Shown here piece by piece: positions 1-64,000 of a stretch of 64,000 nt of DNA. Where the stretch lies: assembly GCA_024640405.1 (NCBI GenBank), contig JAHEFB010000009.1, forward strand, positions 28,243 to 92,242, read 5' to 3'. The position numbers were made by a program, and so were the translations under genes. This stretch comes from Alphaproteobacteria bacterium. GTDB taxonomy: Bacteria > Pseudomonadota > Alphaproteobacteria > Rhizobiales > Aestuariivirgaceae. Each line of letters begins with the position of its first letter. Position 1 is the first letter of the stretch. The notes under the pieces were generated by a model. That model saw only the letters and a list, made by a program, of their open reading frames with translations, was not told the DNA's origin and ran no database searches.

Positions 1-2
1 AT

Positions 3-233
3 CAGGGCAATGCCATCGTGGAACGCCTCAAACCGAAAATAGTCATACCGACCCATTACCTTGGTGAGGCAACGACCTACACGCTTTCCACACTGCAACC
101 GGCTGATGAGTGGGTTAAGAGCCAAAAAAGCTTCAAAATGCTGGATGGACCATCCATGAAACTTGCAGCCAGCGATGTCGCCGGCATGGACCGGGAGTTC
201 ATGTACTTCGGTTCCAACGTGCAGACCACCTGA
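3..233 (+). CDS. 3' end of a probable MBL-fold (Zn-dependent hydrolase family) protein, partial at window edge
   Basis: Frame is open from base 3 (QGNAIVERLKPKIVIPTHY...). The 'lkPkivIPxHY' motif is typical of the C-terminal part of UPF0173/MBL-fold hydrolases. Confidence 0.65.
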   Translation, partial: QGNAIVERLKPKIVIPTHYLGEATTYTLSTLQPADEWVKSQKSFKMLDGPSMKLAASDVAGMDREFMYFGSNVQTT

Positions 234-260
234 TGATGTGACCGGTCGATACCAGCCCCG

Positions 261-287
261 GGGCGAGCCAATGATGCCGGCTCGCCC
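261..287. terminator. Inverted repeat GGGCGAGCC-N9-GGCTCGCCC downstream of first gene, possible terminator
   Basis: Perfect 9-bp stem seen directly; no clear U-tract. Confidence 0.35.
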
Positions 288-710
288 GTCAGACTGGTCA
301 ATCGGCCACCAGTCAGGCGGCAGCAACCCGGCACTAACAGCGTAGAGCAACGCGGATGCCGTAAACAGGAAAGCCGCAATCGCCACGTTGAACGGATGGA
401 TCAACATCTTGCCGAAAACTTCCAGAACAAGTGTCGCTGCAGATCGTTTCCTGTCACTGGACATCACGGGCAGTGTCGGGTCCAAAGCAAAGTGCAGAAT
501 GTCTTCAAAACAGATTATGTTCGCTACCGGGATGGCCGCCTTCTACCCAATGCAAGGATTACGATGGCGAGGCGAGACCATTAGATAATGCGCTGGCGAG
601 TTGCAAATCCCACGATTGCATTTCGCTGATTGCGATTTGCGTCTTTGTGCAACGCTGATAGTATCTCCGGAAAAACAACAACAACCCCCCTTCCTTGAAA
701 GACCAAACCC

Positions 711-1790
711 ATGACATCATCCCGCACCACCAAGGGCCGTGGAAAGCTGTACGACACCATTCTGGATACCATTGGCGATACACCGTGTGTCCGCATCAAC
801 AGCCTCTCGCCAAAGGGTGTGCGGCTTTATGTGAAAGCTGAAGCGTTTAATCCGGCGGCATCGGTCAAGGACCGGCTCGCGGTTTCCATCATTGAAGAAG
901 CCGAGCGTTCAGGCGCGCTGAAACCCGGTCAGACTGTTGTGGAGGCGACCAGCGGCAATACCGGCATCGGACTGGCGATGGTGTGCGCTGCAAAAGGCTA
1001 TCCCCTGGTCCTTACCATGGCTGAGAGTTTTTCAGTCGAGCGGCGAAAACTGATGCGGTTTCTCGGAGCAAAGGTTGTTCTGACACCCAAGGAGAAAAAA
1101 GGCTTTGGCATGTACAACAAGGCCGTGGAACTGGCCGACGCAAACGGCTGGTTTCTGGCCAGTCAATTTGAGACGGATGCCAATGCGAAAATTCACGAGA
1201 ACACCACTGCGCGTGAAATCATGGCCGATTTTGAGGGCGACAGGTTGGACTACGTCGTCACGGGTTACGGTACCGGCGGTACTGTTTCCGGCATTGGCCG
1301 GGTACTGCGAAAGGAACGTCCGGACACGAAGATCATCCTGTCGGAACCCGCCAACGCTCAAATCGTCGGCTCCGGCACAACTCAGGGACGCAATGAGGCA
1401 GGCCAACCGGCTCACAGCCATCCGGCATTTGAACCACATCCGGTCCAGGGCTGGACCCCGGATTTCATCCCGCTGGTCCTGCAGGAGGCCATTGACAACA
1501 AATATTATGATGACCTGATCCCGGTAGCCGGGCCTGTGGGCATGGAGTGGTCGCGCAAACTGGCGCAAAAGGAAGGTATTTTTACCGGCGTGTCCGGTGG
1601 CGCAACTTTCGCCATCGCCATGCAGATCGCCGAAGAGGCGTCGGAGGGGACGGTTATTCTGTGCATGTTGCCGGATACCGGTGAGCGCTATCTGTCGTCG
1701 CCGTTGTTCGAAGCTGTTCCAGACTATATGACCGAAGAAGAGGTTGCACTGTCACACTCCACTCCGAGTTGCCAGATGCCTGCGGCATAG
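711..1790 (+). CDS. cysK: Cysteine synthase A (PLP-dependent O-acetylserine sulfhydrylase)
   Basis: KAEAFNPAASVKDR (PLP lysine), EATSGNTGIGLA, GTGGT and PDTGERYLS motifs. Confidence 0.93.
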   Translation: MTSSRTTKGRGKLYDTILDTIGDTPCVRINSLSPKGVRLYVKAEAFNPAASVKDRLAVSIIEEAERSGALKPGQTVVEATSGNTGIGLAMVCAAKGYPLVLTMAESFSVERRKLMRFLGAKVVLTPKEKKGFGMYNKAVELADANGWFLASQFETDANAKIHENTTAREIMADFEGDRLDYVVTGYGTGGTVSGIGRVLRKERPDTKIILSEPANAQIVGSGTTQGRNEAGQPAHSHPAFEPHPVQGWTPDFIPLVLQEAIDNKYYDDLIPVAGPVGMEWSRKLAQKEGIFTGVSGGATFAIAMQIAEEASEGTVILCMLPDTGERYLSSPLFEAVPDYMTEEEVALSHSTPSCQMPAA

Positions 1791-1925
1791 AACCTCTCCG
1801 ACCCGCACTCCAGAGAGTTCCACACTGATTTTCGATGTCGGAAAATTGGTGTGATCAGCACGTTGACCTGTGTTATCCAGAGGTCCACTGCAATAGAAAT
1901 TCCTCCATCCGACGGAGCCTGCAAA

Positions 1926-2801
1926 ATGTCTGACTCACCCGACTATACACCACCTAAAATCTGGAAGTGGGACAAGCAGCTGGGCGGCACCTGGGGCAGC
2001 CTGAACAGACCGGTTGCCGGTGCGACCCATGAAAAGGAACTGCCGGTCGGAAAGCATCCCTTGCAACTTTATTCACTGGCCACCCCCAACGGGGTAAAGG
2101 TCACGGTGATGCTGGAAGAGTTGCTGGCGCTCGGCCACTCAGGCGCTGAATACGATGCGCACCTGATCAGGATTCGCAAAGGCGACCAGTTCAGCAGCGG
2201 ATTTGTCGAAATCAATCCGAATTCGAAAATCCCGGCGCTGGTGGATCATGGCACAGACACCCCGACCCGGGTGTTTGAGTCCGGTGCAATTCTCATGTAC
2301 CTCGCCGAGAAATTCGAGGCCTTTCTACCGACACAGGGTGCACAGCGGGCCGAGTGCCTCTCCTGGTTGTTCTGGCAGATGGGCAGCGCGCCGTATCTCG
2401 GTGGTGGGTTTGGACATTTCTATTCATATTCGCCGGTAAAGTTCGAGTACCCGATCGACAGGTATGCCATGGAGGTCAAGCGCCAGCTTCACGTGCTCGA
2501 CCGTCATCTCGCCGACAAGCAGTTCATGTGCGGCGATGAGTATACCATTGCCGACATTGCCATCTGGCCGTGGTACGGCGCGCTGGTGGCCAACCGGGTC
2601 TATTCGGCCGCAACGTTTTTGAGCACCCATGAATACAGCCATGTAAACCGGTGGAACGAACAGATCATGCAGCGCGATGCCGTCAGACGCGGGAGGATTG
2701 TCAATCGGGTGTCGGGACGCCCCGACCAGCAACTTCGTGAGCGTCACGACGCCGGTGATTTTGAAACCAGGACGCAAGACAAACTTGAGCCGGCGTCGTA
2801 G
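1926..2801 (+). CDS. yghU: Glutathione-dependent disulfide-bond oxidoreductase (GST family, YghU-like)
   Basis: Starts MSDSPDYTPPKIWKW. Contains LYSLATPNGVKV, NPNSKIPAL, FESGAIL and QLRERHDAGDF, typical of YghU. Confidence 0.88.
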   Translation: MSDSPDYTPPKIWKWDKQLGGTWGSLNRPVAGATHEKELPVGKHPLQLYSLATPNGVKVTVMLEELLALGHSGAEYDAHLIRIRKGDQFSSGFVEINPNSKIPALVDHGTDTPTRVFESGAILMYLAEKFEAFLPTQGAQRAECLSWLFWQMGSAPYLGGGFGHFYSYSPVKFEYPIDRYAMEVKRQLHVLDRHLADKQFMCGDEYTIADIAIWPWYGALVANRVYSAATFLSTHEYSHVNRWNEQIMQRDAVRRGRIVNRVSGRPDQQLRERHDAGDFETRTQDKLEPAS

Positions 2802-2924
2802 CTCGGGGTTGCAAACGGTTTGAGTTTCGACAAACATTCTCCCATCGGCATGTCATCCGTGGTACCGGCAAAGCAGGAAGTTGTGTAGAATTATCGTTGC
2901 CTGGAGACACTCGGGAGAGTTGTA

Positions 2925-5192
2925 GTGACAGATGAATTTTCTCGTCTGATTACAGGATCAGGCCAGTATACTGCGGATTTGAACTTTCCCGGTCAACTGT
3001 ACGGGTATGTATTGCGGTCGCCACACGCTCACGCGACCGTCAAATCAATCGAAACTGAGGCCGCCCTGTCGCAGGCCGACGTGCTGGCCGTCTTCACCGC
3101 TTCCGATCTGGACCATGCAGGTATTGGCCCCATACCCTGTATTTATCCAGTCGACCAGGCCGATGGTTCGCCGATGGCGTCGCCACCGAACAATGCGCTT
3201 GCTTCTGGTCGGGTGCGCCACGTCGGTGACGCTGTCGCCTTCATAGTTGCAACAACCCCGGCTGCCGCCAAATACGCTGCCGAGTTGATCGACGCAGACT
3301 ATGACATATTACCATCAGTCAGCGCAGCACACGATGCAATGCTGCCTGACGCGCCTGAACTGTGGCCGGAAGCACCGGGCAACATATGTTTCCATTTCAG
3401 TAATGGGGATCGCGAAAAGACTGAACAGGTGTTTAGGCGTGCCGACCGGATTGTGAGGCGCAGACTGAACTTTCCGCGCGTCGTGGCAAACACGCTGGAG
3501 ACACGGGCAGCGATAGCAGTTCCCGATGGTCGGTCGGTAACGCTGCATACCCAGAGCCAGGGATCACAGTACCTGCGCAGTCTGCTCATCAATGTCATAG
3601 GGTGTACCGCAGATGAATTGCATGTGGTGACACCCGATGTCGGGGGTGCGTTCGGGATCAGGGGCTTGCCTTATCCTGAACAGGTTCTGGTCATCCATTC
3701 CGCACGCGTTCTGGGGCGCCCGGTGAAATGGGTTGGAGAACGAGGACCGGAAGGATTTCTGAGCGACAACCATGCGCGCGACCAGTTTTTCGATATTGAA
3801 CTGGCGGTCGAGGAAACCGGTCACTTTTCAGGAATTCGAATGCGGACGGTTGCAAATCTTGGTGCCAAATTGTCTGGCTACGCGCCGATCAACTCCACCA
3901 TGGTTCACAGGCTGCCGGGTCCCTACCACTTTGCTGCGGGCTATTGCGAAGTGACGGCAGTGTTCACAAATACAGTCCAGGTCGATTGTTATCGCGGTGC
4001 CGGCAGGGCCGAGCTTGTGTTCCCGCTGGAAAGAATAATTGATGCTGCCGCCCGCGAACTCGAGATGGACCCCGCGGAAATAAGGCGGAGGAATTTCGCT
4101 AGTGCAGACGCGCCGTTACGCAAAAACTGCTTCGGTATCGAAATCGAGAACCGGGACTACCGGGCGGGTTTTGAAAGGGCGGTCGCCGAAGCGCGCTGGT
4201 TGCAACGTTCGAGTGACAAGCCGCAGGCCCGGCAAAATGGCTTCCGGAAAGGTATGGGCATGGCGAGCTACGCCGTAACGGCGATGGGCTGTGAAGAGCA
4301 CGTAAAGCTCACCATCGATACACGCGGCACGGTTTCCATTTTCATGGGTACGCAGTCAAGTGGCCAGGGCCATGCCACTGTCTTTGAAGGCGTCGTGGCA
4401 GACGAACTGTCCCTGCACGCCGATCAGGTTCGTTTCATTCAGGGTGACACACGCAAATTTGCAAACGAAACGATGACCGCGGGATCGCGCACGATACCAG
4501 CCGGTGTCCCGGCATGCCGCAAGGCTGCCCATGCCTTGCTGGAACGCGGACGGAGCATCGCGGCGGCGCTGACCCAACTGGAGCCGGAGGAGATTACCTA
4601 CGATGCGGGAGTTTTCATGAGCCCGGCTACACAGGCAGAGTTTTCCCTGGGTGATCTGGTGAGCGCAGCGGTAGAAGCCGGATTGACCGACGATGGGGAC
4701 GAACCCAGTATAGCTGCCGAAGCAAACTTCAGTCCGGGCGAGTTCACTGCCCCTTGCGGCACGCACATCTGCGAGGTCGAGATTGACACCGCAACCGGGC
4801 AAACCAGACTGGTGAGCTACCTGTCTGTTGATGATATCGGAGACGTAGCGGCTCCGGCACTTGCGATCGGACAGATACGCGGCGGGGTCGTCCAGGGGCT
4901 GGGCCAGGCACTACTGGAGACGTGCCACTATGATGGTGAAAGTGGACAACTTCTCACAGGGTCGCTGATGGATTACGCGCTGCCTCGTGCCGACGACACC
5001 CCGGTTTTCACCACCTTGTTCATGGAACATGTTGCCTCCTCGCGGTTGCACGGTGCCGGTGAGATGGGAACCATCGCGGCAACGCCGGCCATCCTGAATG
5101 CCGTCAATAACGCCCTGTCCCGCATGGGTGCTGACGAGATAGATGCACCAATGACAACGGAAAAGATCTGGCGCGCCTGCCGTTCGACTTGA
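2925..5192 (+). CDS. Xanthine dehydrogenase family molybdopterin-binding (large) subunit, CoxL form II/CutL-like
   Basis: RLITGSGQYTADL, LRSPHAHA, DVGGAFG, YRGAGR loop, GQGHAT and GAGEMG motifs. GTG start with GGGAG upstream. Confidence 0.88.
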   Translation: MTDEFSRLITGSGQYTADLNFPGQLYGYVLRSPHAHATVKSIETEAALSQADVLAVFTASDLDHAGIGPIPCIYPVDQADGSPMASPPNNALASGRVRHVGDAVAFIVATTPAAAKYAAELIDADYDILPSVSAAHDAMLPDAPELWPEAPGNICFHFSNGDREKTEQVFRRADRIVRRRLNFPRVVANTLETRAAIAVPDGRSVTLHTQSQGSQYLRSLLINVIGCTADELHVVTPDVGGAFGIRGLPYPEQVLVIHSARVLGRPVKWVGERGPEGFLSDNHARDQFFDIELAVEETGHFSGIRMRTVANLGAKLSGYAPINSTMVHRLPGPYHFAAGYCEVTAVFTNTVQVDCYRGAGRAELVFPLERIIDAAARELEMDPAEIRRRNFASADAPLRKNCFGIEIENRDYRAGFERAVAEARWLQRSSDKPQARQNGFRKGMGMASYAVTAMGCEEHVKLTIDTRGTVSIFMGTQSSGQGHATVFEGVVADELSLHADQVRFIQGDTRKFANETMTAGSRTIPAGVPACRKAAHALLERGRSIAAALTQLEPEEITYDAGVFMSPATQAEFSLGDLVSAAVEAGLTDDGDEPSIAAEANFSPGEFTAPCGTHICEVEIDTATGQTRLVSYLSVDDIGDVAAPALAIGQIRGGVVQGLGQALLETCHYDGESGQLLTGSLMDYALPRADDTPVFTTLFMEHVASSRLHGAGEMGTIAATPAILNAVNNALSRMGADEIDAPMTTEKIWRACRST

Positions 5193-5319
5193 CGACAGCC
5201 CCTCTTTCTTGAAACTCAAGGAACAGTCAAAATCGCTTTGAAATGGCAATCCGGTGACGTGGCACCAGGCTGCGTACTGGTTTGTGACAAGGTTGCAAGC
5301 AACTGGAGCCGGATCAGCA

Positions 5320-5748
5320 ATGGCACGAATTCAGATCACCAACACCATCTGGCTGTACGATGACGAGTTGCACGAGAAGTTTGTCCGTGCCAGCGGGCCG
5401 GGCGGGCAGAACGTCAACAAGGTCTCATCGGCTGTGCAACTGAGATTCAATGTCCGTTTGTCGCGGTCGTTGCCCGACCGGGTTCGTGAGAAAATCCTCA
5501 ACAGCGGTGACAGCCGCCTGACCAATGATGGCGAACTGGTGCTGGAAGCCGGCCGGCACCGCACGCAGGAAGCCAATCGGCGCGATGCGCTGGAACGTCT
5601 GAAAGACATTATCAGGAACGCTGCACACGTGCCGCGCAAACGCATCGCGACCTGGCCGACGCTGGGGTCAAAGAGACGCCGGCTGGAGTCGAAAACCAAA
5701 CGCGGTCTGGTCAAGCAAAAGCGCAGCGGCAAAATCGACCTGGATTAA
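5320..5748 (+). CDS. arfB: Alternative ribosome rescue aminoacyl-tRNA hydrolase ArfB
   Basis: RASGPGGQNVNKV (GGQ motif), RTQEANR and a basic C-terminal tail. ATG at 5320 preferred over the GTG at 5254. Confidence 0.93.
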   Translation: MARIQITNTIWLYDDELHEKFVRASGPGGQNVNKVSSAVQLRFNVRLSRSLPDRVREKILNSGDSRLTNDGELVLEAGRHRTQEANRRDALERLKDIIRNAAHVPRKRIATWPTLGSKRRRLESKTKRGLVKQKRSGKIDLD

Positions 5749-5753
5749 GCCGC

Positions 5754-6077
5754 TTATGCTTTCACCAGTTCGCTGTCCAGTTGCACGGTCAGACCGTCCA
5801 GATCTTGCGAATATATCAATTGACACGAGAGCCTTGATGTATCCGCCACTGTCGGCACTTCGTCCAGCATCGCGTCTTCATCATCGCGGGGTTCATGCAG
5901 CTTTGCCTGCCAGTCATCGTCGACGTATACGTGGCAGGTAGCGCACGCGCAGGCACCGCCGCACAGTCCCTCCATCGGCAATCCATGCTCCCGAATGATT
6001 TCCATCACCCGCCAGCCTTCGACCGCGTCAAGCTCGTGGGCCCGGCCTTCATGATCGATTACATTGATCACGCCCAT
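5754..6077 (-). CDS. 2Fe-2S ferredoxin (adrenodoxin/putidaredoxin type)
   Basis: CGGACACATCH and SRLSCQ cluster ligands. Start MGVINVID. Confidence 0.9.
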   Translation of the reverse strand: MGVINVIDHEGRAHELDAVEGWRVMEIIREHGLPMEGLCGGACACATCHVYVDDDWQAKLHEPRDDEDAMLDEVPTVADTSRLSCQLIYSQDLDGLTVQLDSELVKA

Positions 6078-6082
6078 GGTGT

Positions 6083-6796
6083 TCAAACTCCGCTTTGCTG
6101 ATTGCGCACCAACCGGCCGTCGGCGCTCGGATGAATGCCGCATTCGGTCTTGTCCTGCCCGGCCCAGCGCCCGGCTCTCGGATTGTCTGCAGTGCCACCG
6201 CGCTGGGTGCAGTCGGCACAGCCGATCGAAAAATAGCCCTGCTCGATCAGGGGATGGGGTGGCAGGCCATGGCGTTTCAGGTAGCCGGCAATGGCTGCAG
6301 CGTCGTAACCGGCCAGGGGTTCGCCCTTCACCCTGCCCTTGTCATCCAGACTTACGCCTGCAAGCTGATCCCGGCCCTCGCCGTGATAGCGTTTGCGGCC
6401 CGACAATACCGCATCAAAACCTGCAAGCGCGCGTTCAAGGGGGCGCACCTTGCGAAGATCACAACATGCATCGGGATCAGACCCGGACAAGGTGCCGTGC
6501 GGATCGAGCAGCGTGACATCACCGGTGTGAGGCCTGATGATGCGGACATCCTTCAGGCCCAGCAGGTCAATGATTTTCGACCGGTAATAACCGGTCTGCC
6601 AGAAGTGCTTGCCGGTATCGAGGAAGATCACCGCGATAGCCTGGTCGACACAGGCAACCATGTGCAACAGCACTACCGATTCAGCGCCGAACGACGACAC
6701 CAGTGCCAGACGGTGAGCGAACCGGTTGTGCAGCGACGCGACAAGGGCTTCGCCTTCCAGCCCGTGATGACGGGCAAGATCAGGATTACTATTCAT
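6083..6796 (-). CDS. cysH: APS/PAPS reductase, 4Fe-4S (APS reductase) type
   Basis: SSFG, FLDTG, CC..RKVRPL, SIGCADCT and C-terminal ECGIH. Confidence 0.92.
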   Translation of the reverse strand: MNSNPDLARHHGLEGEALVASLHNRFAHRLALVSSFGAESVVLLHMVACVDQAIAVIFLDTGKHFWQTGYYRSKIIDLLGLKDVRIIRPHTGDVTLLDPHGTLSGSDPDACCDLRKVRPLERALAGFDAVLSGRKRYHGEGRDQLAGVSLDDKGRVKGEPLAGYDAAAIAGYLKRHGLPPHPLIEQGYFSIGCADCTQRGGTADNPRAGRWAGQDKTECGIHPSADGRLVRNQQSGV

Positions 6797-6816
6797 GATT
6801 GAACCACCGCTTTGGA

Positions 6817-7338
6817 TTATCCGAAACTGGGCTGTTCCCGCCTGGAGCCCGCTTCAGCGAAAGGGCGCGTGGCCAGGCCTCCGGTTGCATAGTCGCGCTG
6901 ATAGGTTGCCGGCACCGAACCGGCGTGGCGGACCCATTCTGCCAGACTGAAGCGATCTGACACCTCGAAGCTGTCAACTCCGGACTGCAGCAGAAAGCCA
7001 TACTGGTCCGGCAGGAAACCGCCGCGAGCCCGGATGGTGCCGGTGAAGTGTTCGGTGTGGCGAATGCTCCTGGCCTGCGAGAAAGCGCGGCCGTCCGCAA
7101 AGCCGGGGAAGTTGAGGGTGACAATATCGAGCCGCGCCAGATGCGGTGTGAGCACAGCAATATCAGCATCATTCGGCACGTCGACGCCGAGCCCGCGATG
7201 GTCCTCCGGCCAGCCGGCCAGAACCTCTTCCAGGCGCGCCAGCGGCACGATGATCATGCTGCGGTCCCTGGCGCTGTCACCTTCGTGCAGGTTGGACCAG
7301 ACGTCATCGACAAAGGCGTTGTTTTCAATTACCGGCAT
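6817..7338 (-). CDS. DUF934 domain protein
   Basis: FPGFADGRAFSQAR...IRARG..LPDQ...GVDSF pattern; located in the sulfite reductase operon. Confidence 0.85.
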   Translation of the reverse strand: MPVIENNAFVDDVWSNLHEGDSARDRSMIIVPLARLEEVLAGWPEDHRGLGVDVPNDADIAVLTPHLARLDIVTLNFPGFADGRAFSQARSIRHTEHFTGTIRARGGFLPDQYGFLLQSGVDSFEVSDRFSLAEWVRHAGSVPATYQRDYATGGLATRPFAEAGSRREQPSFG

Positions 7339-9010
7339 AAAGAGCCTCCTTGAAAGGAGCCGCACCGAGGCGGCGATAGGTTTGCAGGAATTCCTCACCC
7401 TGCTCACGCACGTTCAGATAGGTTTCGACGACTGTTTCAATCGCGCCGGCAATTTCATCGGCGCCGAAGCCCGGCCCGAGGATCTTGCCGATCGAGGAAT
7501 TTTCGGTGGACGAGCCACCCAGCGTGATCTGGTAAAATTCCTTACCCTTCTTGTCGACACCGAGAATGCCGATATGGCCGACATGGTGATGGCCGCAGGC
7601 ATTGATGCAGCCTGAAATATTGAGCTTCAGGGGACCGACATCGTGCTGTTTCCTGATGTCGGCAAAGCGGGCCGAAATCTCCTGCGCAACCGGAATCGAG
7701 CGCGCTGTCGCAAGGGCGCAGTAATCCAGCCCGGGACAGGAGATGATGTCGCCGATGAGGCCGATATTGGCTTCCGCCAGACCCTGATCCCTGAGCTGTT
7801 GCCAAACCTCGATCAGGTCTCTGGTGCGTACGTGCGGCATGGTCAGGTTCTGCGCATGGGTGACGCGCACTTCGCCGAAGGAATACCTTTCCGCCAGCCG
7901 GGCAACGCCACGCATCTGCTCGGACGTGGCATCGCCGGGAATACCGCCGGCCGGTTTGAACGAGGCATTGACGATGGTGTAGCCCGGCACCTTGTGCGCC
8001 ACCGTGTTGGCGGTGAGCCACTGGCGGAAACCGCGATCAGCCAGCTTCCTTTCCTCGATCTCCGGCACAAAGGCCGGCAGGGTTTCGAAGGCCGGGGCCG
8101 CAAAGTAGGACGAGATGCGGGCCAATTCGCGCGCATCGACTTCAAGTGTCTCGCGTGATGCTTCGGCAAATTCCCTTTCCACCGCGGCGGAAAATGCTTC
8201 CGCGCCCATTTCGTGGACCAGTATCTTGATGCGCGCCTTGTACTTGTTGTCGCGCCGGCCAACCAGGTTGTAGACCCGCATGATGGCGGTCAGGTAGGGC
8301 AGCAGGTCTGCTTCCGGCAGCCAGTCACGCACTGTCACCGCGACCATGGGGGTGCGCCCCTGCCCGCCGCCGACCAGTACTTCCCAGCCGCGTTCGCCGG
8401 CTTCGTTCAAATGCATGCGCAAGCCGATATCATGCACTTTCACCGCTGCCCGGTCGTTAGGCGATCCGGTTACCGCGATCTTGAATTTGCGCGGCAGATA
8501 GGTGAATTCCGGATGCAGGCTCGACCATTGCCGGATCAGTTCGCACACCGGGCGCGGGTCAGCCAGCTCATCGGCGGCCGCACCGGCATAGGGGTCGGTC
8601 GTGGTGTTGCGGATACAGTTGCCGGAGGTCTGGATGGCGTGCATTTCCACACCGGCCAGCATGTCCAGTATGTCCGCGGTTTCCTCCAGCCTGACCCAGT
8701 TGTACTGAATGTTCTGCCGCGTGGTCCAGTGGCCGTAGCCGCGGTCATACTTGTCGGCGATGTCGGCCAGCACGTTTAGCTGGCGGGCCGACATGGTGCC
8801 GTAGGGCACCGCCACACGCAGCATGTAGGCATGCAGCTGATGATACAGTCCGTTCATCAGGCGCATGGGCTTGAATTCGTCCTCGGTAATCGTGCCGTCA
8901 AGGCGGCGGGCTACCTGGTCGCGAAACTGCTCGACACGGGCATCAACGAATTTGCGGTCAAATTCGTCATAGCGGTACATGTTGGGTTCGGGGGTCACGT
9001 GCATGTTCAT
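7325..9010 (-). CDS. cysI: Sulfite/nitrite reductase hemoprotein (siroheme, 4Fe-4S)
   Basis: MYRYDEFD, TTRQNIQ, TSGNCIRN, LPRKFKIA, CPGLDYC and SGCINACG ligands. Confidence 0.93.
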   Translation of the reverse strand: MNMHVTPEPNMYRYDEFDRKFVDARVEQFRDQVARRLDGTITEDEFKPMRLMNGLYHQLHAYMLRVAVPYGTMSARQLNVLADIADKYDRGYGHWTTRQNIQYNWVRLEETADILDMLAGVEMHAIQTSGNCIRNTTTDPYAGAAADELADPRPVCELIRQWSSLHPEFTYLPRKFKIAVTGSPNDRAAVKVHDIGLRMHLNEAGERGWEVLVGGGQGRTPMVAVTVRDWLPEADLLPYLTAIMRVYNLVGRRDNKYKARIKILVHEMGAEAFSAAVEREFAEASRETLEVDARELARISSYFAAPAFETLPAFVPEIEERKLADRGFRQWLTANTVAHKVPGYTIVNASFKPAGGIPGDATSEQMRGVARLAERYSFGEVRVTHAQNLTMPHVRTRDLIEVWQQLRDQGLAEANIGLIGDIISCPGLDYCALATARSIPVAQEISARFADIRKQHDVGPLKLNISGCINACGHHHVGHIGILGVDKKGKEFYQITLGGSSTENSSIGKILGPGFGADEIAGAIETVVETYLNVREQGEEFLQTYRRLGAAPFKEALYAGN

Positions 9011-9351
9011 AGGTCCACAACCTCGCTTGTCGAAAATCCTTGCGCCACCTGCGCCAGATCGGCCCTGACGGTCGGTCCCAGCGCCCGGATGCGTTCACGA
9101 ATGTGAACCGGGCGAATGGCGCCGCTCTCGCGTGACACTTCCACCAGGTAGGCGCCCATGACGATGTTGGCGTGCTCATCCTTCTGGGCGTCGCCGAGCG
9201 CCACGAAGCCTGAGTCCTGGCATTTCAGAACAGCCGCATCGTCGATACCGCGTACCCATTTGTCTTGAAGGTTGCGAAACACCGTATCGCCGGACAAAAC
9301 CTCGTTTGCCGTCACGACATATTCACTGCAGTCTTCGGTTTTATCGTTCAT
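9007..9351 (-). CDS. DUF2849 domain protein
   Basis: VVTANEVLSGDTVF...HIRERIRALGPT. ATGA overlaps with cysG and cysI. Confidence 0.85.
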   Translation of the reverse strand: MNDKTEDCSEYVVTANEVLSGDTVFRNLQDKWVRGIDDAAVLKCQDSGFVALGDAQKDEHANIVMGAYLVEVSRESGAIRPVHIRERIRALGPTVRADLAQVAQGFSTSEVVDL

Positions 9352-10766
9352 GATGCGATCCTTTCCAGGTCTGCGGTTTCAGCCTCCACCTCGATGCGGG
9401 CGGCCAGTACGTCGGAACGCGCCGGATCGAGGCCGACATAGATGACAGCCGGGCCCCTGATGCCGCCAAGCGCCAGTGTCCTGGTCAGGGTGGCAATGCT
9501 GCCGGTGGCGGTTTTCTGATTTTCACGGGTACCGTTTTCCACCACCACGACGGGCGTGTCCCGGGCAATGCCGGCTGCCAGCAACCGGCGCTGGATGTGG
9601 CCTGCCTGACGCACGCCCATATAGATGGAAAATGCAGCACCCGGTTTTGCCAGCGCGGTCCAGTCGTGGTCTGCCGCGCCATCGCCTGCGGTTCCGGTCA
9701 GCATCGTGATGCTGCGGTTTTCACCGCGCCAGGTCAGCGGCAGCCTGATGGATGCGGCACAGCCAACAGCAGCGGTTATGCCGGGCACCACCTCAACCGG
9801 AATGCCGGCCTTGACCAGCGCTGCCTGCTCTTCACCTCCGTGGCCGAATACATATGGATCGCCGCCCTTGAGGCGCACGACTTTCCTGCCGGCGCGGGCA
9901 TGATGTTCCAGGATCTTGTTGATGCGGGCCTGGCTGACCGAGAGTTGGCCGGGCGTCTTGCCGACATCTATGCGCTCTGCATCGCGGCGGGCATAATCCA
10001 GGATGCCTGGACCGACCAGCCGGTCATAGACAATGACATCGGCGTCCTGCAGGCGGCGCTGGGCTTTCAATGTCAACAGGTCCGGATCACCGGGACCGGC
10101 GCCAACCAGGGAAACCGAGCCTGACGCGACGCCTTGTGAACCGGACAATGCCTCGTCGACGGCGCGTTCAAAACCTGCACCGGCATCGCGTTCGAAGGAA
10201 GCACGAAGCCGGCCAAAGAAGAACGACCGCCAGAATTCGCGGCGCGGACTGCCCTTTGCCAGACTGCGGGCAACACGCGGGCGCAGGCCGGATGCCTTTT
10301 CAACCAGGGACCCGACGGACGGCGGCAGCATGGCTTCGAGCTGTGCCTTGATGCCCTGCCCCAGTACCGGCGCAGCGCCTTCGGTGCCAATGGCGATGGT
10401 CAGCGATCCGCGTTCCACAATGGACGGCGTCAGGAAAGAGCACCTGTCCTGCCTGTCGACCACATTGACCGGAATGTTGCGCTCTGTGGCCGCTGCATGA
10501 ACCTGCCGCTCGTCGGCGTCATTCAGCCCGCAGGCAAACACCAGAGAAGCACCGTACAAGTCGTCTGCGTCAAATTCCCGCGGTATCAGGCATGCGCCTG
10601 CCGAGTCGATTCCGGCTGATAGCTCGCGCCCGGCAAACGGGGTGACGACAACAATCCGCGCTGGTGTTTTGGCCATCAGCCGCAGCTTTTGCGCAGCTTC
10701 AGCGCCGCCACCGACAATGACGACGGTCTTTGCTTCGAGATCCAGAAATACCGGATAATAGCGCAT
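9348..10766 (-). CDS. cysG: Siroheme synthase (dehydrogenase/ferrochelatase plus SUMT)
   Basis: N-terminal VGGG Rossmann fold and NVVD; C-terminal VGAGPGDPDLLT, RLKGGDP, PGITAA. Confidence 0.95.
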   Translation of the reverse strand: MRYYPVFLDLEAKTVVIVGGGAEAAQKLRLMAKTPARIVVVTPFAGRELSAGIDSAGACLIPREFDADDLYGASLVFACGLNDADERQVHAAATERNIPVNVVDRQDRCSFLTPSIVERGSLTIAIGTEGAAPVLGQGIKAQLEAMLPPSVGSLVEKASGLRPRVARSLAKGSPRREFWRSFFFGRLRASFERDAGAGFERAVDEALSGSQGVASGSVSLVGAGPGDPDLLTLKAQRRLQDADVIVYDRLVGPGILDYARRDAERIDVGKTPGQLSVSQARINKILEHHARAGRKVVRLKGGDPYVFGHGGEEQAALVKAGIPVEVVPGITAAVGCAASIRLPLTWRGENRSITMLTGTAGDGAADHDWTALAKPGAAFSIYMGVRQAGHIQRRLLAAGIARDTPVVVVENGTRENQKTATGSIATLTRTLALGGIRGPAVIYVGLDPARSDVLAARIEVEAETADLERIAS

Positions 10767-10784
10767 GGTCAGATCACTCCAGCC

Positions 10785-10850
10785 TGTTCGTTAAACCGAT
10801 CAACAGGATTGAAATATAGAATTGTTCGTTAAAAAGAACAAGACGTTCTT
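10785..10850. promoter_or_regulatory. Candidate operator upstream of cysG: direct repeat TGTTCGTTAAA (10785-10795, 10823-10833) and inverted repeat AAGAAC-N5-GTTCTT (10834-10850)
   Basis: Repeats seen directly in an AT-rich promoter region; regulator unknown. Confidence 0.4.
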
Positions 10851-10960
10851 TTGTGTTTATGTAGAGTCATATCGGGATTTTAAACGTCGCAACCCTGGCC
10901 CGGCAGGCCGGCTCATCAGGAAATGCGGGGCGTCATTTAGTCACGATGCTGATTTTCCCA

Positions 10961-10989
10961 CTTGACGCGCGGAAGCATTCAGGTAAGTT
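10961..10989 (+). promoter_or_regulatory. Sigma70-type promoter CTTGAC-N17-TAAGTT (unit 1)
   Basis: Matches the alphaproteobacterial CTTGAC-N17-(C)TATAT-type consensus; duplicated at 11195. Confidence 0.6.
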
Positions 10990-10994
10990 TCATG

Positions 10995-11149
10995 CCACAT
11001 TGACTGGGGGGAGCGAGTCTTCACATACATCTGGCAGACCCCTGTTTCACCCCTTTTTCCGTGAAACGGATTTGCCGGTGCGCCCTTCAGACTCAACCGG
11101 TTGATGAATATGAAAGGCGCAGGAGCTGGTTGCAGCCCCTGCGCCTTTT
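10995..11149 (+). ncRNA. Candidate structured ncRNA, copy 1 (rod with 12x12 nt central bubble plus terminator)
   Basis: Hand-folded stems 10998-11007/11097-11106, 11015-11020/11089-11094, 11033-11038/11071-11076 and 11042-11050/11061-11069. G-U pairs favour the + strand. Confidence 0.55.
11113..11149 (+). terminator. Rho-independent terminator AAAGGCGCAGG...CCTGCGCC-TTTT, possibly bidirectional
   Basis: GC-rich inverted repeat followed by a T4 tract. Confidence 0.7.
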
Positions 11150-11194
11150 CAATATCCGGATTGCCGGCTTCGGGGGAACCGCCGATTTTCTCCA

Positions 11195-11223
11195 CTTGAC
11201 GAAGCCGGGCGCAACGTTAACCA
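11195..11223 (+). promoter_or_regulatory. Sigma70-type promoter CTTGAC-N17-TAACCA (unit 2)
   Basis: Same -35 context (GATTTTC..CCACTTGACG) and same spacer length as unit 1, but a different spacer sequence. Confidence 0.5.
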
Positions 11224-11227
11224 CTAG

Positions 11228-11347
11228 CCACAGCACTTGACCGGGGAGTGAGTCTTGCACGACTTCAAGCAAACAAACCTGTCTTCATGGTTCTCCGCAA
11301 ACCGGCGGGACTGCTGATGGCGTCATCTGATTCAACCGGCTGGTGGA
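11228..11347 (+). ncRNA. Candidate structured ncRNA, copy 2 (paralogue of copy 1); 3' end uncertain
   Basis: Shares TTGACYGG-GGAGY-GAGTCTT and GAYTCAACCGGYTGRTG blocks with copy 1 at similar spacing; same stem architecture. Confidence 0.5.
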
Positions 11348-11747
11348 CCTTTCCGCCTGAAGGCCCGGTCACGGTGCATGGCGTGTCCGGCGAACAAGTT
11401 GCCTATGCCGGCAAGCCGGAATTACGAATTACGGTGACAGTTTACTAAATGCACTTATTAGCGCATGCGAAACCCTATGGCTCGCCTGTCCCGTATCGTT
11501 GTGTCCGACTAGCTGAACCATGTGACCCAGCGGGGCAAGTGGCCTGTTGTAGTTTTCTTGCGGGACGGGAACGGTCCAACCTTTGAAGCGGCCGTATTGG
11601 CCAGAGCCAGGCCGGCAGGCATGACACGGCAACCCCTCCATCATCCAACGCAAGATGAAATGCCGCTTTCCCACGGGCGATTAAGAAGCTAGGGTCCAGA
11701 CCCTATTCATCGTCCCCGCCTGCCCTTCGACCGAAAGCCTTTTGCCC

Positions 11748-12446
11748 ATGCCGTTCGTGATACCCGAGCCCAGCCGCACCGCCCTGCCCGTTGCCGGCAC
11801 ATCAGACAGGTTTCCGGTGCGCCGGGTCTACTGTGTCGGGCGCAACTATGCCGCCCATACAATCGAAATGGGTCATGATCCGGACCGGGAAGACCCGTTC
11901 TTCTTTCTCAAGTGCCCGGAAAATATTGTCACGGCAGATGCAGGCGGCGAGATAGCCTTCCCCTACCCGCCCGCTTCAAATGATGTCCATCACGAGATTG
12001 AAATGGTGGTGGCGCTGAAATCCGGCGGCAGCGACATTGCCCCGGATGACGCACTGTCGCACGTCTACGGCTACGGAGCCGGTCTCGACATGACGCGCCG
12101 TGACCTGCAGGGCGAAATGAAGAAGGCCGGCCGGCCCTGGGAAATCGGCAAGGCGTTTGATCATTCCGCGCCGATGTCGGGGCTGGTTGCGGCGTCTGCG
12201 GCAGGCCATCCGGATGCAGGCGACATATGGCTGAAGGTCAATGGCGAGGTGCGCCAGCAAGGCGACCTGAACCAGATGATCTGGAAGGTGCCTGAAATGA
12301 TCAGCTATCTGTCCGGGCTGTTTGAACTGGCCGCCGGTGACCTGATCATGTCGGGCACCCCGTCAGGCGTCGGTCCGGTGGTTCGAGGCGATCGTCTGGA
12401 AGGATTTGTGGAAGGTGCCGGCGGTTTTCACTGCAAGGTCGTCTGA
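11748..12446 (+). CDS. Fumarylacetoacetate hydrolase family protein (fumarylpyruvate hydrolase-like)
   Basis: RVYCVGRNYAAH, HHEIEM, GLDMTRRDLQ, WEIGKAFD and SGTPSGVG motifs. Confidence 0.92.
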   Translation: MPFVIPEPSRTALPVAGTSDRFPVRRVYCVGRNYAAHTIEMGHDPDREDPFFFLKCPENIVTADAGGEIAFPYPPASNDVHHEIEMVVALKSGGSDIAPDDALSHVYGYGAGLDMTRRDLQGEMKKAGRPWEIGKAFDHSAPMSGLVAASAAGHPDAGDIWLKVNGEVRQQGDLNQMIWKVPEMISYLSGLFELAAGDLIMSGTPSGVGPVVRGDRLEGFVEGAGGFHCKVV

Positions 12447-12580
12447 AGCGCTGCGGCGACGCTCACGCCCCAGCCCAGCGGGTTGATCAGCCCCATGGCC
12501 CAGGCGGCGTTTATGGCCACTCCGGTGGACAAATCCGCAATTACCACCCATTTGCCTACCTTGAACACTTTTCTGAGCAT
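12428..12580 (-). CDS. Small 50-aa hydrophobic protein, below the ORF track cutoff
   Basis: MLRKVFKVGKWVVIADLSTGVAINAAWAMGLINPLGWGVSVAAALQTTLQ*. AAGGGA SD 7 nt upstream of the ATG. Confidence 0.5.
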   Translation of the reverse strand: MLRKVFKVGKWVVIADLSTGVAINAAWAMGLINPLGWGVSVAAALQTTLQ

Positions 12581-12670
12581 GCCGGTTCCCCTTTTTTGTG
12601 CCTTATTGATACAACTTTGCCATGTCCTGTTAAGGAATGAGCAAGCATCAGGCCAGTTCGGGGGACTGGT

Positions 12671-14083
12671 TCAGCACTCCGGCAGGTTCACCGCGAGACC
12701 GCCGAGACTGGTTTCCTTGTATTTTTCAGACATGTCATGGCCGGTCTGGCGCATGGCTTCGATACAGTTGTCCAGCGGCATGAAATGCTGTCCATCGCCG
12801 TGCAGGGCCAGAGACGCAGCCGAGACGGCCTTGATGGCGCCCAGGCCGTTGCGCTCGATACAGGGCACCTGCACCAGCCCGCCCACCGGGTCGCAACTCA
12901 TGCCGAGGTGGTGCTCCAGTGCGATTTCTGCGGCATTTTCAATCTGCTCGTTGGTGCCGCCAAGGGCTGCGCAAAACCCTGCCGCCGCCATCGCTGCCGC
13001 AGAGCCCACTTCCCCCTGACAGCCGACCTCGGCGCCGGAAATCGAGGCATTGTGCTTGATCAGGCCGCCGATTGCGGCTGCCGTCAGCAGGAAGGTCCGC
13101 AATCCCTCGTCGTTGGAGCCGATGCAGTGGTCGCGGTAATACCGCATGACAGCCGGCACAACCCCGGCAGCGCCGTTGGTGGGAGATGTGACCACCTTGC
13201 CGCCGGCCGCATTTTCCTCGTTCACCGCCATGGCATAGACCGACATCCAGTCATTGGCGACATGCGGCTGCGCCATGTTGGAACCGCGCTGTTCGACAAG
13301 GCGTTGGTGTATCTTCCTGGCGCGCCGGCGAACACTGAGTCCGCCGGGCAGGATACCGTCTTCGCGCAGGCCGCGGTCGATGCAGTCCGACATGGCTTTC
13401 CAGACACCATCCAGCCGTTCATCAAGCTGTGAAATGTCGATGTGTGCGGTTTCGTTGGCGCGCTTCATCTCGGCTATGGTCTTGCCATGCTTGGCGCCCA
13501 GCGCCAGCATCTCCTTCGCGGTTGAAAACGGATAGGTGTATCCGGCTTCCTTCTTGGCGGTTTTCAGGCCCGACGGTGTGCGGTCGAGGTCGGCCAGTTC
13601 ATCGGCCGTCAGCACGAACCCGCCGCCGATGGAGTAATAGGTCTCTTCGAACCGCAAGGCGCCCGCGGCATCAAACGCGCGCAGCACCATGCCGTTGGCA
13701 TGGCCTTCAAGCGGCGGCCCGTAGTCGAATACCAGATCGTTGTCCGGATCGAACTTCAACTGCCCGAGCCCGTCGGGCTGCACGACGCGGCTTTCGGCAA
13801 GCCTGGCCAGGGCCAGTTCCGCTTCATCCGGGTCAATGGTTGCAGGCTCGAAACCGCACAGCCCCAGCATGACCGCGCGATCGGTGGAATGGCCCTTGCC
13901 GGTAAACGCCAGCGACCCGTGCAGTGAGCACTGAACGTGCGCTGCCGGCCCTGCCCCCGGGATCGGCGTCCTGCCGTGGCGCAACTCGTCGAGAAACCTT
14001 GCAGCCGCCGTCATCGGCCCCATGGTATGGGACGAGGACGGGCCGACGCCGATCTTGAATATGTCGAAAACCGAAAGAAACAT
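12671..14083 (-). CDS. sdaA: L-serine ammonia-lyase (Fe-S dependent)
   Basis: [34 protein letters not shown] and [16 protein letters not shown] motifs. Confidence 0.95.
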
Positions 14084-14197
14084 GGCAACCTGTGCTCCAG
14101 CTATGGAGATAGCAGTATCTTAATACATGACCGGCGCAATTCAGTCTGCGACACCACGATGCAGGATCACGGCACGAGGGGCAGCAATCCGTTCAAA

Positions 14198-15196
14198 TCA
14201 GCCTGCATGCATGCGCTGTTTTCGTTCGCGTATCATGCGGGTGGCTTCATCGGAACCATCATGAAACGTGCCGAACCAGCGATCCCAGGGCATTTCCTGA
14301 TTGCCGTAATTGCACTCGAAGAAGCGGTGGTGCAACTGGTGATAAAACGTACCCAGCGCCAGCCTGCGCCTGTCCTTTATCAGCAAGTCCTCATATCCGG
14401 TGTGGGTCATGGCTGCGCCCAGCGCCTGATAGTGCAGATTGTAGATGACATGCAGCGGGTGCGATGCCGCAACCAGATGGATCATCACGGACGTGAAGTA
14501 CAACAGGTGCTCTACCGGGTGCATGGATGCCCCGGACCAGGGTCCGACATTCACGTTGCGATGATGCAGCGAGTGGACATGCCGGTAGAAAAACGGCACA
14601 TGCAACAGCCGGTGCACCCAGTAAAAATGAAATGCCGACCAGATCGGCACCAGTACGAAAAACCCAAGGAACCATATAGGGTTGTCTGCAAAACTGGTTG
14701 TCGGCAGATAGCCGTTTGCCATGGCCCACAGAGTGATCACCTGGAACGCCGTCCAGAAAAACACACCGCTGCCCAGCGACCAGAACATGTTGTCGTGCAC
14801 CTGGTTCCTGAACGCGAAGCTGCGGCTGCCGCTAGCCATGTCGCGGTGATCGAACTTCAGCTTCGAGCCCTGAGCGCACCGGATATAGAAATAGTAATGC
14901 AGCGATCCGGCGACCGCCAGCAGCAGCCCCATGTTTACAATCCAGGTCTGAAACACCCAGCCGAATGCCAGAACCCTGGCGTCATCGAGGTCAGGATACA
15001 GCCAGTACCAGGCCGCCACAGACACCAACAGCAACAGCACCCGCTCACTCAGCGACAGCCAGTTGCGCCAGAACCAGCGTGCGAGAAAACCCGGGTCCGG
15101 CGGCCACGCGAAAATGGATTTGTCGGCCAGCGGCAGTTCGGGATGGTAGTTCCACCTGCCTTTCTTTCCAGGTTCACCAACCTGGTCAGTTGGCAT
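14198..15196 (-). CDS. Sterol desaturase / fatty acid hydroxylase superfamily protein
   Basis: His boxes HFYWVHRLLH, HSLHH and FYHQLHH; several TM segments. Confidence 0.88.
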   Translation of the reverse strand: MPTDQVGEPGKKGRWNYHPELPLADKSIFAWPPDPGFLARWFWRNWLSLSERVLLLLVSVAAWYWLYPDLDDARVLAFGWVFQTWIVNMGLLLAVAGSLHYYFYIRCAQGSKLKFDHRDMASGSRSFAFRNQVHDNMFWSLGSGVFFWTAFQVITLWAMANGYLPTTSFADNPIWFLGFFVLVPIWSAFHFYWVHRLLHVPFFYRHVHSLHHRNVNVGPWSGASMHPVEHLLYFTSVMIHLVAASHPLHVIYNLHYQALGAAMTHTGYEDLLIKDRRRLALGTFYHQLHHRFFECNYGNQEMPWDRWFGTFHDGSDEATRMIRERKQRMHAG

Positions 15197-15950
15197 AACC
15201 GGAGCCCTCGTCGTCCAGAATGATTTTCAGCTCGCTGAAATGACAGTCTGCCTGACCGGGGTATTCTTCAATTTCACGGGCGGTTTTTTCCGCCACCTCG
15301 TCTGACAGGACCTTGAGTTTCCGGCCTGTCCACAACGCCTTGATGTAGGTCTCCGCAGCACGCTCAAAATAGTACATGCGGTTGAATGCATCAGCCACCG
15401 TGTCGCCAATGACCATGATGCCGTGGTTGCCCATGACCAGGACCTTTTTAGCCGGATCCGAGAGATGCCGGCAGGCGCGTTCAGCCTCTTCCTCGAAGGC
15501 AAGGCCTCCATACTCGTCATCGATTGCATACCGGTTGAAGAAGATCGCGCAGTTCTGGTCGATTGGCGGCAGGCTGGGGTCGTCCAGCGTCGCCAGAACG
15601 GTTGCGTGAATGGAGTGCACATGCAGCGCCACGCGGGCGTGCGGACACAACCGGTGGATGGCGCCGTGCAGGCCCCATGCCGTCGGGTCCGGCGCATCGG
15701 GCCGCTTCATGGTTTCGGAATCATTGGCATCCAGCAACAACAGGTCCGACGCCTTGATGCGGGAAAAATGCATCTGGTTGGGGTTCATGAGGAACTGGGT
15801 ACCATCGTCGTTCACCGCCACGGAAAAATGGTTGGCGACACCTTCGTGCAGATTCAGACGCGCCGTCCACCGGAAGGCGGCGGCCAGGTCGGCGCGGTCT
15901 TCAAAATGGTCAAGACGGTTGGGGCGCAATGGTGTGGCTGCAGTGGTCAT
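15186..15950 (-). CDS. Class II aldolase/adducin family protein
   Basis: EGVANHFS, LHGAIH, LHVHS and MGNHG metal ligands. Confidence 0.9.
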   Translation of the reverse strand: MTTAATPLRPNRLDHFEDRADLAAAFRWTARLNLHEGVANHFSVAVNDDGTQFLMNPNQMHFSRIKASDLLLLDANDSETMKRPDAPDPTAWGLHGAIHRLCPHARVALHVHSIHATVLATLDDPSLPPIDQNCAIFFNRYAIDDEYGGLAFEEEAERACRHLSDPAKKVLVMGNHGIMVIGDTVADAFNRMYYFERAAETYIKALWTGRKLKVLSDEVAEKTAREIEEYPGQADCHFSELKIILDDEGSGYAN

Positions 15951-16063
15951 CGACTTGTCTCCTCAAAGATACCCGGTGGCCGGAGAATGTTGGAATTTTT
16001 TCCGTCCTGCAATCAAAAACACGACAATCGCTGCCAGGAACACTCCTGGCCCCGGCCGCAGGG

Positions 16064-17293
16064 TCAATGACCGGCCAGTTCGCGGGCGAACCGCGCCGCA
16101 TTTTCACCTGCAGCGCGACCGGTGGAAAAACATGCCTGCAACAGGTAGCCGCCGGTTGGCGCATCCCAGTCCAGCATCTCGCCGCATACAAACACACCCG
16201 GCAACTGCCTGAGCATCAGGGTCTCGTCAACTTCATGGGCGGCAATCCCGCCGGCGGTGGAAATCGCCCTGTCAATCGGCTGCATGCCGGTAACTCTCAA
16301 CGCGGCTGCCTTGATGGAGCCGGCGAGTGCGGCATCGGGTTCAAATTGATGGTGTTGCACACAATCACGCCAGACCGAAATGGCCTGCGGTGACAGTCCT
16401 GCGCCCTTGCGCAGCTTGTTGGCAAGCGACTGCTTGCGGGGAACTTTTGCCAGGTTTGCAGCCAACCGCTCAACATCAAGGTCCGGGCGCAGATCAAGCA
16501 ACACCGTGCAACTGCCTGCCGTCTGCAATTCCCGGCGCAGTTCGCGTGACAGGGCGTAAATCACGCCGCCCTCCAGCCCGGTCTTGCTGATCAGGGCCTC
16601 CCCGCGCACGCATCGACCGGAAACCGTGGCCGCGACACGCTTCAGCGGGGCACCTGCATGACGACTGCTGGTAACATCCGACCAGTCGCATGTCACACCG
16701 GCATTGGACGCAACCAGCGGTGTTATCTCAATGCCCTTCCCCGCAAGCACGGACACCCAGTTGCCGCCGGCTCCCAGCCTTGGCCAACTGGCACCGCCCA
16801 GCGCCAGTACACAGACGTCTGCGTCTATTGCCGAGCCATCTGCAAATTCAAGGCTTCCGTCATTGGTCCAGCCGGTCCAGTGCATTCGGGTTTTCAGCAC
16901 CACGCCCAGATCACCCAGCTCGCGCAACCAGGCCCGCAGCAGGGGCGATGCCTTGAAACTCTTTGGAAATACCCGGCCAGATGAGCCGACAAAGGATTCC
17001 CCGTCATGGCGGTCCGCCCAGGCGCGCAGTTCCTCCGGGGGAAACTGCCGGATAAACCGGCCCAGCCACGGTGCTGCATCCGCATAACGTTGCTCGAACA
17101 AGCCAATGGGATCGGAGTGTGTCAGATTCAAACCACCCCTGCCCGCCATAAGGAACTTGCGGCCGGCAGACGGCATGCGTTCGAAGACGGTTACGTGGAA
17201 GCCCTGCCTGGCCATTGTGTCAGCAGCCATGAGCCCGGCAGGGCCTGCGCCAATCACAACACCGCTCAGGGGACGCATGGCGTCAGGCGGCAT
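16064..17293 (-). CDS. HI0933/BaiN-like flavoprotein (TIGR03862-type NAD(P)/FAD oxidoreductase); start uncertain (17293 or 17278)
   Basis: IGAGPAGLMAA, GRKFLMAGRGGLNLT and GEMLDWDAPTGGYLLQ motifs. Confidence 0.88.
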   Translation of the reverse strand: MPPDAMRPLSGVVIGAGPAGLMAADTMARQGFHVTVFERMPSAGRKFLMAGRGGLNLTHSDPIGLFEQRYADAAPWLGRFIRQFPPEELRAWADRHDGESFVGSSGRVFPKSFKASPLLRAWLRELGDLGVVLKTRMHWTGWTNDGSLEFADGSAIDADVCVLALGGASWPRLGAGGNWVSVLAGKGIEITPLVASNAGVTCDWSDVTSSRHAGAPLKRVAATVSGRCVRGEALISKTGLEGGVIYALSRELRRELQTAGSCTVLLDLRPDLDVERLAANLAKVPRKQSLANKLRKGAGLSPQAISVWRDCVQHHQFEPDAALAGSIKAAALRVTGMQPIDRAISTAGGIAAHEVDETLMLRQLPGVFVCGEMLDWDAPTGGYLLQACFSTGRAAGENAARFARELAGH

Positions 17294-17885
17294 AACCGCG
17301 CTCAAAGTACTCTTCGCCGAGCAGTCTGAAAATTTCAACGTCGTGGCTGCGGTCGAGACCGGTGGACCCCGGCATCACGGTGCGCTGCATCGAAAAACCC
17401 AACTTTCTGGCGATGCGGGCAGATGCCAGGTTCGGCGACATGACCTTGCACCAGACCTCGGTGGCGTCGAGGCGTTCGACTGCCATCGCGCACAACACCT
17501 CGCCCATCATCGTGCCGCAGCCGGTATTCCACACCGTCGGATCCACTCCCCAGCCGATTTCCGCGGCCCCGCCACCAAGCAACCATATGAAACCATCTGC
17601 AACCAGTTCTCCCGTGCCGGCATCAACCGCACACAATCTGAAATGCCGGCGGCCCCTTGTTTTCTGCCGGGCCAGATGGCGTTTGAGCATCACCTCGATT
17701 TCGGCAACTGACTGTAACTTAATGGCCAGCCACCGATTGTATTCCGGCCTGGTCATAAAGCGCGCAAGGGCCGCCGCGTCGCCTGTTTTCCACTCGCGGA
17801 AACCGAGGCCTGGCATGGTCACTTGTGGCAACAACAGTTCAGTTGACACGACATTGTCCTTACGTGGAATAATACGATCCAACAA
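17283..17885 (-). CDS. GNAT (RimJ/RimL-like) N-acetyltransferase; start uncertain
   Basis: AEIGWGVDPTVWNTGCGT, N.ASARIARKLGF motifs. Confidence 0.8.
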   Translation of the reverse strand: MLDRIIPRKDNVVSTELLLPQVTMPGLGFREWKTGDAAALARFMTRPEYNRWLAIKLQSVAEIEVMLKRHLARQKTRGRRHFRLCAVDAGTGELVADGFIWLLGGGAAEIGWGVDPTVWNTGCGTMMGEVLCAMAVERLDATEVWCKVMSPNLASARIARKLGFSMQRTVMPGSTGLDRSHDVEIFRLLGEEYFERGYAA

Positions 17886-18022
17886 GATGTTCGCCTGACT
17901 CTAACCGCTTCTTTGCGCCCGGTCGAGACAACAATCGACTTCATCTTTCTGTCGCATCAAGGCGGTAGCAAATTAGGCACGATCGTTGTCGCAAGCATGG
18001 TTTCACAAAAACATCAAAATCG

Positions 18023-20047
18023 ATGTTGCATAAGGAAAATCTGCAGTTGTTCAGTAACAAGGCTGAAGCTTTTGAAGCTTCTGACGACACCCCCGCACAT
18101 GATGTCGAAGCACCCACGATAGGTGACGTCATTCAACAGCGCTTTGGGCGCCGCGACGCCCTCAAAGGTGCACTCGCTGTCACGACAGTTGCCCTGCTGA
18201 TGGGAAAAGCACTGCCCGCCCGTGCGGGCAAAGGCGCATCAGCTTTTGACTTTGACGAACTGGACGCCGGCAATGACGTCACCCATCATGTGGCCGACGG
18301 ATATGAGGCATATGTCATGTTGCGATGGGGCGATGCCGTGTTCAGCGATGTGCCGGCATTCAATCCCGCTTCACAGTCGGCAGACAAACAACATCGGCAG
18401 TTCGGTTACAACAATGATTATATCGGCATTTTCAATATTGCCGAGCGGCCGGACAACCTGCTGATGTGCATAAATCACGAATTCTGCAGCCCGGAGGTGA
18501 TGTTTCCCGGCCTCACCGCATCACCAGAAGACAACGATTTTGCCGAGATAACTTCCGATCTGGCGGATATCGAAATGGCTGCGCACGGCGTCAGCATCAT
18601 TGAACTGGAAAAACGCGACGGAAAATGGATCCCGCTGGTTACATCGCCCTTCAACCGGCGGATTTCCGCGGTCAACACCGAGATGATGGTTGATGGTCCC
18701 GCTGCCGGTCATCCGCGGCTTCAGACAACAGCAGACCCGTCAGGCAGACGCATCACCGGCACCTTCAATAATTGTGCCGGCGGCGTCACCCCGTGGGGAA
18801 CCTATCTGACGGCCGAAGAAAACTTCCACGGCTATTTCTGGACAGATGAAATGGAAGGAAAGGACGGCAAGAAAAAGCGCAGGAAAACCGGGTTGGGAGG
18901 CGAGCAGGCCGCCAGCTACAAACGCTATGCGGTACCGTCGAACTGGTACAACTGGGGCGCGTACCATCGCCGCTTCAACGTCGACAAGGAACCCAACGAA
19001 CCAAATCGCTTCGGCTGGATAACCGAAATCGACCCTTTCGATACGTCGTCCACGCCGGTCAAGCACACCGCACTCGGCCGTTTTTCTCATGAAGGCTGCG
19101 AGTGCATCGTGAACAATGACGGCCGGGTGGTGGTCTATTCAGGCGACGACAAGCGTTTTGAATATGTATACCGGTTCGTTTCGGCTGGAAAAATCTCCGA
19201 TGACAACAAGGCCAACAGGACATTGCTCTCTGACGGTGTCCTGGCGGTTGCACGGTTCAATCCGAACGGCACCGTCGACTGGCTGCCACTGGTATATGGC
19301 GAAGGACCGCTGACACCGGAAAACGGATGGGAAAGTCAGGCTCAGGTCCTGATTGACGCCCGGCTTGCCGCCGAAGCTCTGGGGGCCACACCGATGGACC
19401 GGCCGGAAGACGTTCAGCCTGACGCCAAGTCGGGCAAAATCTATGTGATGCTGACCAACAACCACAAACGCAAGAAAGACCAGACTGATGCCGCCAATCC
19501 GCGTGCGGAAAACCATTTTGGTCACATCATCGAAATGATGGCTCCGGGTCGCAACCATGCTGCCGATCAGTTTACCTGGCAACTTCTGATCAAGTGCGGG
19601 GACCCGTCGATTGCGGAAGTTGGATCGCTTTGGAACCCGGCAACGTCAACCAATGGCTGGTTCGGTTCACCCGACAATTGCGCCGTCGATCCTCAAGGAC
19701 GGCTTTGGGTTACCACCGACCAGGGCAAAAAATGGAACAAGACCGGAAAATCGGACGGGTTTTACGCGGTTGATACCGAGGGCGACGCCCGCGGCACGTC
19801 CACGCTGTTCTTCAGGGTTCCGATAGGTGCAGAAATGTGCGGGCCCTGTTTCACACCGGACACCGAAACAGTTTTTCTGGCAGTACAGCATCCCGGCACT
19901 GATGGAACCGAGGAATTTGCCGGTTTCGAAAGAAAATCTACCTTTGAAGATCCAGCGACCAGATGGCCCGACTTCAAGGATGGTATGCCACCGCGTCCCT
20001 CAGTAGTTGCCGTGCGCAAAAAAAGCGGCGGCCGGATAGGCGGATGA
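18023..20047 (+). CDS. phoX: PhoX family alkaline phosphatase, Tat-exported; start may be TTG 18047
   Basis: Twin-arginine GRRDALKG; GYNNDY, NHE, NNCAGG.TPWGTYLT.EEN, LGRFSHE, MDRPED and VQHPG motifs. Confidence 0.92.
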   Translation: MLHKENLQLFSNKAEAFEASDDTPAHDVEAPTIGDVIQQRFGRRDALKGALAVTTVALLMGKALPARAGKGASAFDFDELDAGNDVTHHVADGYEAYVMLRWGDAVFSDVPAFNPASQSADKQHRQFGYNNDYIGIFNIAERPDNLLMCINHEFCSPEVMFPGLTASPEDNDFAEITSDLADIEMAAHGVSIIELEKRDGKWIPLVTSPFNRRISAVNTEMMVDGPAAGHPRLQTTADPSGRRITGTFNNCAGGVTPWGTYLTAEENFHGYFWTDEMEGKDGKKKRRKTGLGGEQAASYKRYAVPSNWYNWGAYHRRFNVDKEPNEPNRFGWITEIDPFDTSSTPVKHTALGRFSHEGCECIVNNDGRVVVYSGDDKRFEYVYRFVSAGKISDDNKANRTLLSDGVLAVARFNPNGTVDWLPLVYGEGPLTPENGWESQAQVLIDARLAAEALGATPMDRPEDVQPDAKSGKIYVMLTNNHKRKKDQTDAANPRAENHFGHIIEMMAPGRNHAADQFTWQLLIKCGDPSIAEVGSLWNPATSTNGWFGSPDNCAVDPQGRLWVTTDQGKKWNKTGKSDGFYAVDTEGDARGTSTLFFRVPIGAEMCGPCFTPDTETVFLAVQHPGTDGTEEFAGFERKSTFEDPATRWPDFKDGMPPRPSVVAVRKKSGGRIGG

Positions 20048-20116
20048 CAGTCGGAGGCTCTGGCAAGATTGAAAATCAATCCTGCCGGCAAACCTGTCTG
20101 TTGGAAGTACAAACGG

Positions 20117-20797
20117 TCAATTTGAAGCCGGGGCGGCTCGCTGCTGTGATGCAAATGCCCGTTCGATTGCAGCTCTCAACTGTACCAGCCCCCTGCGCCG
20201 ACTGTCGCCGGGCGGCAGCATGAGATAGGCAGCATTCACATCCTTCATGGCTTCGGGCAACTTGTTGGTCCGGTAATATGTCGTCGCCCGATTGACAAAT
20301 GCATTGTAGTGGTTGGGGTTCAGTTTAATGGCGTCGCCAAAAAATTTTAACGCTATATCGTAGTTGGCGAGCATGAAATGATTCTTGCCCATCAGGTTTA
20401 CAGGAGTGGAATTTTTCGGATCCAGTTTCATGGCCTCGGCCAAATCCAGCATTGCACTGTCATAATCGCGTTTGTTGAAGTATGCGCGGGCCCGCGCCAC
20501 CCAAATGTTGGCGTCACCTTTTTCAGTATCCAGTGCCGTGCTCAGATCGCTAACTGCGTTGTCCAACTGACCCAACCGGCCATATGTTACTCCCCGTGCC
20601 GTATGGGCATCAACCAGCTGTTTTCCTGACAAACCACCTTCGATTGCACGTGTACAAGCTCCAATCCGATCGAGGGCGGGCAGTCTGCCCAGACATTCCT
20701 CAAGTTCACTGGCCGCCTTCACGGGCGTGACAAACAGTGATCCAGAAACAACCAATCCGGCAACGAAGCCGGATATCACCGATGCTTTTCCAAACAA
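20117..20797 (-). CDS. Tetratricopeptide repeat protein, exported
   Basis: Signal peptide followed by several TPR-like helical repeats (AHTARG, A..DL..A...DP, NP...A..NR). Confidence 0.85.
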   Translation of the reverse strand: MFGKASVISGFVAGLVVSGSLFVTPVKAASELEECLGRLPALDRIGACTRAIEGGLSGKQLVDAHTARGVTYGRLGQLDNAVSDLSTALDTEKGDANIWVARARAYFNKRDYDSAMLDLAEAMKLDPKNSTPVNLMGKNHFMLANYDIALKFFGDAIKLNPNHYNAFVNRATTYYRTNKLPEAMKDVNAAYLMLPPGDSRRRGLVQLRAAIERAFASQQRAAPASN

Positions 20798-20949
20798 TAC
20801 GCTATCCTCTACGCCATCGCGAACTTACCAGCCAACAACACGGTTGCAAACGGCCGGGTACTCATCACATGCCCAGTTCTAATGCGGATTGTTTGCGGAG
20901 AAACTTGGGCAATGGATACAATTGTCATGCAATAGACCTGCGTTGCAAG

Positions 20950-20979
20950 AAAAAAGGCCGGACTCCCGGGGTCCGGCCT
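20950..20979 (-). terminator. Rho-independent terminator AGGCCGGAC-N7-GTCCGGCCT followed by T-tract on the minus strand
   Basis: 9-bp perfect stem plus poly-A on the + strand. Confidence 0.8.
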
Positions 20980-21047
20980 CAAATCCAGTTAGTTTGTTGG
21001 TGTACGGCACACAGCATCATAACTTGCGGATGCCGCAGAAATTAACC

Positions 21048-21263
21048 CTAAAGCCCGGCTTTCGCCTTGCGGGCGGCAAAATCAGCCTTGATCTGCAACA
21101 GATGGTCGGCACCCAGGAGATGGCCGGCCTCGGTTTCAAGCCTGTGGATCGCACGTGCTTCGCTGACCAGACAAATGCGAGTCATCAGGCGCGCAAAAAA
21201 ACCTCGCGCGTTGTCGGTATCAACCGATGAATGAAATTCGTGGAGTTGAGCTGTAACAGCCAT
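21048..21263 (-). CDS. Small 71-aa hypothetical protein (weak DUF1127-like appearance)
   Basis: AAGGGA SD before the ATG; own terminator downstream; amphipathic GFFARLMTRI segment. Confidence 0.65.
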   Translation of the reverse strand: MAVTAQLHEFHSSVDTDNARGFFARLMTRICLVSEARAIHRLETEAGHLLGADHLLQIKADFAARKAKAGL

Positions 21264-21344
21264 GATCTATTCCCTTTTTGCAATGACACCCACAACCAGG
21301 TGTCTTTGTGCAATTCTTGTGAAGGAAGATCGTGACGGCTTTGT

Positions 21345-21376
21345 TGCATTGCAATGTAAAATGCTGCAACGCAGCA
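21345..21376. promoter_or_regulatory. Tandem TGC-N3-GCA boxes, including perfect TGCTGC-AAC-GCAGCA (PhaR-type site)
   Basis: TGCATTGCA at 21345-21353 and TGCTGCAACGCAGCA at 21362-21376, upstream of the small ORF. Confidence 0.55.
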
Positions 21377-21409
21377 ATGTTCACGGCGCATGCCTGGCTC
21401 GTTAACAAA

Positions 21410-22264
21410 CTAAAACTGGGATTCCAGTACGATAACTGTTGGTTTTGAGGGCAGATTGTCGAGCGATAATGTTATGGATCGGGCCTGATCCCGGCGAATT
21501 GCGAAACTCTTGCTCAGATGTGCAACGAACTGTGACAGCGAATAATCACCGAAAGCGTGCATTGGAAGAATCACGCGGGATCTGAGCGCCTTGATGACGC
21601 CGGCCATTTTGTCGATGGGCAAGGTCGAGCTTCCGTCCACCGGCACCATCACCACATCCAGCCGGCCTATCCAACCGAGGTGGCCTGCACCCAGTTCGTG
21701 GTGCAAATGACCGAGATGGCCAATGCACAGCCCGGATATCTCGAATATGAATATCGAATTGCCGTCTTTTTCCGGCGAGCCCCACCCGCGAATATCGGTG
21801 GTGACATTGCGGATCAGTACATCGTCTATTTCGAGATTGTGACTGCTGCGACCGCCTTCCGGGTTCCATCCGCGCAGAACATGCTGGATAGCCGGGTCGG
21901 GTGAGTTGGTGTAATGCGTTTCATGGGCCTTGTTCATTGTCACAACCCGTGGGGTACCCCACTTCCCCGTCCAGCCGGCATAGTCGGTTGCGATTGTGAC
22001 GCCGCCGGGACTTTCAATCCAGAATGTAGAGTGGCTGATATAACTGATACGCACCGTGCCGGACGGCACTTGATCGGCAACCAGCTCCAAACTGGCATAG
22101 CGGGCGCCGGGAAGGTTTTGCGCAACAGCAAGACAATTGCTGGGTGTCCGCTCAATTTTCGTCGTCTGAACGGGGTAAATTCCAGGAGATGCCGGCGTCG
22201 CCGGCACAACCAGCAACGCCACAAGAATGCCGACGACCCAGCAAAGCCGGTATAGATTTCTCAC
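21410..22264 (-). CDS. Exported MBL-fold metallo-hydrolase (Zn-dependent hydrolase family)
   Basis: Signal peptide; HSTFWIE, TMNKAHETH, CIGHLGHLHH and ILPMH motifs. Confidence 0.85.
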   Translation of the reverse strand: MRNLYRLCWVVGILVALLVVPATPASPGIYPVQTTKIERTPSNCLAVAQNLPGARYASLELVADQVPSGTVRISYISHSTFWIESPGGVTIATDYAGWTGKWGTPRVVTMNKAHETHYTNSPDPAIQHVLRGWNPEGGRSSHNLEIDDVLIRNVTTDIRGWGSPEKDGNSIFIFEISGLCIGHLGHLHHELGAGHLGWIGRLDVVMVPVDGSSTLPIDKMAGVIKALRSRVILPMHAFGDYSLSQFVAHLSKSFAIRRDQARSITLSLDNLPSKPTVIVLESQF

Positions 22265-22312
22265 CGAACAGACCCTCCAGCATTTACCGCTGGTCCGGCA
22301 GGCGGTACCGGA

Positions 22313-23128
22313 TTACGGCTTGGTTAACTCAATCTTCGCCTTGGAGCGAAGATCCTTGATAATGCCCTGTAGTTTGTCAGCTTGCAAACTGACCCGGATC
22401 CGATCAGCAACATCCTTGAGTTCGGGGAATGCCTGTTCGCGCTCATCAACTTTCTTGATGACGTGGTAACCGAACTGCGTCTGGACCGGTTGCTTTGTGT
22501 AGGTTCCCTTCTCGAGCGGGAACACAGCCGCTTCGAATGCCGGGACCATGCGGCCCGAGCCGAAAAATCCCAGATCACCGCCACGCGGGCCCGATGGACC
22601 TGTCGACTTGGTCTTGGCCAGTTCCGCAAAATCGGCACCCTTGTCAAGTTCTGCAATCACCGCCTCTGCTTCCGCCTTGGTTTTCAACAGGATGTGGCTG
22701 GCCTGAACTTCCTTCTTGCCGGCAACTTGCGACCTTGCTTCATCATATCGAGCCTTGACTTCAGCCTCAGTAACCAGTTCGGCAGATCTTTTTCGAACGA
22801 AGGCCTCGCGCAGAGCCTGTACCTCGAGCCAGTCCATGCGGCGTTTGTGGGCTTCTGTATCAGCAACCCCTTCCTTGCGTGCGGCGTCGGCCAGAAGATG
22901 GGACTCAAGCAGGATATTGACGATAAACTCCTGCTGCTTGTCCGGCGCCACCTGGTTCAGGGCATCACCAAGGGTATTCCTGGCAAACTCCACATCCTTG
23001 CCGGTGATGACATGGCCGTCCACAGTAGCCAGGGTTTTTGCTTCTTCTGCATGAAGCGATGTGGTGGTCGCGATAGCCAGCATGGCAGCGGCAGAAAATC
23101 CTGCGCGCAGGAGTACGGATAAAGACAT
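22313..23128 (-). CDS. Parvulin-type (PpiC) peptidyl-prolyl isomerase, periplasmic
   Basis: ASHIL, FAELAK..S.GPSG..GGDLG, MVPAFE and TQFGYHVIK motifs; signal peptide. Confidence 0.92.
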   Translation of the reverse strand: MSLSVLLRAGFSAAAMLAIATTTSLHAEEAKTLATVDGHVITGKDVEFARNTLGDALNQVAPDKQQEFIVNILLESHLLADAARKEGVADTEAHKRRMDWLEVQALREAFVRKRSAELVTEAEVKARYDEARSQVAGKKEVQASHILLKTKAEAEAVIAELDKGADFAELAKTKSTGPSGPRGGDLGFFGSGRMVPAFEAAVFPLEKGTYTKQPVQTQFGYHVIKKVDEREQAFPELKDVADRIRVSLQADKLQGIIKDLRSKAKIELTKP

Positions 23129-23304
23129 CAAGGGTTCCTTTGTTCTCATAAAGCTGAATTTGGCGCGGACCATGCCCCGGCTGATTAAACATTACAATTA
23201 AAGAATGTGTCATGTGCGTGTTCGAAAAGTTCGCGACCGGCTTGGTTGCGGGCAAAGACTCACATTTTCTAACAGGCCGCAACAACTACCGGAGCGGTTT
23301 TGGC

Positions 23305-23613
23305 ATGACAACTGACCTTACAATGCCGGCCTGGACAGGCGAGCTGACACTGTATCTCGCGTTCCCGTATGTACTGGCGACAATTCAGCAATACGGTGTG
23401 ATTGACGCGCTTACCTATCGCGCAGATGGCAAACCACTGGATGACTGAGACGCCAGAGCCAAAAAAGCCGCCGCTGCAGCAACAATTGGTTATTTTTGGG
23501 CTCGCGCCGGGCCCTACATCCTGTATGTGGCCAATGTGCCATTCGGGCGAACAGTTGCATTTCTCGCGGGGTGGCTCGCCATGGTCTGTATCTTCTGGCA
23601 GATCGTAACCTGA
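23305..23613 (+). pseudogene. MAPEG-family membrane protein remnant with in-frame TGA (23446-23448) and apparent internal deletion
   Basis: Single frame: MTTDLTMPAWTGELTLYLAFPYVLATIQQYGVIDALTYRADGKPLDD*DARAKKAAAAATIGYFWARAGPYILYVANVPFGRTVAFLAGWLAMVCIFWQIVT*. GGAG SD at 23291. Confidence 0.7.
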
Positions 23614-23620
23614 ACATCCT

Positions 23621-24268
23621 TCAGTCGGGCCTGCTCAGGAAAACCACGTCCCTGGCGATAATTTCGCAGGTCATGCCGAGCCTTGCCGCCAGCAGCCTGA
23701 ATGTGTGCTCCCGGTAGAAGACTACGTGTGTTGGGTCATGCCGATAGCGCCAGTTCTCAAACAGTGTGTCGTCAGTCTGGAATATGGTCATTACAGCCAG
23801 CAGACCACCTGGCCTCAACAACCTGCTCAATCGATCGAACTCCTCATACGGGTTGTGAAAATGCTCGACGGTCTCGGTGCATGTTACGAAGTCATATGTT
23901 TCACTCAACGCAGAAGCGTCAGCCGCAAAAAACGGATCATAGGTCGACATTTTGTGACCCTTCGCCCGCAACATCACAGCAAGCGCGGGCGCCGGTCCAC
24001 AGCCAAAATCCAATCCCGCTGACCCAGGCTGGATTCGTGCCAGCAACGGGTCTGCCAGTTTCGCCAGATAAGCGCGATAACCGTGATCATTCACGTCATT
24101 TTCATGGGTAAGATAATGAGCGAGTTCGGCTTCGACTGTGAGAAATCCAGCCGGATGAAGAAAGCTGGCCTTACAGACTTCACAGCGATGGTATGTTCTG
24201 CCGTCACGGTCGACAAGCAGAACACGGGTGTCGTCACACCCGCATACTCTACAGTCTAACGCAGCCAA
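23621..24268 (-). CDS. Class I SAM-dependent methyltransferase with N-terminal Zn-ribbon-like Cys pairs
   Basis: CRVC...CEVC; LDFGCGP; TETVEHF; WRYRHDPTHV. Confidence 0.88.
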   Translation of the reverse strand: MAALDCRVCGCDDTRVLLVDRDGRTYHRCEVCKASFLHPAGFLTVEAELAHYLTHENDVNDHGYRAYLAKLADPLLARIQPGSAGLDFGCGPAPALAVMLRAKGHKMSTYDPFFAADASALSETYDFVTCTETVEHFHNPYEEFDRLSRLLRPGGLLAVMTIFQTDDTLFENWRYRHDPTHVVFYREHTFRLLAARLGMTCEIIARDVVFLSRPD

Positions 24269-24774
24269 GCTGCGTACTCCGGCACCCGGGTTTTCATGTC
24301 ATCATAGATCCAGACCATTCGATCCATCTGCCATAACTTTGCGACCACTGTCATGAACATGCCGAGTAACACGGCCCAGGGATGCAACACCCACAAGCCC
24401 CAGGCCAGTGGCAGCAAACCCAACCCGGCCAGTATACCGAGACGGGAGGCCATGCGCTGGTGGTGAACCGGTATTGGGTGGGCGGCGGTGTTAAGCCACA
24501 CACGTTCACCGAATGTCACCTTTGACATCCAGTTGTCGGTCGACACAGGTTCAGCAAATGCACGCGGGTTCCAGTATGTCCACAATATCAGAGCGATGAT
24601 CGGCACGACGCACCACCACCCGATCCAGACCCTGGACCAGACACTCAATGCAAACAACGGCAATATCGGCATCCGTGTCCAGCCGGACCAGGGATTTGCA
24701 TGCCGGGCCCACGCGGCGTCGTCCATTGCCATCAGACGTTCGAGTTTGTGCGCAATTTTCATTGACAAGGACAT
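24256..24774 (-). CDS. Conserved membrane protein (DUF6653-like)
   Basis: WARHANPWSGWTR...WNPRAF...SK.TFGERVWL pattern; 3-4 TM segments. Confidence 0.75.
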   Translation of the reverse strand: MSLSMKIAHKLERLMAMDDAAWARHANPWSGWTRMPILPLFALSVWSRVWIGWWCVVPIIALILWTYWNPRAFAEPVSTDNWMSKVTFGERVWLNTAAHPIPVHHQRMASRLGILAGLGLLPLAWGLWVLHPWAVLLGMFMTVVAKLWQMDRMVWIYDDMKTRVPEYAAWLR

Positions 24775-24795
24775 GGTACCGGTTTGCCCGGGATA

Positions 24796-25661
24796 TCAAG
24801 CCGCACCAGATTTTTTTCCGGTGTTTGTACGACGGTCATTCACAATCGTAATTCGATTCATGCAGCGATAGTGCGGCAGATAATCGGAAACCGCGTAATG
24901 CTGGGTGCAACGATTGTCCCACATGGCCATAGACCCTTCCCGCCATTTGAAACGGACCTGATGCTCTGGCCGGTCGATATGATCGAGGAGGTAGGTCAGC
25001 AGCCGATTGCTGGCCCGTCTCGTCATCCCGACTACCTGTTGGGTGAACCCTTCGTTCAGATAAAGAAACTTGCGGCCGGAAACCGGGTGAACCTGAACTA
25101 CATTGTGCAGTGCGCTGCCAAATCTCTGCATAGCCGCATTGAGGCTCGTTGCATCAACTTCACCGACGGTAAAGCTGTTGCGGAAGTCGCCCATGTCGTG
25201 AACCGCCACCTTGTCCGCGAGATGATCCTTCATATCGTCCGGCAGTGCATCATAGGCTGCATACATGCTTGCCCAGATTGTATCACCCCCGGTCGGCGGC
25301 ACCTCGCGCGCCACCAGAATGGATGCAAAAGCGGATTTGGCCTGAATGTCAGATCGGTGTGCCATCCGTCTGTATCAGGCGGGTTCTTTGCATCATTGGC
25401 CAACATGACGATGCGTTCAAAACCAGGCACATGGGCATAAACCGGGTGCGGTTCATCCAGTTCCCCAAATGACTGTGCAAACGCCAGATGCCGTTCCGGC
25501 GAAATTTCCTGATCCCTGAAAAAGATCACCAGGTGCTCGATTAATGCCCTGTAGAGCACATCCAGCGTTGCTTCATCCAGTTGCCCGCCAATATCAACGC
25601 CGGAAACCTCCGCACCTATGGCCGTGGTAAGGGGAGATATCAGGATTCCTGAGCTGGTCAC
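24796..25661 (-). pseudogene. TauD/TfdA Fe(II)/2-oxoglutarate dioxygenase split by a 1-nt frameshift near 25327-25331
   Basis: N-half IGAEVSGVD...GWHTDLTF; C-half FASIL...GGDT.WAS...WDNRCTQH in another frame. The junction reads ccg-ctttt-gca (5 nt where 6 are needed). Confidence 0.85.
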
Positions 25662-26698
25662 GGGTCGATCCTCTGCCGGATTGTTTCAGCCTGACTTTCA
25701 CCGGGAGGCTGCGCAACGCCAAAATCAGGATTATCAGGCTGAAAGGTTCTTTCGTATGCATCATTGATGTTACGCCGCATGAACGGATGTTCGATCGGTT
25801 CGCGTCGTCGCAACAACCAGTGCCAGGCGACCTGAAGATATCCACCGGGATAGTAGTATCCCGCATTGGCGCGCAGCGTATCGGGCTTTTGCTGCCTCCA
25901 GGCGGTGGGTAACTCAAACCAGGATATGTTTGGATGGTCATGATGAACCGCATGGAAATTGTTGTTGAGAAACAACAAACGCATCAGCAACCCAGCCTCG
26001 ACCACGGCCGTACGTTCGGAAACTGTTTCTTCGGCCCGATGCTCTATGTAGGTCCGGATCATCAGGAGAGACATTCCCGGATAGGCCACGCAAAGTCCAT
26101 AAATCCACAGCGGAATATCCACCCAGACCAACAATGCGATGGCAGGCGCTGCTCCAGCCAGATGCAGGACATAGGCCCGGATGATTTCCCGGTCCCCCGC
26201 CCGCATCAATCTCAGGTCATTACGCCAGAAAACATACAATGCCAGCGCAGGGCCGATCACAATTCGCCCTGCCAACGTCGCATTGAGTTGCAGCAGGCCC
26301 TGCATCACAGGACTGGTACGATGCCAGTCATGTCGGCTTAGATACCAGCTTTCAGGATCATCATAGGGATCCGTCAACAGAACGTTGTTGTGGTGCCTCA
26401 GGTGGGTTTCGCGAAAACGTCTGTACGGCACAAACAAGCCCGGTGCGGCAAACACCAGCGCCTCGTTCAATATACCAGACCGGGTCGGATGCCCGTGTAA
26501 TGCCTCGTGCTGCAGCGATGAATGAAAGGCAATCATTAAAGCGGCTGGCACAATCCATACCCAACCCAGCATCTCATGCCAGACGATGGCAAAAACCCAG
26601 ATGGTGTAACAGGCAATCAACGCAACCCAGGTGGGCCATTCGCGTGCTGCCCTGGCGGTCCCCGGCACCCACATCCCCATGACAATCCGAAACCGCAC
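25658..26698 (-). CDS. Membrane fatty acid desaturase family protein; start uncertain
   Basis: His boxes HSSLQHEALHGH, THLRHH and NNFHAVHH. Confidence 0.88.
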   Translation of the reverse strand: MRFRIVMGMWVPGTARAAREWPTWVALIACYTIWVFAIVWHEMLGWVWIVPAALMIAFHSSLQHEALHGHPTRSGILNEALVFAAPGLFVPYRRFRETHLRHHNNVLLTDPYDDPESWYLSRHDWHRTSPVMQGLLQLNATLAGRIVIGPALALYVFWRNDLRLMRAGDREIIRAYVLHLAGAAPAIALLVWVDIPLWIYGLCVAYPGMSLLMIRTYIEHRAEETVSERTAVVEAGLLMRLLFLNNNFHAVHHDHPNISWFELPTAWRQQKPDTLRANAGYYYPGGYLQVAWHWLLRRREPIEHPFMRRNINDAYERTFQPDNPDFGVAQPPGESQAETIRQRIDP

Positions 26699-26783
26699 CG
26701 CCGTGAACCCGGCTGCTCGTGCGTGTCAGAATCTTACCTCACATTCTCGTGATTGTCACCACAATGTCAGCAATACCGAAGAC

Positions 26784-28835
26784 TCAGATATCCAGTTCGA
26801 CATCGTCTACGAACTGGGCGCGTTCGGTAATAAAATTGAACCGGTCCTCGGGCTTGTTGCCCATCAGTTCCTTGACTACGCGAGCCGTGATCTCGGAATC
26901 ACTTGGAGCCATTTGCACCTGCAACAACGTACGATTGTCAGGTTTCATGGTTGTTTCCTTGAGTTGCGCCGGCAACATTTCACCCAGACCCTTGAATCGC
27001 GAAATCTCGACCTTACCCCGGCCCGAGAAGTCACCGGCCAGCAATTCGTCCTTGTGGGCATCGTCGCGTGCGTAGGCAGATTTGGTACCCTGGACCAGCC
27101 GGTACAGCGGCGGCACAGCCATATAAAGATGCCCCTGCTCGATGAGTGCGGGCATTAGCCGGTAGAAAAACGTAATCAGCAAAGACGCAATATGCGCGCC
27201 GTCAACGTCCGCATCGGTCATGATGATGACCTTCTCGTATCGCAAATCATCTTCGCGATACTTGTCACCCGTACCACATCCCAGGGCCTGCAACAGATCA
27301 CCCAATTGCTGGTTGGCATTCAGCTTGTCCCGGGTGGCTGAAGCGACGTTGAGAATTTTCCCGCGCAACGGCAAAATGGCCTGGTTCTTGCGATCCCGCG
27401 CCTGCTTGGCGGAACCGCCGGCAGAATCGCCTTCCACTATAAACAGTTCAGACCCTTCCCGCCCGGACGACGAGCAATCTGCCAGCTTGCCCGGCAGGCG
27501 CAATTTGCGAACAGCGGTCTTGCGGCCGACGTCGCGTTCCGCGCGGCGCCGGAGACGTTCCTCGGCGCGTTCAACTACCCAGTCCAGCAATTTGTCGGCC
27601 TGGGCAGGATGACCGGTCAGCCAGTGGTCAAAGTGGTCGGATATCGCCTTGTCAACAATGCGAGACGCTTCGGCCGTGGCCAGCTTCTCCTTGGTCTGTC
27701 CCTGAAATTCGGGCTCGCGGATGAACACCGACAACATGATGCCGGCAGATGACATCACGTCTTCGGTAGTGATTACTGATCCGCGCTTGTTGCCGGAAAG
27801 CTCAGCATAGTTTTTCAGGGAACGGCTCAAGGCAAAGCGCAAGCCCTGTTCATGAGTGCCACCTTCAGCTGTCGGTACCGTATTGCAGTAAGATGATACA
27901 AACCCGTCTGCACCGCCGAACCAGGCAACTGCCCACTCTACCGATCCGTGGCCACCTTCCTTCTTGAGTTTTCCGGCGAAAATTTCATCCGCCACCCTGG
28001 GGCGGCCATGGATTGCCTCCTCCAGGTAATCTTTCAGACCACCGGGAAAATGCAGGATCGTCTTTTGCGGAGTTTCATCCTTGTCCACCAGATGAACGGG
28101 GTCGACGGACCAGCGAATTTCGACGCCGCCAAACAAGTAGGCCTTGGACCTGGCCATCTTGAACAATCGCGCCGGTTTGAATTTTGCACCCTTCCCGAAA
28201 ATCTGCTCGTCAGGCCTGAAGCGGACTTTTGTGCCCCGCCGGTTGTGCACCTTGCCTTCGTTGACAATAGGTCCCTGTGCGGCGCCGCGAGAATAGACCT
28301 GCCGATACAAGGTCTGATTGCGGGCAACCTCCACTTCAAGAGTTTCAGCAAGTGCATTCACCACCGACACACCGACACCATGCAAACCGCCGGATGTTTC
28401 ATAGACTTTTGAATCGAACTTCCCGCCGGCGTGCAAGGTGGTCAGGATAATTTCGAGAGCGGACTTGTCCTTGAACTTGGGGTGCGGGTCAATGGGAATG
28501 CCGCGGCCATTGTCCGACACACTCAAAAAACCGTCCGCGTCATAGTCAACTTCGATGAAAGTGGCGTGACCGGCCACCGCCTCGTCCATGGAATTGTCAA
28601 TGACTTCGGCAAACAGGTGATGCAGTGCCTTTTCATCGGTGCCGCCGATATACATGCCGGGACGGCGGCGAACGGGCTCCAGGCCTTCCAGCACCTCAAT
28701 ATCGGCAGCCGTGTAACCTGCTTCAGCGGCGGGATGCTTGCGTGCTTTGTCTGACGAAGACGCGCCAGTACGTCCTGGTTTGCCAACTGCAGGTGTGGTT
28801 TCGGCATTGCCAAACAGGTCTAGAGACTTGGACAT
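26784..28835 (-). CDS. parE: DNA topoisomerase IV subunit B
   Basis: VRRRPGMYIG, EVIDNSMDE, LHAGGKF, EGDSAGGSAKQ, MTDADVDG and RFKGLGEM motifs; short type lacking the GyrB insertion. Confidence 0.93.
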   Translation of the reverse strand: MSKSLDLFGNAETTPAVGKPGRTGASSSDKARKHPAAEAGYTAADIEVLEGLEPVRRRPGMYIGGTDEKALHHLFAEVIDNSMDEAVAGHATFIEVDYDADGFLSVSDNGRGIPIDPHPKFKDKSALEIILTTLHAGGKFDSKVYETSGGLHGVGVSVVNALAETLEVEVARNQTLYRQVYSRGAAQGPIVNEGKVHNRRGTKVRFRPDEQIFGKGAKFKPARLFKMARSKAYLFGGVEIRWSVDPVHLVDKDETPQKTILHFPGGLKDYLEEAIHGRPRVADEIFAGKLKKEGGHGSVEWAVAWFGGADGFVSSYCNTVPTAEGGTHEQGLRFALSRSLKNYAELSGNKRGSVITTEDVMSSAGIMLSVFIREPEFQGQTKEKLATAEASRIVDKAISDHFDHWLTGHPAQADKLLDWVVERAEERLRRRAERDVGRKTAVRKLRLPGKLADCSSSGREGSELFIVEGDSAGGSAKQARDRKNQAILPLRGKILNVASATRDKLNANQQLGDLLQALGCGTGDKYREDDLRYEKVIIMTDADVDGAHIASLLITFFYRLMPALIEQGHLYMAVPPLYRLVQGTKSAYARDDAHKDELLAGDFSGRGKVEISRFKGLGEMLPAQLKETTMKPDNRTLLQVQMAPSDSEITARVVKELMGNKPEDRFNFITERAQFVDDVELDI

Positions 28836-29043
28836 TCGTATTCCGTAGCTAGCGTCAAGCCGCAAACGGTTATCGCGGCGAATCATCAATCCGCAGTATG
28901 GCACGCGTAGATCACAAAATGCGACATTGCCCGACAAAAAGGCCACAATTTAGAGGCTGCAATTTGACAGGCAGGCGCGCCGGGACGGAAATCGTCGGGT
29001 GAAAAGGCAAACCGGACCACCATCTATTCAATTCGAAGAGCAT

Positions 29044-29949
29044 TCAAATGTCGCGCCAAAACTTCGGAAGCACGTTCAGCGTTGATGAATGGCTGGTAGA
29101 ACGGTCAACAGCATTGCTGCGCTGAAGCCCCCATTTTCCGGCACCAAGAAGTCTGTCATAGCCGGTCATGCGCGCTTCATCGAGGTCGTTGAGCGTACCC
29201 AGGGTTGTTTGCAGCAGTTTGCAGGTTTTCCTCCAGGGCGCCAGATCGTCTTTTACAAACAGCGAGCGATGAAACTCGAGCCAGTATCGCAATCGTTTCA
29301 GGTCTTTGCGGAAGGTGTGGTAATCGCCATCCGTTTCAAGCACCCGGGACAGGGTTCCAAACCGGTAAAGCGTCTTCAGGGTATCGTCCATGATTCCGGG
29401 AACAATAACCAGGCATGATTGGTCGAGAACTCCGGCGTCGGACCGGCGCCACCTTTCATTTTCCATCAGCCGGGAAAACTCGCCAACCAGATTCAACACA
29501 CCCAAATTTGCAATTCGGGAACGTGCATCGCTGGAGATCTCGGACCGATTATCCTGCATCTCAGTCGTGTCAATGCCTGCTGTTTCAAGCCACTCGATAA
29601 CCACGTCCTGCTGCCGAACCGGATGCAACATCGCCATGATGCTTTTCAGGTTTGCCGCGACCGGCCGGCATTCGCGCTGCACCGACCATGGTTTCATACC
29701 ACGTAGCAGCACACGCAGACGACGCGCAGACACTCTCGATTTGTGAGCCGAAACTGCATTTCCAGTGGCTGCGAAAACCCGCAAATTATGCGTTAGATCC
29801 GAAATGTTTTTTGCTGCAATCACACGAAACGAGATTGCTCCTGTCATGGCCGGATCAAGTCTGATACGCGCAGGACTGCGCGCACGCGACATAACCGGGA
29901 AGGTTGAAGAACTATCGGGCGGTATGAGGCGAACGTTCATTGACTGCAA
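29044..29949 (-). CDS. CHAD domain protein
   Basis: HKSRVSARRLR, HTFRKDLKRLRY and LQTTLGTLND motifs. Confidence 0.82.
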   Translation of the reverse strand: MQSMNVRLIPPDSSSTFPVMSRARSPARIRLDPAMTGAISFRVIAAKNISDLTHNLRVFAATGNAVSAHKSRVSARRLRVLLRGMKPWSVQRECRPVAANLKSIMAMLHPVRQQDVVIEWLETAGIDTTEMQDNRSEISSDARSRIANLGVLNLVGEFSRLMENERWRRSDAGVLDQSCLVIVPGIMDDTLKTLYRFGTLSRVLETDGDYHTFRKDLKRLRYWLEFHRSLFVKDDLAPWRKTCKLLQTTLGTLNDLDEARMTGYDRLLGAGKWGLQRSNAVDRSTSHSSTLNVLPKFWRDI

Positions 29950-30088
29950 ACTTTCAGCAGAGCACTACGAATTTATGTGAATTCCTTAGGTCCAGCGCAT
30001 TGGAGGTAATCAAATTTATGGTTTGTTGACTGATTCCGTCAAAAACCGCACTGCTCCAAGCGCCGTTCATGCCGCAGCAACATGTCAT

Positions 30089-30129
30089 AAACAAAACAAC
30101 CCCGCGCATTGGGGCAATGCGCGGGGTTG
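30089..30129 (-). terminator. Rho-independent terminator, 15-bp perfect stem CAACCCCGCGCATTG/CAATGCGCGGGGTTG
   Basis: Perfect inverted repeat; TTTTGTTT follows on the minus strand. Confidence 0.8.
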
Positions 30130-30202
30130 CAGACTCTAGAGAAAACCTGAGCTCGAAGCGAGGGGGGAGCTTCTTTGTGGCCAGGCTCAAATCAATCAGG
30201 TT
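30089..30202 (-). ncRNA. Candidate ~110-nt trans-acting sRNA with anti-SD loop
   Basis: Minus strand: GCTGGC-N17-CTATAC promoter (30236-30208), hairpin GAAGC-UCCCCCCUC-GCUUC, then a 15-bp terminator stem and U-tract. Confidence 0.6.
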
Positions 30203-30746
30203 GACGGGTATAGCAGGGGATTTGGGGCCCGCCAGCTCCTGATCGACCATTCTCCAATACACGTCACAAACGCTCAATCTGAATCTCTGCGTTCTATACG
30301 CGTCCACAGCGTGATCGCTTTATGTGAGCGAACTTCGCTATTAAGCTTTTAGAAGTAGCAATTTGTTAACCATTGGTCAAATCACGATTTACGTGAGGGT
30401 ACCTGCCCTATTTGTAGGCAGAACAATCCGGATAGAATTCCACCCAAGAAAGCAGGTCCCGGCGGATGTTTTAACCGCACGGGACCATTGGCTTTTTTGC
30501 CTTTACCCGGTTAGAAAACCAGGCCTGTCATAATGCGGACATTGCTGTCCGGAATTTCATATCTTTTTATGTTTGATTGGCTGCAATCAGACACCCAGGT
30601 CCAGGCGATAACGCTTTTCCGACTGGTTGACTACAGCGAAACTTGCTTAGGCGGAGTCATTTTTGTAGACCTCCTTGCTTAGCGGATAGGCAAATGATGC
30701 CCCTTACCGCCGGCTGTCGTCAAATCACGAATAATGTCAGTAATGC

Positions 30747-31448
30747 TTACGTTTTATCCAGCCAGTCGCGCATGGCCGCATTCACCACCTCCGGCTCTTC
30801 CAGCGTAGAAAGATGTCCGCAACCCGGCACTATATCCAGCACTGAGTTCGGAACTTGTGCTGCCATTTCGACTGCGCATTCAGGCGGGGTAATCACATCC
30901 AGCTCACCAGTCAAAATCAATGTCGGGCAGGTAATATCCGACAGTCCCGGCAGGTAGTCGGGCCGGCCCAGAATGGCTGCCATCTGGCGTCGGAATTTCA
31001 TTTCGCCGGTGTCAGTTGCCATTTGAATGATAGTGTCACGCAATTCCGGATCAGCCGCATTGCCGGGAGCAATCAAGCGATGCAACAGTATGTCCGTTGT
31101 GATCGCAAGAAAGTTTCCTTCATCTGCCATCGCGATCAGCTGATGCCGGGCGGCAGTCTGTTGGGCAATATCCAGCCTGGCTTTGCCGTCCAGCAAAGCC
31201 AACCGCGTGACGCGACCGGGCGCGAGGGACATTATTTCGAGGGACAAATACACACCCATCGACAACCCGGCCAGTGCGAAACTATCCGGCGCATCGGCCA
31301 GTAGCTGAAGGGCAATTTCGCGCATGTCACCGGCGCAAGTATGATCGGCCACTATAACCTCGCGGCTGCCTGCAAAAGTGTCTGTCTGTGATTTGAACAA
31401 GGCGCCGGTACACATGAGACCGGGGATCAGAAGCAGCGGTTCAGTCAT
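30747..31448 (-). CDS. Alpha/beta hydrolase
   Basis: LIPGLMC, GLSMG nucleophile elbow, catalytic D (GELD) and H (CGHL). ATGACTGA coupling to oxyR. Confidence 0.9.
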   Translation of the reverse strand: MTEPLLLIPGLMCTGALFKSQTDTFAGSREVIVADHTCAGDMREIALQLLADAPDSFALAGLSMGVYLSLEIMSLAPGRVTRLALLDGKARLDIAQQTAARHQLIAMADEGNFLAITTDILLHRLIAPGNAADPELRDTIIQMATDTGEMKFRRQMAAILGRPDYLPGLSDITCPTLILTGELDVITPPECAVEMAAQVPNSVLDIVPGCGHLSTLEEPEVVNAAMRDWLDKT

Positions 31449-32331
31449 TCCAGCCATCCAGCATCAAATGAGCCAACGCCATATAGTCATCACGCAGCGG
31501 CGTTGACCTGCGCCAGGCCATGGCAACCGTTCTTGAGGGTTGTTCGCCGGCGAACCGTAACAAGCGGATGCGGTTATCGGGTACCTGCTCGCGAATACAC
31601 ATCTCAGGCAACAATGTAACACCATGCCCATTGGCAACCATTTGCACAATTGTACTAAGCGAAGATGCGCCCATCGCGCGCGACAGTTTCGAAGCGCCAA
31701 TATTGCAATAGCTCAGAACCTGTTCACGCAGGCAATGCCCCTCACCCATCAGCAACAGCCGGTCTTCGCCAATCAGGGCCGGCGTTGCCAGCATGTTCGG
31801 TGTCAGTTGTTCGCTGTCCCTGATTGCCAGCAGGAAGTTGTCAACGAACAGCTCCTGTACCTCGATCTCCGGTGATTTCAACGGTAACGCCGCAACGATC
31901 ACATCAAGTTTTCCCGCTTTCAGTTCATCAACCAGGCTTTCGGTAACCGTTTCGCGCAACCGCAGATCAACGTCCGGGTAACGGACCGACAACCCGGTGA
32001 GCATGACGGGAAGCAAGTAAGGCGCGATAGAGGGGATGGCTCCCAGGCGCAATACTCCACTTAGCGTGCCGGTTCGCTGGCGGGCGAAATCTTCGAGGTC
32101 AGACACCTCTGACAAGATCACTCTGGCGCGCCGCACCGCCTCGACGCCTTCCGATGTCAACGACACCTGTTTGGGCGACCTTTCCAGCAACGCCACACCC
32201 CATCTTTGCTCAAGTTCCTTGATTTGCTGAGACAGAGCCGGCTGGGTAACCGAACACTCCGCGGCAGCTTTGCCAAAATGACTGTGGCGGGCGATCGCCT
32301 CAAGATATCTGAGCTGGCGCAGGGTTGTCAT
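31441..32331 (-). CDS. oxyR: LysR family hydrogen peroxide sensor OxyR
   Basis: LysR HTH (TQPALS); GHCLREQVLSYC gives the C-x8-C redox pair; ASSLSTIVQMVANG. Confidence 0.85.
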   Translation of the reverse strand: MTTLRQLRYLEAIARHSHFGKAAAECSVTQPALSQQIKELEQRWGVALLERSPKQVSLTSEGVEAVRRARVILSEVSDLEDFARQRTGTLSGVLRLGAIPSIAPYLLPVMLTGLSVRYPDVDLRLRETVTESLVDELKAGKLDVIVAALPLKSPEIEVQELFVDNFLLAIRDSEQLTPNMLATPALIGEDRLLLMGEGHCLREQVLSYCNIGASKLSRAMGASSLSTIVQMVANGHGVTLLPEMCIREQVPDNRIRLLRFAGEQPSRTVAMAWRRSTPLRDDYMALAHLMLDGWND

Positions 32332-32337
32332 GGTTCA

Positions 32338-32375
32338 GATAATAACAACTTATCGCTTGGGTAGCACAATTTTGT
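32338..32375. promoter_or_regulatory. OxyR-type operator ATAA-N7-TTAT-N7-GTAG-N7-TTGT directly upstream of oxyR
   Basis: Same spacing as the ATAG-N7-CTAT-N7-ATAG-N7-CTAT OxyR consensus; first half is a GATAA/TTATC palindrome. Confidence 0.55.
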
Positions 32376-32433
32376 TTGAGGTTATTCTTGAAATTGGCGC
32401 GATGAGGCGTTCAAGCGCGTCGTCGTTGTCTCC

Positions 32434-34155
32434 TCAGTTCGGGGAAACGATTACCTCCAGCAACGCCTGACGTTTTTCACGGGTGACAACATCTATCGCA
32501 TCCATGATTGCGCCGGACAGATCAGAACCGTCTTCGACACGGCGGCTCCATCCTCTGCTGGCCGCTGCAATCATGGTGAAGTCAGGAACCGGCGCCAGCG
32601 ATGACAAGGGAATGGTGTTTGCGCGAGAGGCATCACCTTCCGGATACATCATCAATGTGGATTTGCGTACGGCGTTCCAGACGCCATTGTTGAATACCAC
32701 GGTCAGGAGCGGGAGATCGTGGGCTTCGGCTATCTGATGGCAGGCGACCGGATTGGCGAACATGTAGGAACCATCGCCAACGCAGGCAACGGCGACCTGG
32801 TCGCGAATGGCCAGTGACGCGCCAAGGGCGGCAGGCATTCCCCACCCCAACCCACCTGCCAAAGCGTGCGAATGATACCGATTGCCATCGGAAAACCGCA
32901 TGAATTGCGGTTCACACCCGAGTTCAGAAAAGACGCGTGCATCATCGGGCAGGCAATCCGACAGCGTCTTGCTGACGAAGGCTGCAGTCATGACACTGCC
33001 TTCTTCAAGGACCGCCTCTTCAACTGACGTTTTTCGCCGTGCTTTTGACCGCTTCGCCATGCTGGCGTGACACTTTTTCAGATCGTTGACAAAGGTATCC
33101 TTCTGCCCCAATAGCGCGTTTTCCAACGAGATCAGGGCGGCCGCCGGGTTTGCGGTCAGGTTGACTGTCGAACGAAAGCCCCTGACCGGCACACGGGAGA
33201 ATAACGGGTCTGCTCCAATCTGGATGACGGTTGCCGCAGGGTTGGGTTTGACCCAGGTATCGAGCCAGGGAACCAGGGCATCCAGCACGATGACCAGATC
33301 GGCGTCCTCCAGCATCACCGCCGGGTCAAACCCCATGTGCATCGCATGGTCAGTCGACAGCACATTTGCAGATGGCCAGAACTCACAAACCGGTATCGCG
33401 AATGCATCACAGAAAGAGTCAACTGCATCAGACAACCGGCCTTCCGGGTCGCCGCGTTGCGCAATCAGGAGTGGTTTTTTTGCTGATTTCAACTTCTCCA
33501 CAATAACAGCGACTGTTTCGGGATCGGGCGCGGGCGGCGAGGCCACCGCATGGCGCGTCGGGCCAATGGGCACATCTTGCGGCCATTCCCCACCCAGAGC
33601 TTCTCGAGGCAAGCCCAGATAGACCGGACCGCGCGGCTCGCTCATGGCAATTGCGTAGCCCCGGTCCACCAGATCCGCCGCCTGCTCCGGCAGTTTCAAC
33701 TCATATTCCCATTTGACGAACTCCCTCACGATTGCAGATTGATCGCGCATATCCTGACCCCAGTGTATCGGCAGGCTGCGAGCACCATGGCGAGCGCCCT
33801 CAGTTGCAGGAGTGCGCCCTGCCATCAGGAAAATCGGGATATTGTCACTCGCCGCATTGATGGTGCCCATCAGTGCATTTGCGAGCCCAACGTTGACATG
33901 AACCATCACCGCCTGAGGCTTGCCGGTCGCCAGATAGTAGCCATGGGCCATGGCAACCGCAGCATTTTCATGTGGTGCAATGACAGGTGTCGGGATTGGC
34001 AAATCAGTTTTCTGGTTCTTCGAGTAAATCTCGATCACTGGAGCGAAATCCGTCCCGGCATTGGCAAACAGATAGTCGATGTGGTGTTGCTTCAATCGGA
34101 CGAGAATGGCCTCCGCCGCCGTTTCCGGTACAAAGTCATCGGGCAGTAGCACCAT
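32434..34155 (-). CDS. Thiamine diphosphate-dependent enzyme (acetolactate synthase large subunit/decarboxylase-like)
   Basis: PHENAAVAMAHGY (catalytic Glu); GDGSYMF...NN ThDP-binding motif. Confidence 0.92.
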   Translation of the reverse strand: MVLLPDDFVPETAAEAILVRLKQHHIDYLFANAGTDFAPVIEIYSKNQKTDLPIPTPVIAPHENAAVAMAHGYYLATGKPQAVMVHVNVGLANALMGTINAASDNIPIFLMAGRTPATEGARHGARSLPIHWGQDMRDQSAIVREFVKWEYELKLPEQAADLVDRGYAIAMSEPRGPVYLGLPREALGGEWPQDVPIGPTRHAVASPPAPDPETVAVIVEKLKSAKKPLLIAQRGDPEGRLSDAVDSFCDAFAIPVCEFWPSANVLSTDHAMHMGFDPAVMLEDADLVIVLDALVPWLDTWVKPNPAATVIQIGADPLFSRVPVRGFRSTVNLTANPAAALISLENALLGQKDTFVNDLKKCHASMAKRSKARRKTSVEEAVLEEGSVMTAAFVSKTLSDCLPDDARVFSELGCEPQFMRFSDGNRYHSHALAGGLGWGMPAALGASLAIRDQVAVACVGDGSYMFANPVACHQIAEAHDLPLLTVVFNNGVWNAVRKSTLMMYPEGDASRANTIPLSSLAPVPDFTMIAAASRGWSRRVEDGSDLSGAIMDAIDVVTREKRQALLEVIVSPN

Positions 34156-34190
34156 TATGGGTCTCCAATTCTAATTATCTCAATCAACAC

Positions 34191-35507
34191 TCATCGCCGG
34201 ATGAGATCGGGTAGCCAGGTTGCCAACTCCGGAAACATGACCAACAGCGACAAAACCGCCAATGCCAAGAAAATAAACGGTATCGCAGCCCAGTAGACCT
34301 GGCCGAGCGTGATCTCGGGCGGTGCTACGCCTTTCATCACAAATATCAGCAATCCGAATGGCGGGGTTGTAAAACTTATCTCCATGACCACCAGCATCAA
34401 CACTCCAAACCACAGGAGATCGATCCCGGCACTCTGGGCCAGTGGAATGAAAAACGGCAGCGTGATCATGATCATGCTGACCTGATCCATGAAAGCACCG
34501 AGGAGAAGCAGCACAATCAACATCGCCAGCAGCAATGTCATGGTGCCCGAGTTCAGCTCCGTAATCACTTTCAACAAACCGTTGGCTGCCCCTGAAAAAG
34601 CCAGTATTTGCGAGAAGGTCACAGAGGCGGCAATGATGAAGAGGATCATCACGGAAATCTTGGCGGTCTCGGCAATGGCTTTTTTCATGGCCGCAAGACT
34701 GAACCTGCCATAGCCGACAGCAGCAACAACCGAGGCGACGCTACCCAGGGCAGCCGATTCTGTCGGCGTTGCCCAACCGCCCAGAATGCTGCCCACAACA
34801 ACTACGAATATGCCCATAAGTGGCACTACATGGGTGAGCAAAGGCCGCCATCTTTGCCACGCGGTGGTCGGTTCAACATCATAGGCCGGTGCCAGTGCCG
34901 GAGTAACACGGCAGCGTGCAATAATGTAGATCAGAAAACTTGCGGCCATCATCAGGCCCGGAATGATGCCTGCAATCAGCAGTTTGGCTATCGATATTCC
35001 GGCGAGACTTCCCAGCAACACCGCCAGCGCAGAGGGCGGTATCAGCATGGCAATACTGCCGGTTGCCATAATCGGGCCCATCGCAAGGGTGGGATGATAC
35101 CCGCGTTTCAGCATATCCGGCAGGAGTGCACTGCCCAGCACCGCAGTGTTTGCAATGGTTGAACCGGACAGGGATGAGAAAACAGTTCCTCCCAGGACCG
35201 AAACGATGGACAGCCTGCCCGGCACTCGCGTGATCAGCCTGTCAATTGCATTGATGGCAGAAAACGCGACCCCGGTCTGGAAGAGAATTTCACCCATCAG
35301 GAGAAACAGGGGGATCGGGGCCAGCGAAAAATTGCTGACAGACGCAATTGTATTGCGGACAACCTGGTCAAGTCCGATTTCGCCGCCCAGAAATACGAAA
35401 GCGCCGACAAGGTTCACACCCAAAAATGCGAACGCAACCGGCAGGCCAGTCAGCATCAACACCAACAATGTGCCAAGCAGCAAAAACAGGGCAGAAGACC
35501 AGTCCAA
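34191..35507 (-). CDS. dctM: TRAP transporter large permease DctM
   Basis: TTG start after AAGGAG; IPLFLLMGEIL, GSTIA, LIPPS, TPTESAA and TPPFG motifs. Confidence 0.93.
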   Translation of the reverse strand: MDWSSALFLLLGTLLVLMLTGLPVAFAFLGVNLVGAFVFLGGEIGLDQVVRNTIASVSNFSLAPIPLFLLMGEILFQTGVAFSAINAIDRLITRVPGRLSIVSVLGGTVFSSLSGSTIANTAVLGSALLPDMLKRGYHPTLAMGPIMATGSIAMLIPPSALAVLLGSLAGISIAKLLIAGIIPGLMMAASFLIYIIARCRVTPALAPAYDVEPTTAWQRWRPLLTHVVPLMGIFVVVVGSILGGWATPTESAALGSVASVVAAVGYGRFSLAAMKKAIAETAKISVMILFIIAASVTFSQILAFSGAANGLLKVITELNSGTMTLLLAMLIVLLLLGAFMDQVSMIMITLPFFIPLAQSAGIDLLWFGVLMLVVMEISFTTPPFGLLIFVMKGVAPPEITLGQVYWAAIPFIFLALAVLSLLVMFPELATWLPDLIRR

Positions 35508-35518
35508 ATCGTTGCTCC

Positions 35519-35995
35519 TTAACTCGCCGGCCTGATCAAACGTAAAGCGAACTCGATAATCAACAGGCCTCCCGAAATCACAACGATCAGAAAGAACGGC
35601 CATTCCGGCACGACCAGTTCCTTGTATATCAAGTCACCCCTGTGCACCGCGTCTGCCGTTACCCGTAGTGCGTACCAGGTCAGAACTGCAGAAATCAGCA
35701 TGCCCAGACAGTCGGCAGATATGGCAAGCAGTCTGCTTGCGGCTGGCGGCAATGAGCTCAACAAGAGATCAACCCGTACATGGGCGTTTTCACGCAATAC
35801 CCAGGGTGCCGCCAGAAAGGTCGCGGCAAACAGCACGTATTCGGATACTTCCAGAAGCCAGGTGAAATTTCCGACGCCAAGGTTTCGGATGGCTACGTCG
35901 ATGGATATCAGGACTGCCAGGCAAGCCAGCGCAACCCCGGCGGAAAACCCGAGCATGCCGACGAGTGCGGCATGAATTCTAGTAATTGCCTGCAT
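35519..35995 (-). CDS. dctQ: TRAP transporter small permease DctQ
   Basis: DV..R...W..EVSEY, HVRVD motifs; 4 TM segments. Confidence 0.9.
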   Translation of the reverse strand: MQAITRIHAALVGMLGFSAGVALACLAVLISIDVAIRNLGVGNFTWLLEVSEYVLFAATFLAAPWVLRENAHVRVDLLLSSLPPAASRLLAISADCLGMLISAVLTWYALRVTADAVHRGDLIYKELVVPEWPFFLIVVISGGLLIIEFALRLIRPAS

Positions 35996-36054
35996 CGTAC
36001 AGCGGCTCCTGAATTGAAAGCGAGCCGCCGTCGCGGCTCACTTACCAGCGTAAA

Positions 36055-37014
36055 TTACTTGCTCAGGAGTTCTTTCAGTTTCGGTCCCGTCTCCGGATTT
36101 GCCTTGATGAACTCGGCCCATCCAGTTTCGTAAGCCTGCTTGATATAGGCATCGCCCTCTGCATCGCTGAAGGTGATGGTCTCAATGCCTTTGTCGGCCT
36201 GTTTTTTCATTTCCGCCGCATTGATCTCCCGGTCTTCACTGCACAGCCCTTCCATGAATCCAGCAGCATCCTGGAGTATTTTCTGCTGTTCGGCATCGAG
36301 CTTGGTCCAGGCATCGTCATTCAGGATCACTTCCACGGAAGCGCGGTAAAACGGCGGGTCGACACGATACTTCGTCACCTCATGCCATCCCAGATCGAGA
36401 ACGCCTTGTGTCGGCCATCCATAGCCATCAACGGTACCTCGTTCGAGGGCAGTGTAGACGTCGCCCGGCTTGGTCCGGATCAGGCTTGCACCCATAGCGG
36501 CAAAAAAGGCGCGGTAAATCGGCGTGGTCCGGATCTTGAGGCCGCTGAGGTCGCGTTTGTCGATTTTCTTGTTGAGATACAAGTGGAACGGCACACAGTC
36601 TTTCTGCCGGGCCAGATGATAAGCGTTCATGCGTTTCTTGTGCAGGTCGTTGGTAAATGCCCATGCTCCGTTTTCGCGCTCTTCTGAAATTGTAAAGGCG
36701 CTGAGCTTGAATACATCGGCTTCCGGCATCAGCTTTGTGTAAAACGCACCCGGCAGGTTACCTATGTGGACCACCCCGGTGCGAACCGCATCTCCGAGCT
36801 GGAACGGATTCATGACCTTGCCGCCACCGCCCTTGTAGTCAATGCGCAGCTTGCCCTTGCCAAGCTCGTTGGCCTTGTCGATAAAGCGTTCGAAATTCTT
36901 GGAAAACGTTGTTCCCTCGGCAAATGCGCTGACTGCCGACAGCATGGCTTCCTCGGCGGCCGCAGGCCACGACAAGAGCCCGGCAAGTGCTACTCCTGCA
37001 ATTAGACGTTTCAT
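36055..37014 (-). CDS. dctP: TRAP transporter substrate-binding protein DctP
   Basis: Signal peptide; GLKIRT (carboxylate-binding Arg); VYTALERGTVDG. Confidence 0.92.
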   Translation of the reverse strand: MKRLIAGVALAGLLSWPAAAEEAMLSAVSAFAEGTTFSKNFERFIDKANELGKGKLRIDYKGGGGKVMNPFQLGDAVRTGVVHIGNLPGAFYTKLMPEADVFKLSAFTISEERENGAWAFTNDLHKKRMNAYHLARQKDCVPFHLYLNKKIDKRDLSGLKIRTTPIYRAFFAAMGASLIRTKPGDVYTALERGTVDGYGWPTQGVLDLGWHEVTKYRVDPPFYRASVEVILNDDAWTKLDAEQQKILQDAAGFMEGLCSEDREINAAEMKKQADKGIETITFSDAEGDAYIKQAYETGWAEFIKANPETGPKLKELLSK

Positions 37015-37052
37015 GACTTCCTCCAGATGTTGTTGTTGCATGTCCTGTTAAA

Positions 37053-38177
37053 CTACTGATCCGGCACACCAATCGCCACGGGCCTGACGGGTGACCCAGC
37101 GTGACCCTTCTCGCGCAGCGGCAGTATCATTGTGCACGAGGTCCAAACCTTGTCTTTGGCCAGTGCTCCCAGATTGGCGTTTTGTATCTGGTGTATCCCG
37201 GCCACTGCCAGATTGTAGTGATGAATATAGAAGGGCAAGCCTTGATCCATGCCCTGTGGTGGTGGTGATTTGCGGGCCAACTGGCCGTCAGCGACCGGAT
37301 CGGTGAAGGGATTGTCCAGCGCCAGTAGAACGATCTTGCGCTCAGCCAGATATTCTGCGGCGTCAATCGCCAGGCCGGGTCCCTTGGTGTAGTAAGTCTT
37401 GTCCTCATCCGGATCAGACCAGTTATCTCCCCAACCGGTATAGATATAAACAACGTCGCCCGGCAGTATTCCGCGCCAGTCGAGGCCTTGCACCTTCAGC
37501 ATGGCTTCTATGTCCGCTTTGGTGACAAGGGTACCGGGTTCAAGAGTTTTTCCGCCACCGACATGTGTCTTTGCATCAAGCAACACAGCCGACGTCACGA
37601 TCGGCGGTACATTCTCGATGCCCAGCTTGAGCAGTGGAGAATCCGGTGAAGGTTTCACGTCCGACTGACTGTAATTGCCATAATACCGGGCCGACCCGAC
37701 CGGGGCATTTCCTTCTCCGTCCCACGGCTTGTCGTAATAGGCAAAGTGCCCAAGGGCATCCATCTGGGTACCCTGGGCACCGGGTTCTCCACCGTTTACC
37801 TGCTCGCCGTTAAACACATGCCGGGTACCGGGTATCGAAACCGAAGGAGTATAGGTAAACGACAACGGGCGGCCGAACGGTGAGGCAGGCATGGAATTGG
37901 ACCTCAGGTGATTGAGTTCGTAAACCCTGGAACTGGTATTTGCCATGTGCGCAGAACATCTCAGCCAGGTCCCTGCTCCCAGCGTATTTGCCATGCCTTT
38001 CTGGTCTCCAGCAGGCCACGGCCCTGTCGGGACCAGTGATTTCGACTGTTCTACCAGTGCCTTGTGTTGATCAGATGCTGCGAGCGATGGCACAGGCGAC
38101 GCCACAGCAAAACAGAGCGCTGTTGCGGCAAAGCCTGCACAACGCTGAACATTGGTCAAATATGCCGGGTAACTCAT
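37053..38177 (-). CDS. Exported cyclase family protein (kynurenine formamidase/isatin hydrolase-like)
   Basis: GGGAGG SD; signal peptide; GTQMDALGH, PGDVV.I.TGW, GPGL and NANL motifs. Confidence 0.85.
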   Translation of the reverse strand: MSYPAYLTNVQRCAGFAATALCFAVASPVPSLAASDQHKALVEQSKSLVPTGPWPAGDQKGMANTLGAGTWLRCSAHMANTSSRVYELNHLRSNSMPASPFGRPLSFTYTPSVSIPGTRHVFNGEQVNGGEPGAQGTQMDALGHFAYYDKPWDGEGNAPVGSARYYGNYSQSDVKPSPDSPLLKLGIENVPPIVTSAVLLDAKTHVGGGKTLEPGTLVTKADIEAMLKVQGLDWRGILPGDVVYIYTGWGDNWSDPDEDKTYYTKGPGLAIDAAEYLAERKIVLLALDNPFTDPVADGQLARKSPPPQGMDQGLPFYIHHYNLAVAGIHQIQNANLGALAKDKVWTSCTMILPLREKGHAGSPVRPVAIGVPDQ

Positions 38178-38378
38178 TGCTTCCTCCCGCGAAGTTTTCT
38201 TTGAAAGTAAATATGAAACTCGACAAGGCGTCCATTTGTTTGTGCCCTGGAGAAATAGCATCACGTTCACAATCCGGTAACGCCGGTGCTTGCGTCCGCG
38301 CAAATCCGTCACCTAGTATGGCCCACCAGGTTAGACAGATGACCTTGTTGAACAGGCTACCAGGCCCCTGCCCCCTCG

Positions 38379-40097
38379 ATGCTGACCCGAACAGACATAT
38401 TTCCTGACCCCGACCTGCCTGATGCTGCGCAGGTTATTGCCCAGGGCAATGCCATGGCAATGGACTGGCAAGTTCAGCCTGGTGCATTTCTGCAACATCA
38501 CGGCGTATCCTGCGAAGCGGACTACAAACGCCGGCACACAGATGAAGCAAAACTGATGCAGCATGCCCAGATCGGTTGGCGTGATCCGGAAAAGTCCCGC
38601 CGGGCCTGGACGGACATCCACGAGCGTTGCGCAGCAGGCGATGTCACCATCGACCGCTACGGCATCTGCCTCGACTGGTCGATGGGTGTTCCGCGGGATC
38701 AGCGCGGAGACGCCATGCGCGGCACCGGCCTGATCCTTGATACCCCCGAGCAGTTTGCGGACCTGACCAGGGGCGCTCCGGTTGCACCGCACTTTGGAGA
38801 TTTTGTCCTGGGGTTTCCGGCCTCGGTTGAAAACACCTGTGCGGCCCTGAACGCAGGTTCCACCAGCATTGGCAATCTCGGGCAATACTTTACCTTTCGA
38901 TTGCAAAACCACTCCGACGACGTGGTCTGCACGACAGCCACGCTGACCTCACTTGCATTGATTGGCGCACAACCGGTTGAGATACTGGTTCATTCAAATC
39001 TGGACGATGGGTTTGCAGCCCTGTTTGGCGATCTATCGAGCACGCTTGGGGCGGTATTGCTGGAGCGCCACATCGGCCGGCTTGTCGGCGTCAAGGTCAG
39101 CCATTGCTGGGGCCATCATTTTTCTGATCCGGTTCGGCGGCTGGCCTTTCACATTGCCCTTGCCGAGGTTTCGGATACGGCGGGCACAATGATTTACGGC
39201 AACACCACCAGTTATCGCGGACCACGGGAGGAAAACTTTGCCAGCTTGTCCAGCTACCTGTCGGTGGATATTGCCGGCCAACTGCTGTCACCGACCGGAC
39301 ACGCCATCAATCCGGTGCCGGTAACCGAAAACGAACGCATTCCCGACGTATCGGAGGTCGTCGAAGCGCAAAGGTTTGCAGCCCGCCTCATCGAACATCA
39401 AACCAGGCAAATGCCGCTGCTGAACCCTGCCCCTGCCCGATCTCTGGCTAAACGTCTGGTTTCCGGCGGACGGCAATTCTTCGACAATGCCATAAGCGGC
39501 CTTACCGAAGCAGGCATTGACACAAACAACGCGTTTGAGATGCTGCTGGCAATCCGCAGGCTGGGCGGCAGGCGCATGGAACTGATGTTCGCCGCGAAAG
39601 GCGACCCGATTGCCTCTGACATTGCCGAGGAAGTTGAAGAGATGGCTCACAGTCATCTGGCTCGGGTAGCCGGGGAAGACCGCCGATCACTTTCCAGACT
39701 GGAGCCGCGCGTTCTGACCGCCACCACAGACGTGCATGAACACGGCAAGCTGGTGCTGGACAAGGTGTTGTCCGGTGCTGGTGTTCGTTTGATTGACGGC
39801 GGTACTTCTGTCGAGCCACAGGAACTGGCATCCAGGGCACGAAGCGAGCGGGCCGACGCCATCGCCTTGTCTACCTACAACGGTGTGGCATTGAACTATT
39901 ACAACGCATTGCGCGAACATCTTGGCAATCAGATTCCGGTTCTGATCGGCGGCAGACTCAACCAGGTGCCGGACAGTTCCAACACGTCACTGCCCGTGGA
40001 TGTTGCAGATCAACTCGCAGGCGCAGGTGCCATTGTCTGCCGCGAGATAGAAGATGCCGTTCCAGCCCTGCTAAACGCTTTGAAGGAAACAACATGA
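38379..40097 (+). CDS. Cobalamin-binding protein, single-chain mutase-like (large N-terminal domain plus C-terminal B12-binding domain)
   Basis: C-terminal TDVHEHGK (DxHxxG), ALSTYNG and IGG B12 signature; no radical SAM CxxxCxxC. Confidence 0.8.
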   Translation: MLTRTDIFPDPDLPDAAQVIAQGNAMAMDWQVQPGAFLQHHGVSCEADYKRRHTDEAKLMQHAQIGWRDPEKSRRAWTDIHERCAAGDVTIDRYGICLDWSMGVPRDQRGDAMRGTGLILDTPEQFADLTRGAPVAPHFGDFVLGFPASVENTCAALNAGSTSIGNLGQYFTFRLQNHSDDVVCTTATLTSLALIGAQPVEILVHSNLDDGFAALFGDLSSTLGAVLLERHIGRLVGVKVSHCWGHHFSDPVRRLAFHIALAEVSDTAGTMIYGNTTSYRGPREENFASLSSYLSVDIAGQLLSPTGHAINPVPVTENERIPDVSEVVEAQRFAARLIEHQTRQMPLLNPAPARSLAKRLVSGGRQFFDNAISGLTEAGIDTNNAFEMLLAIRRLGGRRMELMFAAKGDPIASDIAEEVEEMAHSHLARVAGEDRRSLSRLEPRVLTATTDVHEHGKLVLDKVLSGAGVRLIDGGTSVEPQELASRARSERADAIALSTYNGVALNYYNALREHLGNQIPVLIGGRLNQVPDSSNTSLPVDVADQLAGAGAIVCREIEDAVPALLNALKETT

Positions 40098-40846
40098 TCA
40101 AGACAATAGGGGTTATCGGGACAGGCCATCTCATCAAGCACATGATGCCCGCCATGATCAAAACCGGCGCTCGCTTCCTGATTTCAGAACGCGGTCGCGA
40201 AACATCTGCTGAACTGGCCGACCTCTATGATGTCGAAATATGCAAAGACAACCAGTACATCGTCGATCACTCCGATATCCTGATACTCGCAGTCCGTCCT
40301 TTCGATGCATTGACGGTATGTGACGGGCTGTCATTTCCGGATGGCCAGACGGTGTTGAGCCTGTGCGCAGGCATTGCTTCATCAGATCTTGCGCCAGCCG
40401 TTTTGCCAGCAAGCCTGGTCATGGCGATGCCGGTGGTCGCTGCCCAGTTCGGCGAAAGTCCGACACTGATTTTTCCGGATGACCCGGAATGTCGAGCGCT
40501 ACTGGAATTCTGTGGTCCCGTATTGGCCCTGAAGGCAGAAGACAGCTTTGCACCGGCAGCAACAATTGCGTGTTACTACGGCTGGGTGCAGGAACTGATA
40601 TCGCAGATGTCGGACTGGGTGTCGGAGCACGGTGTTGATCCAGAAACGGCACGGCTGCTGACTGCCCAGATGACGCGCGCGGCCGCGACGACAGTGAGAG
40701 AACGCCCGCAATCTCCAATCGACGAACTTGTCGCTGAACTGGCCACGCCGAGATCCTTCACTTTGAAGGGACTTGAGGTCCTGCGTGCGGCTGATGCATT
40801 CACGCCCTGGCAACAGGCAGCGGATTCCCTGTTGAGTTCCGATTAA
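40094..40846 (+). CDS. Pyrroline-5-carboxylate reductase-like NAD(P)-dependent oxidoreductase
   Basis: IGVIGTG, ILAVRP, SLCAG and AMPVV; dimerisation domain; ATGA overlap with the upstream gene. Confidence 0.82.
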   Translation: MIKTIGVIGTGHLIKHMMPAMIKTGARFLISERGRETSAELADLYDVEICKDNQYIVDHSDILILAVRPFDALTVCDGLSFPDGQTVLSLCAGIASSDLAPAVLPASLVMAMPVVAAQFGESPTLIFPDDPECRALLEFCGPVLALKAEDSFAPAATIACYYGWVQELISQMSDWVSEHGVDPETARLLTAQMTRAAATTVRERPQSPIDELVAELATPRSFTLKGLEVLRAADAFTPWQQAADSLLSSD

Positions 40847-40876
40847 CCCCGTTCAAAATGACGCAATGTCGGCAAA

Positions 40877-40905
40877 TTGACTTTTCCCTCGCGAATCCGC
40901 ATATA
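40877..40905 (+). promoter_or_regulatory. Sigma70 promoter TTGACT-N17-CATATA for DEAD-box helicase with ~145-nt leader
   Basis: Near-consensus hexamers at 17-nt spacing. Confidence 0.6.
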
Positions 40906-41055
40906 AGCGGCTGTACGTTTCGGCGCCAGGCGTGAGGTGCCGTAAAAGAGGATGCAGACATCCGGTCTGATCCCGGCACATCAACCTGCTGCAATGGGCA
41001 CGGCGACATTATACGCCAGCCAGTGCGGCGCTTATAGAACGGTCTCTAGAACTTT

Positions 41056-42507
41056 ATGTCATTCGATACACTCGGCCTTAGCGAAAAGGTCCTCACCGCC
41101 GTCACGGACGCCGGTTTTTCTGAACCAACAAAGATCCAGGCAGAAGCAATACCCCCCGCGCTTGAGCGCAAGGACGTTTTGGGGCTTGCCCAGACAGGCT
41201 CCGGCAAGACTGCCGCCTTTACACTGCCGATGCTGAACATTCTGGAAAAGGGCCGCGCCCGGGCACGGATGCCGCGCACCCTTATTCTGGAACCGACCAG
41301 GGAACTGGCTGCCCAGGTGCATGAAGCGTTCGAACTGCTCGGCAAGAACCACAAACTGAATATTGCGCTGCTGATGGGCGGAGTTTCCTTTGAGGAACAA
41401 AACCGCAAGATCGACCGTGGCGCGGATGTGGTGATCGCAACGCCGGGCCGGCTGCTTGATCATGTCGAGCGCGGCAAACTGATGCTTACCCACATCGAGA
41501 TTTTTGTTGTAGATGAAGCAGACCGGATGCTCGACATGGGCTTTATTCCCGATATCGAGCGCGTCGCAAAACTATTGCCCATCACCCGGCAGACTTTGTT
41601 TTTCTCGGCCACCATGCCGCCTGAAATCCAGCGCCTCACCAACCAGTTCCTGCACAACCCGGTAGAAATCAAGGCGCAGGCACTTTCGTCTACCGCAGAG
41701 ACCATTACCCAGCGGGCGGTCTATGCACCGTCCGATGAAGCATCCAAGCGGGATGCATTGCGCGACCTGATGCGCGGGCATACCAACGACGTGAAGAACG
41801 CAATCATCTTCGCCAACCGCAAGACGACCGTGGCCGTTCTGGAAAAATCGCTGCAAAAGCACGGATTTTCCTGTGGTGCGCTGCATGGCGACATGGATCA
41901 GCGTTCACGCCTGAAAACGCTTGACGCCTTCCGCAACAACGACATCACATATCTGATCGCATCTGACGTCGCCGCCCGCGGGCTCGATATTCCTGATGTC
42001 AGTCATGTCTACAACTATGATGTGCCCACCCATTCTGAAGACTATGTGCACCGCATCGGGCGTACCGGCCGGGCCGGGCGTCTGGGCAATGCCTATACGC
42101 TGGTGAAGTGGGAAGAGTTCCGCGCGCTCAAGGACATTGAGGACCTGATCAAGAAAGCTATTGATTGGGACGGCGAAGCGCCGAGCGACGAAGAAATTGC
42201 CGAGTCGATTTCGTCAAAGGGAAGACGCCGCCGCGGCAGCAGATCTACAGGACCAAAACCCAAGCCGGCTGCGAAAAAAGCCCGATCCAGAAAGACTGAA
42301 GAAAAGCCACAAGTGGTTGAGAAGCAGGAACAGGCACCTGTGGAGGCGAAGCTGGAAAAACGCCACCCGGAAGAAAAACCGCAGCGTGAACGCGGTGGCA
42401 GAGGGCACGGGCGCGGCGGCAGAGGCCGCGACAGTGATCACGACGACACCCCGTCAATGTTTACCGAGGAAAACATGCCGGCATTCCTGGCACGTCCGGC
42501 AATCTAA
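41056..42507 (+). CDS. DEAD-box RNA helicase (RhlE-like) with charged/RGG C-terminal tail
   Basis: Q motif, AQTGSGKT, PTRELA, TPGRL, DEAD, SAT, ARGLD and HRIGRTGRA. Confidence 0.95.
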   Translation: MSFDTLGLSEKVLTAVTDAGFSEPTKIQAEAIPPALERKDVLGLAQTGSGKTAAFTLPMLNILEKGRARARMPRTLILEPTRELAAQVHEAFELLGKNHKLNIALLMGGVSFEEQNRKIDRGADVVIATPGRLLDHVERGKLMLTHIEIFVVDEADRMLDMGFIPDIERVAKLLPITRQTLFFSATMPPEIQRLTNQFLHNPVEIKAQALSSTAETITQRAVYAPSDEASKRDALRDLMRGHTNDVKNAIIFANRKTTVAVLEKSLQKHGFSCGALHGDMDQRSRLKTLDAFRNNDITYLIASDVAARGLDIPDVSHVYNYDVPTHSEDYVHRIGRTGRAGRLGNAYTLVKWEEFRALKDIEDLIKKAIDWDGEAPSDEEIAESISSKGRRRRGSRSTGPKPKPAAKKARSRKTEEKPQVVEKQEQAPVEAKLEKRHPEEKPQRERGGRGHGRGGRGRDSDHDDTPSMFTEENMPAFLARPAI

Positions 42508-42527
42508 AGCATGTAGCGGTTAGAGCT

Positions 42528-42932
42528 TCAGCCGCCTTGCAGGACGTCGGCTGATACCGGCGTCAATTCAATTGATTCGCCACAACCGCAGGCGCTTGTC
42601 TGGTTCGGATTGTTGAATACAAAACCTGCACGCAATTTTGTGACTTCGTAATCCATGTTGGTACCGAACAGGAACAGGACGGCTTTTGCCTCAATGAGGA
42701 CACGAGCGCCCCTGTCCTCGATCACTTCGTCGAACTTGTCGGGTTCATCGACGAATTCCATGGTGTATTCCATGCCCGCGCAACCGCCGTTTTTCACGCC
42801 GATGCGAAGCCCTCCCGTGTCTGATTCCGATCGGGACATCAGCTGTTTGATGCGATCCACCGCGGCATCCGTCAATGTCATGACGGTTGGCCGGGGCCGG
42901 CTGTTTGAAGCATTTACATCAATGGCAGTCAT
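42528..42932 (-). CDS. sufA: A-type Fe-S carrier (SufA/IscA, HesB family)
   Basis: GGCAG and CGCGESI motifs. Confidence 0.92.
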   Translation of the reverse strand: MTAIDVNASNSRPRPTVMTLTDAAVDRIKQLMSRSESDTGGLRIGVKNGGCAGMEYTMEFVDEPDKFDEVIEDRGARVLIEAKAVLFLFGTNMDYEVTKLRAGFVFNNPNQTSACGCGESIELTPVSADVLQGG

Positions 42933-42938
42933 CTCAAA

Positions 42939-43346
42939 TCACCACATATTCAGCGCGACACGCGCTTCATCCGACATGCGCGACGGATCCCATGGCGGAT
43001 CAAACACCAGTTCCACATCGACATCCATAACGCCTTCAACGGTTCGGACAGCGTCGGCCACCCAACCCGGCATGTCACCGGCAACGGGACATCCCGGAGC
43101 CGTCAATGTCATATCGACCTTGACCGACCGATCGTCGCCCACATCAATTTTGTAGATCAACCCCAGTTCAAAAACGTCGACCGGGATTTCCGGATCATAG
43201 ACGGTCTTGATCGCGGCAATCATGTCATCGGTCATTCGCGTCAATTCCTCTTTGGGAATTGAAGACGATAACGATGGATTCTGATGCTCCGACTCAATCG
43301 TTTCAGGAACCGGTGCGGGTGCGCACGATGTGTTTGAATCTTCCAT
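42939..43346 (-). CDS. sufT: SUF system Fe-S assembly protein (SufT/DUF59)
   Basis: VYDPEIPV, MTLTAPGCPVA and DPPWD motifs. Confidence 0.9.
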   Translation of the reverse strand: MEDSNTSCAPAPVPETIESEHQNPSLSSSIPKEELTRMTDDMIAAIKTVYDPEIPVDVFELGLIYKIDVGDDRSVKVDMTLTAPGCPVAGDMPGWVADAVRTVEGVMDVDVELVFDPPWDPSRMSDEARVALNMW

Positions 43347-43359
43347 GTCTTTCAACCTA

Positions 43360-44616
43360 TCACATAAACATCTTCTGTGCAGATGTAAGCGCTGCCGCCA
43401 GCCGATCAACATCTGCGGTGTTGTTATACATGCCGAACGACGCCCGGCAGGTTGCTGTGACGCCGAATTTCTGCAACAGCGGCATGGCGCAATGAGTGCC
43501 GGCGCGAACGGCGACGCCGTGCCGATCTATCACGGTTGATATGTCGTGCGCATGTGCGCCCTCCATCGCAAACGAGATAATGGCTCCCTTGGTCGGTGAG
43601 GTACCGAATATCTTGAGCGAGTTGATATGAGCCAACCGTTCATTGGCGTACTCGAGCAAGGATGCTTCATGCGCAGCGATCGCCTCGCGGCCTACACTGT
43701 CCATGTAATCAAGCGCCGCGCCCAGTCCAATAGCCTGGACTATGGCGGGGGTACCCGCCTCAAACCGGTGCGGCGGATCATTATAGGTGATGTCTTCCTG
43801 GGTCACTTCGATGATCATCTCGCCGCCGCCCTGGTAAGGCGGCATTTTGGCCAGCAATTCCTTTTTTCCGTACAGCACGCCTATACCGGACGGCCCATAG
43901 GTCTTGTGACCGGTAAAAACATAGAAATCAGCATCGAGGTCCTGCACGTCCACCGGCATGTGAACCGCGCCCTGCGACCCATCGACCAGAACCGGAATAC
44001 CGCGCTCATGGGCGATCTTGATGATTTCCTTGATCGGAACAACTGTGCCAAACGCGTTGGACATGTGGGTGATCGCCACCATTTTGGTGCGCGGCGTCAG
44101 TGTGTTGACGAAATCTTCCACATGCAGTGAGCCTTCTTCGTCCACCGGCACCCAGCGAAGGTTGGCGCCCCGGCGTTCGCGGTGGAAATGCCACGGCACG
44201 ATATTGGAGTGGTGCTCAAGGATGGAAATGACGATGTCATCGCCCTCCCCGATCACCATGCCGCCAAAACTCTGCGCAACAAGATTGATCGCGTCAGTTG
44301 CATTGCGGGTAAAGATCACCTGATCGGTCGACGGCGCATTCAGGAACCGGCGTGCACTTTCGCGTGCATCTTCAAATGCCTGGGTCGAGGTGTTCGACAG
44401 ATAGTGCAGGCCGCGATGCACATTGGCATATTCTTCAGAATAGGCTTTCTGGATCCGGTCCAGCACTACCTGCGGCTTCTGAGCCGATGCTCCATTGTCG
44501 AGATAGGTCAGCGGCTTGTCGCCATAGACAGGCCTGGCCAGGATCGGAAAATCCGCCCTGATTTTTTCGACGTCATATCCGGATGCCGGAATGATTTTTT
44601 TGGCTATTTCATTCAT
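43360..44616 (-). CDS. sufS: Cysteine desulfurase SufS
   Basis: YLDNGASAQKP, EHHSN, TGHK and VRAGTHCA motifs. Confidence 0.95.
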   Translation of the reverse strand: MNEIAKKIIPASGYDVEKIRADFPILARPVYGDKPLTYLDNGASAQKPQVVLDRIQKAYSEEYANVHRGLHYLSNTSTQAFEDARESARRFLNAPSTDQVIFTRNATDAINLVAQSFGGMVIGEGDDIVISILEHHSNIVPWHFHRERRGANLRWVPVDEEGSLHVEDFVNTLTPRTKMVAITHMSNAFGTVVPIKEIIKIAHERGIPVLVDGSQGAVHMPVDVQDLDADFYVFTGHKTYGPSGIGVLYGKKELLAKMPPYQGGGEMIIEVTQEDITYNDPPHRFEAGTPAIVQAIGLGAALDYMDSVGREAIAAHEASLLEYANERLAHINSLKIFGTSPTKGAIISFAMEGAHAHDISTVIDRHGVAVRAGTHCAMPLLQKFGVTATCRASFGMYNNTADVDRLAAALTSAQKMFM

Positions 44617-44989
44617 ACGACATGAACTCCATCAGCGAGCCATCGGGATCGCGGAAATAAACACTTGTGCCCCGCCCCATGGCGCCATGACGCTCGCAGG
44701 GGCCTTCCTCAATGGTGACGGCATGGGCCTGCAAATGCTCGATGGCGCCGGAAATCGGTCCGCGCCAGCGAAAACACAAATCGCTGTTGCCGGGCATCAC
44801 CGGCAGCCTGGCCACAGGCGAACCGTGCTGATCCGGCCCATGAATGTTCAGTTGCTGCTCACCCCAGCGGAACTGAAAACCATTGCCGAACGCAATGGCC
44901 TCGGCTCCCATCACATCGACATAAAACGCCTTCGCCTTGTCCCAGTCGGAGACGTGGATCACACAATGGTCGAAGGTGATGCGTGTCAT
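44609..44989 (-). CDS. VOC/glyoxalase family protein inside the suf operon
   Basis: FDHCVIHV...FY..VMG; SVYFRDPDGSLME. Confidence 0.88.
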   Translation of the reverse strand: MTRITFDHCVIHVSDWDKAKAFYVDVMGAEAIAFGNGFQFRWGEQQLNIHGPDQHGSPVARLPVMPGNSDLCFRWRGPISGAIEHLQAHAVTIEEGPCERHGAMGRGTSVYFRDPDGSLMEFMSYE

Positions 44990-44999
44990 GTTACCTTGC

Positions 45000-46295
45000 C
45001 TACCCCGCCTTGCGGCGTGCCAGCCAGCCTTCTGCCAGGCCGCCCAATACTTCACGGATCGCACCGCTTTCCACATCATCGAAAGCTTCAGCCGCAAAGG
45101 CTCCGATCAGCATGGACTTGGCTTCTGTTTCAGTTATGCCGCGTGCACGCAGGTAGAACATCTGGTCTTCGTCCAGGTCGCCCGAAGTTGCGCCATGTCC
45201 GCAAATCACGTCGTCGGCATAGATTTCCAGTTCCGGCTTGGCGTCAAACTCGGCATCAACCGACAGCAGCAAGGCATGGGATGACTGGTTGCCGTCGGTT
45301 TTCTGGGCATCTCGGCGCACAATCGCCTTGCCCTGAAACACCCCGCGGGCCGCCTGGTCCATCACGCACTTGAACAGCTCGCGCGACGTACAATTCGGTA
45401 CCGCATGGTCGATCACCAACCTGGTGTCATTGTGCTGCTTGCCGGTCAGCAGGAAGGCACCCGAGACGTAGCTTTCTGAATGTTCACCGTCAAATGTGAT
45501 GAACCCCTGCTGACGGGTGGCGCGACCGCCAATGGTCAGTGTGAAATCCTTCAGACAGGCGCTTTGTGCCAGGTGAACTTCCAGATTGGAAAGATGAATC
45601 GCTTCAAGACCTTCTTCCTGAACCTTCACACGATCCAGGCGGGCATTGTCACCAACATGCAGTTGTGTGACGGCATTGTGCAGGTACTCGCCGGTCCCGC
45701 CCACGTGGGTTTCGATCAGGGTCGCCGATGCGCCTTCGTCCAGCACCACGACATTGCGGGTAGTGTAGGTGGCCGCCTGTTCGGCGGTGGTGACAAACAA
45801 CAATTCGATCGGAGCGTCCATGCCGGAGCCGGCCTTGAAACGCAATGCTGCTCCATCGCTCATATAGGCGAGGTTGAGTGCCGCAATCGGGTCAGTTGAC
45901 CCGGCGACCAGTTTGTCCGACACCCATGCTGGCAAATCATCCGATCCAAGGCTGGCAAATTCAACGTCGCCGGTCGCCGGCAGCGATGAACGCCCGGGAT
46001 CATAGGAACCATCCACAAACACCAGCCGCGCGCGCGCCACATCGCCAAACGGCGAAGCGGCAATCAGATCGTCAATTGCCTCAGCGGATGCAGATGTGCC
46101 GGACGCAGGCGGCAGTGCTTTCGAGATCAACTGCCGCAGATCCGTCCACTTCCAGTCTTCCATGCGCCTGTGCGGCAAGCCTGTTTCGGCAAACTGTGCA
46201 AATGCCGACTTGCGCACATCCGCCAACGCACCTTGCGGGTCGAATGCATCCGCGTAGGCGGTCTCAGCAGGTGTTTTCATCAAGCTAACTGTCAT
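45000..46295 (-). CDS. sufD: Fe-S cluster assembly protein SufD
   Basis: E.WKWTDL, KPELEIYADDVICGHGAT and FYLRARGI motifs. Confidence 0.95.
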   Translation of the reverse strand: MTVSLMKTPAETAYADAFDPQGALADVRKSAFAQFAETGLPHRRMEDWKWTDLRQLISKALPPASGTSASAEAIDDLIAASPFGDVARARLVFVDGSYDPGRSSLPATGDVEFASLGSDDLPAWVSDKLVAGSTDPIAALNLAYMSDGAALRFKAGSGMDAPIELLFVTTAEQAATYTTRNVVVLDEGASATLIETHVGGTGEYLHNAVTQLHVGDNARLDRVKVQEEGLEAIHLSNLEVHLAQSACLKDFTLTIGGRATRQQGFITFDGEHSESYVSGAFLLTGKQHNDTRLVIDHAVPNCTSRELFKCVMDQAARGVFQGKAIVRRDAQKTDGNQSSHALLLSVDAEFDAKPELEIYADDVICGHGATSGDLDEDQMFYLRARGITETEAKSMLIGAFAAEAFDDVESGAIREVLGGLAEGWLARRKAG

Positions 46296-46310
46296 GACTT
46301 CATTCCCGCC

Positions 46311-47057
46311 TTACGCTGCAAATGCCGCGTAACCGTCCTTTTCCAGTTCAAGCGCCAGTTCCTTGCCGCCAGACTTCACGATCCTGCCGTCCGACATCAC
46401 GTGCACCCTGTCCGGCACGATGTAATCAAGCAGACGCTGATAGTGGGTAATCACAAGCATGGCACGCTCAGGCGAACGCAGTGCGTTCACACCTTCTGCA
46501 ACCACACGCAGCGCGTCGATATCAAGACCGGAGTCGGTTTCGTCCAGAACACACAAGGCAGGCTCAAGCACTGCCATCTGCAGGATTTCGGCGCGTTTCT
46601 TTTCACCGCCGGAAAAGCCGACATTGACCGGACGCTTCAACATATCCGTTGTCACGTTCAGTTGTTCCGCCTTGCCACGTACAAGCCGCATGAAGTCAGG
46701 TGTTGTCATTTCGTCTTCGCCGCGCGCCTTGCGCTGTGCATTCAGTGCCACTTTCAGAAACTGCATGGTGGCAACACCGGGAATTTCAATCGGGTACTGG
46801 AACGCCAGGAACACGCCGGCAGCCGCGCGTTCATCGATCTCCATTTCCAGCAAGTCCTGACCCTTGTAGGTTATCGAGCCATCGGTGACTTCATAACCCG
46901 GCCGGCCTGCCAGCACATAGGACAAGGTGGACTTGCCTGAGCCGTTCGGGCCCATGATGGCGTTCACTTCGCCCGCATTGATGGTCAGGTCCAGGCCCTT
47001 GATAATCTGCTTGTCCTCTTCCTCGAGGCTGACATGCAGGTTCTTGATTTCAAGCAT
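46311..47057 (-). CDS. sufC: Fe-S cluster assembly ATPase SufC
   Basis: GPNGSGKST, FSGGEKKR, LDETDSGLDID and ITHYQRLL. Confidence 0.96.
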   Translation of the reverse strand: MLEIKNLHVSLEEEDKQIIKGLDLTINAGEVNAIMGPNGSGKSTLSYVLAGRPGYEVTDGSITYKGQDLLEMEIDERAAAGVFLAFQYPIEIPGVATMQFLKVALNAQRKARGEDEMTTPDFMRLVRGKAEQLNVTTDMLKRPVNVGFSGGEKKRAEILQMAVLEPALCVLDETDSGLDIDALRVVAEGVNALRSPERAMLVITHYQRLLDYIVPDRVHVMSDGRIVKSGGKELALELEKDGYAAFAA

Positions 47058-47076
47058 TCTCGTATTCCCTGTTCTT

Positions 47077-47313
47077 TCAAACTTTTCTAATCATCATCAT
47101 CAATCCGCCTGCGGCCCAGGCGACAAATCCCACTGCCCCGATGACCATCGGGACGTTCAGCCAGGCGCGGCCTCCTTCGGATGTACCGCCGATACCAATA
47201 TCAAACACCCAGAACAGGAGCCCGAATGGCAACGCTACCAGAAATATCTTGCGCGCCTTTGCGGTGAACTCTTCCAGGCTGCCAAACCGGGGCTGAAACA
47301 GACGGTCGAACAT
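47077..47313 (-). CDS. Small 2-TM hypothetical membrane protein between sufB and sufC
   Basis: GGAG SD; fits the gap exactly (8 and 19 nt spacers); two hydrophobic segments. Confidence 0.75.
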   Translation of the reverse strand: MFDRLFQPRFGSLEEFTAKARKIFLVALPFGLLFWVFDIGIGGTSEGGRAWLNVPMVIGAVGFVAWAAGGLMMMIRKV

Positions 47314-47321
47314 GGCTCCGG

Positions 47322-48839
47322 TTATCCCACACTGCCTTCCAGCGAAATGCCGATCAGCTTCTGCGTTTCGGCCATGAATTCCATCGGCAACTGCTGCAGC
47401 ACATCACGCACAAATCCGTTGACGACCAGCGCGACAGCTTCTTCTTCATCGAGTCCACGTGACTGGCAGTAGAACATCATGTCGTCGGATATTTTCGACG
47501 TGGTCGCTTCATGTTCGAATGTCGCCGTTCTGGTCTTTGATTCAATATACGGCACGGTGTGGGCACCACACTTGTCACCAATCAGCAACGAGTCGCACTG
47601 GGTGAAGTTGCGCGCGCCCTTTGCCTTTTTGTGGGTTGTCACCAGGCCACGATAGGTGTTGTCGGAGTAACCTGCGGCAATACCCTTGGAGATGATGCGG
47701 CTCGACGTATTCTTGCCGAGATGGATCATCTTGGTGCCTGAGTCGACCTGCTGGTGGCCGTTGGAAATGGCGATGGAGTAGAACTCGCCTACCGAATTGT
47801 CACCACGCAGAATGCAACTGGGGTACTTCCAGGTGACTGCAGAGCCTGTCTCGACCTGGGTCCATGACACCTTGGAATTGTCACCACGGCAGTCGGCCCG
47901 CTTGGTCACGAAGTTGTAAATTCCGCCTTTGCCGTCCTTGTCACCGGGATACCAGTTCTGAACCGTCGAATACTTGATCTCGGCATCTTCCATGGCGACC
48001 AGTTCAACCACAGCGGCATGCAGCTGGTTTTCATCGCGCATGGGTGCCGTGCAGCCTTCCAGATAGGAAACGTAAGAGCCCTTTTCCGCAATGATCAGCG
48101 TGCGCTCGAACTGACCTGTGTTTTCCGCATTGATACGGAAGTAGGTCGACAGCTCCATCGGGCAGCGAACACCTTCGGGAATGAACACAAACGATCCGTC
48201 GGTAAACACAGCTGAATTCAGTGCCGCATAATAGTTGTCACCCTGCGGCACCACCGAAAACAGATATTTCTTCACCAGTTCCGGGTGCTCGCGAATGGCT
48301 TCCGAAATGGAACAGAAGATAACGCCGGCCTTGGCCAATTCCTTCTTGAAGGTCGTCACCACCGATACACTGTCGAATACCGCATCCACCGCCACCTTGC
48401 CGGAAGCGTAGGATGGCCCTGCATCTTCGTCCAGGGTGCTCGGCTCATCATGCTTGCGAACGCCTGCGAGAAGTTCCTGTTCCTTCAGGGGGATACCGAG
48501 TTTTTCGTAAGTGCGCAGCAGTTCAGGATCAACCTCATCGAGGCTCTTGGGCCCGGTCTGTCCTTTGGGCGCCGAGTAAAAATAGATATCCTGGAAATCG
48601 ATCTTCGGATAACTGACCTTGGCCCAGTCCGGTTCATCCATCTTCAGCCATCTGGCATAGGCATCAAGACGCTGTTCCAGCATCCATTCCGGCTCTTCCT
48701 TCTTGGCGGAAATGAACTTGATCACATCTTCCGACAGGCCCTTGGGTGCCGTATCGGATTCAATTACCGTCTCAAAGCCGTACTTGTACTTGTCGACGTC
48801 AATTTCCCTGACGCGTTCGATTGTTTCGATATCGGGCAT
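47322..48839 (-). CDS. sufB: Fe-S cluster assembly protein SufB
   Basis: [20 protein letters not shown] and HEATTSKI motifs. Confidence 0.97.
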
Positions 48840-48867
48840 TTCTCGCCTCTCCTTACCTGCAATTCAC

Positions 48868-49983
48868 TCAGGCAGCCGCCGCGCGCGCCACATGGCGTCC
48901 CGCGATCTTCTGCCAGCTGTCTGAAAATCTGCTCACATCTTCTACGGTGGACGACCATCCCAGGCTCACCCGGATTGCCGACTTTGTTGCTATTTCACCT
49001 GCTCCCATGGCCTCAAGCACATGACTTGACTGAACCTTGCCGGACGAACATGCAGAACCTGAAGACACTGCAATTCCGTCCAGATCGAAAGCCATCAACG
49101 CTGTATCAGCCTCAAGACCATTGAGCGCGAAACAAACGGTGTTGGGTAACCGATCGACATCTGCCGAGAACACAACCACCTCACCCGGACCGTCTTCAAG
49201 AACTGATTCAATCTGCAACCGCAACCCCTTGATATCGGATTCGGTTTGGCTGGCAGCGCGGGCAGCTGCAGCAAAGCCTGCAATGCCGGCAGTGTTTTCA
49301 GTGCCTGCCCGGCGCCGAAGTTCCTGCCCGCCACCGGCAATCAATGGAGCAACCGGCAAACCATCACGCACCACCAGGGCACCGACGCCTTGCGGCCCAC
49401 CCAGCTTGTGGGCTGATACGCTCAACATATCCACGCCAAGCAAACCGAAATTCACCGGTATTTTTCCAAACGCCTGCACCGCATCACAATGCACCAGCGC
49501 ATTGTGTTTCTGAGCGATCGCTACAACATCTCGAACCGGCTGAATTGCGCCGGTTTCATTGTTGGCCAGCATGACGGAAACCAGCACGCGTCCTTCGCCA
49601 TCGTCGAGAAGTTGTTCAAGTGCCTGCAAGTCAACCACACCGGCTTCGTCGACGTCGGCAACATCAACCTGGCAACCTGCGGCACGGGCCGCTTCCAGCA
49701 CGCACGGGTGCTCAACAGAAGATACAATAATGCGGCTTGCGCTGACACCGCACAGCGCCTGATTACAGCTTTCAGAACCGCCACTGGTGAACACAATGGT
49801 CGGTGCAATTGTGCCCAGTTCCCGCGCAATCACGTCACGCGCAGTTTCAATCACCGCGCGGGCCTTGCGTCCTTCTTCATGTACGGAGGATGCGTTTCCG
49901 TGCAGTTCAAGCGCGGCCATCATCGCCTTGCCTGCTTCGGGCCTCAATGGGCTGGTTGCGTTATGATCAAGATAGGTACGCAT
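48868..49983 (-). CDS. iscS: Cysteine desulfurase, IscS/NifS type
   Basis: YLDHNATSP, NNETG, SAHK.GGP.G.G and SSGSACSSG motifs. Confidence 0.92.
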   Translation of the reverse strand: MRTYLDHNATSPLRPEAGKAMMAALELHGNASSVHEEGRKARAVIETARDVIARELGTIAPTIVFTSGGSESCNQALCGVSASRIIVSSVEHPCVLEAARAAGCQVDVADVDEAGVVDLQALEQLLDDGEGRVLVSVMLANNETGAIQPVRDVVAIAQKHNALVHCDAVQAFGKIPVNFGLLGVDMLSVSAHKLGGPQGVGALVVRDGLPVAPLIAGGGQELRRRAGTENTAGIAGFAAAARAASQTESDIKGLRLQIESVLEDGPGEVVVFSADVDRLPNTVCFALNGLEADTALMAFDLDGIAVSSGSACSSGKVQSSHVLEAMGAGEIATKSAIRVSLGWSSTVEDVSRFSDSWQKIAGRHVARAAAA

Positions 49984-49995
49984 GACACCGGATAC

Positions 49996-50469
49996 TCAAC
50001 CTTGCGCCATATTGCTGACCGGGTGTGTCTTGGCACGGCGAATTGAGGCTTCCAGCGCCAGGTTGCGCCGGTTGACGACATCCCCCAGCGTTACCGCTGA
50101 CAAAAACCCGAAAACCTGGCGGCCAAGCGCCGCCCACAGCTCATGGGTCACGCATTTTTCGCCCTTCACGCAACCATCAATGGCATCGCCCTGACAGCGG
50201 GTTACCTGCATTGGTTCATCCGACGCGCTCACGATGTCTGCGATGTTTATGCGATCTGCCGGGCGCGAAAGCCGGTATCCGCCGCCGGGGCCACGCTGAC
50301 TTTCCACCAGACCGGCACGACGAAGTTTGGCGAATAGCTGCTCCAGGTATTCCTGGCTGATGTCCTGACGCTCTGAGACCTCTCCCAGAGGCACCAATGT
50401 ACCTTCGGGCTGTGACGCTATATCCGCCATGGCCATGACAGCATATCTGCCTTTTGTAGAGAGCTTCAT
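49996..50469 (-). CDS. iscR: Rrf2 family Fe-S cluster regulator IscR
   Basis: MKLSTKGRYA, YLEQLF, RGPGGGY; three Cys plus His (RC-x7-C-x5-CVTH). Confidence 0.88.
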   Translation of the reverse strand: MKLSTKGRYAVMAMADIASQPEGTLVPLGEVSERQDISQEYLEQLFAKLRRAGLVESQRGPGGGYRLSRPADRINIADIVSASDEPMQVTRCQGDAIDGCVKGEKCVTHELWAALGRQVFGFLSAVTLGDVVNRRNLALEASIRRAKTHPVSNMAQG

Positions 50470-50625
50470 GTCTTTAACCCATCCCGTCGGCGCACGACTG
50501 TCTTCAGGCAACATGCCCGATGCCCGTAACGCTTGCATTCCGGCTGTCAAATTGTGTAAGACCCCGCCTAAGCGCCGGTTTCCGGCTCACAACGGTTTCT
50601 TGAATAATTCTAAACTGGATATAGA

Positions 50626-50650
50626 ATACCCGACAAATAGAGTCAACAAT
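50626..50650. promoter_or_regulatory. IscR type-1 binding site ATACCCGACAAATAGAGTCAACAAT
   Basis: 22 of 25 positions match ATASYYGACTRwwwYAGTCRRSTAT, upstream of the iscR-suf operon. Confidence 0.75.
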
Positions 50651-50762
50651 ACAATCCTGCCGAATTCAGCATATTTCACTTCAAAAGCTGATCAAGGCGG
50701 CCAAAACCTCGTTGCCTCGTCATAGCGCCCCGGCAACCAATTTAAGACAGGACGTCAAACGC

Positions 50763-51419
50763 ATGCCTGAGGTCATTTTTAACGGACCCGCCGGTCGAAT
50801 TGAAGGCCGCTATCACCACAACCCGGAACACGGCTCACCTATCGCACTGATTCTGCATCCGCACCCGCAGTTTGGTGGAACGATGAACAACCCGATCGTG
50901 CACGATCAGTATTACATGTTCCGTGATCGCGGCTTCTCGGTGCTTCGCTTCAACTTTCGCGGTGTCGGACGTTCACAGGGACTGTTCGACAATGGAGCCG
51001 GCGAACTGTCCGACGCCGCTGCTGCCCTCGACTGGATGCAGACCTACAACAAGGAAGCGGCAACCTGCTGGATCGTCGGGATTTCATTCGGCGCATGGAT
51101 TTCCATGCAGCTGTTGATGCGGCGTCCAGAAATTGCCGGATTCATCTCGATAGCCCCGCTGGCCAAGCATTATGACTTTTCATTCCTGGCGCCGTGTCCG
51201 GCATCCGGCCTGTTCGTCAATGGCCAGTATGACACCGTCACACCGGCAGATTCCATCAATGCACTGGTAGCCAAGCTGAAGACTCAGAAAGGCATCAAGA
51301 TCGACCATACTGTGATGCCGGAAACCAACCACTTTTTTGAAGGCAAAATTCCGGAACTGACCGAGATCTGCGCAGAGTATCTGGACAAACGCCTCGCGGT
51401 GGAACTGAAGGAAGATTAA
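50763..51419 (+). CDS. Alpha/beta hydrolase (conserved, divergent from iscR)
   Basis: LHPHPQFGGTMNN, RFNFRGVGRS, GISFG and HFF motifs. Confidence 0.92.
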   Translation: MPEVIFNGPAGRIEGRYHHNPEHGSPIALILHPHPQFGGTMNNPIVHDQYYMFRDRGFSVLRFNFRGVGRSQGLFDNGAGELSDAAAALDWMQTYNKEAATCWIVGISFGAWISMQLLMRRPEIAGFISIAPLAKHYDFSFLAPCPASGLFVNGQYDTVTPADSINALVAKLKTQKGIKIDHTVMPETNHFFEGKIPELTEICAEYLDKRLAVELKED

Positions 51420-52528
51420 AGCTCTTCGGGTTCAAACCACGCGCCGCCGGACACCGGCTCCCGCGTACCGGTGGTACCGGGCCATGTGAGGGGCAACCCG
51501 TTGATAGAGCGCACCGCCAAATAAGCCCACGCCTCAGCCTCAATGGCATCTCCGTCCGCGTGAATTGCTTCTGCGGGCACGACCGGCGCATCAATGAGGC
51601 CGGCGAGGCATTCCATCAGAAAACGGTTCTTACGCCCACCACCGCAAATGACCCAGTATGCCGGTGGTGTGGTGCACCAGCCAGCCGCATCAGCAATGGA
51701 GTGCGCACTGAACATCATCAGGGTGGCAGCACCATCGGCCGCGGCCAGGTGTTTCACCGGATTCAGACTGAAGCTTGCCCTGTCCAGTGACTTGGGCGGC
51801 GCCTCATGAAAATACGGATGGCGGCGAAGCTCTGCCAGGGCAAGTTCATCTACAGTGCCAGATCGTGCCAGAGCACCGTCTATATCGACCGGTTTGCCGG
51901 TGTGTCGCAAACACCAGTCGTCCATCAAGGCGTTACCCGGACCGCTGTCAAATGCCAGCACACTTCCCGTATCATCAACAAAAGTGACATTCCCCACCCC
52001 ACCGATGTTCACAAATGCCACCGGTCTGCCAGGCACTGAGGCTGCCAGTGCAGCGTGATAAGCCGGTGCCAGCGGAGCCCCTTGCCCACCATGCAACATG
52101 TCGTTGGCCCGCATATCTGCGATGACGCGAAGCCCTGTGGCGTTGGCGAGGGCCTGTCCGTCGCCCAACTGGACCGTCATGCCAATCTCAGGCCTGTGGA
52201 GGACCGTCTGTCCATGAAACCCGACGATGATCTCACTCGCCTTGTCGACGGCGTGCTTGTTACAAAACCAGTCAATTGCCTCTGCGTGCCAGCGCGTGAT
52301 GTCTGCCTCGATTTGTGACAATTTTCCTGGCCGGGCATCTCGCGACTGCAAACCGGCTGACAGTGCCATAGCCTCAGCCAGCAAAGCGCGTTGATCGGCA
52401 TCATAGTCGACGGCGTCGAATGCCAGAGCTTCCACCATCGCTTCGCCGTCGGTGCGGATCAGGGCGATATCAATGCCGTCCATTGAGGTGCCGCTCATCA
52501 ACCCGATTGCCGTGATTGGATTTGCCAT
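51416..52528 (-). CDS. anmK: Anhydro-N-acetylmuramic acid kinase
   Basis: [35 protein letters not shown] and CGGG motifs. Confidence 0.95.
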
Positions 52529-52577
52529 TTTTCCTCGTCATGCTATGAGGCACTCACATTATCACAAGAGTGTTTAC

Positions 52578-53813
52578 ATGACCTATAAATCAGACTTTCT
52601 CAACGTGCTTGATGAGCGTGGCTTCATCCACCAATGCTCCGACTTCGAAGGCCTGGACAACCTGGCTGCAAAGCGTGAAGTTGTCGGCTATGTCGGTTAT
52701 GACTGTACAGCACCTTCACTGCACATCGGCAATTTCTTGAGCATGATGATGCTGCATTGGCTGCAGCAAACCGGTAACAAACCCATCACACTGATGGGCG
52801 GCGGCACCACAATGGTCGGTGATCCGTCCGGCAAGGATGAAACCCGTGCCTTGCGAACGCCGGAAGAAATTGACGCCAACAAGGCGTCGATCAAGGGCGT
52901 TTTCAAACAGGTTCTGTCATTTGGCGACGGCAATAAAGATGCAATCATGGTCGACAACGCCGACTGGCTGCTGAAGCTTAGTTACATCGACATGTTGCGC
53001 AACGTTGGCCGGCATTTCTCTGTCAACCGGATGCTGACGATGGATTCCGTGCGGCTTCGGCTGGAGCGCGAGCAGGAGATGAGCTTTATCGAATTCAACT
53101 ACATGGTCTGCCAGTCGTATGACTATGTAGAACTCGCCCGGCGGTATGGTTGTAATCTGCAAATGGGCGGGTCCGATCAATGGGGCAATATTGTCAACGG
53201 AGTAGACCTTGGCCGGCGCATGGGGACCCACCAGCTTTATGCACTGACAACGCCGCTCCTGACCACTGCGTCAGGTGCAAAAATGGGCAAAACAGCTCAG
53301 GGCGCCGTGTGGCTGAATGAAGAACAATTCAGTGCGTGGGACTTCTGGCAGTACTGGCGTAACACCGAAGACGGTGACGTGGTGCGTTTCCTGAAACTGT
53401 TCACCACCCTGCCTATGGCTGAAATCGCCAAACTGGAAAAGCTGGGCGGGGCTGAAATCAACGAAGCCAAGAAGGTGCTGGCCAATCAGGCGACCGCGCT
53501 GCTGCACGGCAGGGACGCGGCAGACGCGGCAGCAGCAACTGCTCAGAAAACATTTGAAGAAGGTGGGCTGGCGCAGGATCTTCCAACAATTTTGGGCAAA
53601 CCCGGTGATGGCCTGTTGTCATTGTTTGTCACCGCAGGTCTTGCATCCAGCAATGGCGAAGTGCGGCGCGCCATCACCGGCAATTCGGTAAGCGTGAACG
53701 ATACAAAAATCACTGACCCTGCCTACGTGGCAAGTGATGCAGATTTCAACAAAGATGGCTTGATGAAAATATCGCTGGGCAAGAAACGCCACGCTCTGGT
53801 CAAATGCAGATAG
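52578..53813 (+). CDS. tyrS: Tyrosine--tRNA ligase
   Basis: [20 protein letters not shown] and KMGKT; C-terminal S4 domain. Confidence 0.97.
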
Positions 53814-53880
53814 GCGGAAACGGAGGACGATTAATCGAACCGGTTGTGCAGCCCTGAGGTCGCACCATCTGGTCCCGATG

Positions 53881-56800
53881 CTATTTGGTGGAATTCAGTT
53901 GCTGCTGGCGCACCCTCTGGTTTCTGTTCTGTGAGGGTTGCAGACCCGTTCCACCCGGTTGCCTGCTGCCGCGAGCCGTGCCATCCGAGTTTGTCTGTCC
54001 TCCTCCGATATTGAACAGATTGCGAAAAATTCCAGGTGCAATTGCGGACACCGGATTGACCAGAAAACGTGGCCTGTCCATCGATCCCTTCAACGCGAAA
54101 TTCAAACCGAAAACACCCTGCCCCTTGCCGCCCGTTAGAACATCGCCAAGAACAGGGACATTCGAAATTGCGGAATTCAAGGCGTAGGCCGGTATTATGG
54201 TGCCCCCGATGTCCATTGCCAGGTCATTCTTGCGAATAATTCCCTGCGCCGATGCTCCAATATCCGGGCCCTGAACCAGCGCATCTCCAATGCGGACAAA
54301 ATTGTTGTCGACCGAGAACGGCAGGGAAAGCCGGGAAAGCCGCAAGCCATTTCTTCTTGGTCCGGCACTGCGCCCTGCCTGCCTGGCCGAATTGTCAATT
54401 TGCGACAACGCAGCTTCATTGTGGACAGCAAAATTGCGCACCTCAAGAAGGCCGCGTTGTATTGCACCCTGCCCCGGATTTCCCAGAATGGCACCAAAGT
54501 CGATTGTTCCACCGGAAATTTTTGAATACAGATTGGTTGCGCGCAGAGTTGCTCCGGCATCTCTGCCGGTTACACGCATACGCCGCTGGCCATTGCTGTC
54601 GCGGGCAATTCGCATGGTTATCGGCGCACCGTTTTGGTACTTACCGGTAATTTCTGCACCTTGAACCGCACCATCTTTCGTAACCAGCCGGCCTTGCAGA
54701 TTGTTGACCACCTCGCCGCGGTGAACATAAATGCGACTGATGTTGGTGTTTATTGAAACCGGGTGCTCCTCCGAGCTACGGCTCCCGCCAACTTTACTGG
54801 ACATCATGCGTGATATCAGCGGTCTGGCATCAAGGCTGGCTCCCCCGACGCCCAACTGCAATGAACCAGAAGAATTATCGATTTCCAAAGCAAGCTGGTT
54901 GGTGTTGCTCAGGATGAATCTTGGGAATGAGGCGTCCAGCAAACCGTTCGTCTCGCGGCTTATGCGCACCTTTCCAAGTATCTTGAGTTGCCCACCGGTA
55001 ATGGCCATGTCATCAAGAACAATCACCTTGCCATCGTTCAAATTCACCTTGAAACTGGCCTTCGTATCCTTCGTGGGGTTTCGCGTCCAACCAATTGCGT
55101 CAACCGCCAGGGACGTTTTTGACAGATCAGCGTCCACCTTTGCAGAAACGATCTGGGAACCGCGCCGGACCATGGAAATTTTCAGCGGCGTGGGCCCCAG
55201 CAGATATGGTGCCAGTTCAACTCCCAGCTTCTGCCTGTCCCTGTCAGTGAGAACTGCTGAAATTGTCATGTCCTCATCAGCATTCGCGCTCTTGCTCAAA
55301 GGTCTGCGCCAGGTCAGTTGCGCTTTTTTCTCTCCCAGGGTCACGGTGCCCTTACCTGTTATGACGGTATCTTCCAGGACCAGTCCGATATCTGCATTTT
55401 TAATGTCGATACCTTCAATGGCATTGTCTATCTGGCCATCAATCAGCCTTGCGTTGGCAGATACCGTGATTTCGGAAGATGTAATGCCGGGTTTTAGCGG
55501 CATGGCCAATGTCAACTCGACCACACCTCGACCCCGTACCGCATTCAGGTCGAAGGTTGAATCACTCACCAGACCAAGGGGCGGCAAGTCAGCATACTCG
55601 TGAAACCCGGCAACATTGCTTTCCAGGTTCAGATTCAACGTCGCGGGTGAGATCGGCAATGCCAGCTTGGTAATCTGCATATTGCCACCGGCAATTTTGA
55701 TATCCTTGCCGGACGGCAGAGCAATCGTTCCCTGGTCCACATTGATGTCAAACACTCGACCGGTGAGATGAAAATTGCCGTTGGCATCGGTTACGGGAGG
55801 CAAACCATCGGCGTAGGTAAATGCTACGCCGGCTGCCTTGAACTTCAAATCGACGGCATCGGACGGTAAGGGCTTTCCCTTGAGCGCCTGCTCAATTTCA
55901 GGGCCGGAAAGCCTGACCCTGAATTCCGCGTCGCTGACCACCCCGGTACGGAGATTTTCCCGATACCATTTGCGCGATTGTGCAGCAATGACCGGCGGCC
56001 ACAATTTCCGGATTATATCATGCCCGAGCGATCGTCCGCGCCCCGCCATATAGACGCCCACCGCGTCGCCGTCTGCTACAAATTGTCCGCGAACCCTTAC
56101 GCCACCATCACCTGACAGCACAATCAGATCATCAACCAGAAAGCGCCGTTCTTCAAACAGCGCTTGCCCGGTCAACTTAAACTCGTCAATGACACTGCCG
56201 TCAGACCCGGCGCTTGGAGTGTCTATGTTGAGGTTTTGAGCATTCAGTTCAATTCGTGCGGCGATAACCTCCTGCTGCTGGTTGCGAACAGGCGCAAAAC
56301 GACCGTTGAAACGGGCTTCTGTTCCGCGGATCACCAGCGTGGAATCATTGATGACCAGGTGCCCTTCCTGCGGCTCAAATTTCAGGCGCAGCAAACCCTC
56401 ATCGATCAATACAGGGTCTGAAATATACCCCGGAAACGAAACCTTGCCAGCCTTTACAGCCAACACGCCCGCACCGGCCAGCATCTCACCCTTGTTGGAT
56501 ACCTCGAACTCCATTTCGCCGGACATGGGAAGGTCGAAATTGGCAAGTTGATTGAAGGCAAACAACTTTCGGGCAACGTCTGCCGGGGTCACTCCGTCGA
56601 CCTTGGCGATAACCTTGAACACGCTGGAATCAATGCGATACGTGGTCAGCACCTCTGTACGCCATGTTGGGCCATCCGCCGAAATGTCAGCATCCATGAA
56701 CAATGCGAAGCCGCCGTCAGCACGTTTGAATTTCAGGTTGGCGCGCGGAGAAATCCAAAGCTGGCCCTGGATTTCATCCTTGAACGAAATCTGCGCTTCG

Positions 56801-57396
56801 GAAACCTCGATTGCTTCCAGCGAATCCGCGTCACCGCCGCCTTTGCTTTGCAACAGATTGTTGATTGTCGCAGCAATGGATCCGGTGGAACTGCCTGCCT
56901 GCTGCTTTTCGGATTGCACAACAATGCCGTTTTGCCCCGAATTAACATCCGACTTTCCTGTCGTGTCATTGTAACCAGAAAACCCCATGGCAATTTCGCC
57001 ATCTGCATTGCGACTGGCCAAAATGCGCGCACCGATTAGCTCAAGCCGTTTGGGCTTCACATTTCCAGTAAGTATTTCACCGATATCAACGGCAATTGCG
57101 GCACGCGGCGCGCGAGCAATGAGATTACCGTTTGTGTCTGACAACCGAACATTGGCCAACCGTAATGTCGGATGCCCGCCGTCGCTGCCGCGTTCTATCA
57201 CAACATCGTCAAGTTCGACCTTCAGTCCAGGAATGGAACCACTTACGCGCTCCTGCACCATGTCCTTCATGAAACCGACGCTGATCGGACCTGACGACAG
57301 CGAGAAAACCAAAGTCGCAACCGCTATCGTCGCGATGCCCATCGCCACGAGTATTGCTGTTATCCAGGCTACGCCTTTTAATGCCCGGCTGGCCAA
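53881..57396 (-). CDS. AsmA-like/YhdP-like (DUF3971) large envelope protein
   Basis: N-terminal anchor, long beta-rich body; C-terminal GTIIPAYALNS...NP.SAIAPG. Confidence 0.85.
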   Translation of the reverse strand: MASRALKGVAWITAILVAMGIATIAVATLVFSLSSGPISVGFMKDMVQERVSGSIPGLKVELDDVVIERGSDGGHPTLRLANVRLSDTNGNLIARAPRAAIAVDIGEILTGNVKPKRLELIGARILASRNADGEIAMGFSGYNDTTGKSDVNSGQNGIVVQSEKQQAGSSTGSIAATINNLLQSKGGGDADSLEAIEVSEAQISFKDEIQGQLWISPRANLKFKRADGGFALFMDADISADGPTWRTEVLTTYRIDSSVFKVIAKVDGVTPADVARKLFAFNQLANFDLPMSGEMEFEVSNKGEMLAGAGVLAVKAGKVSFPGYISDPVLIDEGLLRLKFEPQEGHLVINDSTLVIRGTEARFNGRFAPVRNQQQEVIAARIELNAQNLNIDTPSAGSDGSVIDEFKLTGQALFEERRFLVDDLIVLSGDGGVRVRGQFVADGDAVGVYMAGRGRSLGHDIIRKLWPPVIAAQSRKWYRENLRTGVVSDAEFRVRLSGPEIEQALKGKPLPSDAVDLKFKAAGVAFTYADGLPPVTDANGNFHLTGRVFDINVDQGTIALPSGKDIKIAGGNMQITKLALPISPATLNLNLESNVAGFHEYADLPPLGLVSDSTFDLNAVRGRGVVELTLAMPLKPGITSSEITVSANARLIDGQIDNAIEGIDIKNADIGLVLEDTVITGKGTVTLGEKKAQLTWRRPLSKSANADEDMTISAVLTDRDRQKLGVELAPYLLGPTPLKISMVRRGSQIVSAKVDADLSKTSLAVDAIGWTRNPTKDTKASFKVNLNDGKVIVLDDMAITGGQLKILGKVRISRETNGLLDASFPRFILSNTNQLALEIDNSSGSLQLGVGGASLDARPLISRMMSSKVGGSRSSEEHPVSINTNISRIYVHRGEVVNNLQGRLVTKDGAVQGAEITGKYQNGAPITMRIARDSNGQRRMRVTGRDAGATLRATNLYSKISGGTIDFGAILGNPGQGAIQRGLLEVRNFAVHNEAALSQIDNSARQAGRSAGPRRNGLRLSRLSLPFSVDNNFVRIGDALVQGPDIGASAQGIIRKNDLAMDIGGTIIPAYALNSAISNVPVLGDVLTGGKGQGVFGLNFALKGSMDRPRFLVNPVSAIAPGIFRNLFNIGGGQTNSDGTARGSRQPGGTGLQPSQNRNQRVRQQQLNSTK

Positions 57397-57651
57397 GTTT
57401 CCGCTCTTTTCTGTTTCTGTGGCAGTACCACGAAACCGCTAGTCCCAGCGATGGTCTACTGCCTCCGTACAAAGGTGGAAGGCACATGTTTCACTTTACA
57501 TTCGGTTAGGGCCCAATTGTGACCCATTATCTTGTGCTTATACAGCCTCTTGCAAAAATCACCAGACCATCTCCAAAAAACCCAATTTCGCCTTCAAATA
57601 GTATAACAAACAGCTCCTTATCAACTACCCATCAAGGAAATTCTCCCCGCG

Positions 57652-58125
57652 ATGAACAGTCCACTCGAATCAGGCGACGCAATGCCTCAGTTTAATCTAG
57701 ATGCTGACAGTGCGTCGCGAATTACAAGTGACGACCTGAAAGGTCAAAAGGCAGTCATCTATTTTTACCCCAAGGACGACACGCCAGGCTGCACAAAAGA
57801 AGCGATTGCATTCACCAAATTCAAACCGGAGTTTGAAGCGGCCGGCACCAGAATCGTCGGGATATCTGCTGATCCCGCCCAAAAACATGATAAATTCATC
57901 GCCAAGCATGGTCTGGATATCACATTGGGATCCGACCCGGAGCTGGATACGCTCAAAGCTTTCGGAGTGTGGGTACAAAAAGCCATGTACGGGCGCAAAT
58001 ATTTCGGCATAGAACGCTCAACCTTCCTGGTGGGAGCGGACGGCAAAATTGCCCGAGTTTGGCGCAAGGTCAAAGTATCCGGTCATGTGGAAGATGTCTT
58101 GAAGGCCGCCGAAGCGCTCGATTGA
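57652..58125 (+). CDS. bcp: Peroxiredoxin Bcp/PrxQ
   Basis: YFYPKDDTPGCTKEA and IERSTFL motifs. Confidence 0.93.
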   Translation: MNSPLESGDAMPQFNLDADSASRITSDDLKGQKAVIYFYPKDDTPGCTKEAIAFTKFKPEFEAAGTRIVGISADPAQKHDKFIAKHGLDITLGSDPELDTLKAFGVWVQKAMYGRKYFGIERSTFLVGADGKIARVWRKVKVSGHVEDVLKAAEALD

Positions 58126-58306
58126 GACGGCACATGCAGCCAATCAGGGAAGTTTGAGTATCAGACGAGTTGAACTTTGCTGCGCTATGTTGATAATCGA
58201 AACCTGAAGAAGCGGCACATCAGTGTTATTGTGCAGATCGCGAACGGGTCAGGAACGGCCCGTCGCGCGGTCTTATTCGAACATTGGCCCAGTACAGGGA
58301 GGGCTT

Positions 58307-59605
58307 ATGCGCAATAGACGACGGAATATGGGTGGGCGTTATCCGCGCGGATTTTTCTCTCGTCTGGCGTACGCGTTTCGGGAAAGGCAGATATATCTGC
58401 GTTCGGAAGGTGAGGTACAATTCATAACCTTGAGGCCCGGCGTACAGGTGGCAACCATTTTTGCATTTGCCGCAGGACTGTTCTGGGTTGCCTACGCAAC
58501 GGTAAATGTCGCATTCAAAGATCAGGTTCAGGCGTTGAAAGAGCGCAGTCAGTACCGCGCCCGGCTGCAGTATGAAGACCGCATCGGAGAAATGCGCGGC
58601 GTTATTGATAAACTCAATCGCAGATTGCTGCTGGACCAGAAAGCCTATCTTGCAAAAGTGGATGAAGTGCGTGTGGAACACGACCAGCTTGTTGATCGTC
58701 ATGAACAATTGACGGATTTCTTCAGGCAGGGGTGGCTGCCTGCTCCGACAGCAAGCACCAGGCAACAAAAGAGCAGCCTGACACCGAAAGATGCACCTGC
58801 AAGACACGCGTCCAATGAAAAAACCAAATCACCACGTGCGGTTGACCGGTATGTAACCGAATTCACATCCGCAGAAGAGGCCGTTGAGCCCCTGCAGGAT
58901 TTGCGTAACTACATGAGCCGGATGGAAGCACGTGAGGCCGCGTTGTTGCATTCGGTGACCGGCTACGTCGCCGCGCAGACAACTCGTCTTGGCAAGGTAT
59001 ATCGATCTGTTGGCGTAAATGCAGACAAGATCGCGAAATCATCAACATACAAACCGGAAGCCGTCGGCGGGCCTTTCATCGCAGCTACAGCGGCCGATTT
59101 GGGATCGAAAGTACTGGCGCAGCGAGTGTCGGACCTGTCTCTGGAACTGGACAAATGGGAGACATTGAAATTCCAGGCAACTCGATTGCCGTTGATCAAA
59201 CCAATGGGACCGGGTCACGCGACTTCAAGCGGGTTTGGCCTGCGCAACGACCCAATCCGCAACCGCCCCGCCATGCACTCCGGCATCGATTTCAGAGGAC
59301 GCACGGGTTCGGCCGTCCAAGTGACTGCACCGGGCAAAGTCATCAAGGCCGGTTGGGCGGGTGGTTACGGCAAAATGGTGGAAGTGCTCCACGACGGCGG
59401 TATCATCAGCCGGTATGCACATTTAAGCATAATTTCGGTTCGCACTGGCCAAAAGGTCAAGTCGGGTGATAGAATAGGCAAGGTTGGAAGTACAGGCCGC
59501 AGTACCGGCCCTCATCTTCATTACGAAACACGCGTGGGCGGCCGCGCAATAGACCCTGTAAGATTTTGGAAGGCCCGCGATGTTTTTCAAGAAATCACGC
59601 GCTAA
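58307..59605 (+). CDS. M23 family metallopeptidase with N-terminal TM/coiled coil (LmdC-like)
   Basis: HSGID, YAHL and STGPHLHYE; GGAGGG SD. Confidence 0.92.
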   Translation: MRNRRRNMGGRYPRGFFSRLAYAFRERQIYLRSEGEVQFITLRPGVQVATIFAFAAGLFWVAYATVNVAFKDQVQALKERSQYRARLQYEDRIGEMRGVIDKLNRRLLLDQKAYLAKVDEVRVEHDQLVDRHEQLTDFFRQGWLPAPTASTRQQKSSLTPKDAPARHASNEKTKSPRAVDRYVTEFTSAEEAVEPLQDLRNYMSRMEAREAALLHSVTGYVAAQTTRLGKVYRSVGVNADKIAKSSTYKPEAVGGPFIAATAADLGSKVLAQRVSDLSLELDKWETLKFQATRLPLIKPMGPGHATSSGFGLRNDPIRNRPAMHSGIDFRGRTGSAVQVTAPGKVIKAGWAGGYGKMVEVLHDGGIISRYAHLSIISVRTGQKVKSGDRIGKVGSTGRSTGPHLHYETRVGGRAIDPVRFWKARDVFQEITR

Positions 59606-60146
59606 TAAAGCACCGAAGAGCGGCAATACTGGCGGAGGACGTCAACGTCACCGGTCAGGCCCGTCGTTATTGTCTCTAGACCTTGTAATTGATGGCTCGG
59701 TTTCGACCGGCGGCGAGTTGCAGGTGGACGGTACAATAAATGGTACTGTTCGGGCACGTGCAGTCGTTGTTGATGGTAATGGCGTTGTTTATGGCGACAT
59801 AACCGCTGAGGAAGTGATTGTCCGTGGCCGTGTTATCGGCCCGATACGCGCACTTCACATCCACATATATGCCGGTGCCCACATTGAAGGCGATGTCATC
59901 AACCAGACCCTTTCAATTGAAAATGGTGCGCATGTGGATGGCAAGATCCGCAGGGTTGAAGACCCCCTTTCAGAACCGATTGATCAGGAACAGGGCTACG
60001 CCAGCAGCGGATGGGGACAGGGTTACGCTCCGACTTATGACCACTATCCACAGGAAAATGTGTATTCACTGCCCGGCACCGACGATATTGACGACGATCC
60101 TGTTTACCCGGAGCCCCCTGCCCGCAAGCCGAAAGCAGCAGAGTAA
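59580..60146 (+). CDS. Bactofilin (polymer-forming cytoskeletal protein)
   Basis: Repeated G-rich beta-helix (GELQVDG.INGTV, G.V.G.I.A); adjacent to the M23 gene. Confidence 0.9.
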   Translation: MFFKKSRANKAPKSGNTGGGRQRHRSGPSLLSLDLVIDGSVSTGGELQVDGTINGTVRARAVVVDGNGVVYGDITAEEVIVRGRVIGPIRALHIHIYAGAHIEGDVINQTLSIENGAHVDGKIRRVEDPLSEPIDQEQGYASSGWGQGYAPTYDHYPQENVYSLPGTDDIDDDPVYPEPPARKPKAAE

Positions 60147-60191
60147 AACCAACCCCGACTGGATCGAACGCAATCCCCGGTTTGCAATTTC

Positions 60192-61323
60192 CTAGTCAAT
60201 ATCTGAAATCTCGTCAGGTCCGCCGCCATGCACGCGTTGCGCCAGCGACGCCTCGATGAACTCGTTCAGGTCTCCGTCAAGGACTGCCACCGGATTGGTA
60301 CTTTCGTGGCCTGTTCGCAAATCTTTCACCAGCTGATAAGGCTGGAGAACATAGGACCTGATCTGATGACCCCAACCGATATCGGTCTTGGTGGCTTCTT
60401 CCGCATTGGCGGCTTCTTCGCGAATTTGCAGTTCCCGCTCGTACAGCCTGGCACGCAGCATGTTCCAGGCAGTCGCCCGGTTTTTGTGTTGCGATCTTTC
60501 GTTCTGACACTGCACGACAATGTTTGTCGGGATGTGAGTAATTCGCACAGCGGAGTCGGTGGTGTTGACGTGTTGACCACCAGCGCCTGATGCACGGTAG
60601 GTGTCAATGCGACACTCACTTTCATTGATTTCGATTTCTATGTTGTCATCCACTTCCGGGTAAGACCACACTGACGCAAACGAAGTGTGCCGGCGGGCAT
60701 TGGAGTCGTAGGGGGATATGCGCACCAGACGATGTACGCCGCTTTCGGTCTTGAGACGTCCGTAAGCGTTATGACCACCAATCCGCAGAGTGGCTGACTT
60801 GATGCCCGCTTCTTCGCCATCATGCATTTCGATCAACTCGACCTTGTATCCCTGCTTTTCGGCCCATCGCGTGTACATCCGCATCAGCATGGAAGCCCAG
60901 TCCTGGCTTTCGGTGCCTCCTGCTCCTGCATGAACTTCCAGAAAACTATCATTGCCGTCTGCTTCGCCTGACAGCAATGTTTCGATTTCCAACTTGGCAA
61001 TTTCGGGTTGCAATCCCTGTATTTGTGACTCCGCCTCATCGACTACAGACTGATCCCCCTCAAGCTCGCCCAATTCGATCAGTTCGATACTGTCGGAAAT
61101 GGTTTGCTCAAGTCGCTGAACGGTTCCTATGCGGCTGTCGAGGTCCTGCCGCTTGCGCATAACACGCTGGGCTTCTTCGGGGTCGTTCCATAGATTTGGA
61201 TCTTCTGCCTGGGCATTCAGCAAATCCAGGTCCCGGAGTGCCTGATCCCAGTCAAAGATGCCTCCTCAGCAGTCCAATAGACTGCTTGAATTCGTCGACC
61301 AGTGTCTCGATTTCTGCGCGCAT
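60192..61323 (-). CDS. prfB: Peptide chain release factor 2 with programmed +1 frameshift
   Basis: [23 protein letters not shown] then CTT-TGA-C (61257-61251) preceded by AGGAGG; continues DWDQ... with SPY and GGQ motifs. Confidence 0.96.
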
Positions 61324-61364
61324 GCGACTCTATCCGTGCCAGTTTGTAAAATTGTCCGGTCCGG

Positions 61365-63890
61365 TCAGTACAGGCCGCCAGTGCCTGTCGTCAACCCGCC
61401 CTCCGACACCGCAGATGTGCCGGTTTCGTTTCCATCGACAATGATACCGCCAATATTGTTGTAACTGCCGACATTAATACCTGAACTGGCAATGGCATCG
61501 CCGCCGGTCACAAGGCGCGAACGTTGCGGCGGCTGCTCTCCGGGCTTAAAGGCTTCAAGAATAACATTGTCCTCTCCAAATGTGCCTCGCTTGCCGCTCT
61601 TGGGATCAATCGGGATCAATCTTACACCGGACGGAACACGAAACGGCGTCGCTGATACATCTTTCAGAGCCAGTTTCATGAAAGTTGAAACAATCGGGGC
61701 GGCCAGCGAACCGCCGGTTTCTCCCTTTCCCATTGGGCGCGGCCTGTCGTAGCCGACATATACTCCGACGACGAGGTCAGGCGTGTAGCCGACAAACCAT
61801 GCATCCCGTTCATCGTTTGTGGTACCGGTTTTCCCGGCAATCGGTTTGCCAACTTCCTGCAGTTTTTTCGCAGTCCCGCGCTGCACCACACCTTCCAGCA
61901 TCGACGTTATCTGGTAGGCCGTATAGGGGTTCATGACGACTTCCCGGTTTTCGATGAACTCCGGTTCCGGCTGATTGCTCCATTCCGGCGCGTTGCACTG
62001 GGTGCACTCGCGCTTGTCATGGCGCCAAACGGTGCGCCCATAGCGGTCCTGAATACGATCAAGCATGGTTGGCTCTATTTTCTTGCCACCGTTCGCCAGG
62101 ACCGAGTATGCCGCCGTCATGCGTAACAAAGATGTCTCGCCGGAGCCGAGTGAAGTGGCGAGTACCGCCGGGAGATCCTCATAAATGCCCAACCGCTCGG
62201 TAAGGCTCTTGAACTTTTTAATCCCCATGTCCTGTGCCAGACGCACGGTCATCACATTACGCGAAAATTCTATGCCGCGGCGCAGCGTTGAAGGACCATA
62301 GAATTTCTTCGAGTAGTTAGAAGGTTTCCACGTTTCGCCGTTACGCAGCTTGATTTCGACGGGCGCGTCCAGCACCACAGATGAAGGCGTATAGCCGTTG
62401 TCGAGCGCAGCGGCATACACGAACGGCTTGATGGAAGACCCGGGTTGACGTTTTGCCTGGGTAACCCTGTCAAACTGGCTGCGGCTGTAGGAGAAACCAC
62501 CGGTCAGAGCCAAAACCCGTCCAGTGTGCGGGTCCATGGCGACCATGCCTCCTTCGATCTCGGGAATCTGCACGAGATGGTAGTTACCGCTTGAACCTGC
62601 AGCAGTTGCATAAACGACATCTCCCGGTTTCAGCACGTCAGCAGCCGATTCAATCTTGGGGCCGAGTACAACTCCATCCTTGTTGATGCCTTTGTGCTGT
62701 CTCGCCCATTGCAGATACTGCAGCGGGATTACTCCTTGTTTTGCCTCTACCGGCTTTCCCTTGATCACACGGGCCGGCCGCAGTCCTATGCGGGCCTGTT
62801 CGGCACCGACTTCCAGCACAACCGCCAACTGCCAGGGATAAACATCGCCCAGCTGCTTCATCTTGGCCAGTACCGAAGGCCACTCGGGTGTCGTTTCGAT
62901 CCTCGATACAGGGCCGCGCCAGCCATGGTTGCGATCAAACTTTATGAGCCCTCCCGCCAGCGCCTGGCGTGCGAATATCTGCATCTTGGGATCAATTGTG
63001 GTGCGAACGGACAAGCCGCCGGTCCGTAAAACTTCCTTGCCGTAAATCTGCTGTACGGCCTGCCGGGCTTCCTCGGTAAAATACTCGGCAGCAAACAATT
63101 TGGCACCGAACGGACGAAGCGTTACTTCAATGTCCTTGGCCTGTGCATCCAGCATTTCAGTTTCTGTTATAAACCCGTTGTCGTACATTCGCGACAGCAC
63201 CCAGTTGCGCCGCTCGATGGCGCGCTCGCGGTGACGAACGGGATGATAGTTGGATGGGCCCTTGGGTAATGCTGCCAGGTAAGCGATTTGCGCCAAATCC
63301 AGCTCGATCAGCGATTTGCCGAAGTAGTTCAGCGATGCCGCTGCTACGCCATATGATCCCTGACCGAGGAAAATTTCATTGAGATACAATTCCAGGATCT
63401 GTTCCTTGCTGAACGAGCTTTCCATGCGAATGGCAATCAGCGCTTCACGTAACTTGCGGGTCAGTGTGCGCTCGTTGGTCAGCAAGAAGTTCTTCGCGAC
63501 CTGTTGAGTTATTGTGGAAGCCCCGATCAGGCGGCGGTTCGAACCGGCGATCCGTGCCCTTACATTGACCAGCAACGCCCTTGCCAGCGCTTCCGGATCA
63601 ACTCCCATGTGACTGAAAAAGTTTTTGTCTTCAGCAGAAACGACCGCTTCAATTAGCTGTTTCGGAATTGCATCAATGGGGACGAAGAGCCGGCGTTCCT
63701 TTGCATACTCAGCCAGCAGCGAACCATCTGCAGCATGGATACGCGTCATAACCGGTGGTTCGTATTTTGCCAGGCTTTCGTGAGACGGCAGTGTCTTGGA
63801 TGTATCGTATATGATGTATCCCACAGCCATCGCCACGGCGAAACTCACCGCCAGTCCAAAACTGAACAGATATTTCAATAAACGCAGCAT
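61365..63890 (-). CDS. mrcA: Penicillin-binding protein 1A (class A PBP)
   Basis: Transglycosylase motifs EDKNF..H.GVD, GASTITQQ and RKLRE; transpeptidase SSIK, SRN and KTG. Confidence 0.95.
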   Translation of the reverse strand: MLRLLKYLFSFGLAVSFAVAMAVGYIIYDTSKTLPSHESLAKYEPPVMTRIHAADGSLLAEYAKERRLFVPIDAIPKQLIEAVVSAEDKNFFSHMGVDPEALARALLVNVRARIAGSNRRLIGASTITQQVAKNFLLTNERTLTRKLREALIAIRMESSFSKEQILELYLNEIFLGQGSYGVAAASLNYFGKSLIELDLAQIAYLAALPKGPSNYHPVRHRERAIERRNWVLSRMYDNGFITETEMLDAQAKDIEVTLRPFGAKLFAAEYFTEEARQAVQQIYGKEVLRTGGLSVRTTIDPKMQIFARQALAGGLIKFDRNHGWRGPVSRIETTPEWPSVLAKMKQLGDVYPWQLAVVLEVGAEQARIGLRPARVIKGKPVEAKQGVIPLQYLQWARQHKGINKDGVVLGPKIESAADVLKPGDVVYATAAGSSGNYHLVQIPEIEGGMVAMDPHTGRVLALTGGFSYSRSQFDRVTQAKRQPGSSIKPFVYAAALDNGYTPSSVVLDAPVEIKLRNGETWKPSNYSKKFYGPSTLRRGIEFSRNVMTVRLAQDMGIKKFKSLTERLGIYEDLPAVLATSLGSGETSLLRMTAAYSVLANGGKKIEPTMLDRIQDRYGRTVWRHDKRECTQCNAPEWSNQPEPEFIENREVVMNPYTAYQITSMLEGVVQRGTAKKLQEVGKPIAGKTGTTNDERDAWFVGYTPDLVVGVYVGYDRPRPMGKGETGGSLAAPIVSTFMKLALKDVSATPFRVPSGVRLIPIDPKSGKRGTFGEDNVILEAFKPGEQPPQRSRLVTGGDAIASSGINVGSYNNIGGIIVDGNETGTSAVSEGGLTTGTGGLY

Positions 63891-64000
63891 TCAAACTGAT
63901 ATCCCGGTGTTTCAACTACGATACCATGACATACATGGATCGTCTGCATGTACAAAGCCAATTATTGTGGCATCCAAACGGCACTGCAGCGAATAAATGG

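What the first reader, a model, noticed from the sequence alone, without database searches (positions are those of the whole stretch)
10950..11350. Tandem pair of paralogous, separately promoted, 6S-like structured ncRNAs
Two units about 235 bp apart share GATTTTC..CCACTTGACG, a 17-nt spacer of different sequence and a TAA-type -10 box. Each is followed by GCCACA..TTGACYGG-GGAGY-GAGTCTT and, 75-79 nt later, GAYTCAACCGGYTGRTG. By hand each folds into a ~110-nt rod: closing stem, asymmetric loop (GGAGY opposite AA), GAGUC/GAYUC stem, a symmetric central bubble (12x12 nt in copy 1, about 14x14 in copy 2) and a terminal stem-loop. Stems are kept while sequence diverges, and G-U pairs favour the + strand. 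Copy 1 ends in an intrinsic terminator whose 5' arm can alternatively pair with 11079-11089, an antiterminator-like geometry. I do not recognise this as a riboswitch, tmRNA, RNase P or SRP RNA. The open-bubble architecture recalls 6S RNA but is shorter and not at the usual zapA-ygfA locus. It could be a new promoter-mimic or protein-sponge RNA family, divergent from the sulfite reductase operon.
Basis: partly seen in the sequence, partly recalled or inferred. Interest (0 to 1): 0.8.

Follow-up and report, generated by a model that had tools for sequence, protein, structure and literature searches.

The report
Duplicated promoter-leader module, one small RNA
Two neighbouring copies of a promoter plus structured RNA leader, found so far only in Anderseniella-like marine bacteria, probably make one small non-coding RNA and one orphaned gene leader; there is no sign that they are 6S-like.

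Summary
The two units are real, sit at the stated coordinates, and are reproduced by four independent per-run assemblies. No Rfam family matches them, 6S included.

Comparison with 10 related Anderseniella-type loci changes the reading. The family-wide conserved part is a sigma-70-type promoter (CTGATTTTCYCACTTGACG, 17 nt, TAAnnn) plus the first ~25 transcribed nt. Those nt carry a G-rich, Shine-Dalgarno-like box: YTGRCYGGGG(GG)AGYGAG.

In relatives the same module heads the 5' UTRs of unrelated genes: FAA-hydrolase, a giant RTX-type protein and a small secreted protein.

The ~110-nt rod exists only in a sub-lineage (window copy 1, copy 2, L008, L078).
- Its stems are conserved (91% identity) while its loops are near-neutral (56%), with a few compensatory changes.
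- Its "open bubble" is largely closed in L008 and deleted in L006 and L014.

Copy 1 (rod plus strong terminator, ~155 nt) is best read as a small non-coding RNA derived from such a leader. Copy 2 has no terminator and folds no better than shuffled sequence. It aligns with RTX-gene leaders until a REP/RayT remnant cuts it off, so it is probably an orphaned leader.

No RNA-seq evidence could be obtained. This is a modestly interesting, lineage-restricted new candidate of a known kind.

The parts
10948..10989 (+). Copy 1 promoter: T-rich upstream box GCTGATTTTCC, -35 CTTGAC (10961-10966), 17-nt spacer, -10 TAAGTT (10984-10989)
   Evidence: Sequence. The block is the best-conserved part of the 9-unit alignment and of the nhmmer profile, window hit E = 4e-21. 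Transcription itself is inferred.
10998..11021 (+). Copy 1 5' box: helix-1 5' strand CAUUGACUGG, G-rich SD-like loop GGGGAGC (11008-11014), helix-2 5' strand GAGUCU
   Evidence: Present in all family members, including L096 and L099 where the canonical promoter is replaced. No start codon lies 5-10 nt after GGAG in copy 1 (my reading).
10998..11106 (+). Copy 1 rod (~110 nt): helix 1, G-box internal loop, helix 2, 10x10 bubble, helices 3-5 and a terminal loop
   Evidence: The MFE equals the centroid, with z = -2.2 on + and +0.2 on -. The same fold appears in L008 (z = -4.4). Paired columns are 91% identical against 56% for unpaired columns. Four pairs show changes on both sides. CM R1 finds only four rods in 177 kb.
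11113..11153 (+). Intrinsic terminator of copy 1 (GC-rich 16-nt arms, 4-nt loop, UUUUCAAU tail). It predicts a transcript of about 155 nt.
   Evidence: inverted repeat I3, 94% complementary. The hairpin is kept in L008 but its U-tract is weaker.
11181..11223 (+). Copy 2 promoter: GCCGATTTTCTCC, -35 CTTGAC (11195-11200), 17-nt spacer, -10 TAACCA within GTTAACCA (11216-11223)
   Evidence: nhmmer E = 3e-13. It is of the 'type 2' form shared with L011, L012 and L013, which read GTTAACCAT.
11229..11395 (+). Copy 2 leader: G-box GGGGAGU at 11243-11249, rod-like outer stems 11234-11244 with 11335-11345, no terminator
   Evidence: Fold z = 0.0. It aligns with the RTX-gene leaders of L011 and L012a as far as GGTCACGGTGCATG..GTCCGG. 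The first terminator-like site is 300 nt downstream, at 11528-11549.
11248..11448 (+).
   Evidence: The only hit among 5.8e9 proteins is the gene call on the window's own contig. There is no Pfam hit. Its stop codon lies inside the REP-like repeat.
11418..11461 (.). REP-like short repeat that ends the copy 2 leader
   Evidence: Found with other flanks in several metagenome contigs. Found 2-3 times in each of L008, L012 and L013, where it flanks an intact Y1_Tnp gene in L008.
11479..11560 (+). 5' remnant of a Y1 (RayT/IS200-like) transposase gene (MARLSRIVVSD*...HVTQRG)
   Evidence: 78% identity to the REP plus the start of the Y1_Tnp gene of L008. The translation is full of stops.
11155..11173 (.). 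Left arm of a 19-nt inverted repeat; the right arm is 11402-11420. Together they bracket the whole of copy 2.
   Evidence: I1, 84% complementary. Unique in the window and in related loci. Its meaning is unknown and it may be chance.

Best explanation
The two units are tandem paralogues of a lineage-specific expression module of Anderseniella-like Hyphomicrobiales. The module has two parts. The first is a sigma-70-type promoter (T-rich box, CTTGAC, 17 nt, TAAnnn). The second is the first ~25 nt of the transcript, which carry a G-rich, Shine-Dalgarno-like box flanked by two helix-forming arms.

In related genomes the module starts the 5' UTR of unrelated genes: FAA-hydrolase, a giant RTX-type protein and a small secreted protein. 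The family is therefore a reused promoter-plus-leader, not a 6S-like RNA.

In this window, copy 1 closes its 5' box into a ~110-nt hairpin rod and stops at a strong intrinsic terminator. That would give a ~155-nt non-coding RNA that has become independent of any downstream gene. Copy 2 is the leader of a lost RTX-type gene, cut off by a REP/RayT insertion. If it is still active it reads on towards the FAA-hydrolase gene.

Most likely mechanism (inferred, about 0.3): a 5'-terminal helix displaying an SD-like single strand is a shared post-transcriptional handle. It would act as a 5' stabiliser of the STAB-SD type, or as a docking site for one common factor (30S subunit, a CU-rich sRNA or a protein). 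Copy 1 would then compete for, or report on, that same factor.

Shown here: the sequence anatomy, its conservation, the gene contexts and the strand bias. Inferred: transcription, transcript ends and function.
For: - A profile of 9 units hits only the window (E = 4e-21 and 3e-13) and the loci L006/L097, L008-10, L011, L012 (twice), L013, L014 and L078. L003-5 match weakly.
- Downstream contexts differ between loci:
  - FAA-hydrolase in L006/L097 and L078. L096 and L099 have the G-box only.
  - A giant RTX/HemolysinCabind gene in L011 and L003.
  - Two unrelated ORFs in L012.
  - DUF4261 and Imm11 in L014.
- Type 2 leaders have no terminator and run into ORFs.
- Copy 2 aligns with those leaders up to about 11395. 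The REP-like repeat and the rayT remnant follow.
- Copy 1 has a strong terminator and a + strand-specific stable rod.
- Window against L008: paired columns 91% identical, unpaired 56%, against 61% at four-fold sites of cysG. Changes include the compensatory GAGUC/GACUC to AAGUC/GACUU and CAC/GUG to CAU/AUG.
- In L008 the unit is kept although the next called gene is convergent. This argues for a role independent of a downstream gene.
- No coding signal and no Rfam family.
- Reuse of promoters apart from their genes is documented (PMC3575422). SD-like 5' stabilisers are documented (PMC3997798, PMC4113751).
Against: - There is no transcript evidence at all. The metatranscriptomes from the same study hold nothing from this organism.
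- The -10 boxes are weak and the generic promoter scan is silent.
- Only four rod sequences exist, so covariation is not significant against shuffles.
- L078's MFE is not the rod, and copy 2 is not thermodynamically distinguished.
- The G-box function is pure inference. No partner was identified, and the complementary motif is not enriched in the window.
- Copy 1 could equally be a regulated attenuator.
- The taxonomic spread is poorly sampled, because both collection scans were inefficient.
Confidence: 0.5

Rival explanations
1. One reading: both units are 6S-like RNAs, or another kind of protein sponge, whose open central bubble mimics an open promoter and binds RNA polymerase.
For: Copy 1 is a rod with a symmetric 10x10 internal bubble between helices. 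Truncated 6S RNAs reduced to the bubble plus short arms still work in vitro (PMC8876501), so small size alone does not exclude this.
Against: No RF00013 match even at E <= 10. The bubble is mostly closed in the L008 orthologue (5x5). It is deleted in the shortened L006/L097 and L014 versions, which keep only helix 1, the G-box and helix 2. The bubble columns are the least conserved. Family members are mRNA leaders elsewhere. The units are not at the usual 6S locus.
Confidence: 0.05
2. Copy 1 is a cis-acting attenuator or riboswitch-like leader. Its terminator is conditionally read through, so that it controls copy 2 and the FAA-hydrolase gene downstream.
For: Type 1 units lie upstream of FAA-hydrolase on the same strand in L078, L006/L097, L096 and L099. 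Hairpins with weak U-tails follow the unit in L078 and L006. An 8-of-9-bp alternative pairing between 11079-87 and the terminator's 5' arm exists (my reading).
Against: The alternative pairing is not conserved in L008. About 590 nt separate the terminator from the FAA-hydrolase ATG. That stretch holds a second promoter, a REP and a transposase remnant. FAA-hydrolase has its own conserved proximal upstream element, present even in L098, which lacks the unit. In L008 the unit is conserved with no same-strand gene behind it.
Confidence: 0.15
3. Both units are non-functional relics: duplicated promoter/leader DNA left behind by rearrangements in a recombination hot spot between cysG and the FAA-hydrolase gene.
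For: This intergenic region differs in almost every related locus, through insertions of GSDH, Y1_Tnp/REP, RTX genes or immunity genes. Copy 2 looks decapitated. Copy 2's fold has z = 0.
Against: Copy 1 is much better conserved with L008 than four-fold sites are (77% over 210 nt and 91% in stems, against 61%). It also keeps its terminator hairpin. The flanking intergenic DNA is unalignable.
Confidence: 0.15
4. The units act at the DNA level: REP/BIME- or MITE-like palindromic repeats, or operator arrays for a transcription factor, with no role for the RNA fold.
For: A REP-like repeat and a rayT remnant lie next door. A 19-nt inverted repeat brackets copy 2. CACTTGAC-like words recur at -35 and at about +5.
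Against: The units share no sequence with the REP-like repeat. There are only two copies in 64 kb, and none outside the syntenic spot in 177 kb of related loci. Multiple G-U pairs make the fold + strand-specific. Compensatory changes would be unnecessary for a protein-binding DNA site.
Confidence: 0.1

Closest known systems
Reused or 'putative mobile' promoters (promoter plus 5' UTR copied in front of unrelated genes; PMC3575422)
   Same: A ~95-nt block of promoter plus initial transcribed region is highly similar in front of non-homologous genes. This holds both within one genome (L012a and L012b) and across related genomes.
   Different: Here the copied block includes a conserved RNA-level element, the G-box with its flanking helices. 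One copy ends in a terminator without any gene. No mobilisation mechanism was identified.
Tandem paralogous sRNAs of Alphaproteobacteria, e.g. AbcR1/AbcR2 (PMC3712013)
   Same: Two homologous units lie side by side in one intergenic region, each with its own promoter, in a member of the Hyphomicrobiales/Rhizobiales.
   Different: No Rfam match to the AbcR family or any other alpha-proteobacterial sRNA family. Only copy 1 has a terminator. Relatives of the units are mRNA leaders. Targets and Hfq dependence are unknown.
6S RNA (RF00013)
   Same: Copy 1 is a rod-like hairpin with an internal bubble.
   Different: About 110 nt instead of about 180. No covariance-model match. The bubble is not conserved among orthologues. 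The genomic context is different.
5' mRNA stabilisers: STAB-SD of Bacillus cry3A and 5'-terminal stem-loops (PMC3997798, PMC4113751)
   Same: An SD-like GGAG-containing sequence lies close to the 5' end with no start codon at initiation distance. It is combined with a helix that starts about 4 nt from the predicted 5' end.
   Different: Those systems are described in Firmicutes and E. coli, not in this lineage. No stability data exist here. The G-box may sit in an internal loop rather than a free single strand.

Membership tests
6S RNA (RF00013) | Match to the Rfam covariance model | tested here: not met
   No hit at the gathering score in the window. No hit at E <= 10 in 10700-11800. None in 9 related loci.
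6S RNA (RF00013) | Large central bubble conserved among orthologues, flanked by long helices (~180 nt in total) | tested here: not met
   The rod is about 110 nt. The bubble is 10x10 in the window and about 5x5 in L008. It is absent from the L006/L097 and L014 mini-hairpins. The bubble columns are the least conserved.
6S RNA (RF00013) | Binding to RNA polymerase holoenzyme and templating of pRNA | not testable with these tools
   Needs co-immunoprecipitation and pRNA sequencing.
AbcR1/AbcR2 and other curated alpha-proteobacterial sRNA families | Match to the family covariance model | tested here: not met
   All 4227 Rfam models were scanned. The only matches, at E of 1-8, were terminator-type noise.
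Independent terminator-ended sRNA gene | Own promoter, no ORF, intrinsic terminator within ~50-300 nt, conservation beyond the neutral rate | tested here: met
   Met for copy 1 only. Promoter-like block. Terminator. No coding signal. 77% identity overall and 91% in stems, against 61% at four-fold sites. Copy 2 lacks a terminator.
Independent terminator-ended sRNA gene | Detected transcript of the predicted size | tested here: inconclusive
   Only three small metatranscriptomes come from the same study, and they hold nothing from this organism. Runs X18 and X19 behave like DNA.
Reused promoter / 5' leader module | The same upstream block in front of non-homologous genes | tested here: met
   Downstream genes are FAA-hydrolase, an RTX-type giant gene, 217-aa and 238-aa unrelated ORFs (BLASTP E = 9.3), and DUF4261/Imm11.
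STAB-SD-type 5' stabiliser | SD-like sequence near the 5' end that is not followed by a start codon | tested here: met
   GGGGGGAGCGAG or GGGGAGUGAG lies at about +12 to +25. There is no AUG/GUG/UUG 5-10 nt downstream in type 1. Type 2 has a UUG, but the frames it opens stop after very different lengths in the family members read (my reading).
STAB-SD-type 5' stabiliser | Increases transcript half-life through 30S binding | not testable with these tools
   Needs reporter and half-life assays.
REP/BIME elements of a REPtron | Short palindromic repeat, many copies per genome, associated with a RayT/Y1 transposase | tested here: not met
   The units occur only at this locus in the window and in related loci, and they are + strand-biased. 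The neighbouring 11418-11461 repeat does meet these criteria.

The most novel reading that the evidence does not exclude
Copy 1, with its L008 and L078 orthologues, is a new trans-acting RNA born from an mRNA leader. It displays the same G-rich box as the leaders of the FAA-hydrolase and RTX-type genes. It could therefore act as a leader mimic that titrates whatever binds that box (a protein, 30S subunits or a CU-rich sRNA), tuning a small regulon.
Probability: 0.15. Interest if true: 0.6.

Novelty: new member of a known kind. Interest (0 to 1): 0.3.

Why it matters
If the reading is right, this locus shows how a promoter-plus-leader cassette is copied in front of different genes. It also shows how one copy can turn into a free-standing small RNA once its gene is lost or replaced. 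That would be a concrete example of sRNA birth from an mRNA leader in a little-studied marine alphaproteobacterial genus.

The conserved G-rich 5' box is a testable candidate for a shared post-transcriptional control or stability signal. It does not bear on 6S biology. Its known range is narrow (one genus-level lineage), so the general impact is limited.

Tried and rejected
- **Rfam.** Scanned at gathering and at E <= 10 thresholds, on the window and on 9 homologous loci. Nothing relevant.
- **Genome-contig scan.** The pattern GGAGNGAGTCTT..GAYTCAACCGG gave only two chance-like hits, in Ignavibacteriales and Bryobacteraceae. In hindsight it was too strict, because L008 and L078 read GACTTAACCGG and GACTTTACCGG. 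Absence from reference genomes is therefore not established.
- **Metagenome-contig scan.** 79 were chance matches, including one soil sequence repeated about 20 times, and only L078 was real.
- **RNA evidence.** Metatranscriptomes of the same study hold no reads of this organism. X18 and X19 look like DNA.
- **Population variation.** Other metagenomes gave only identical low-coverage pieces.
- **Coding reading of the 66-aa ORF.** Rejected.
- **Conserved long-range closure around the G-box in all members.** A rigid search was significant only for the window copy 1 and L008.
- **Complementary C-rich target motif in the window.** Not enriched.
- **Inverted repeat bracketing copy 2 as a mobile-element end.** No other copies found.
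- **CtrA control of type 2 promoters.** The -10 region contains TTAACCAT. This is noted only as an idea from my own knowledge and was not tested.
Full report
**1. The observation**

The region 10940-11350 contains two units 233-235 bp apart.
- They share an upstream T-rich box plus CCACTTGACG.
- A 17-nt spacer of unrelated sequence follows, then a TAA-type hexamer: TAAGTT at 10984-10989 and TAACCA at 11218-11223.
- Then comes GCCACA..TTGACYGG..GGAGYGAGTCTT.
- 75 and 79 nt further on (start to start) lies GAYTCAACCGGYTGRTG.

As exact matches, the two downstream motifs occur nowhere else in the 64-kb window. The upstream motif has no other match even with three mismatches allowed. Shuffles predict 0.06-1.4 matches even with mismatches.

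Four independent per-run assemblies of the source metagenome reproduce the whole tandem arrangement with no difference. It is therefore not an assembly artefact.

- Helix 1 is 10998-11007 with 11097-11106.
- An asymmetric loop, GGGGAGC opposite AA, comes next.
- Helix 2 is 11015-20 with 11089-94.
- Then come a 10x10-nt bubble and a terminal stem-loop.
- z = -2.2 on the + strand against +0.2 on the complementary strand.

A strong intrinsic terminator follows at 11113-11149, with a UUUUCAAU tail.

Copy 2 keeps the outer stems, but its interior is irregular. Its energy equals that of shuffled sequence (z = 0.0). It has no terminator within 300 nt.

**2. Known families**

No Rfam family reaches its gathering score in the window or in nine homologous loci. 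With permissive filters at E <= 10, the region gives only terminator-type noise. There is no 6S and no alpha-proteobacterial sRNA family.

**3. Context and organism**

The units are divergent from a minus-strand cysG-DUF2849-cysI-...-cysH operon. They lie upstream of an FAA-hydrolase-family gene and a serine dehydratase gene. CysG relatives place the window in or near the genus Anderseniella (Hyphomicrobiales). The sequence comes from sediment metagenomes.

**4. Homologues**

I fetched the cysG neighbourhoods of eleven CysG variants (73-86% identical to the window's). One further locus, L078, came from a metagenome pattern scan. blastn, an alignment and an nhmmer profile of nine units give one consistent picture.

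The family-wide conserved block is about 95 nt. It comprises (G)TCAC..CTGATTTTCYCACTTGACG, 17 nt, a -10-like hexamer, and then CA..YTGRCYGGGG(GG)AGYGAG.

Two subtypes exist.
- Type 1 has -10 TAAKTT and a GGGGGGAGCGAG box. Members are window copy 1, L008-10, L078, L006/L097 and L014.
- Type 2 has -10 within GTTAACCAT and a GGGGAGTGAG box. Members are window copy 2, L011, L012 (twice) and L013. L003-5 carry a degenerate version.

L096 and L099 keep only the G-box, behind a different upstream sequence. L095 and L098 have none. L007, whose CysG is 73% identical, gave no profile hit either.

**5. What lies downstream**

| Locus | What follows the module on the same strand |
|---|---|
| L078, L006/L097, L096, L099 | The FAA-hydrolase gene, 140-330 nt away, no gene between |
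| L011 | ~190-nt leader without terminator, then a GGAGG ribosome-binding site, a 25-codon upstream ORF overlapping (ATGA) the start of a giant RTX/HemolysinCabind gene |
| L003-5 | A degenerate copy before the same kind of giant gene |
| L012 | Two copies (part of a larger duplication) before two unrelated ORFs, BLASTP E = 9.3 |
| L014 | DUF4261 and Imm11 genes |

The conserved block thus behaves as a promoter-plus-leader that has been reused in front of different genes. This phenomenon is described in general terms in PMC3575422.

**6. The rod**

A covariance model built from the four rod sequences finds only those four in 177 kb of window plus related loci.

Between window copy 1 and L008, paired columns are 91% identical and unpaired columns 56%. 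Four-fold degenerate sites of the adjacent cysG are 61% identical. The stems are therefore constrained while the loops drift.

Compensatory changes occur: GAGUC/GACUC to AAGUC/GACUU, and CAC/GUG to CAU/AUG. With four sequences the shuffle controls are not significant.

Helix 1 contains several G-U pairs. The fold is markedly better on the unit's strand, both in the window and in L008.

- In L008, extra pairs close it to about 5x5 nt.
- In L006/L097 the model aligns helix 1, the G-box loop and helix 2, with the 73-nt interior replaced by 10 nt.
- L014's MFE shows the same miniature architecture, with co-varying helix 1 (GCCAACUGG with CCGG-AA-UUGGC).
- In the type 2 leaders of L011 and L012, and in L096 and L099, no such closure is evident.

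The structural core, where there is one, is a 5'-proximal helix presenting the G-rich box. It is not an open bubble.

**7. Copy 2**

Its leader aligns with the RTX-gene leaders of L011 and L012a up to about 11395. At the point where those loci have the ribosome-binding site and gene start, the window has other features.
- A REP-like 35-44-nt repeat at 11418-11461. This repeat occurs with other flanks in several metagenome contigs. In L008 it flanks an intact Y1_Tnp gene.
- After it, a decayed 5' fragment of such a transposase gene.

The 66-aa ORF at 11248-11448 ends inside the repeat. It has no Pfam hit, and no homologue among 5.8 billion proteins apart from the gene call on its own contig.

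Copy 2 is therefore best read as an orphaned leader and promoter. If active, it transcribes towards the FAA-hydrolase gene. It shares GAGTCTT and the 3' motif with copy 1 but not with its own orthologues. That pattern suggests gene conversion between the tandem copies, or common selection; this is my inference.

**8. Copy 1**

It is followed by a strong terminator. In L008 the whole unit, including the hairpin, is conserved although the next called gene is convergent. This favours a function independent of a downstream gene, namely a ~155-nt small RNA.

A regulated-attenuator reading remains possible but is weak.
- The proposed antiterminator pairing is not conserved in L008.
- The FAA-hydrolase gene has its own conserved proximal upstream element, present even in L098, which lacks the unit.

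**9. Mechanism**

The following are shown: the promoter-like DNA, the conserved G-box, the strand-specific constrained rod in a sub-lineage, the terminator and the gene contexts.

The rest is inferred. The G-box contains a GGAG core with a G-rich extension. It lies about 12-25 nt from the predicted 5' end, and in type 1 no start codon sits at initiation distance. The 5' helix begins about 4 nt from the predicted start.

This resembles 5' stabilisers of the STAB-SD or 5'-stem-loop type (PMC3997798, PMC4113751). It also resembles a common docking site for one trans-acting factor. I favour such a shared post-transcriptional handle, at about 0.3. Copy 1 may act as a mimic of the mRNA leaders. No partner was identified, and the complementary motif is not enriched in the window.

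**10. Limits**

- No RNA data exist for this organism.
- Both collection scans were inefficient.
- The taxonomic range and the genome-wide copy number are therefore unknown.

**11. Verdict**

The 6S-like interpretation is not supported.

The finding is a lineage-restricted promoter-plus-leader module present in two tandem copies. One copy is probably a new small non-coding RNA and the other an orphaned leader. This is a new member of a known kind, of modest interest.

Noticed in passing
window 10770-10855: The cysG promoter region is 84-90% identical in all related loci. It contains a direct repeat TGTTCGTTAAA (10785-10803 and 10823-10841) and a palindrome AAAAGAAC-N5-GTTCTTTT (10832-10852). 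It looks like a conserved operator for a regulator of the sulphate-assimilation operon.
   Followed up: partly
window 11418-11461 and 11479-11560; L008 1908-2703: A REP-like 35-44-nt repeat lies next to a decayed 5' fragment of a Y1 (RayT/IS200-like) transposase gene. In L008 an intact Y1_Tnp gene is flanked by inverted copies of the same repeat, a REPtron-like arrangement. The repeat occurs with other flanks in several metagenome contigs.
   Followed up: partly
window 11155-11173 and 11402-11420: A 19-nt inverted repeat (84% complementary) brackets the whole of copy 2. No other copies exist in the window or in related loci. It may be chance or a trace of how copy 2 arrived.
   Followed up: partly
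window 11645-11692; L096 ~987-1034; also L098, L099, L006, L078: A conserved element (..ATGGAATGCCGCTTTC..GCTAAAC..) lies just upstream of the FAA-hydrolase gene. It is present even where the unit is absent, so it may be the gene's own promoter or leader signal.
   Followed up: no
L011 ~3000-2925 (minus strand): The leader of the giant RTX-type gene ends in a GGAGG site and a 25-codon upstream ORF. The stop of that ORF overlaps the start of the main gene (ATGA), which suggests translational coupling.
   Followed up: no
window 11216-11223; L011, L012, L013 type 2 units: The -10 region of type 2 promoters reads GTTAACCAT. It contains the TTAACCAT word known (from my own knowledge) as a CtrA half-site. 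A second TTAAC lies 20 nt downstream. Possible cell-cycle regulator control; untested.
   Followed up: no
cysG to FAA-hydrolase intergenic region in L003-L014 and L095-L099: This intergenic spot is a rearrangement hot spot. Different relatives carry a GSDH gene, a giant RTX-type gene, Imm11/DUF4261 immunity-like genes, a small membrane-protein ORF, or REP/Y1_Tnp insertions.
   Followed up: partly
window 14168-14269: A weak hit of the rod covariance model (16 bits, E about 0.1) inside the long ORF 13937-15223, with many non-canonical pairs. Most likely chance.
   Followed up: no
L015, L017, L022, L025, L026 and about 15 further metagenome loci: An identical 70-nt stretch (TTTCATGGCTTGACGCCCAAGG...GGGGAGTAAG) recurs in many soil metagenome contigs. 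It matched the scan pattern by chance and is unrelated to the finding.
   Followed up: no

Follow-up and report, generated by a model that had tools for sequence, protein, structure and literature searches.

A predicted B12-dependent enzyme with a ProC-like reductase and an independent TRAP transporter/ThDP enzyme cassette, adjacent in an alphaproteobacterial genome

The region described here belongs to a 64,000-nucleotide stretch of an Alphaproteobacteria bacterium genome (GCA_024640405.1, JAHEFB010000009.1:28243-92242; hereafter the window) and is best explained as two independent units which stand side by side and are juxtaposed in one lineage. Unit A would import and decarboxylate a 2-oxo acid, and unit B would combine a candidate adenosylcobalamin (AdoCbl) radical isomerase with a reductase. 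To this explanation as a whole, comprising the independence of the units and the proposed role of each, we assign a probability of roughly 0.62. Seven open reading frames were confirmed and their domains were assigned with Pfam and NCBIfam:

32434-38177, minus strand: unit A, five-gene cassette cyclase-DctP-DctQ-DctM-ThDP enzyme
32434..34155, minus: ThDP enzyme, 573 aa, family NF006203/PRK08327 (PF02776, PF00205, PF02775)
34191..35603, minus: DctM, TRAP large permease (PF06808, 263 bits; TIGR00786, 297 bits)
35519..35995, minus: DctQ, TRAP small permease (PF04290)
36055..37041, minus: DctP, TRAP solute-binding protein (PF03480)
37053..38177, minus: cyclase-family protein, 374 aa, probably secreted, first gene of the cassette (PF04199, 72 bits)
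38178..38378: intergenic region, 201 bp, separating the divergent cyclase and B12 genes
38379-40846, plus strand: unit B, two-gene operon B12 protein/ProC-like enzyme
38379..40097, plus: predicted cobalamin enzyme of an undescribed family, 572 aa (PF02310 as sole Pfam match)
39729..39746, plus: DxHxxG motif D451-V-H453-E-H-G456, base-off/His-on cobalamin ligand loop, read from the translation
40094..40846, plus: NAD(P)H oxidoreductase resembling P5C reductase, 250 aa (PF03807, F420_oxidored; PF14748, P5CR_dimer)

A preliminary description of this DNA had identified all seven genes correctly and was also right that the gene set matches no described pathway. It had also joined the two arms into one catabolic island, a view which is not borne out by the comparison of related genomes given below.

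The B12 protein and its reductase partner

In the B12 protein, a helical linker (aa 324-441) joins the (beta/alpha)8 barrel at the N-terminus (aa 1 to ~320) to a C-terminal Rossmann domain for B12 binding (aa 443-572). In the latter, the DxHxxG motif is followed by S498-T-Y, which is SxL-like, and by G524-G525, all three being invariant among 35 homologues. The B12 domain thus has the motifs DxHxxG, SxL and GG of class I mutases and aminomutases, and the substrate barrel of this class, placed against the corrin face, is found in the predicted structure (AF2 model with TIM barrel and Rossmann domain; pLDDT 91, pTM 0.92). According to the alignment and the model, each of the eight strands of the barrel has invariant polar residues at its C-terminal end. 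The best PDB folds for the predicted structure are those of MCM alpha (Foldseek, 2e-13), ornithine aminomutase, GlmE (3e-8, TMt ~0.55 over ~425 columns) and lysine aminomutase. The earlier label 'B12 mutase-like' was correct. By sequence, hhalign relates the B12 domain to E. coli GlmS with a probability of 95%, and the scores of this domain against MetH are about equal to those against mutases. The barrel yielded no Pfam match even at E<=10 and no NCBIfam family match; the profile built from 35 sequences reached an hhalign probability of 1% with GlmE of E. coli O157, and there was no match to PF06368 at E<=10.

The best reading of these data is that the B12 protein represents a new family of AdoCbl radical isomerases partnered with an NAD(P)H reductase. 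As in known AdoCbl radical isomerases, the TIM barrel would hold the substrate and the Rossmann domain the B12 cofactor. The B12 protein may rearrange a small polar acid or amino acid, or eliminate from it, and the ProC-like enzyme would either use NAD(P)H to reduce the imine or carbonyl so formed or oxidise the substrate beforehand. Relatives of the B12 protein were found in at least 469 representative species in a first scan, one divergent subfamily has 454 metagenome matches, and 369 clusters were counted at 50% identity. In a sister subfamily (~30% identity), a full-length GlmL/MutL gene (PF13941) follows the B12 gene in 55 of 69 loci, and one B12-protein member is fused to a GlmL/MutL-type reactivase. 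NAD(P) oxidoreductases recur as partners across subfamilies and are non-homologous, being ProC-like, SDR or 2-hydroxyacid dehydrogenase. A wider proposal, for which we would put the chances slightly below even, is that the protein founds an unrecognised family of AdoCbl radical enzymes, i.e. carbon-skeleton or amino mutases or eliminases with a free small acid or amino acid as substrate, present in hundreds of alphaproteobacterial and other species and divided into many subfamilies, all of which would have an NAD(P) oxidoreductase of their own and some also a GlmL-type reactivase.

Among characterised systems, glutamate mutase (GlmE/GlmS with GlmL/MutL) is AdoCbl-dependent, its GlmS subunit is homologous to the B12 domain including the base-off/His-on DxHxxG motif, and GlmE is the closest single-domain fold match to the barrel. 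It acts on a free small molecule and not on a CoA ester, a property which the B12 protein probably shares. However, the B12 protein fuses both subunits in one chain, has no methylaspartase partner and is coupled to a ProC-like enzyme. A GlmL-type reactivase, as found in the glutamate mutase system and beside the B12 gene in the sister subfamily, is absent near the B12 gene in this lineage: no gene for a dedicated reactivase or chaperone, such as GlmL/MutL or MeaB, was found in the window or in the 85 loci compared (five of them duplicate members of 80 representative species), whose flanks were searched over as much as 10 kb on either side. An adenosyltransferase gene is likewise missing beside the pair, both in the window and in the alphaproteobacterial loci. 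The mutases MCM, ICM and ECM gave the best full-length Foldseek matches and have the same domain order, from the barrel through the linker to a Rossmann B12 domain at the C-terminus, whereas the B12 protein has no PF01642 match, is ~150 aa shorter, lacks a nearby MeaB-type G-protein chaperone and shows no sign of CoA binding. The 2-methyleneglutarate mutase of Eubacterium barkeri, reportedly described by Beatrix et al. (1994), is reported to be a single chain of ~600 aa whose B12 domain, with DxHxxG, is C-terminal, and to have a MutL-like repair gene in its vicinity; its overall layout would thus be that of the B12-protein family. It differs in that no nicotinate-pathway genes lie near the B12/ProC-like pair. 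A survey from 2009 found no homologue of 2-methyleneglutarate mutase in the genomes sequenced at that time (PMC2667541), which speaks weakly against a close kinship with the B12 protein.

The ProC-like gene is translationally coupled to the B12 gene, as its start overlaps the B12 stop by 4 bp (ATGA); this coupling, already pointed out in the preliminary description, can be read directly from the DNA. The enzyme shares with ProC the two-domain architecture and the NAD(P)-binding GxGxxG motif, and P5C reductases are its best NCBIfam and best PDB matches. One might therefore regard it as a housekeeping proC that stands behind the B12 gene without functional significance. We consider this highly improbable: the scores are far below the equivalog cut-offs (85 bits against 196.75 for TIGR00112; 122.6 bits against 254 for NF005063), the two genes overlap here, and 57 of 85 loci, Gammaproteobacteria included, keep the ProC-like gene (45-79% identity) next to the B12 gene. 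In other subfamilies its role as partner falls to oxidoreductases of non-homologous families. Another alternative concerns the B12 protein itself, which could be a methyltransferase that depends on methylcobalamin, its TIM barrel being a substrate:corrinoid methyltransferase to which the corrinoid domain is fused. The family profile matches the cobalamin domain of MetH at 1e-9 and corrinoid proteins weakly, the helical segment of ~100 residues before the Rossmann domain is reminiscent of a corrinoid-protein cap, and H242-C243-x-G-H246-H247, invariant in the alphaproteobacterial subfamily, could bind zinc. However, this His/Cys cluster is not kept across the wider family, and searches of Pfam and NCBIfam returned no match to the cap domain PF02607 and none to an MT1 or MT2 family. 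At E<=1e-3, two AdoCbl-isomerase barrels, GlmE and the alpha subunit of lysine aminomutase, make up the single-barrel Foldseek matches apart from a weaker one to a hexulose-phosphate synthase/isomerase fusion. Furthermore, the sister subfamily has a GlmL-type reactivase as its usual neighbour, and a second methyltransferase or a RamA-like activase is absent nearby. A methyltransferase is hence unlikely, and we prefer the assignment as an AdoCbl isomerase.

Only about a dozen AdoCbl-dependent enzymes are known. If the assignment is true, a new radical rearrangement awaits discovery and a new reaction type would join this short list. To our knowledge, surveys of microbial 'B12 dependence' count only the known AdoCbl-dependent enzymes, and the catalytic domain of the B12 protein has no Pfam or NCBIfam model; if the protein is active, the cobamide demand of soil, sediment and marine Alphaproteobacteria has been under-counted. 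The conserved oxidoreductase partner offers a spectrophotometric screen by NAD(P)H consumption.

The cyclase-TRAP-ThDP cassette

Unit A encodes P, Q and M components of a TRAP transporter together, and DctP has the carboxylate-binding arginine of this class. The residue lies in the sequence KIRT, as the preliminary description had remarked, and is aligned with KIRI of PDB 4MNC. Over its full length, DctP matches 4MNC/4MNI with 272 bits; we take these structures to be the TRAP binding protein Bpro_4736, the ligand in 4MNC presumably being benzoylformate. For DctM, the Pfam match begins at residue 43 and the true start is therefore probably near 35507, ~95 nt downstream of the listed ATG; the orthologue in another Hyphomicrobiales MAG (L089) has 438 aa.

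The ThDP enzyme has three TPP domains and belongs to NF006203 (636 bits, cut-off 456), a family to which no reaction is assigned. Its closest solved relatives are benzoylformate decarboxylases (best 1e-28). It differs from MdlC, the benzoylformate decarboxylase, in that it falls below the cut-off of the corresponding equivalog NF005485 (155.7 bits against 493) and mandelate-pathway genes are absent.

The cyclase gene most likely starts at ATG 38177, which gives a signal-peptide-like N-terminus; the longer GTG open reading frame listed for it (37053-38312, minus strand) is probably unused. With this start the divergent gap measures 201 bp, in agreement with the ~200 bp given earlier. The PF04199 domain is shared with kynurenine formamidase and isatin hydrolase. 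However, the cassette cyclase has ~370 aa and a probable signal peptide, and A-Q-G-T-Q-M-D-A-L-G-H, invariant in 22 orthologues, stands in place of the HxGTHxDxPxH motif of these enzymes, i.e. QGTQMD instead of the canonical HxGTHxD. This metal motif weakens the earlier designation as a cyclase-family amidohydrolase. The only solved relative, 5IBZ, is an uncharacterised protein.

By analogy with these relatives, the likeliest substrate of the cassette is an aryl 2-oxo acid, which would be imported and decarboxylated. The secreted cyclase-family protein would act in the periplasm. DctPQM would take up a monocarboxylate, for which aryl 2-oxo acids similar to benzoylformate or isatinate are the best candidates, and the cytoplasmic ThDP enzyme would then decarboxylate the imported acid. 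Isatin hydrolase makes the 2-oxo acid isatinate, and a hydrolase of this kind would fit such a scheme.

Conservation and independence of the two units

The ProC-like gene adjoins the B12 gene in 53 of the 80 representative species and is missing next to it in about one third of the closest species. The position of the pair on the core chromosome, in the order parE, pair, DEAD helicase and suf, is kept in relatives down to ~55% identity; four relatives with 82, 71, 59 and 56% identity were examined, and all of them have the pair between parE and DEAD helicase/suf and lack the cassette there. Beside the pair, the cassette was found in only 3 of the 80 representative species and likewise in 3 of the 85 loci, all from close relatives (L007, L008 and L013). 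Two other close relatives keep decayed parts of it between oxyR and the B12 gene, one a 37-aa remnant of the ThDP C-terminus (L011), the other two cyclase fragments (L012). From these remnants it follows that the cassette is ancestral in this clade and has been lost repeatedly. The 201-bp intergenic region contained no Rfam element and only chance-level promoter matches; its B12-proximal part is conserved by alignment in relatives without the cassette.

The preliminary description had proposed one pathway across both arms, leading from periplasmic hydrolysis and TRAP import through B12-dependent skeleton rearrangement and NAD(P)-dependent redox to ThDP-dependent C-C cleavage. In its favour, the two arms stand side by side in divergent orientation, 201 bp apart, in the window and in L007, L008 and L013, the remnants make this adjacency old within the clade, and each of the two lineages with the cassette has the pair at some place in its genome. 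However, about 50 species have the pair without the cassette, and the pair stays intact where the cassette has decayed. Conversely, the Hyphomicrobiales MAG L089 has the same five-gene cassette intact (70-86% identity) at an unrelated position, its B12 gene being located on a different contig (L020). Cyclase and ThDP orthologues also occur singly in other contexts, with a Rieske dioxygenase, an MFS transporter or pca genes. With the arms found together in one narrow clade only, the idea fails in substance the co-occurrence test that the preliminary description had itself set, and we judge a single pathway to be very unlikely. Two independent units remain our preferred reading; the cassette may depend on the pair, but not the pair on the cassette, given that both cassette-bearing lineages encode the pair. 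The region illustrates that tight divergent adjacency in a single genome can be a lineage-specific accident.

Flanking regulator and hydrolase genes

As noted earlier, no regulator lies inside the region; however, an OxyR-like LysR gene abuts the ThDP gene, and an alpha/beta hydrolase gene overlaps it in turn:

30747..31457, minus: alpha/beta hydrolase, 236 aa, PcaD-like (below cut-off), overlapping oxyR by 17 nt
31441..32331, minus: OxyR-like LysR regulator (NF008361)
32339..32353: LysR-type T-N11-A box ATAATAACAACTTAT, a few nucleotides before the start codon of the oxyR-like gene

The regulator scores 231.7 bits against NF008361 (cut-off 329) and has the redox Cys pair GHC-x8-C, present as GHCLREQVLSYC. 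In relatives without the cassette its gene is divergent from the B12 gene, and the T-N11-A box is conserved in relatives. A small hydrolase of esterase or deacylase type, a neighbour in many genomes, may supply the substrate of unit B. The alpha/beta hydrolase is encoded near the B12/ProC-like pair in 21 of the 85 loci, with 40-75% identity and in several arrangements; in one of them (L003) it lies downstream of the pair in convergent orientation.

Gene layout of the two arms and their surroundings

Seven open reading frames had been assigned in the preliminary description to one catabolic island, and both their positions and their domain assignments (Pfam/NCBIfam-type family matches) were confirmed. 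Five of them form a cassette on the minus strand, and the B12-protein and ProC-like genes form a pair on the plus strand.

Features of the two arms and the adjoining region
29044-29949, minus: CHAD-domain protein, between parE and the hydrolase gene
29954-30307, minus: 117-aa ORF without family, between parE and the hydrolase gene
30747-31457, minus: PcaD-like alpha/beta hydrolase, overlapping oxyR by 17 nt
31441-32331, minus: OxyR-like LysR-type gene, abutting the cassette; GHC-x8-C redox pair, OxyR as top NCBIfam match
32339-32353: conserved T-N11-A box (ATAATAACAACTTAT) at the OxyR-like gene's own start
32434-34155, minus: ThDP enzyme, the three TPP domains all present; full membership of NCBIfam NF006203/PRK08327 at 636 bits against a cut-off of 456
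following the ThDP gene, minus: DctM, DctQ and DctP, by domain assignment
37053-38312 (as listed), minus: cyclase-family protein (PF04199)
38379-40097, plus: B12 protein, 572 aa; sole recognisable domain C-terminal and B12-binding, with D451-V-H-E-H-G456
40094-40846, plus: P5C-reductase-like (ProC-like) protein, ATGA overlap with the B12 gene
38331-38912 (minus), 33550-34149 (plus), 34608-35162 (plus): antisense ORFs of 184-199 aa over the B12, ThDP and DctM genes

The most likely start of the cyclase-family gene is the ATG at 38177, which gives a protein of 374 aa with a signal-peptide-like N-terminus and a divergent gap of 201 bp. The antisense ORFs are probably not genes, the 56% GC content being their most likely cause.

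The window is ordinary core chromosome with parE, the suf operon, tyrS, prfB, PBP1A and siroheme/sulfite reductase genes; its bacterium is a relative of Anderseniella and comes from a sediment metagenome. The ORFs scanned include no gene of cobalamin biosynthesis or transport and none for an adenosyltransferase; the sole tetrapyrrole-related genes are those for a sulfite/nitrite reductase and a CysG-type siroheme synthase (7325-10766, minus strand). A search of the window against Rfam for a riboswitch or RNA element that could name the ligand gave zero matches, and promoter and terminator scans stayed at chance level.

Conservation and history of the two arms

In the genomic contexts of four B12-protein homologues (82, 71, 59 and 56% identity), the B12 and ProC-like genes follow each other between parE and a DEAD-box helicase gene with the suf operon, in all cases in the order of the window, and cyclase, TRAP and ThDP genes are absent from all four. 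When one genome was scanned for each species, at least 469 species proved to have relatives of the B12 protein, cultured Nisaea nitritireducens DSM 19540, Tistlia consotensis USBA 355 and Cypionkella aquatica NBRC 111766 among them; the best 80 were kept. In the resulting tblastn census of 85 loci (five of which duplicate the 80 representative species), the ProC-like gene adjoins the B12 gene at 57, and genes of the left arm occur at only three (L007, L008 and L013). These belong to close relatives, about 80% identical, with the arrangement of the window. In the remaining close relatives (L006, L009-L012) the LysR and B12 genes are immediate, divergent neighbours. The CHAD gene is limited to some close relatives (4 of 85 loci).

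The cassette is also found by itself. A second Hyphomicrobiales MAG contains all five genes intact and in the same order (L089; 85, 86, 66, 80 and 70% identity to the window products), flanked by unrelated genes, with its B12/ProC-like pair on another contig (L020). Lone cyclase orthologues (70-78%) are located beside Rieske dioxygenase subunits, beside an MFS transporter or alone, the Rieske ring-hydroxylating dioxygenase genes being those of locus L086. ThDP orthologues (54-69%) neighbour protocatechuate-pathway genes or a HalD-like gene. The preliminary description named lack of co-occurrence in other genomes as refuting the island, and in substance this is the pattern seen, with the two arms side by side only in the window and the three close relatives. 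The view of a single island is only partly supported: its parts were correctly identified, but their integration into one unit was wrong.

In cassette-free close relatives, wreckage of the cassette lies inside the LysR-B12 intergenic region. At locus L011 (9732-10000), 37 codons of the ThDP C-terminus survive with 68% identity in the expected position and orientation, and at L012 (9519-10000) two fragments of the cyclase gene, covering aa 44-100 (63% identity) and aa 213-240 (79%). These remnants indicate that the cassette was present in the ancestor of the clade. In several descendants it has since decayed, the B12/ProC-like pair staying intact. A recent horizontal insertion was ruled out because the GC content of the cassette (0.556) does not set it apart from the window (0.562) and because the decayed remnants point to ancestry. 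L011 and L012 come from Anderseniella relatives, and their remnants between oxyR and the B12 gene represent independent cassette deletions.

The LysR-type gene was considered as regulator of the island and dropped because it is OxyR-like, with 231.7 bits against the OxyR NCBIfam model, a score under the cut-off. As this gene is divergent from the B12 gene in the cassette-free relatives, the question arises whether the pair is peroxide-regulated. At 21 of 85 loci a homologue of the PcaD-like hydrolase (40-75% identity) lies beside the B12/ProC-like pair, its placement varying between divergent, convergent and upstream. This recurrent adjacency suggests a functional link to the pair.

The B12 protein as a putative isomerase

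The B12 protein belongs to a large, unnamed family, whose members are called 'cobalamin-dependent protein', 'hypothetical' or, wrongly, 'MCM cobalamin-binding subunit' in the sources. The N-terminal 440 residues, used as query against 1.8 billion cluster representatives, matched 369 clusters; among the best 150 listed, the full-length ones have the same architecture, and some are split versions of about 430 aa. Pairwise identities between subfamilies go down to 20-40%. No Pfam or NCBIfam model covers the N-terminal domain, also in ten divergent members, and our literature search found no paper on the family.

In a confident AlphaFold2 model built on a 35-sequence alignment (pLDDT 91, pTM 0.92), a helical linker joins a beta/alpha barrel of eight strands to a Rossmann domain. 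Foldseek against the PDB placed methylmalonyl-CoA mutase alpha chains on top (2e-13), followed by ornithine 4,5-aminomutase; of the matches that cover the barrel only, the best were glutamate mutase GlmE (3e-8, TMt 0.54-0.56, about 425 columns) and the alpha subunit of lysine 5,6-aminomutase. Every one of these enzymes is an adenosylcobalamin isomerase. The B12 domain is a homologue of GlmS (hhalign 95%), with the DxHxxG, SxL-like and GG motifs typical of base-off/His-on binding. The barrel reaches only 1% in hhalign against GlmE of E. coli O157, which rules out an identification as GlmE at the sequence level. In the model, invariant polar residues are situated at the C-terminal ends of all eight barrel strands (H62/R68, R93/D99, H138/D141, N166/Q169/Y170, H205/D209/D210, H242/C243/H246/H247, Y273/N275/T276 and H308/N311/E317), a predicted cluster of the pattern expected for a barrel active site.

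We propose that the B12 protein would act on a small carboxylate or amino acid by adenosylcobalamin-initiated radical chemistry, either rearranging it or eliminating a group from it, and that the product, a cyclic imine or carbonyl, would then be reduced by the ProC-like enzyme with NAD(P)H. This ProC-like protein scores 85 bits against the ProC cut-off of 196.75 and is not a genuine ProC; conservation of the P5CR substrate loop among its orthologues is too low to interpret. The main rival, though an unlikely one, is a fused corrinoid methyltransferase. It is kept in view of the resemblance of the B12 domain to that of MetH as well, and of a His/Cys cluster in this subfamily that could be a zinc site. 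This cluster is not conserved across the family, and no cap domain, partner methyltransferase or activase was seen. 2-Methyleneglutarate mutase, a one-chain enzyme of the same layout, may be a relative. A 2009 survey (PMC2667541) detected no homologues of that mutase in the genomes available to it.

The gene neighbourhoods of distant relatives lend independent support to an isomerase. In P0175, a representative protein of the family, the B12 protein is fused to a PF13941 'MutL' domain, with an SDR gene directly upstream. From a metagenome scan with an 8-sequence alignment as query, 80 loci of a sister subfamily with about 30% identity to the window protein were retrieved. Here a full-length PF13941 gene (E 9e-130) lies 3' of the B12 gene at 55 of the 69 loci with a downstream ORF, and an SDR gene 5' of it at 24 of 71; genes for a metallophosphoesterase, an APC-type amino-acid permease and a TetR regulator are found further downstream. 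PF13941 'MutL' is a GlmL-type protein, encoded inside glutamate mutase operons. On these soil and rhizosphere contigs (L095-L174) a second B12 system, likewise uncharacterised, forms a conserved operon with genes for an SDR, the B12 enzyme, a GlmL/MutL-like protein, a metallophosphoesterase, an APC permease and TetR. At three gammaproteobacterial MAG loci (L080, L082, L083) the B12 gene lies between an M20 (ArgE/DapE-like) deacylase gene directly upstream and a ProC-like gene downstream. In Denitrobaculum (L076, L077) the gene directly upstream encodes a putative 2-hydroxyacid dehydrogenase, by sequence inspection; Dpp/Opp-type ABC transporter genes are located upstream too. The recurring theme is a B12 enzyme with an NAD(P) oxidoreductase of non-homologous families, often with a small hydrolase nearby and in some lineages with a reactivase; neither the window nor the alphaproteobacterial loci showed a reactivase gene close to the pair.

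The pair would belong to the adenosylcobalamin isomerase kind, and the cassette belongs to known kinds; the pair is the part that deserves experimental work.

Predicted function of the cassette

DctP can be aligned from end to end with the TRAP binding protein of Polaromonas in PDB 4MNC/4MNI (272 bits). The alignment takes in the carboxylate-binding arginine, which bears out the presence of this residue as noted in the preliminary description. We presume that the 4MNC/4MNI structures are benzoylformate complexes. A single-sequence AF2 model of DctP reached a pLDDT of 34, and a Foldseek search of that model is meaningless. The closest solved relatives of the ThDP enzyme are benzoylformate decarboxylases (1e-28), then 2-hydroxyacyl-CoA lyases, and its score is far under the benzoylformate decarboxylase equivalog cut-off.

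The subfamily of the predicted secreted cyclase-family protein is strongly conserved (64-86% identity, 22 orthologues), and 5IBZ, uncharacterised, is its sole solved relative. Kynurenine formamidase and isatin hydrolase have the metal motif HxGTHxD, whereas the window protein reads QGTQMD within residues 134-145, invariantly in the 22 orthologues. Both histidines of the metal motif are thus replaced by glutamine in this subfamily.

The most economical reading of the cassette is that an aryl 2-oxo acid would be released or modified in the periplasm, taken up by the TRAP transporter and decarboxylated by the ThDP enzyme. The conversion of isatin to isatinate may be an attractive example of such chemistry.
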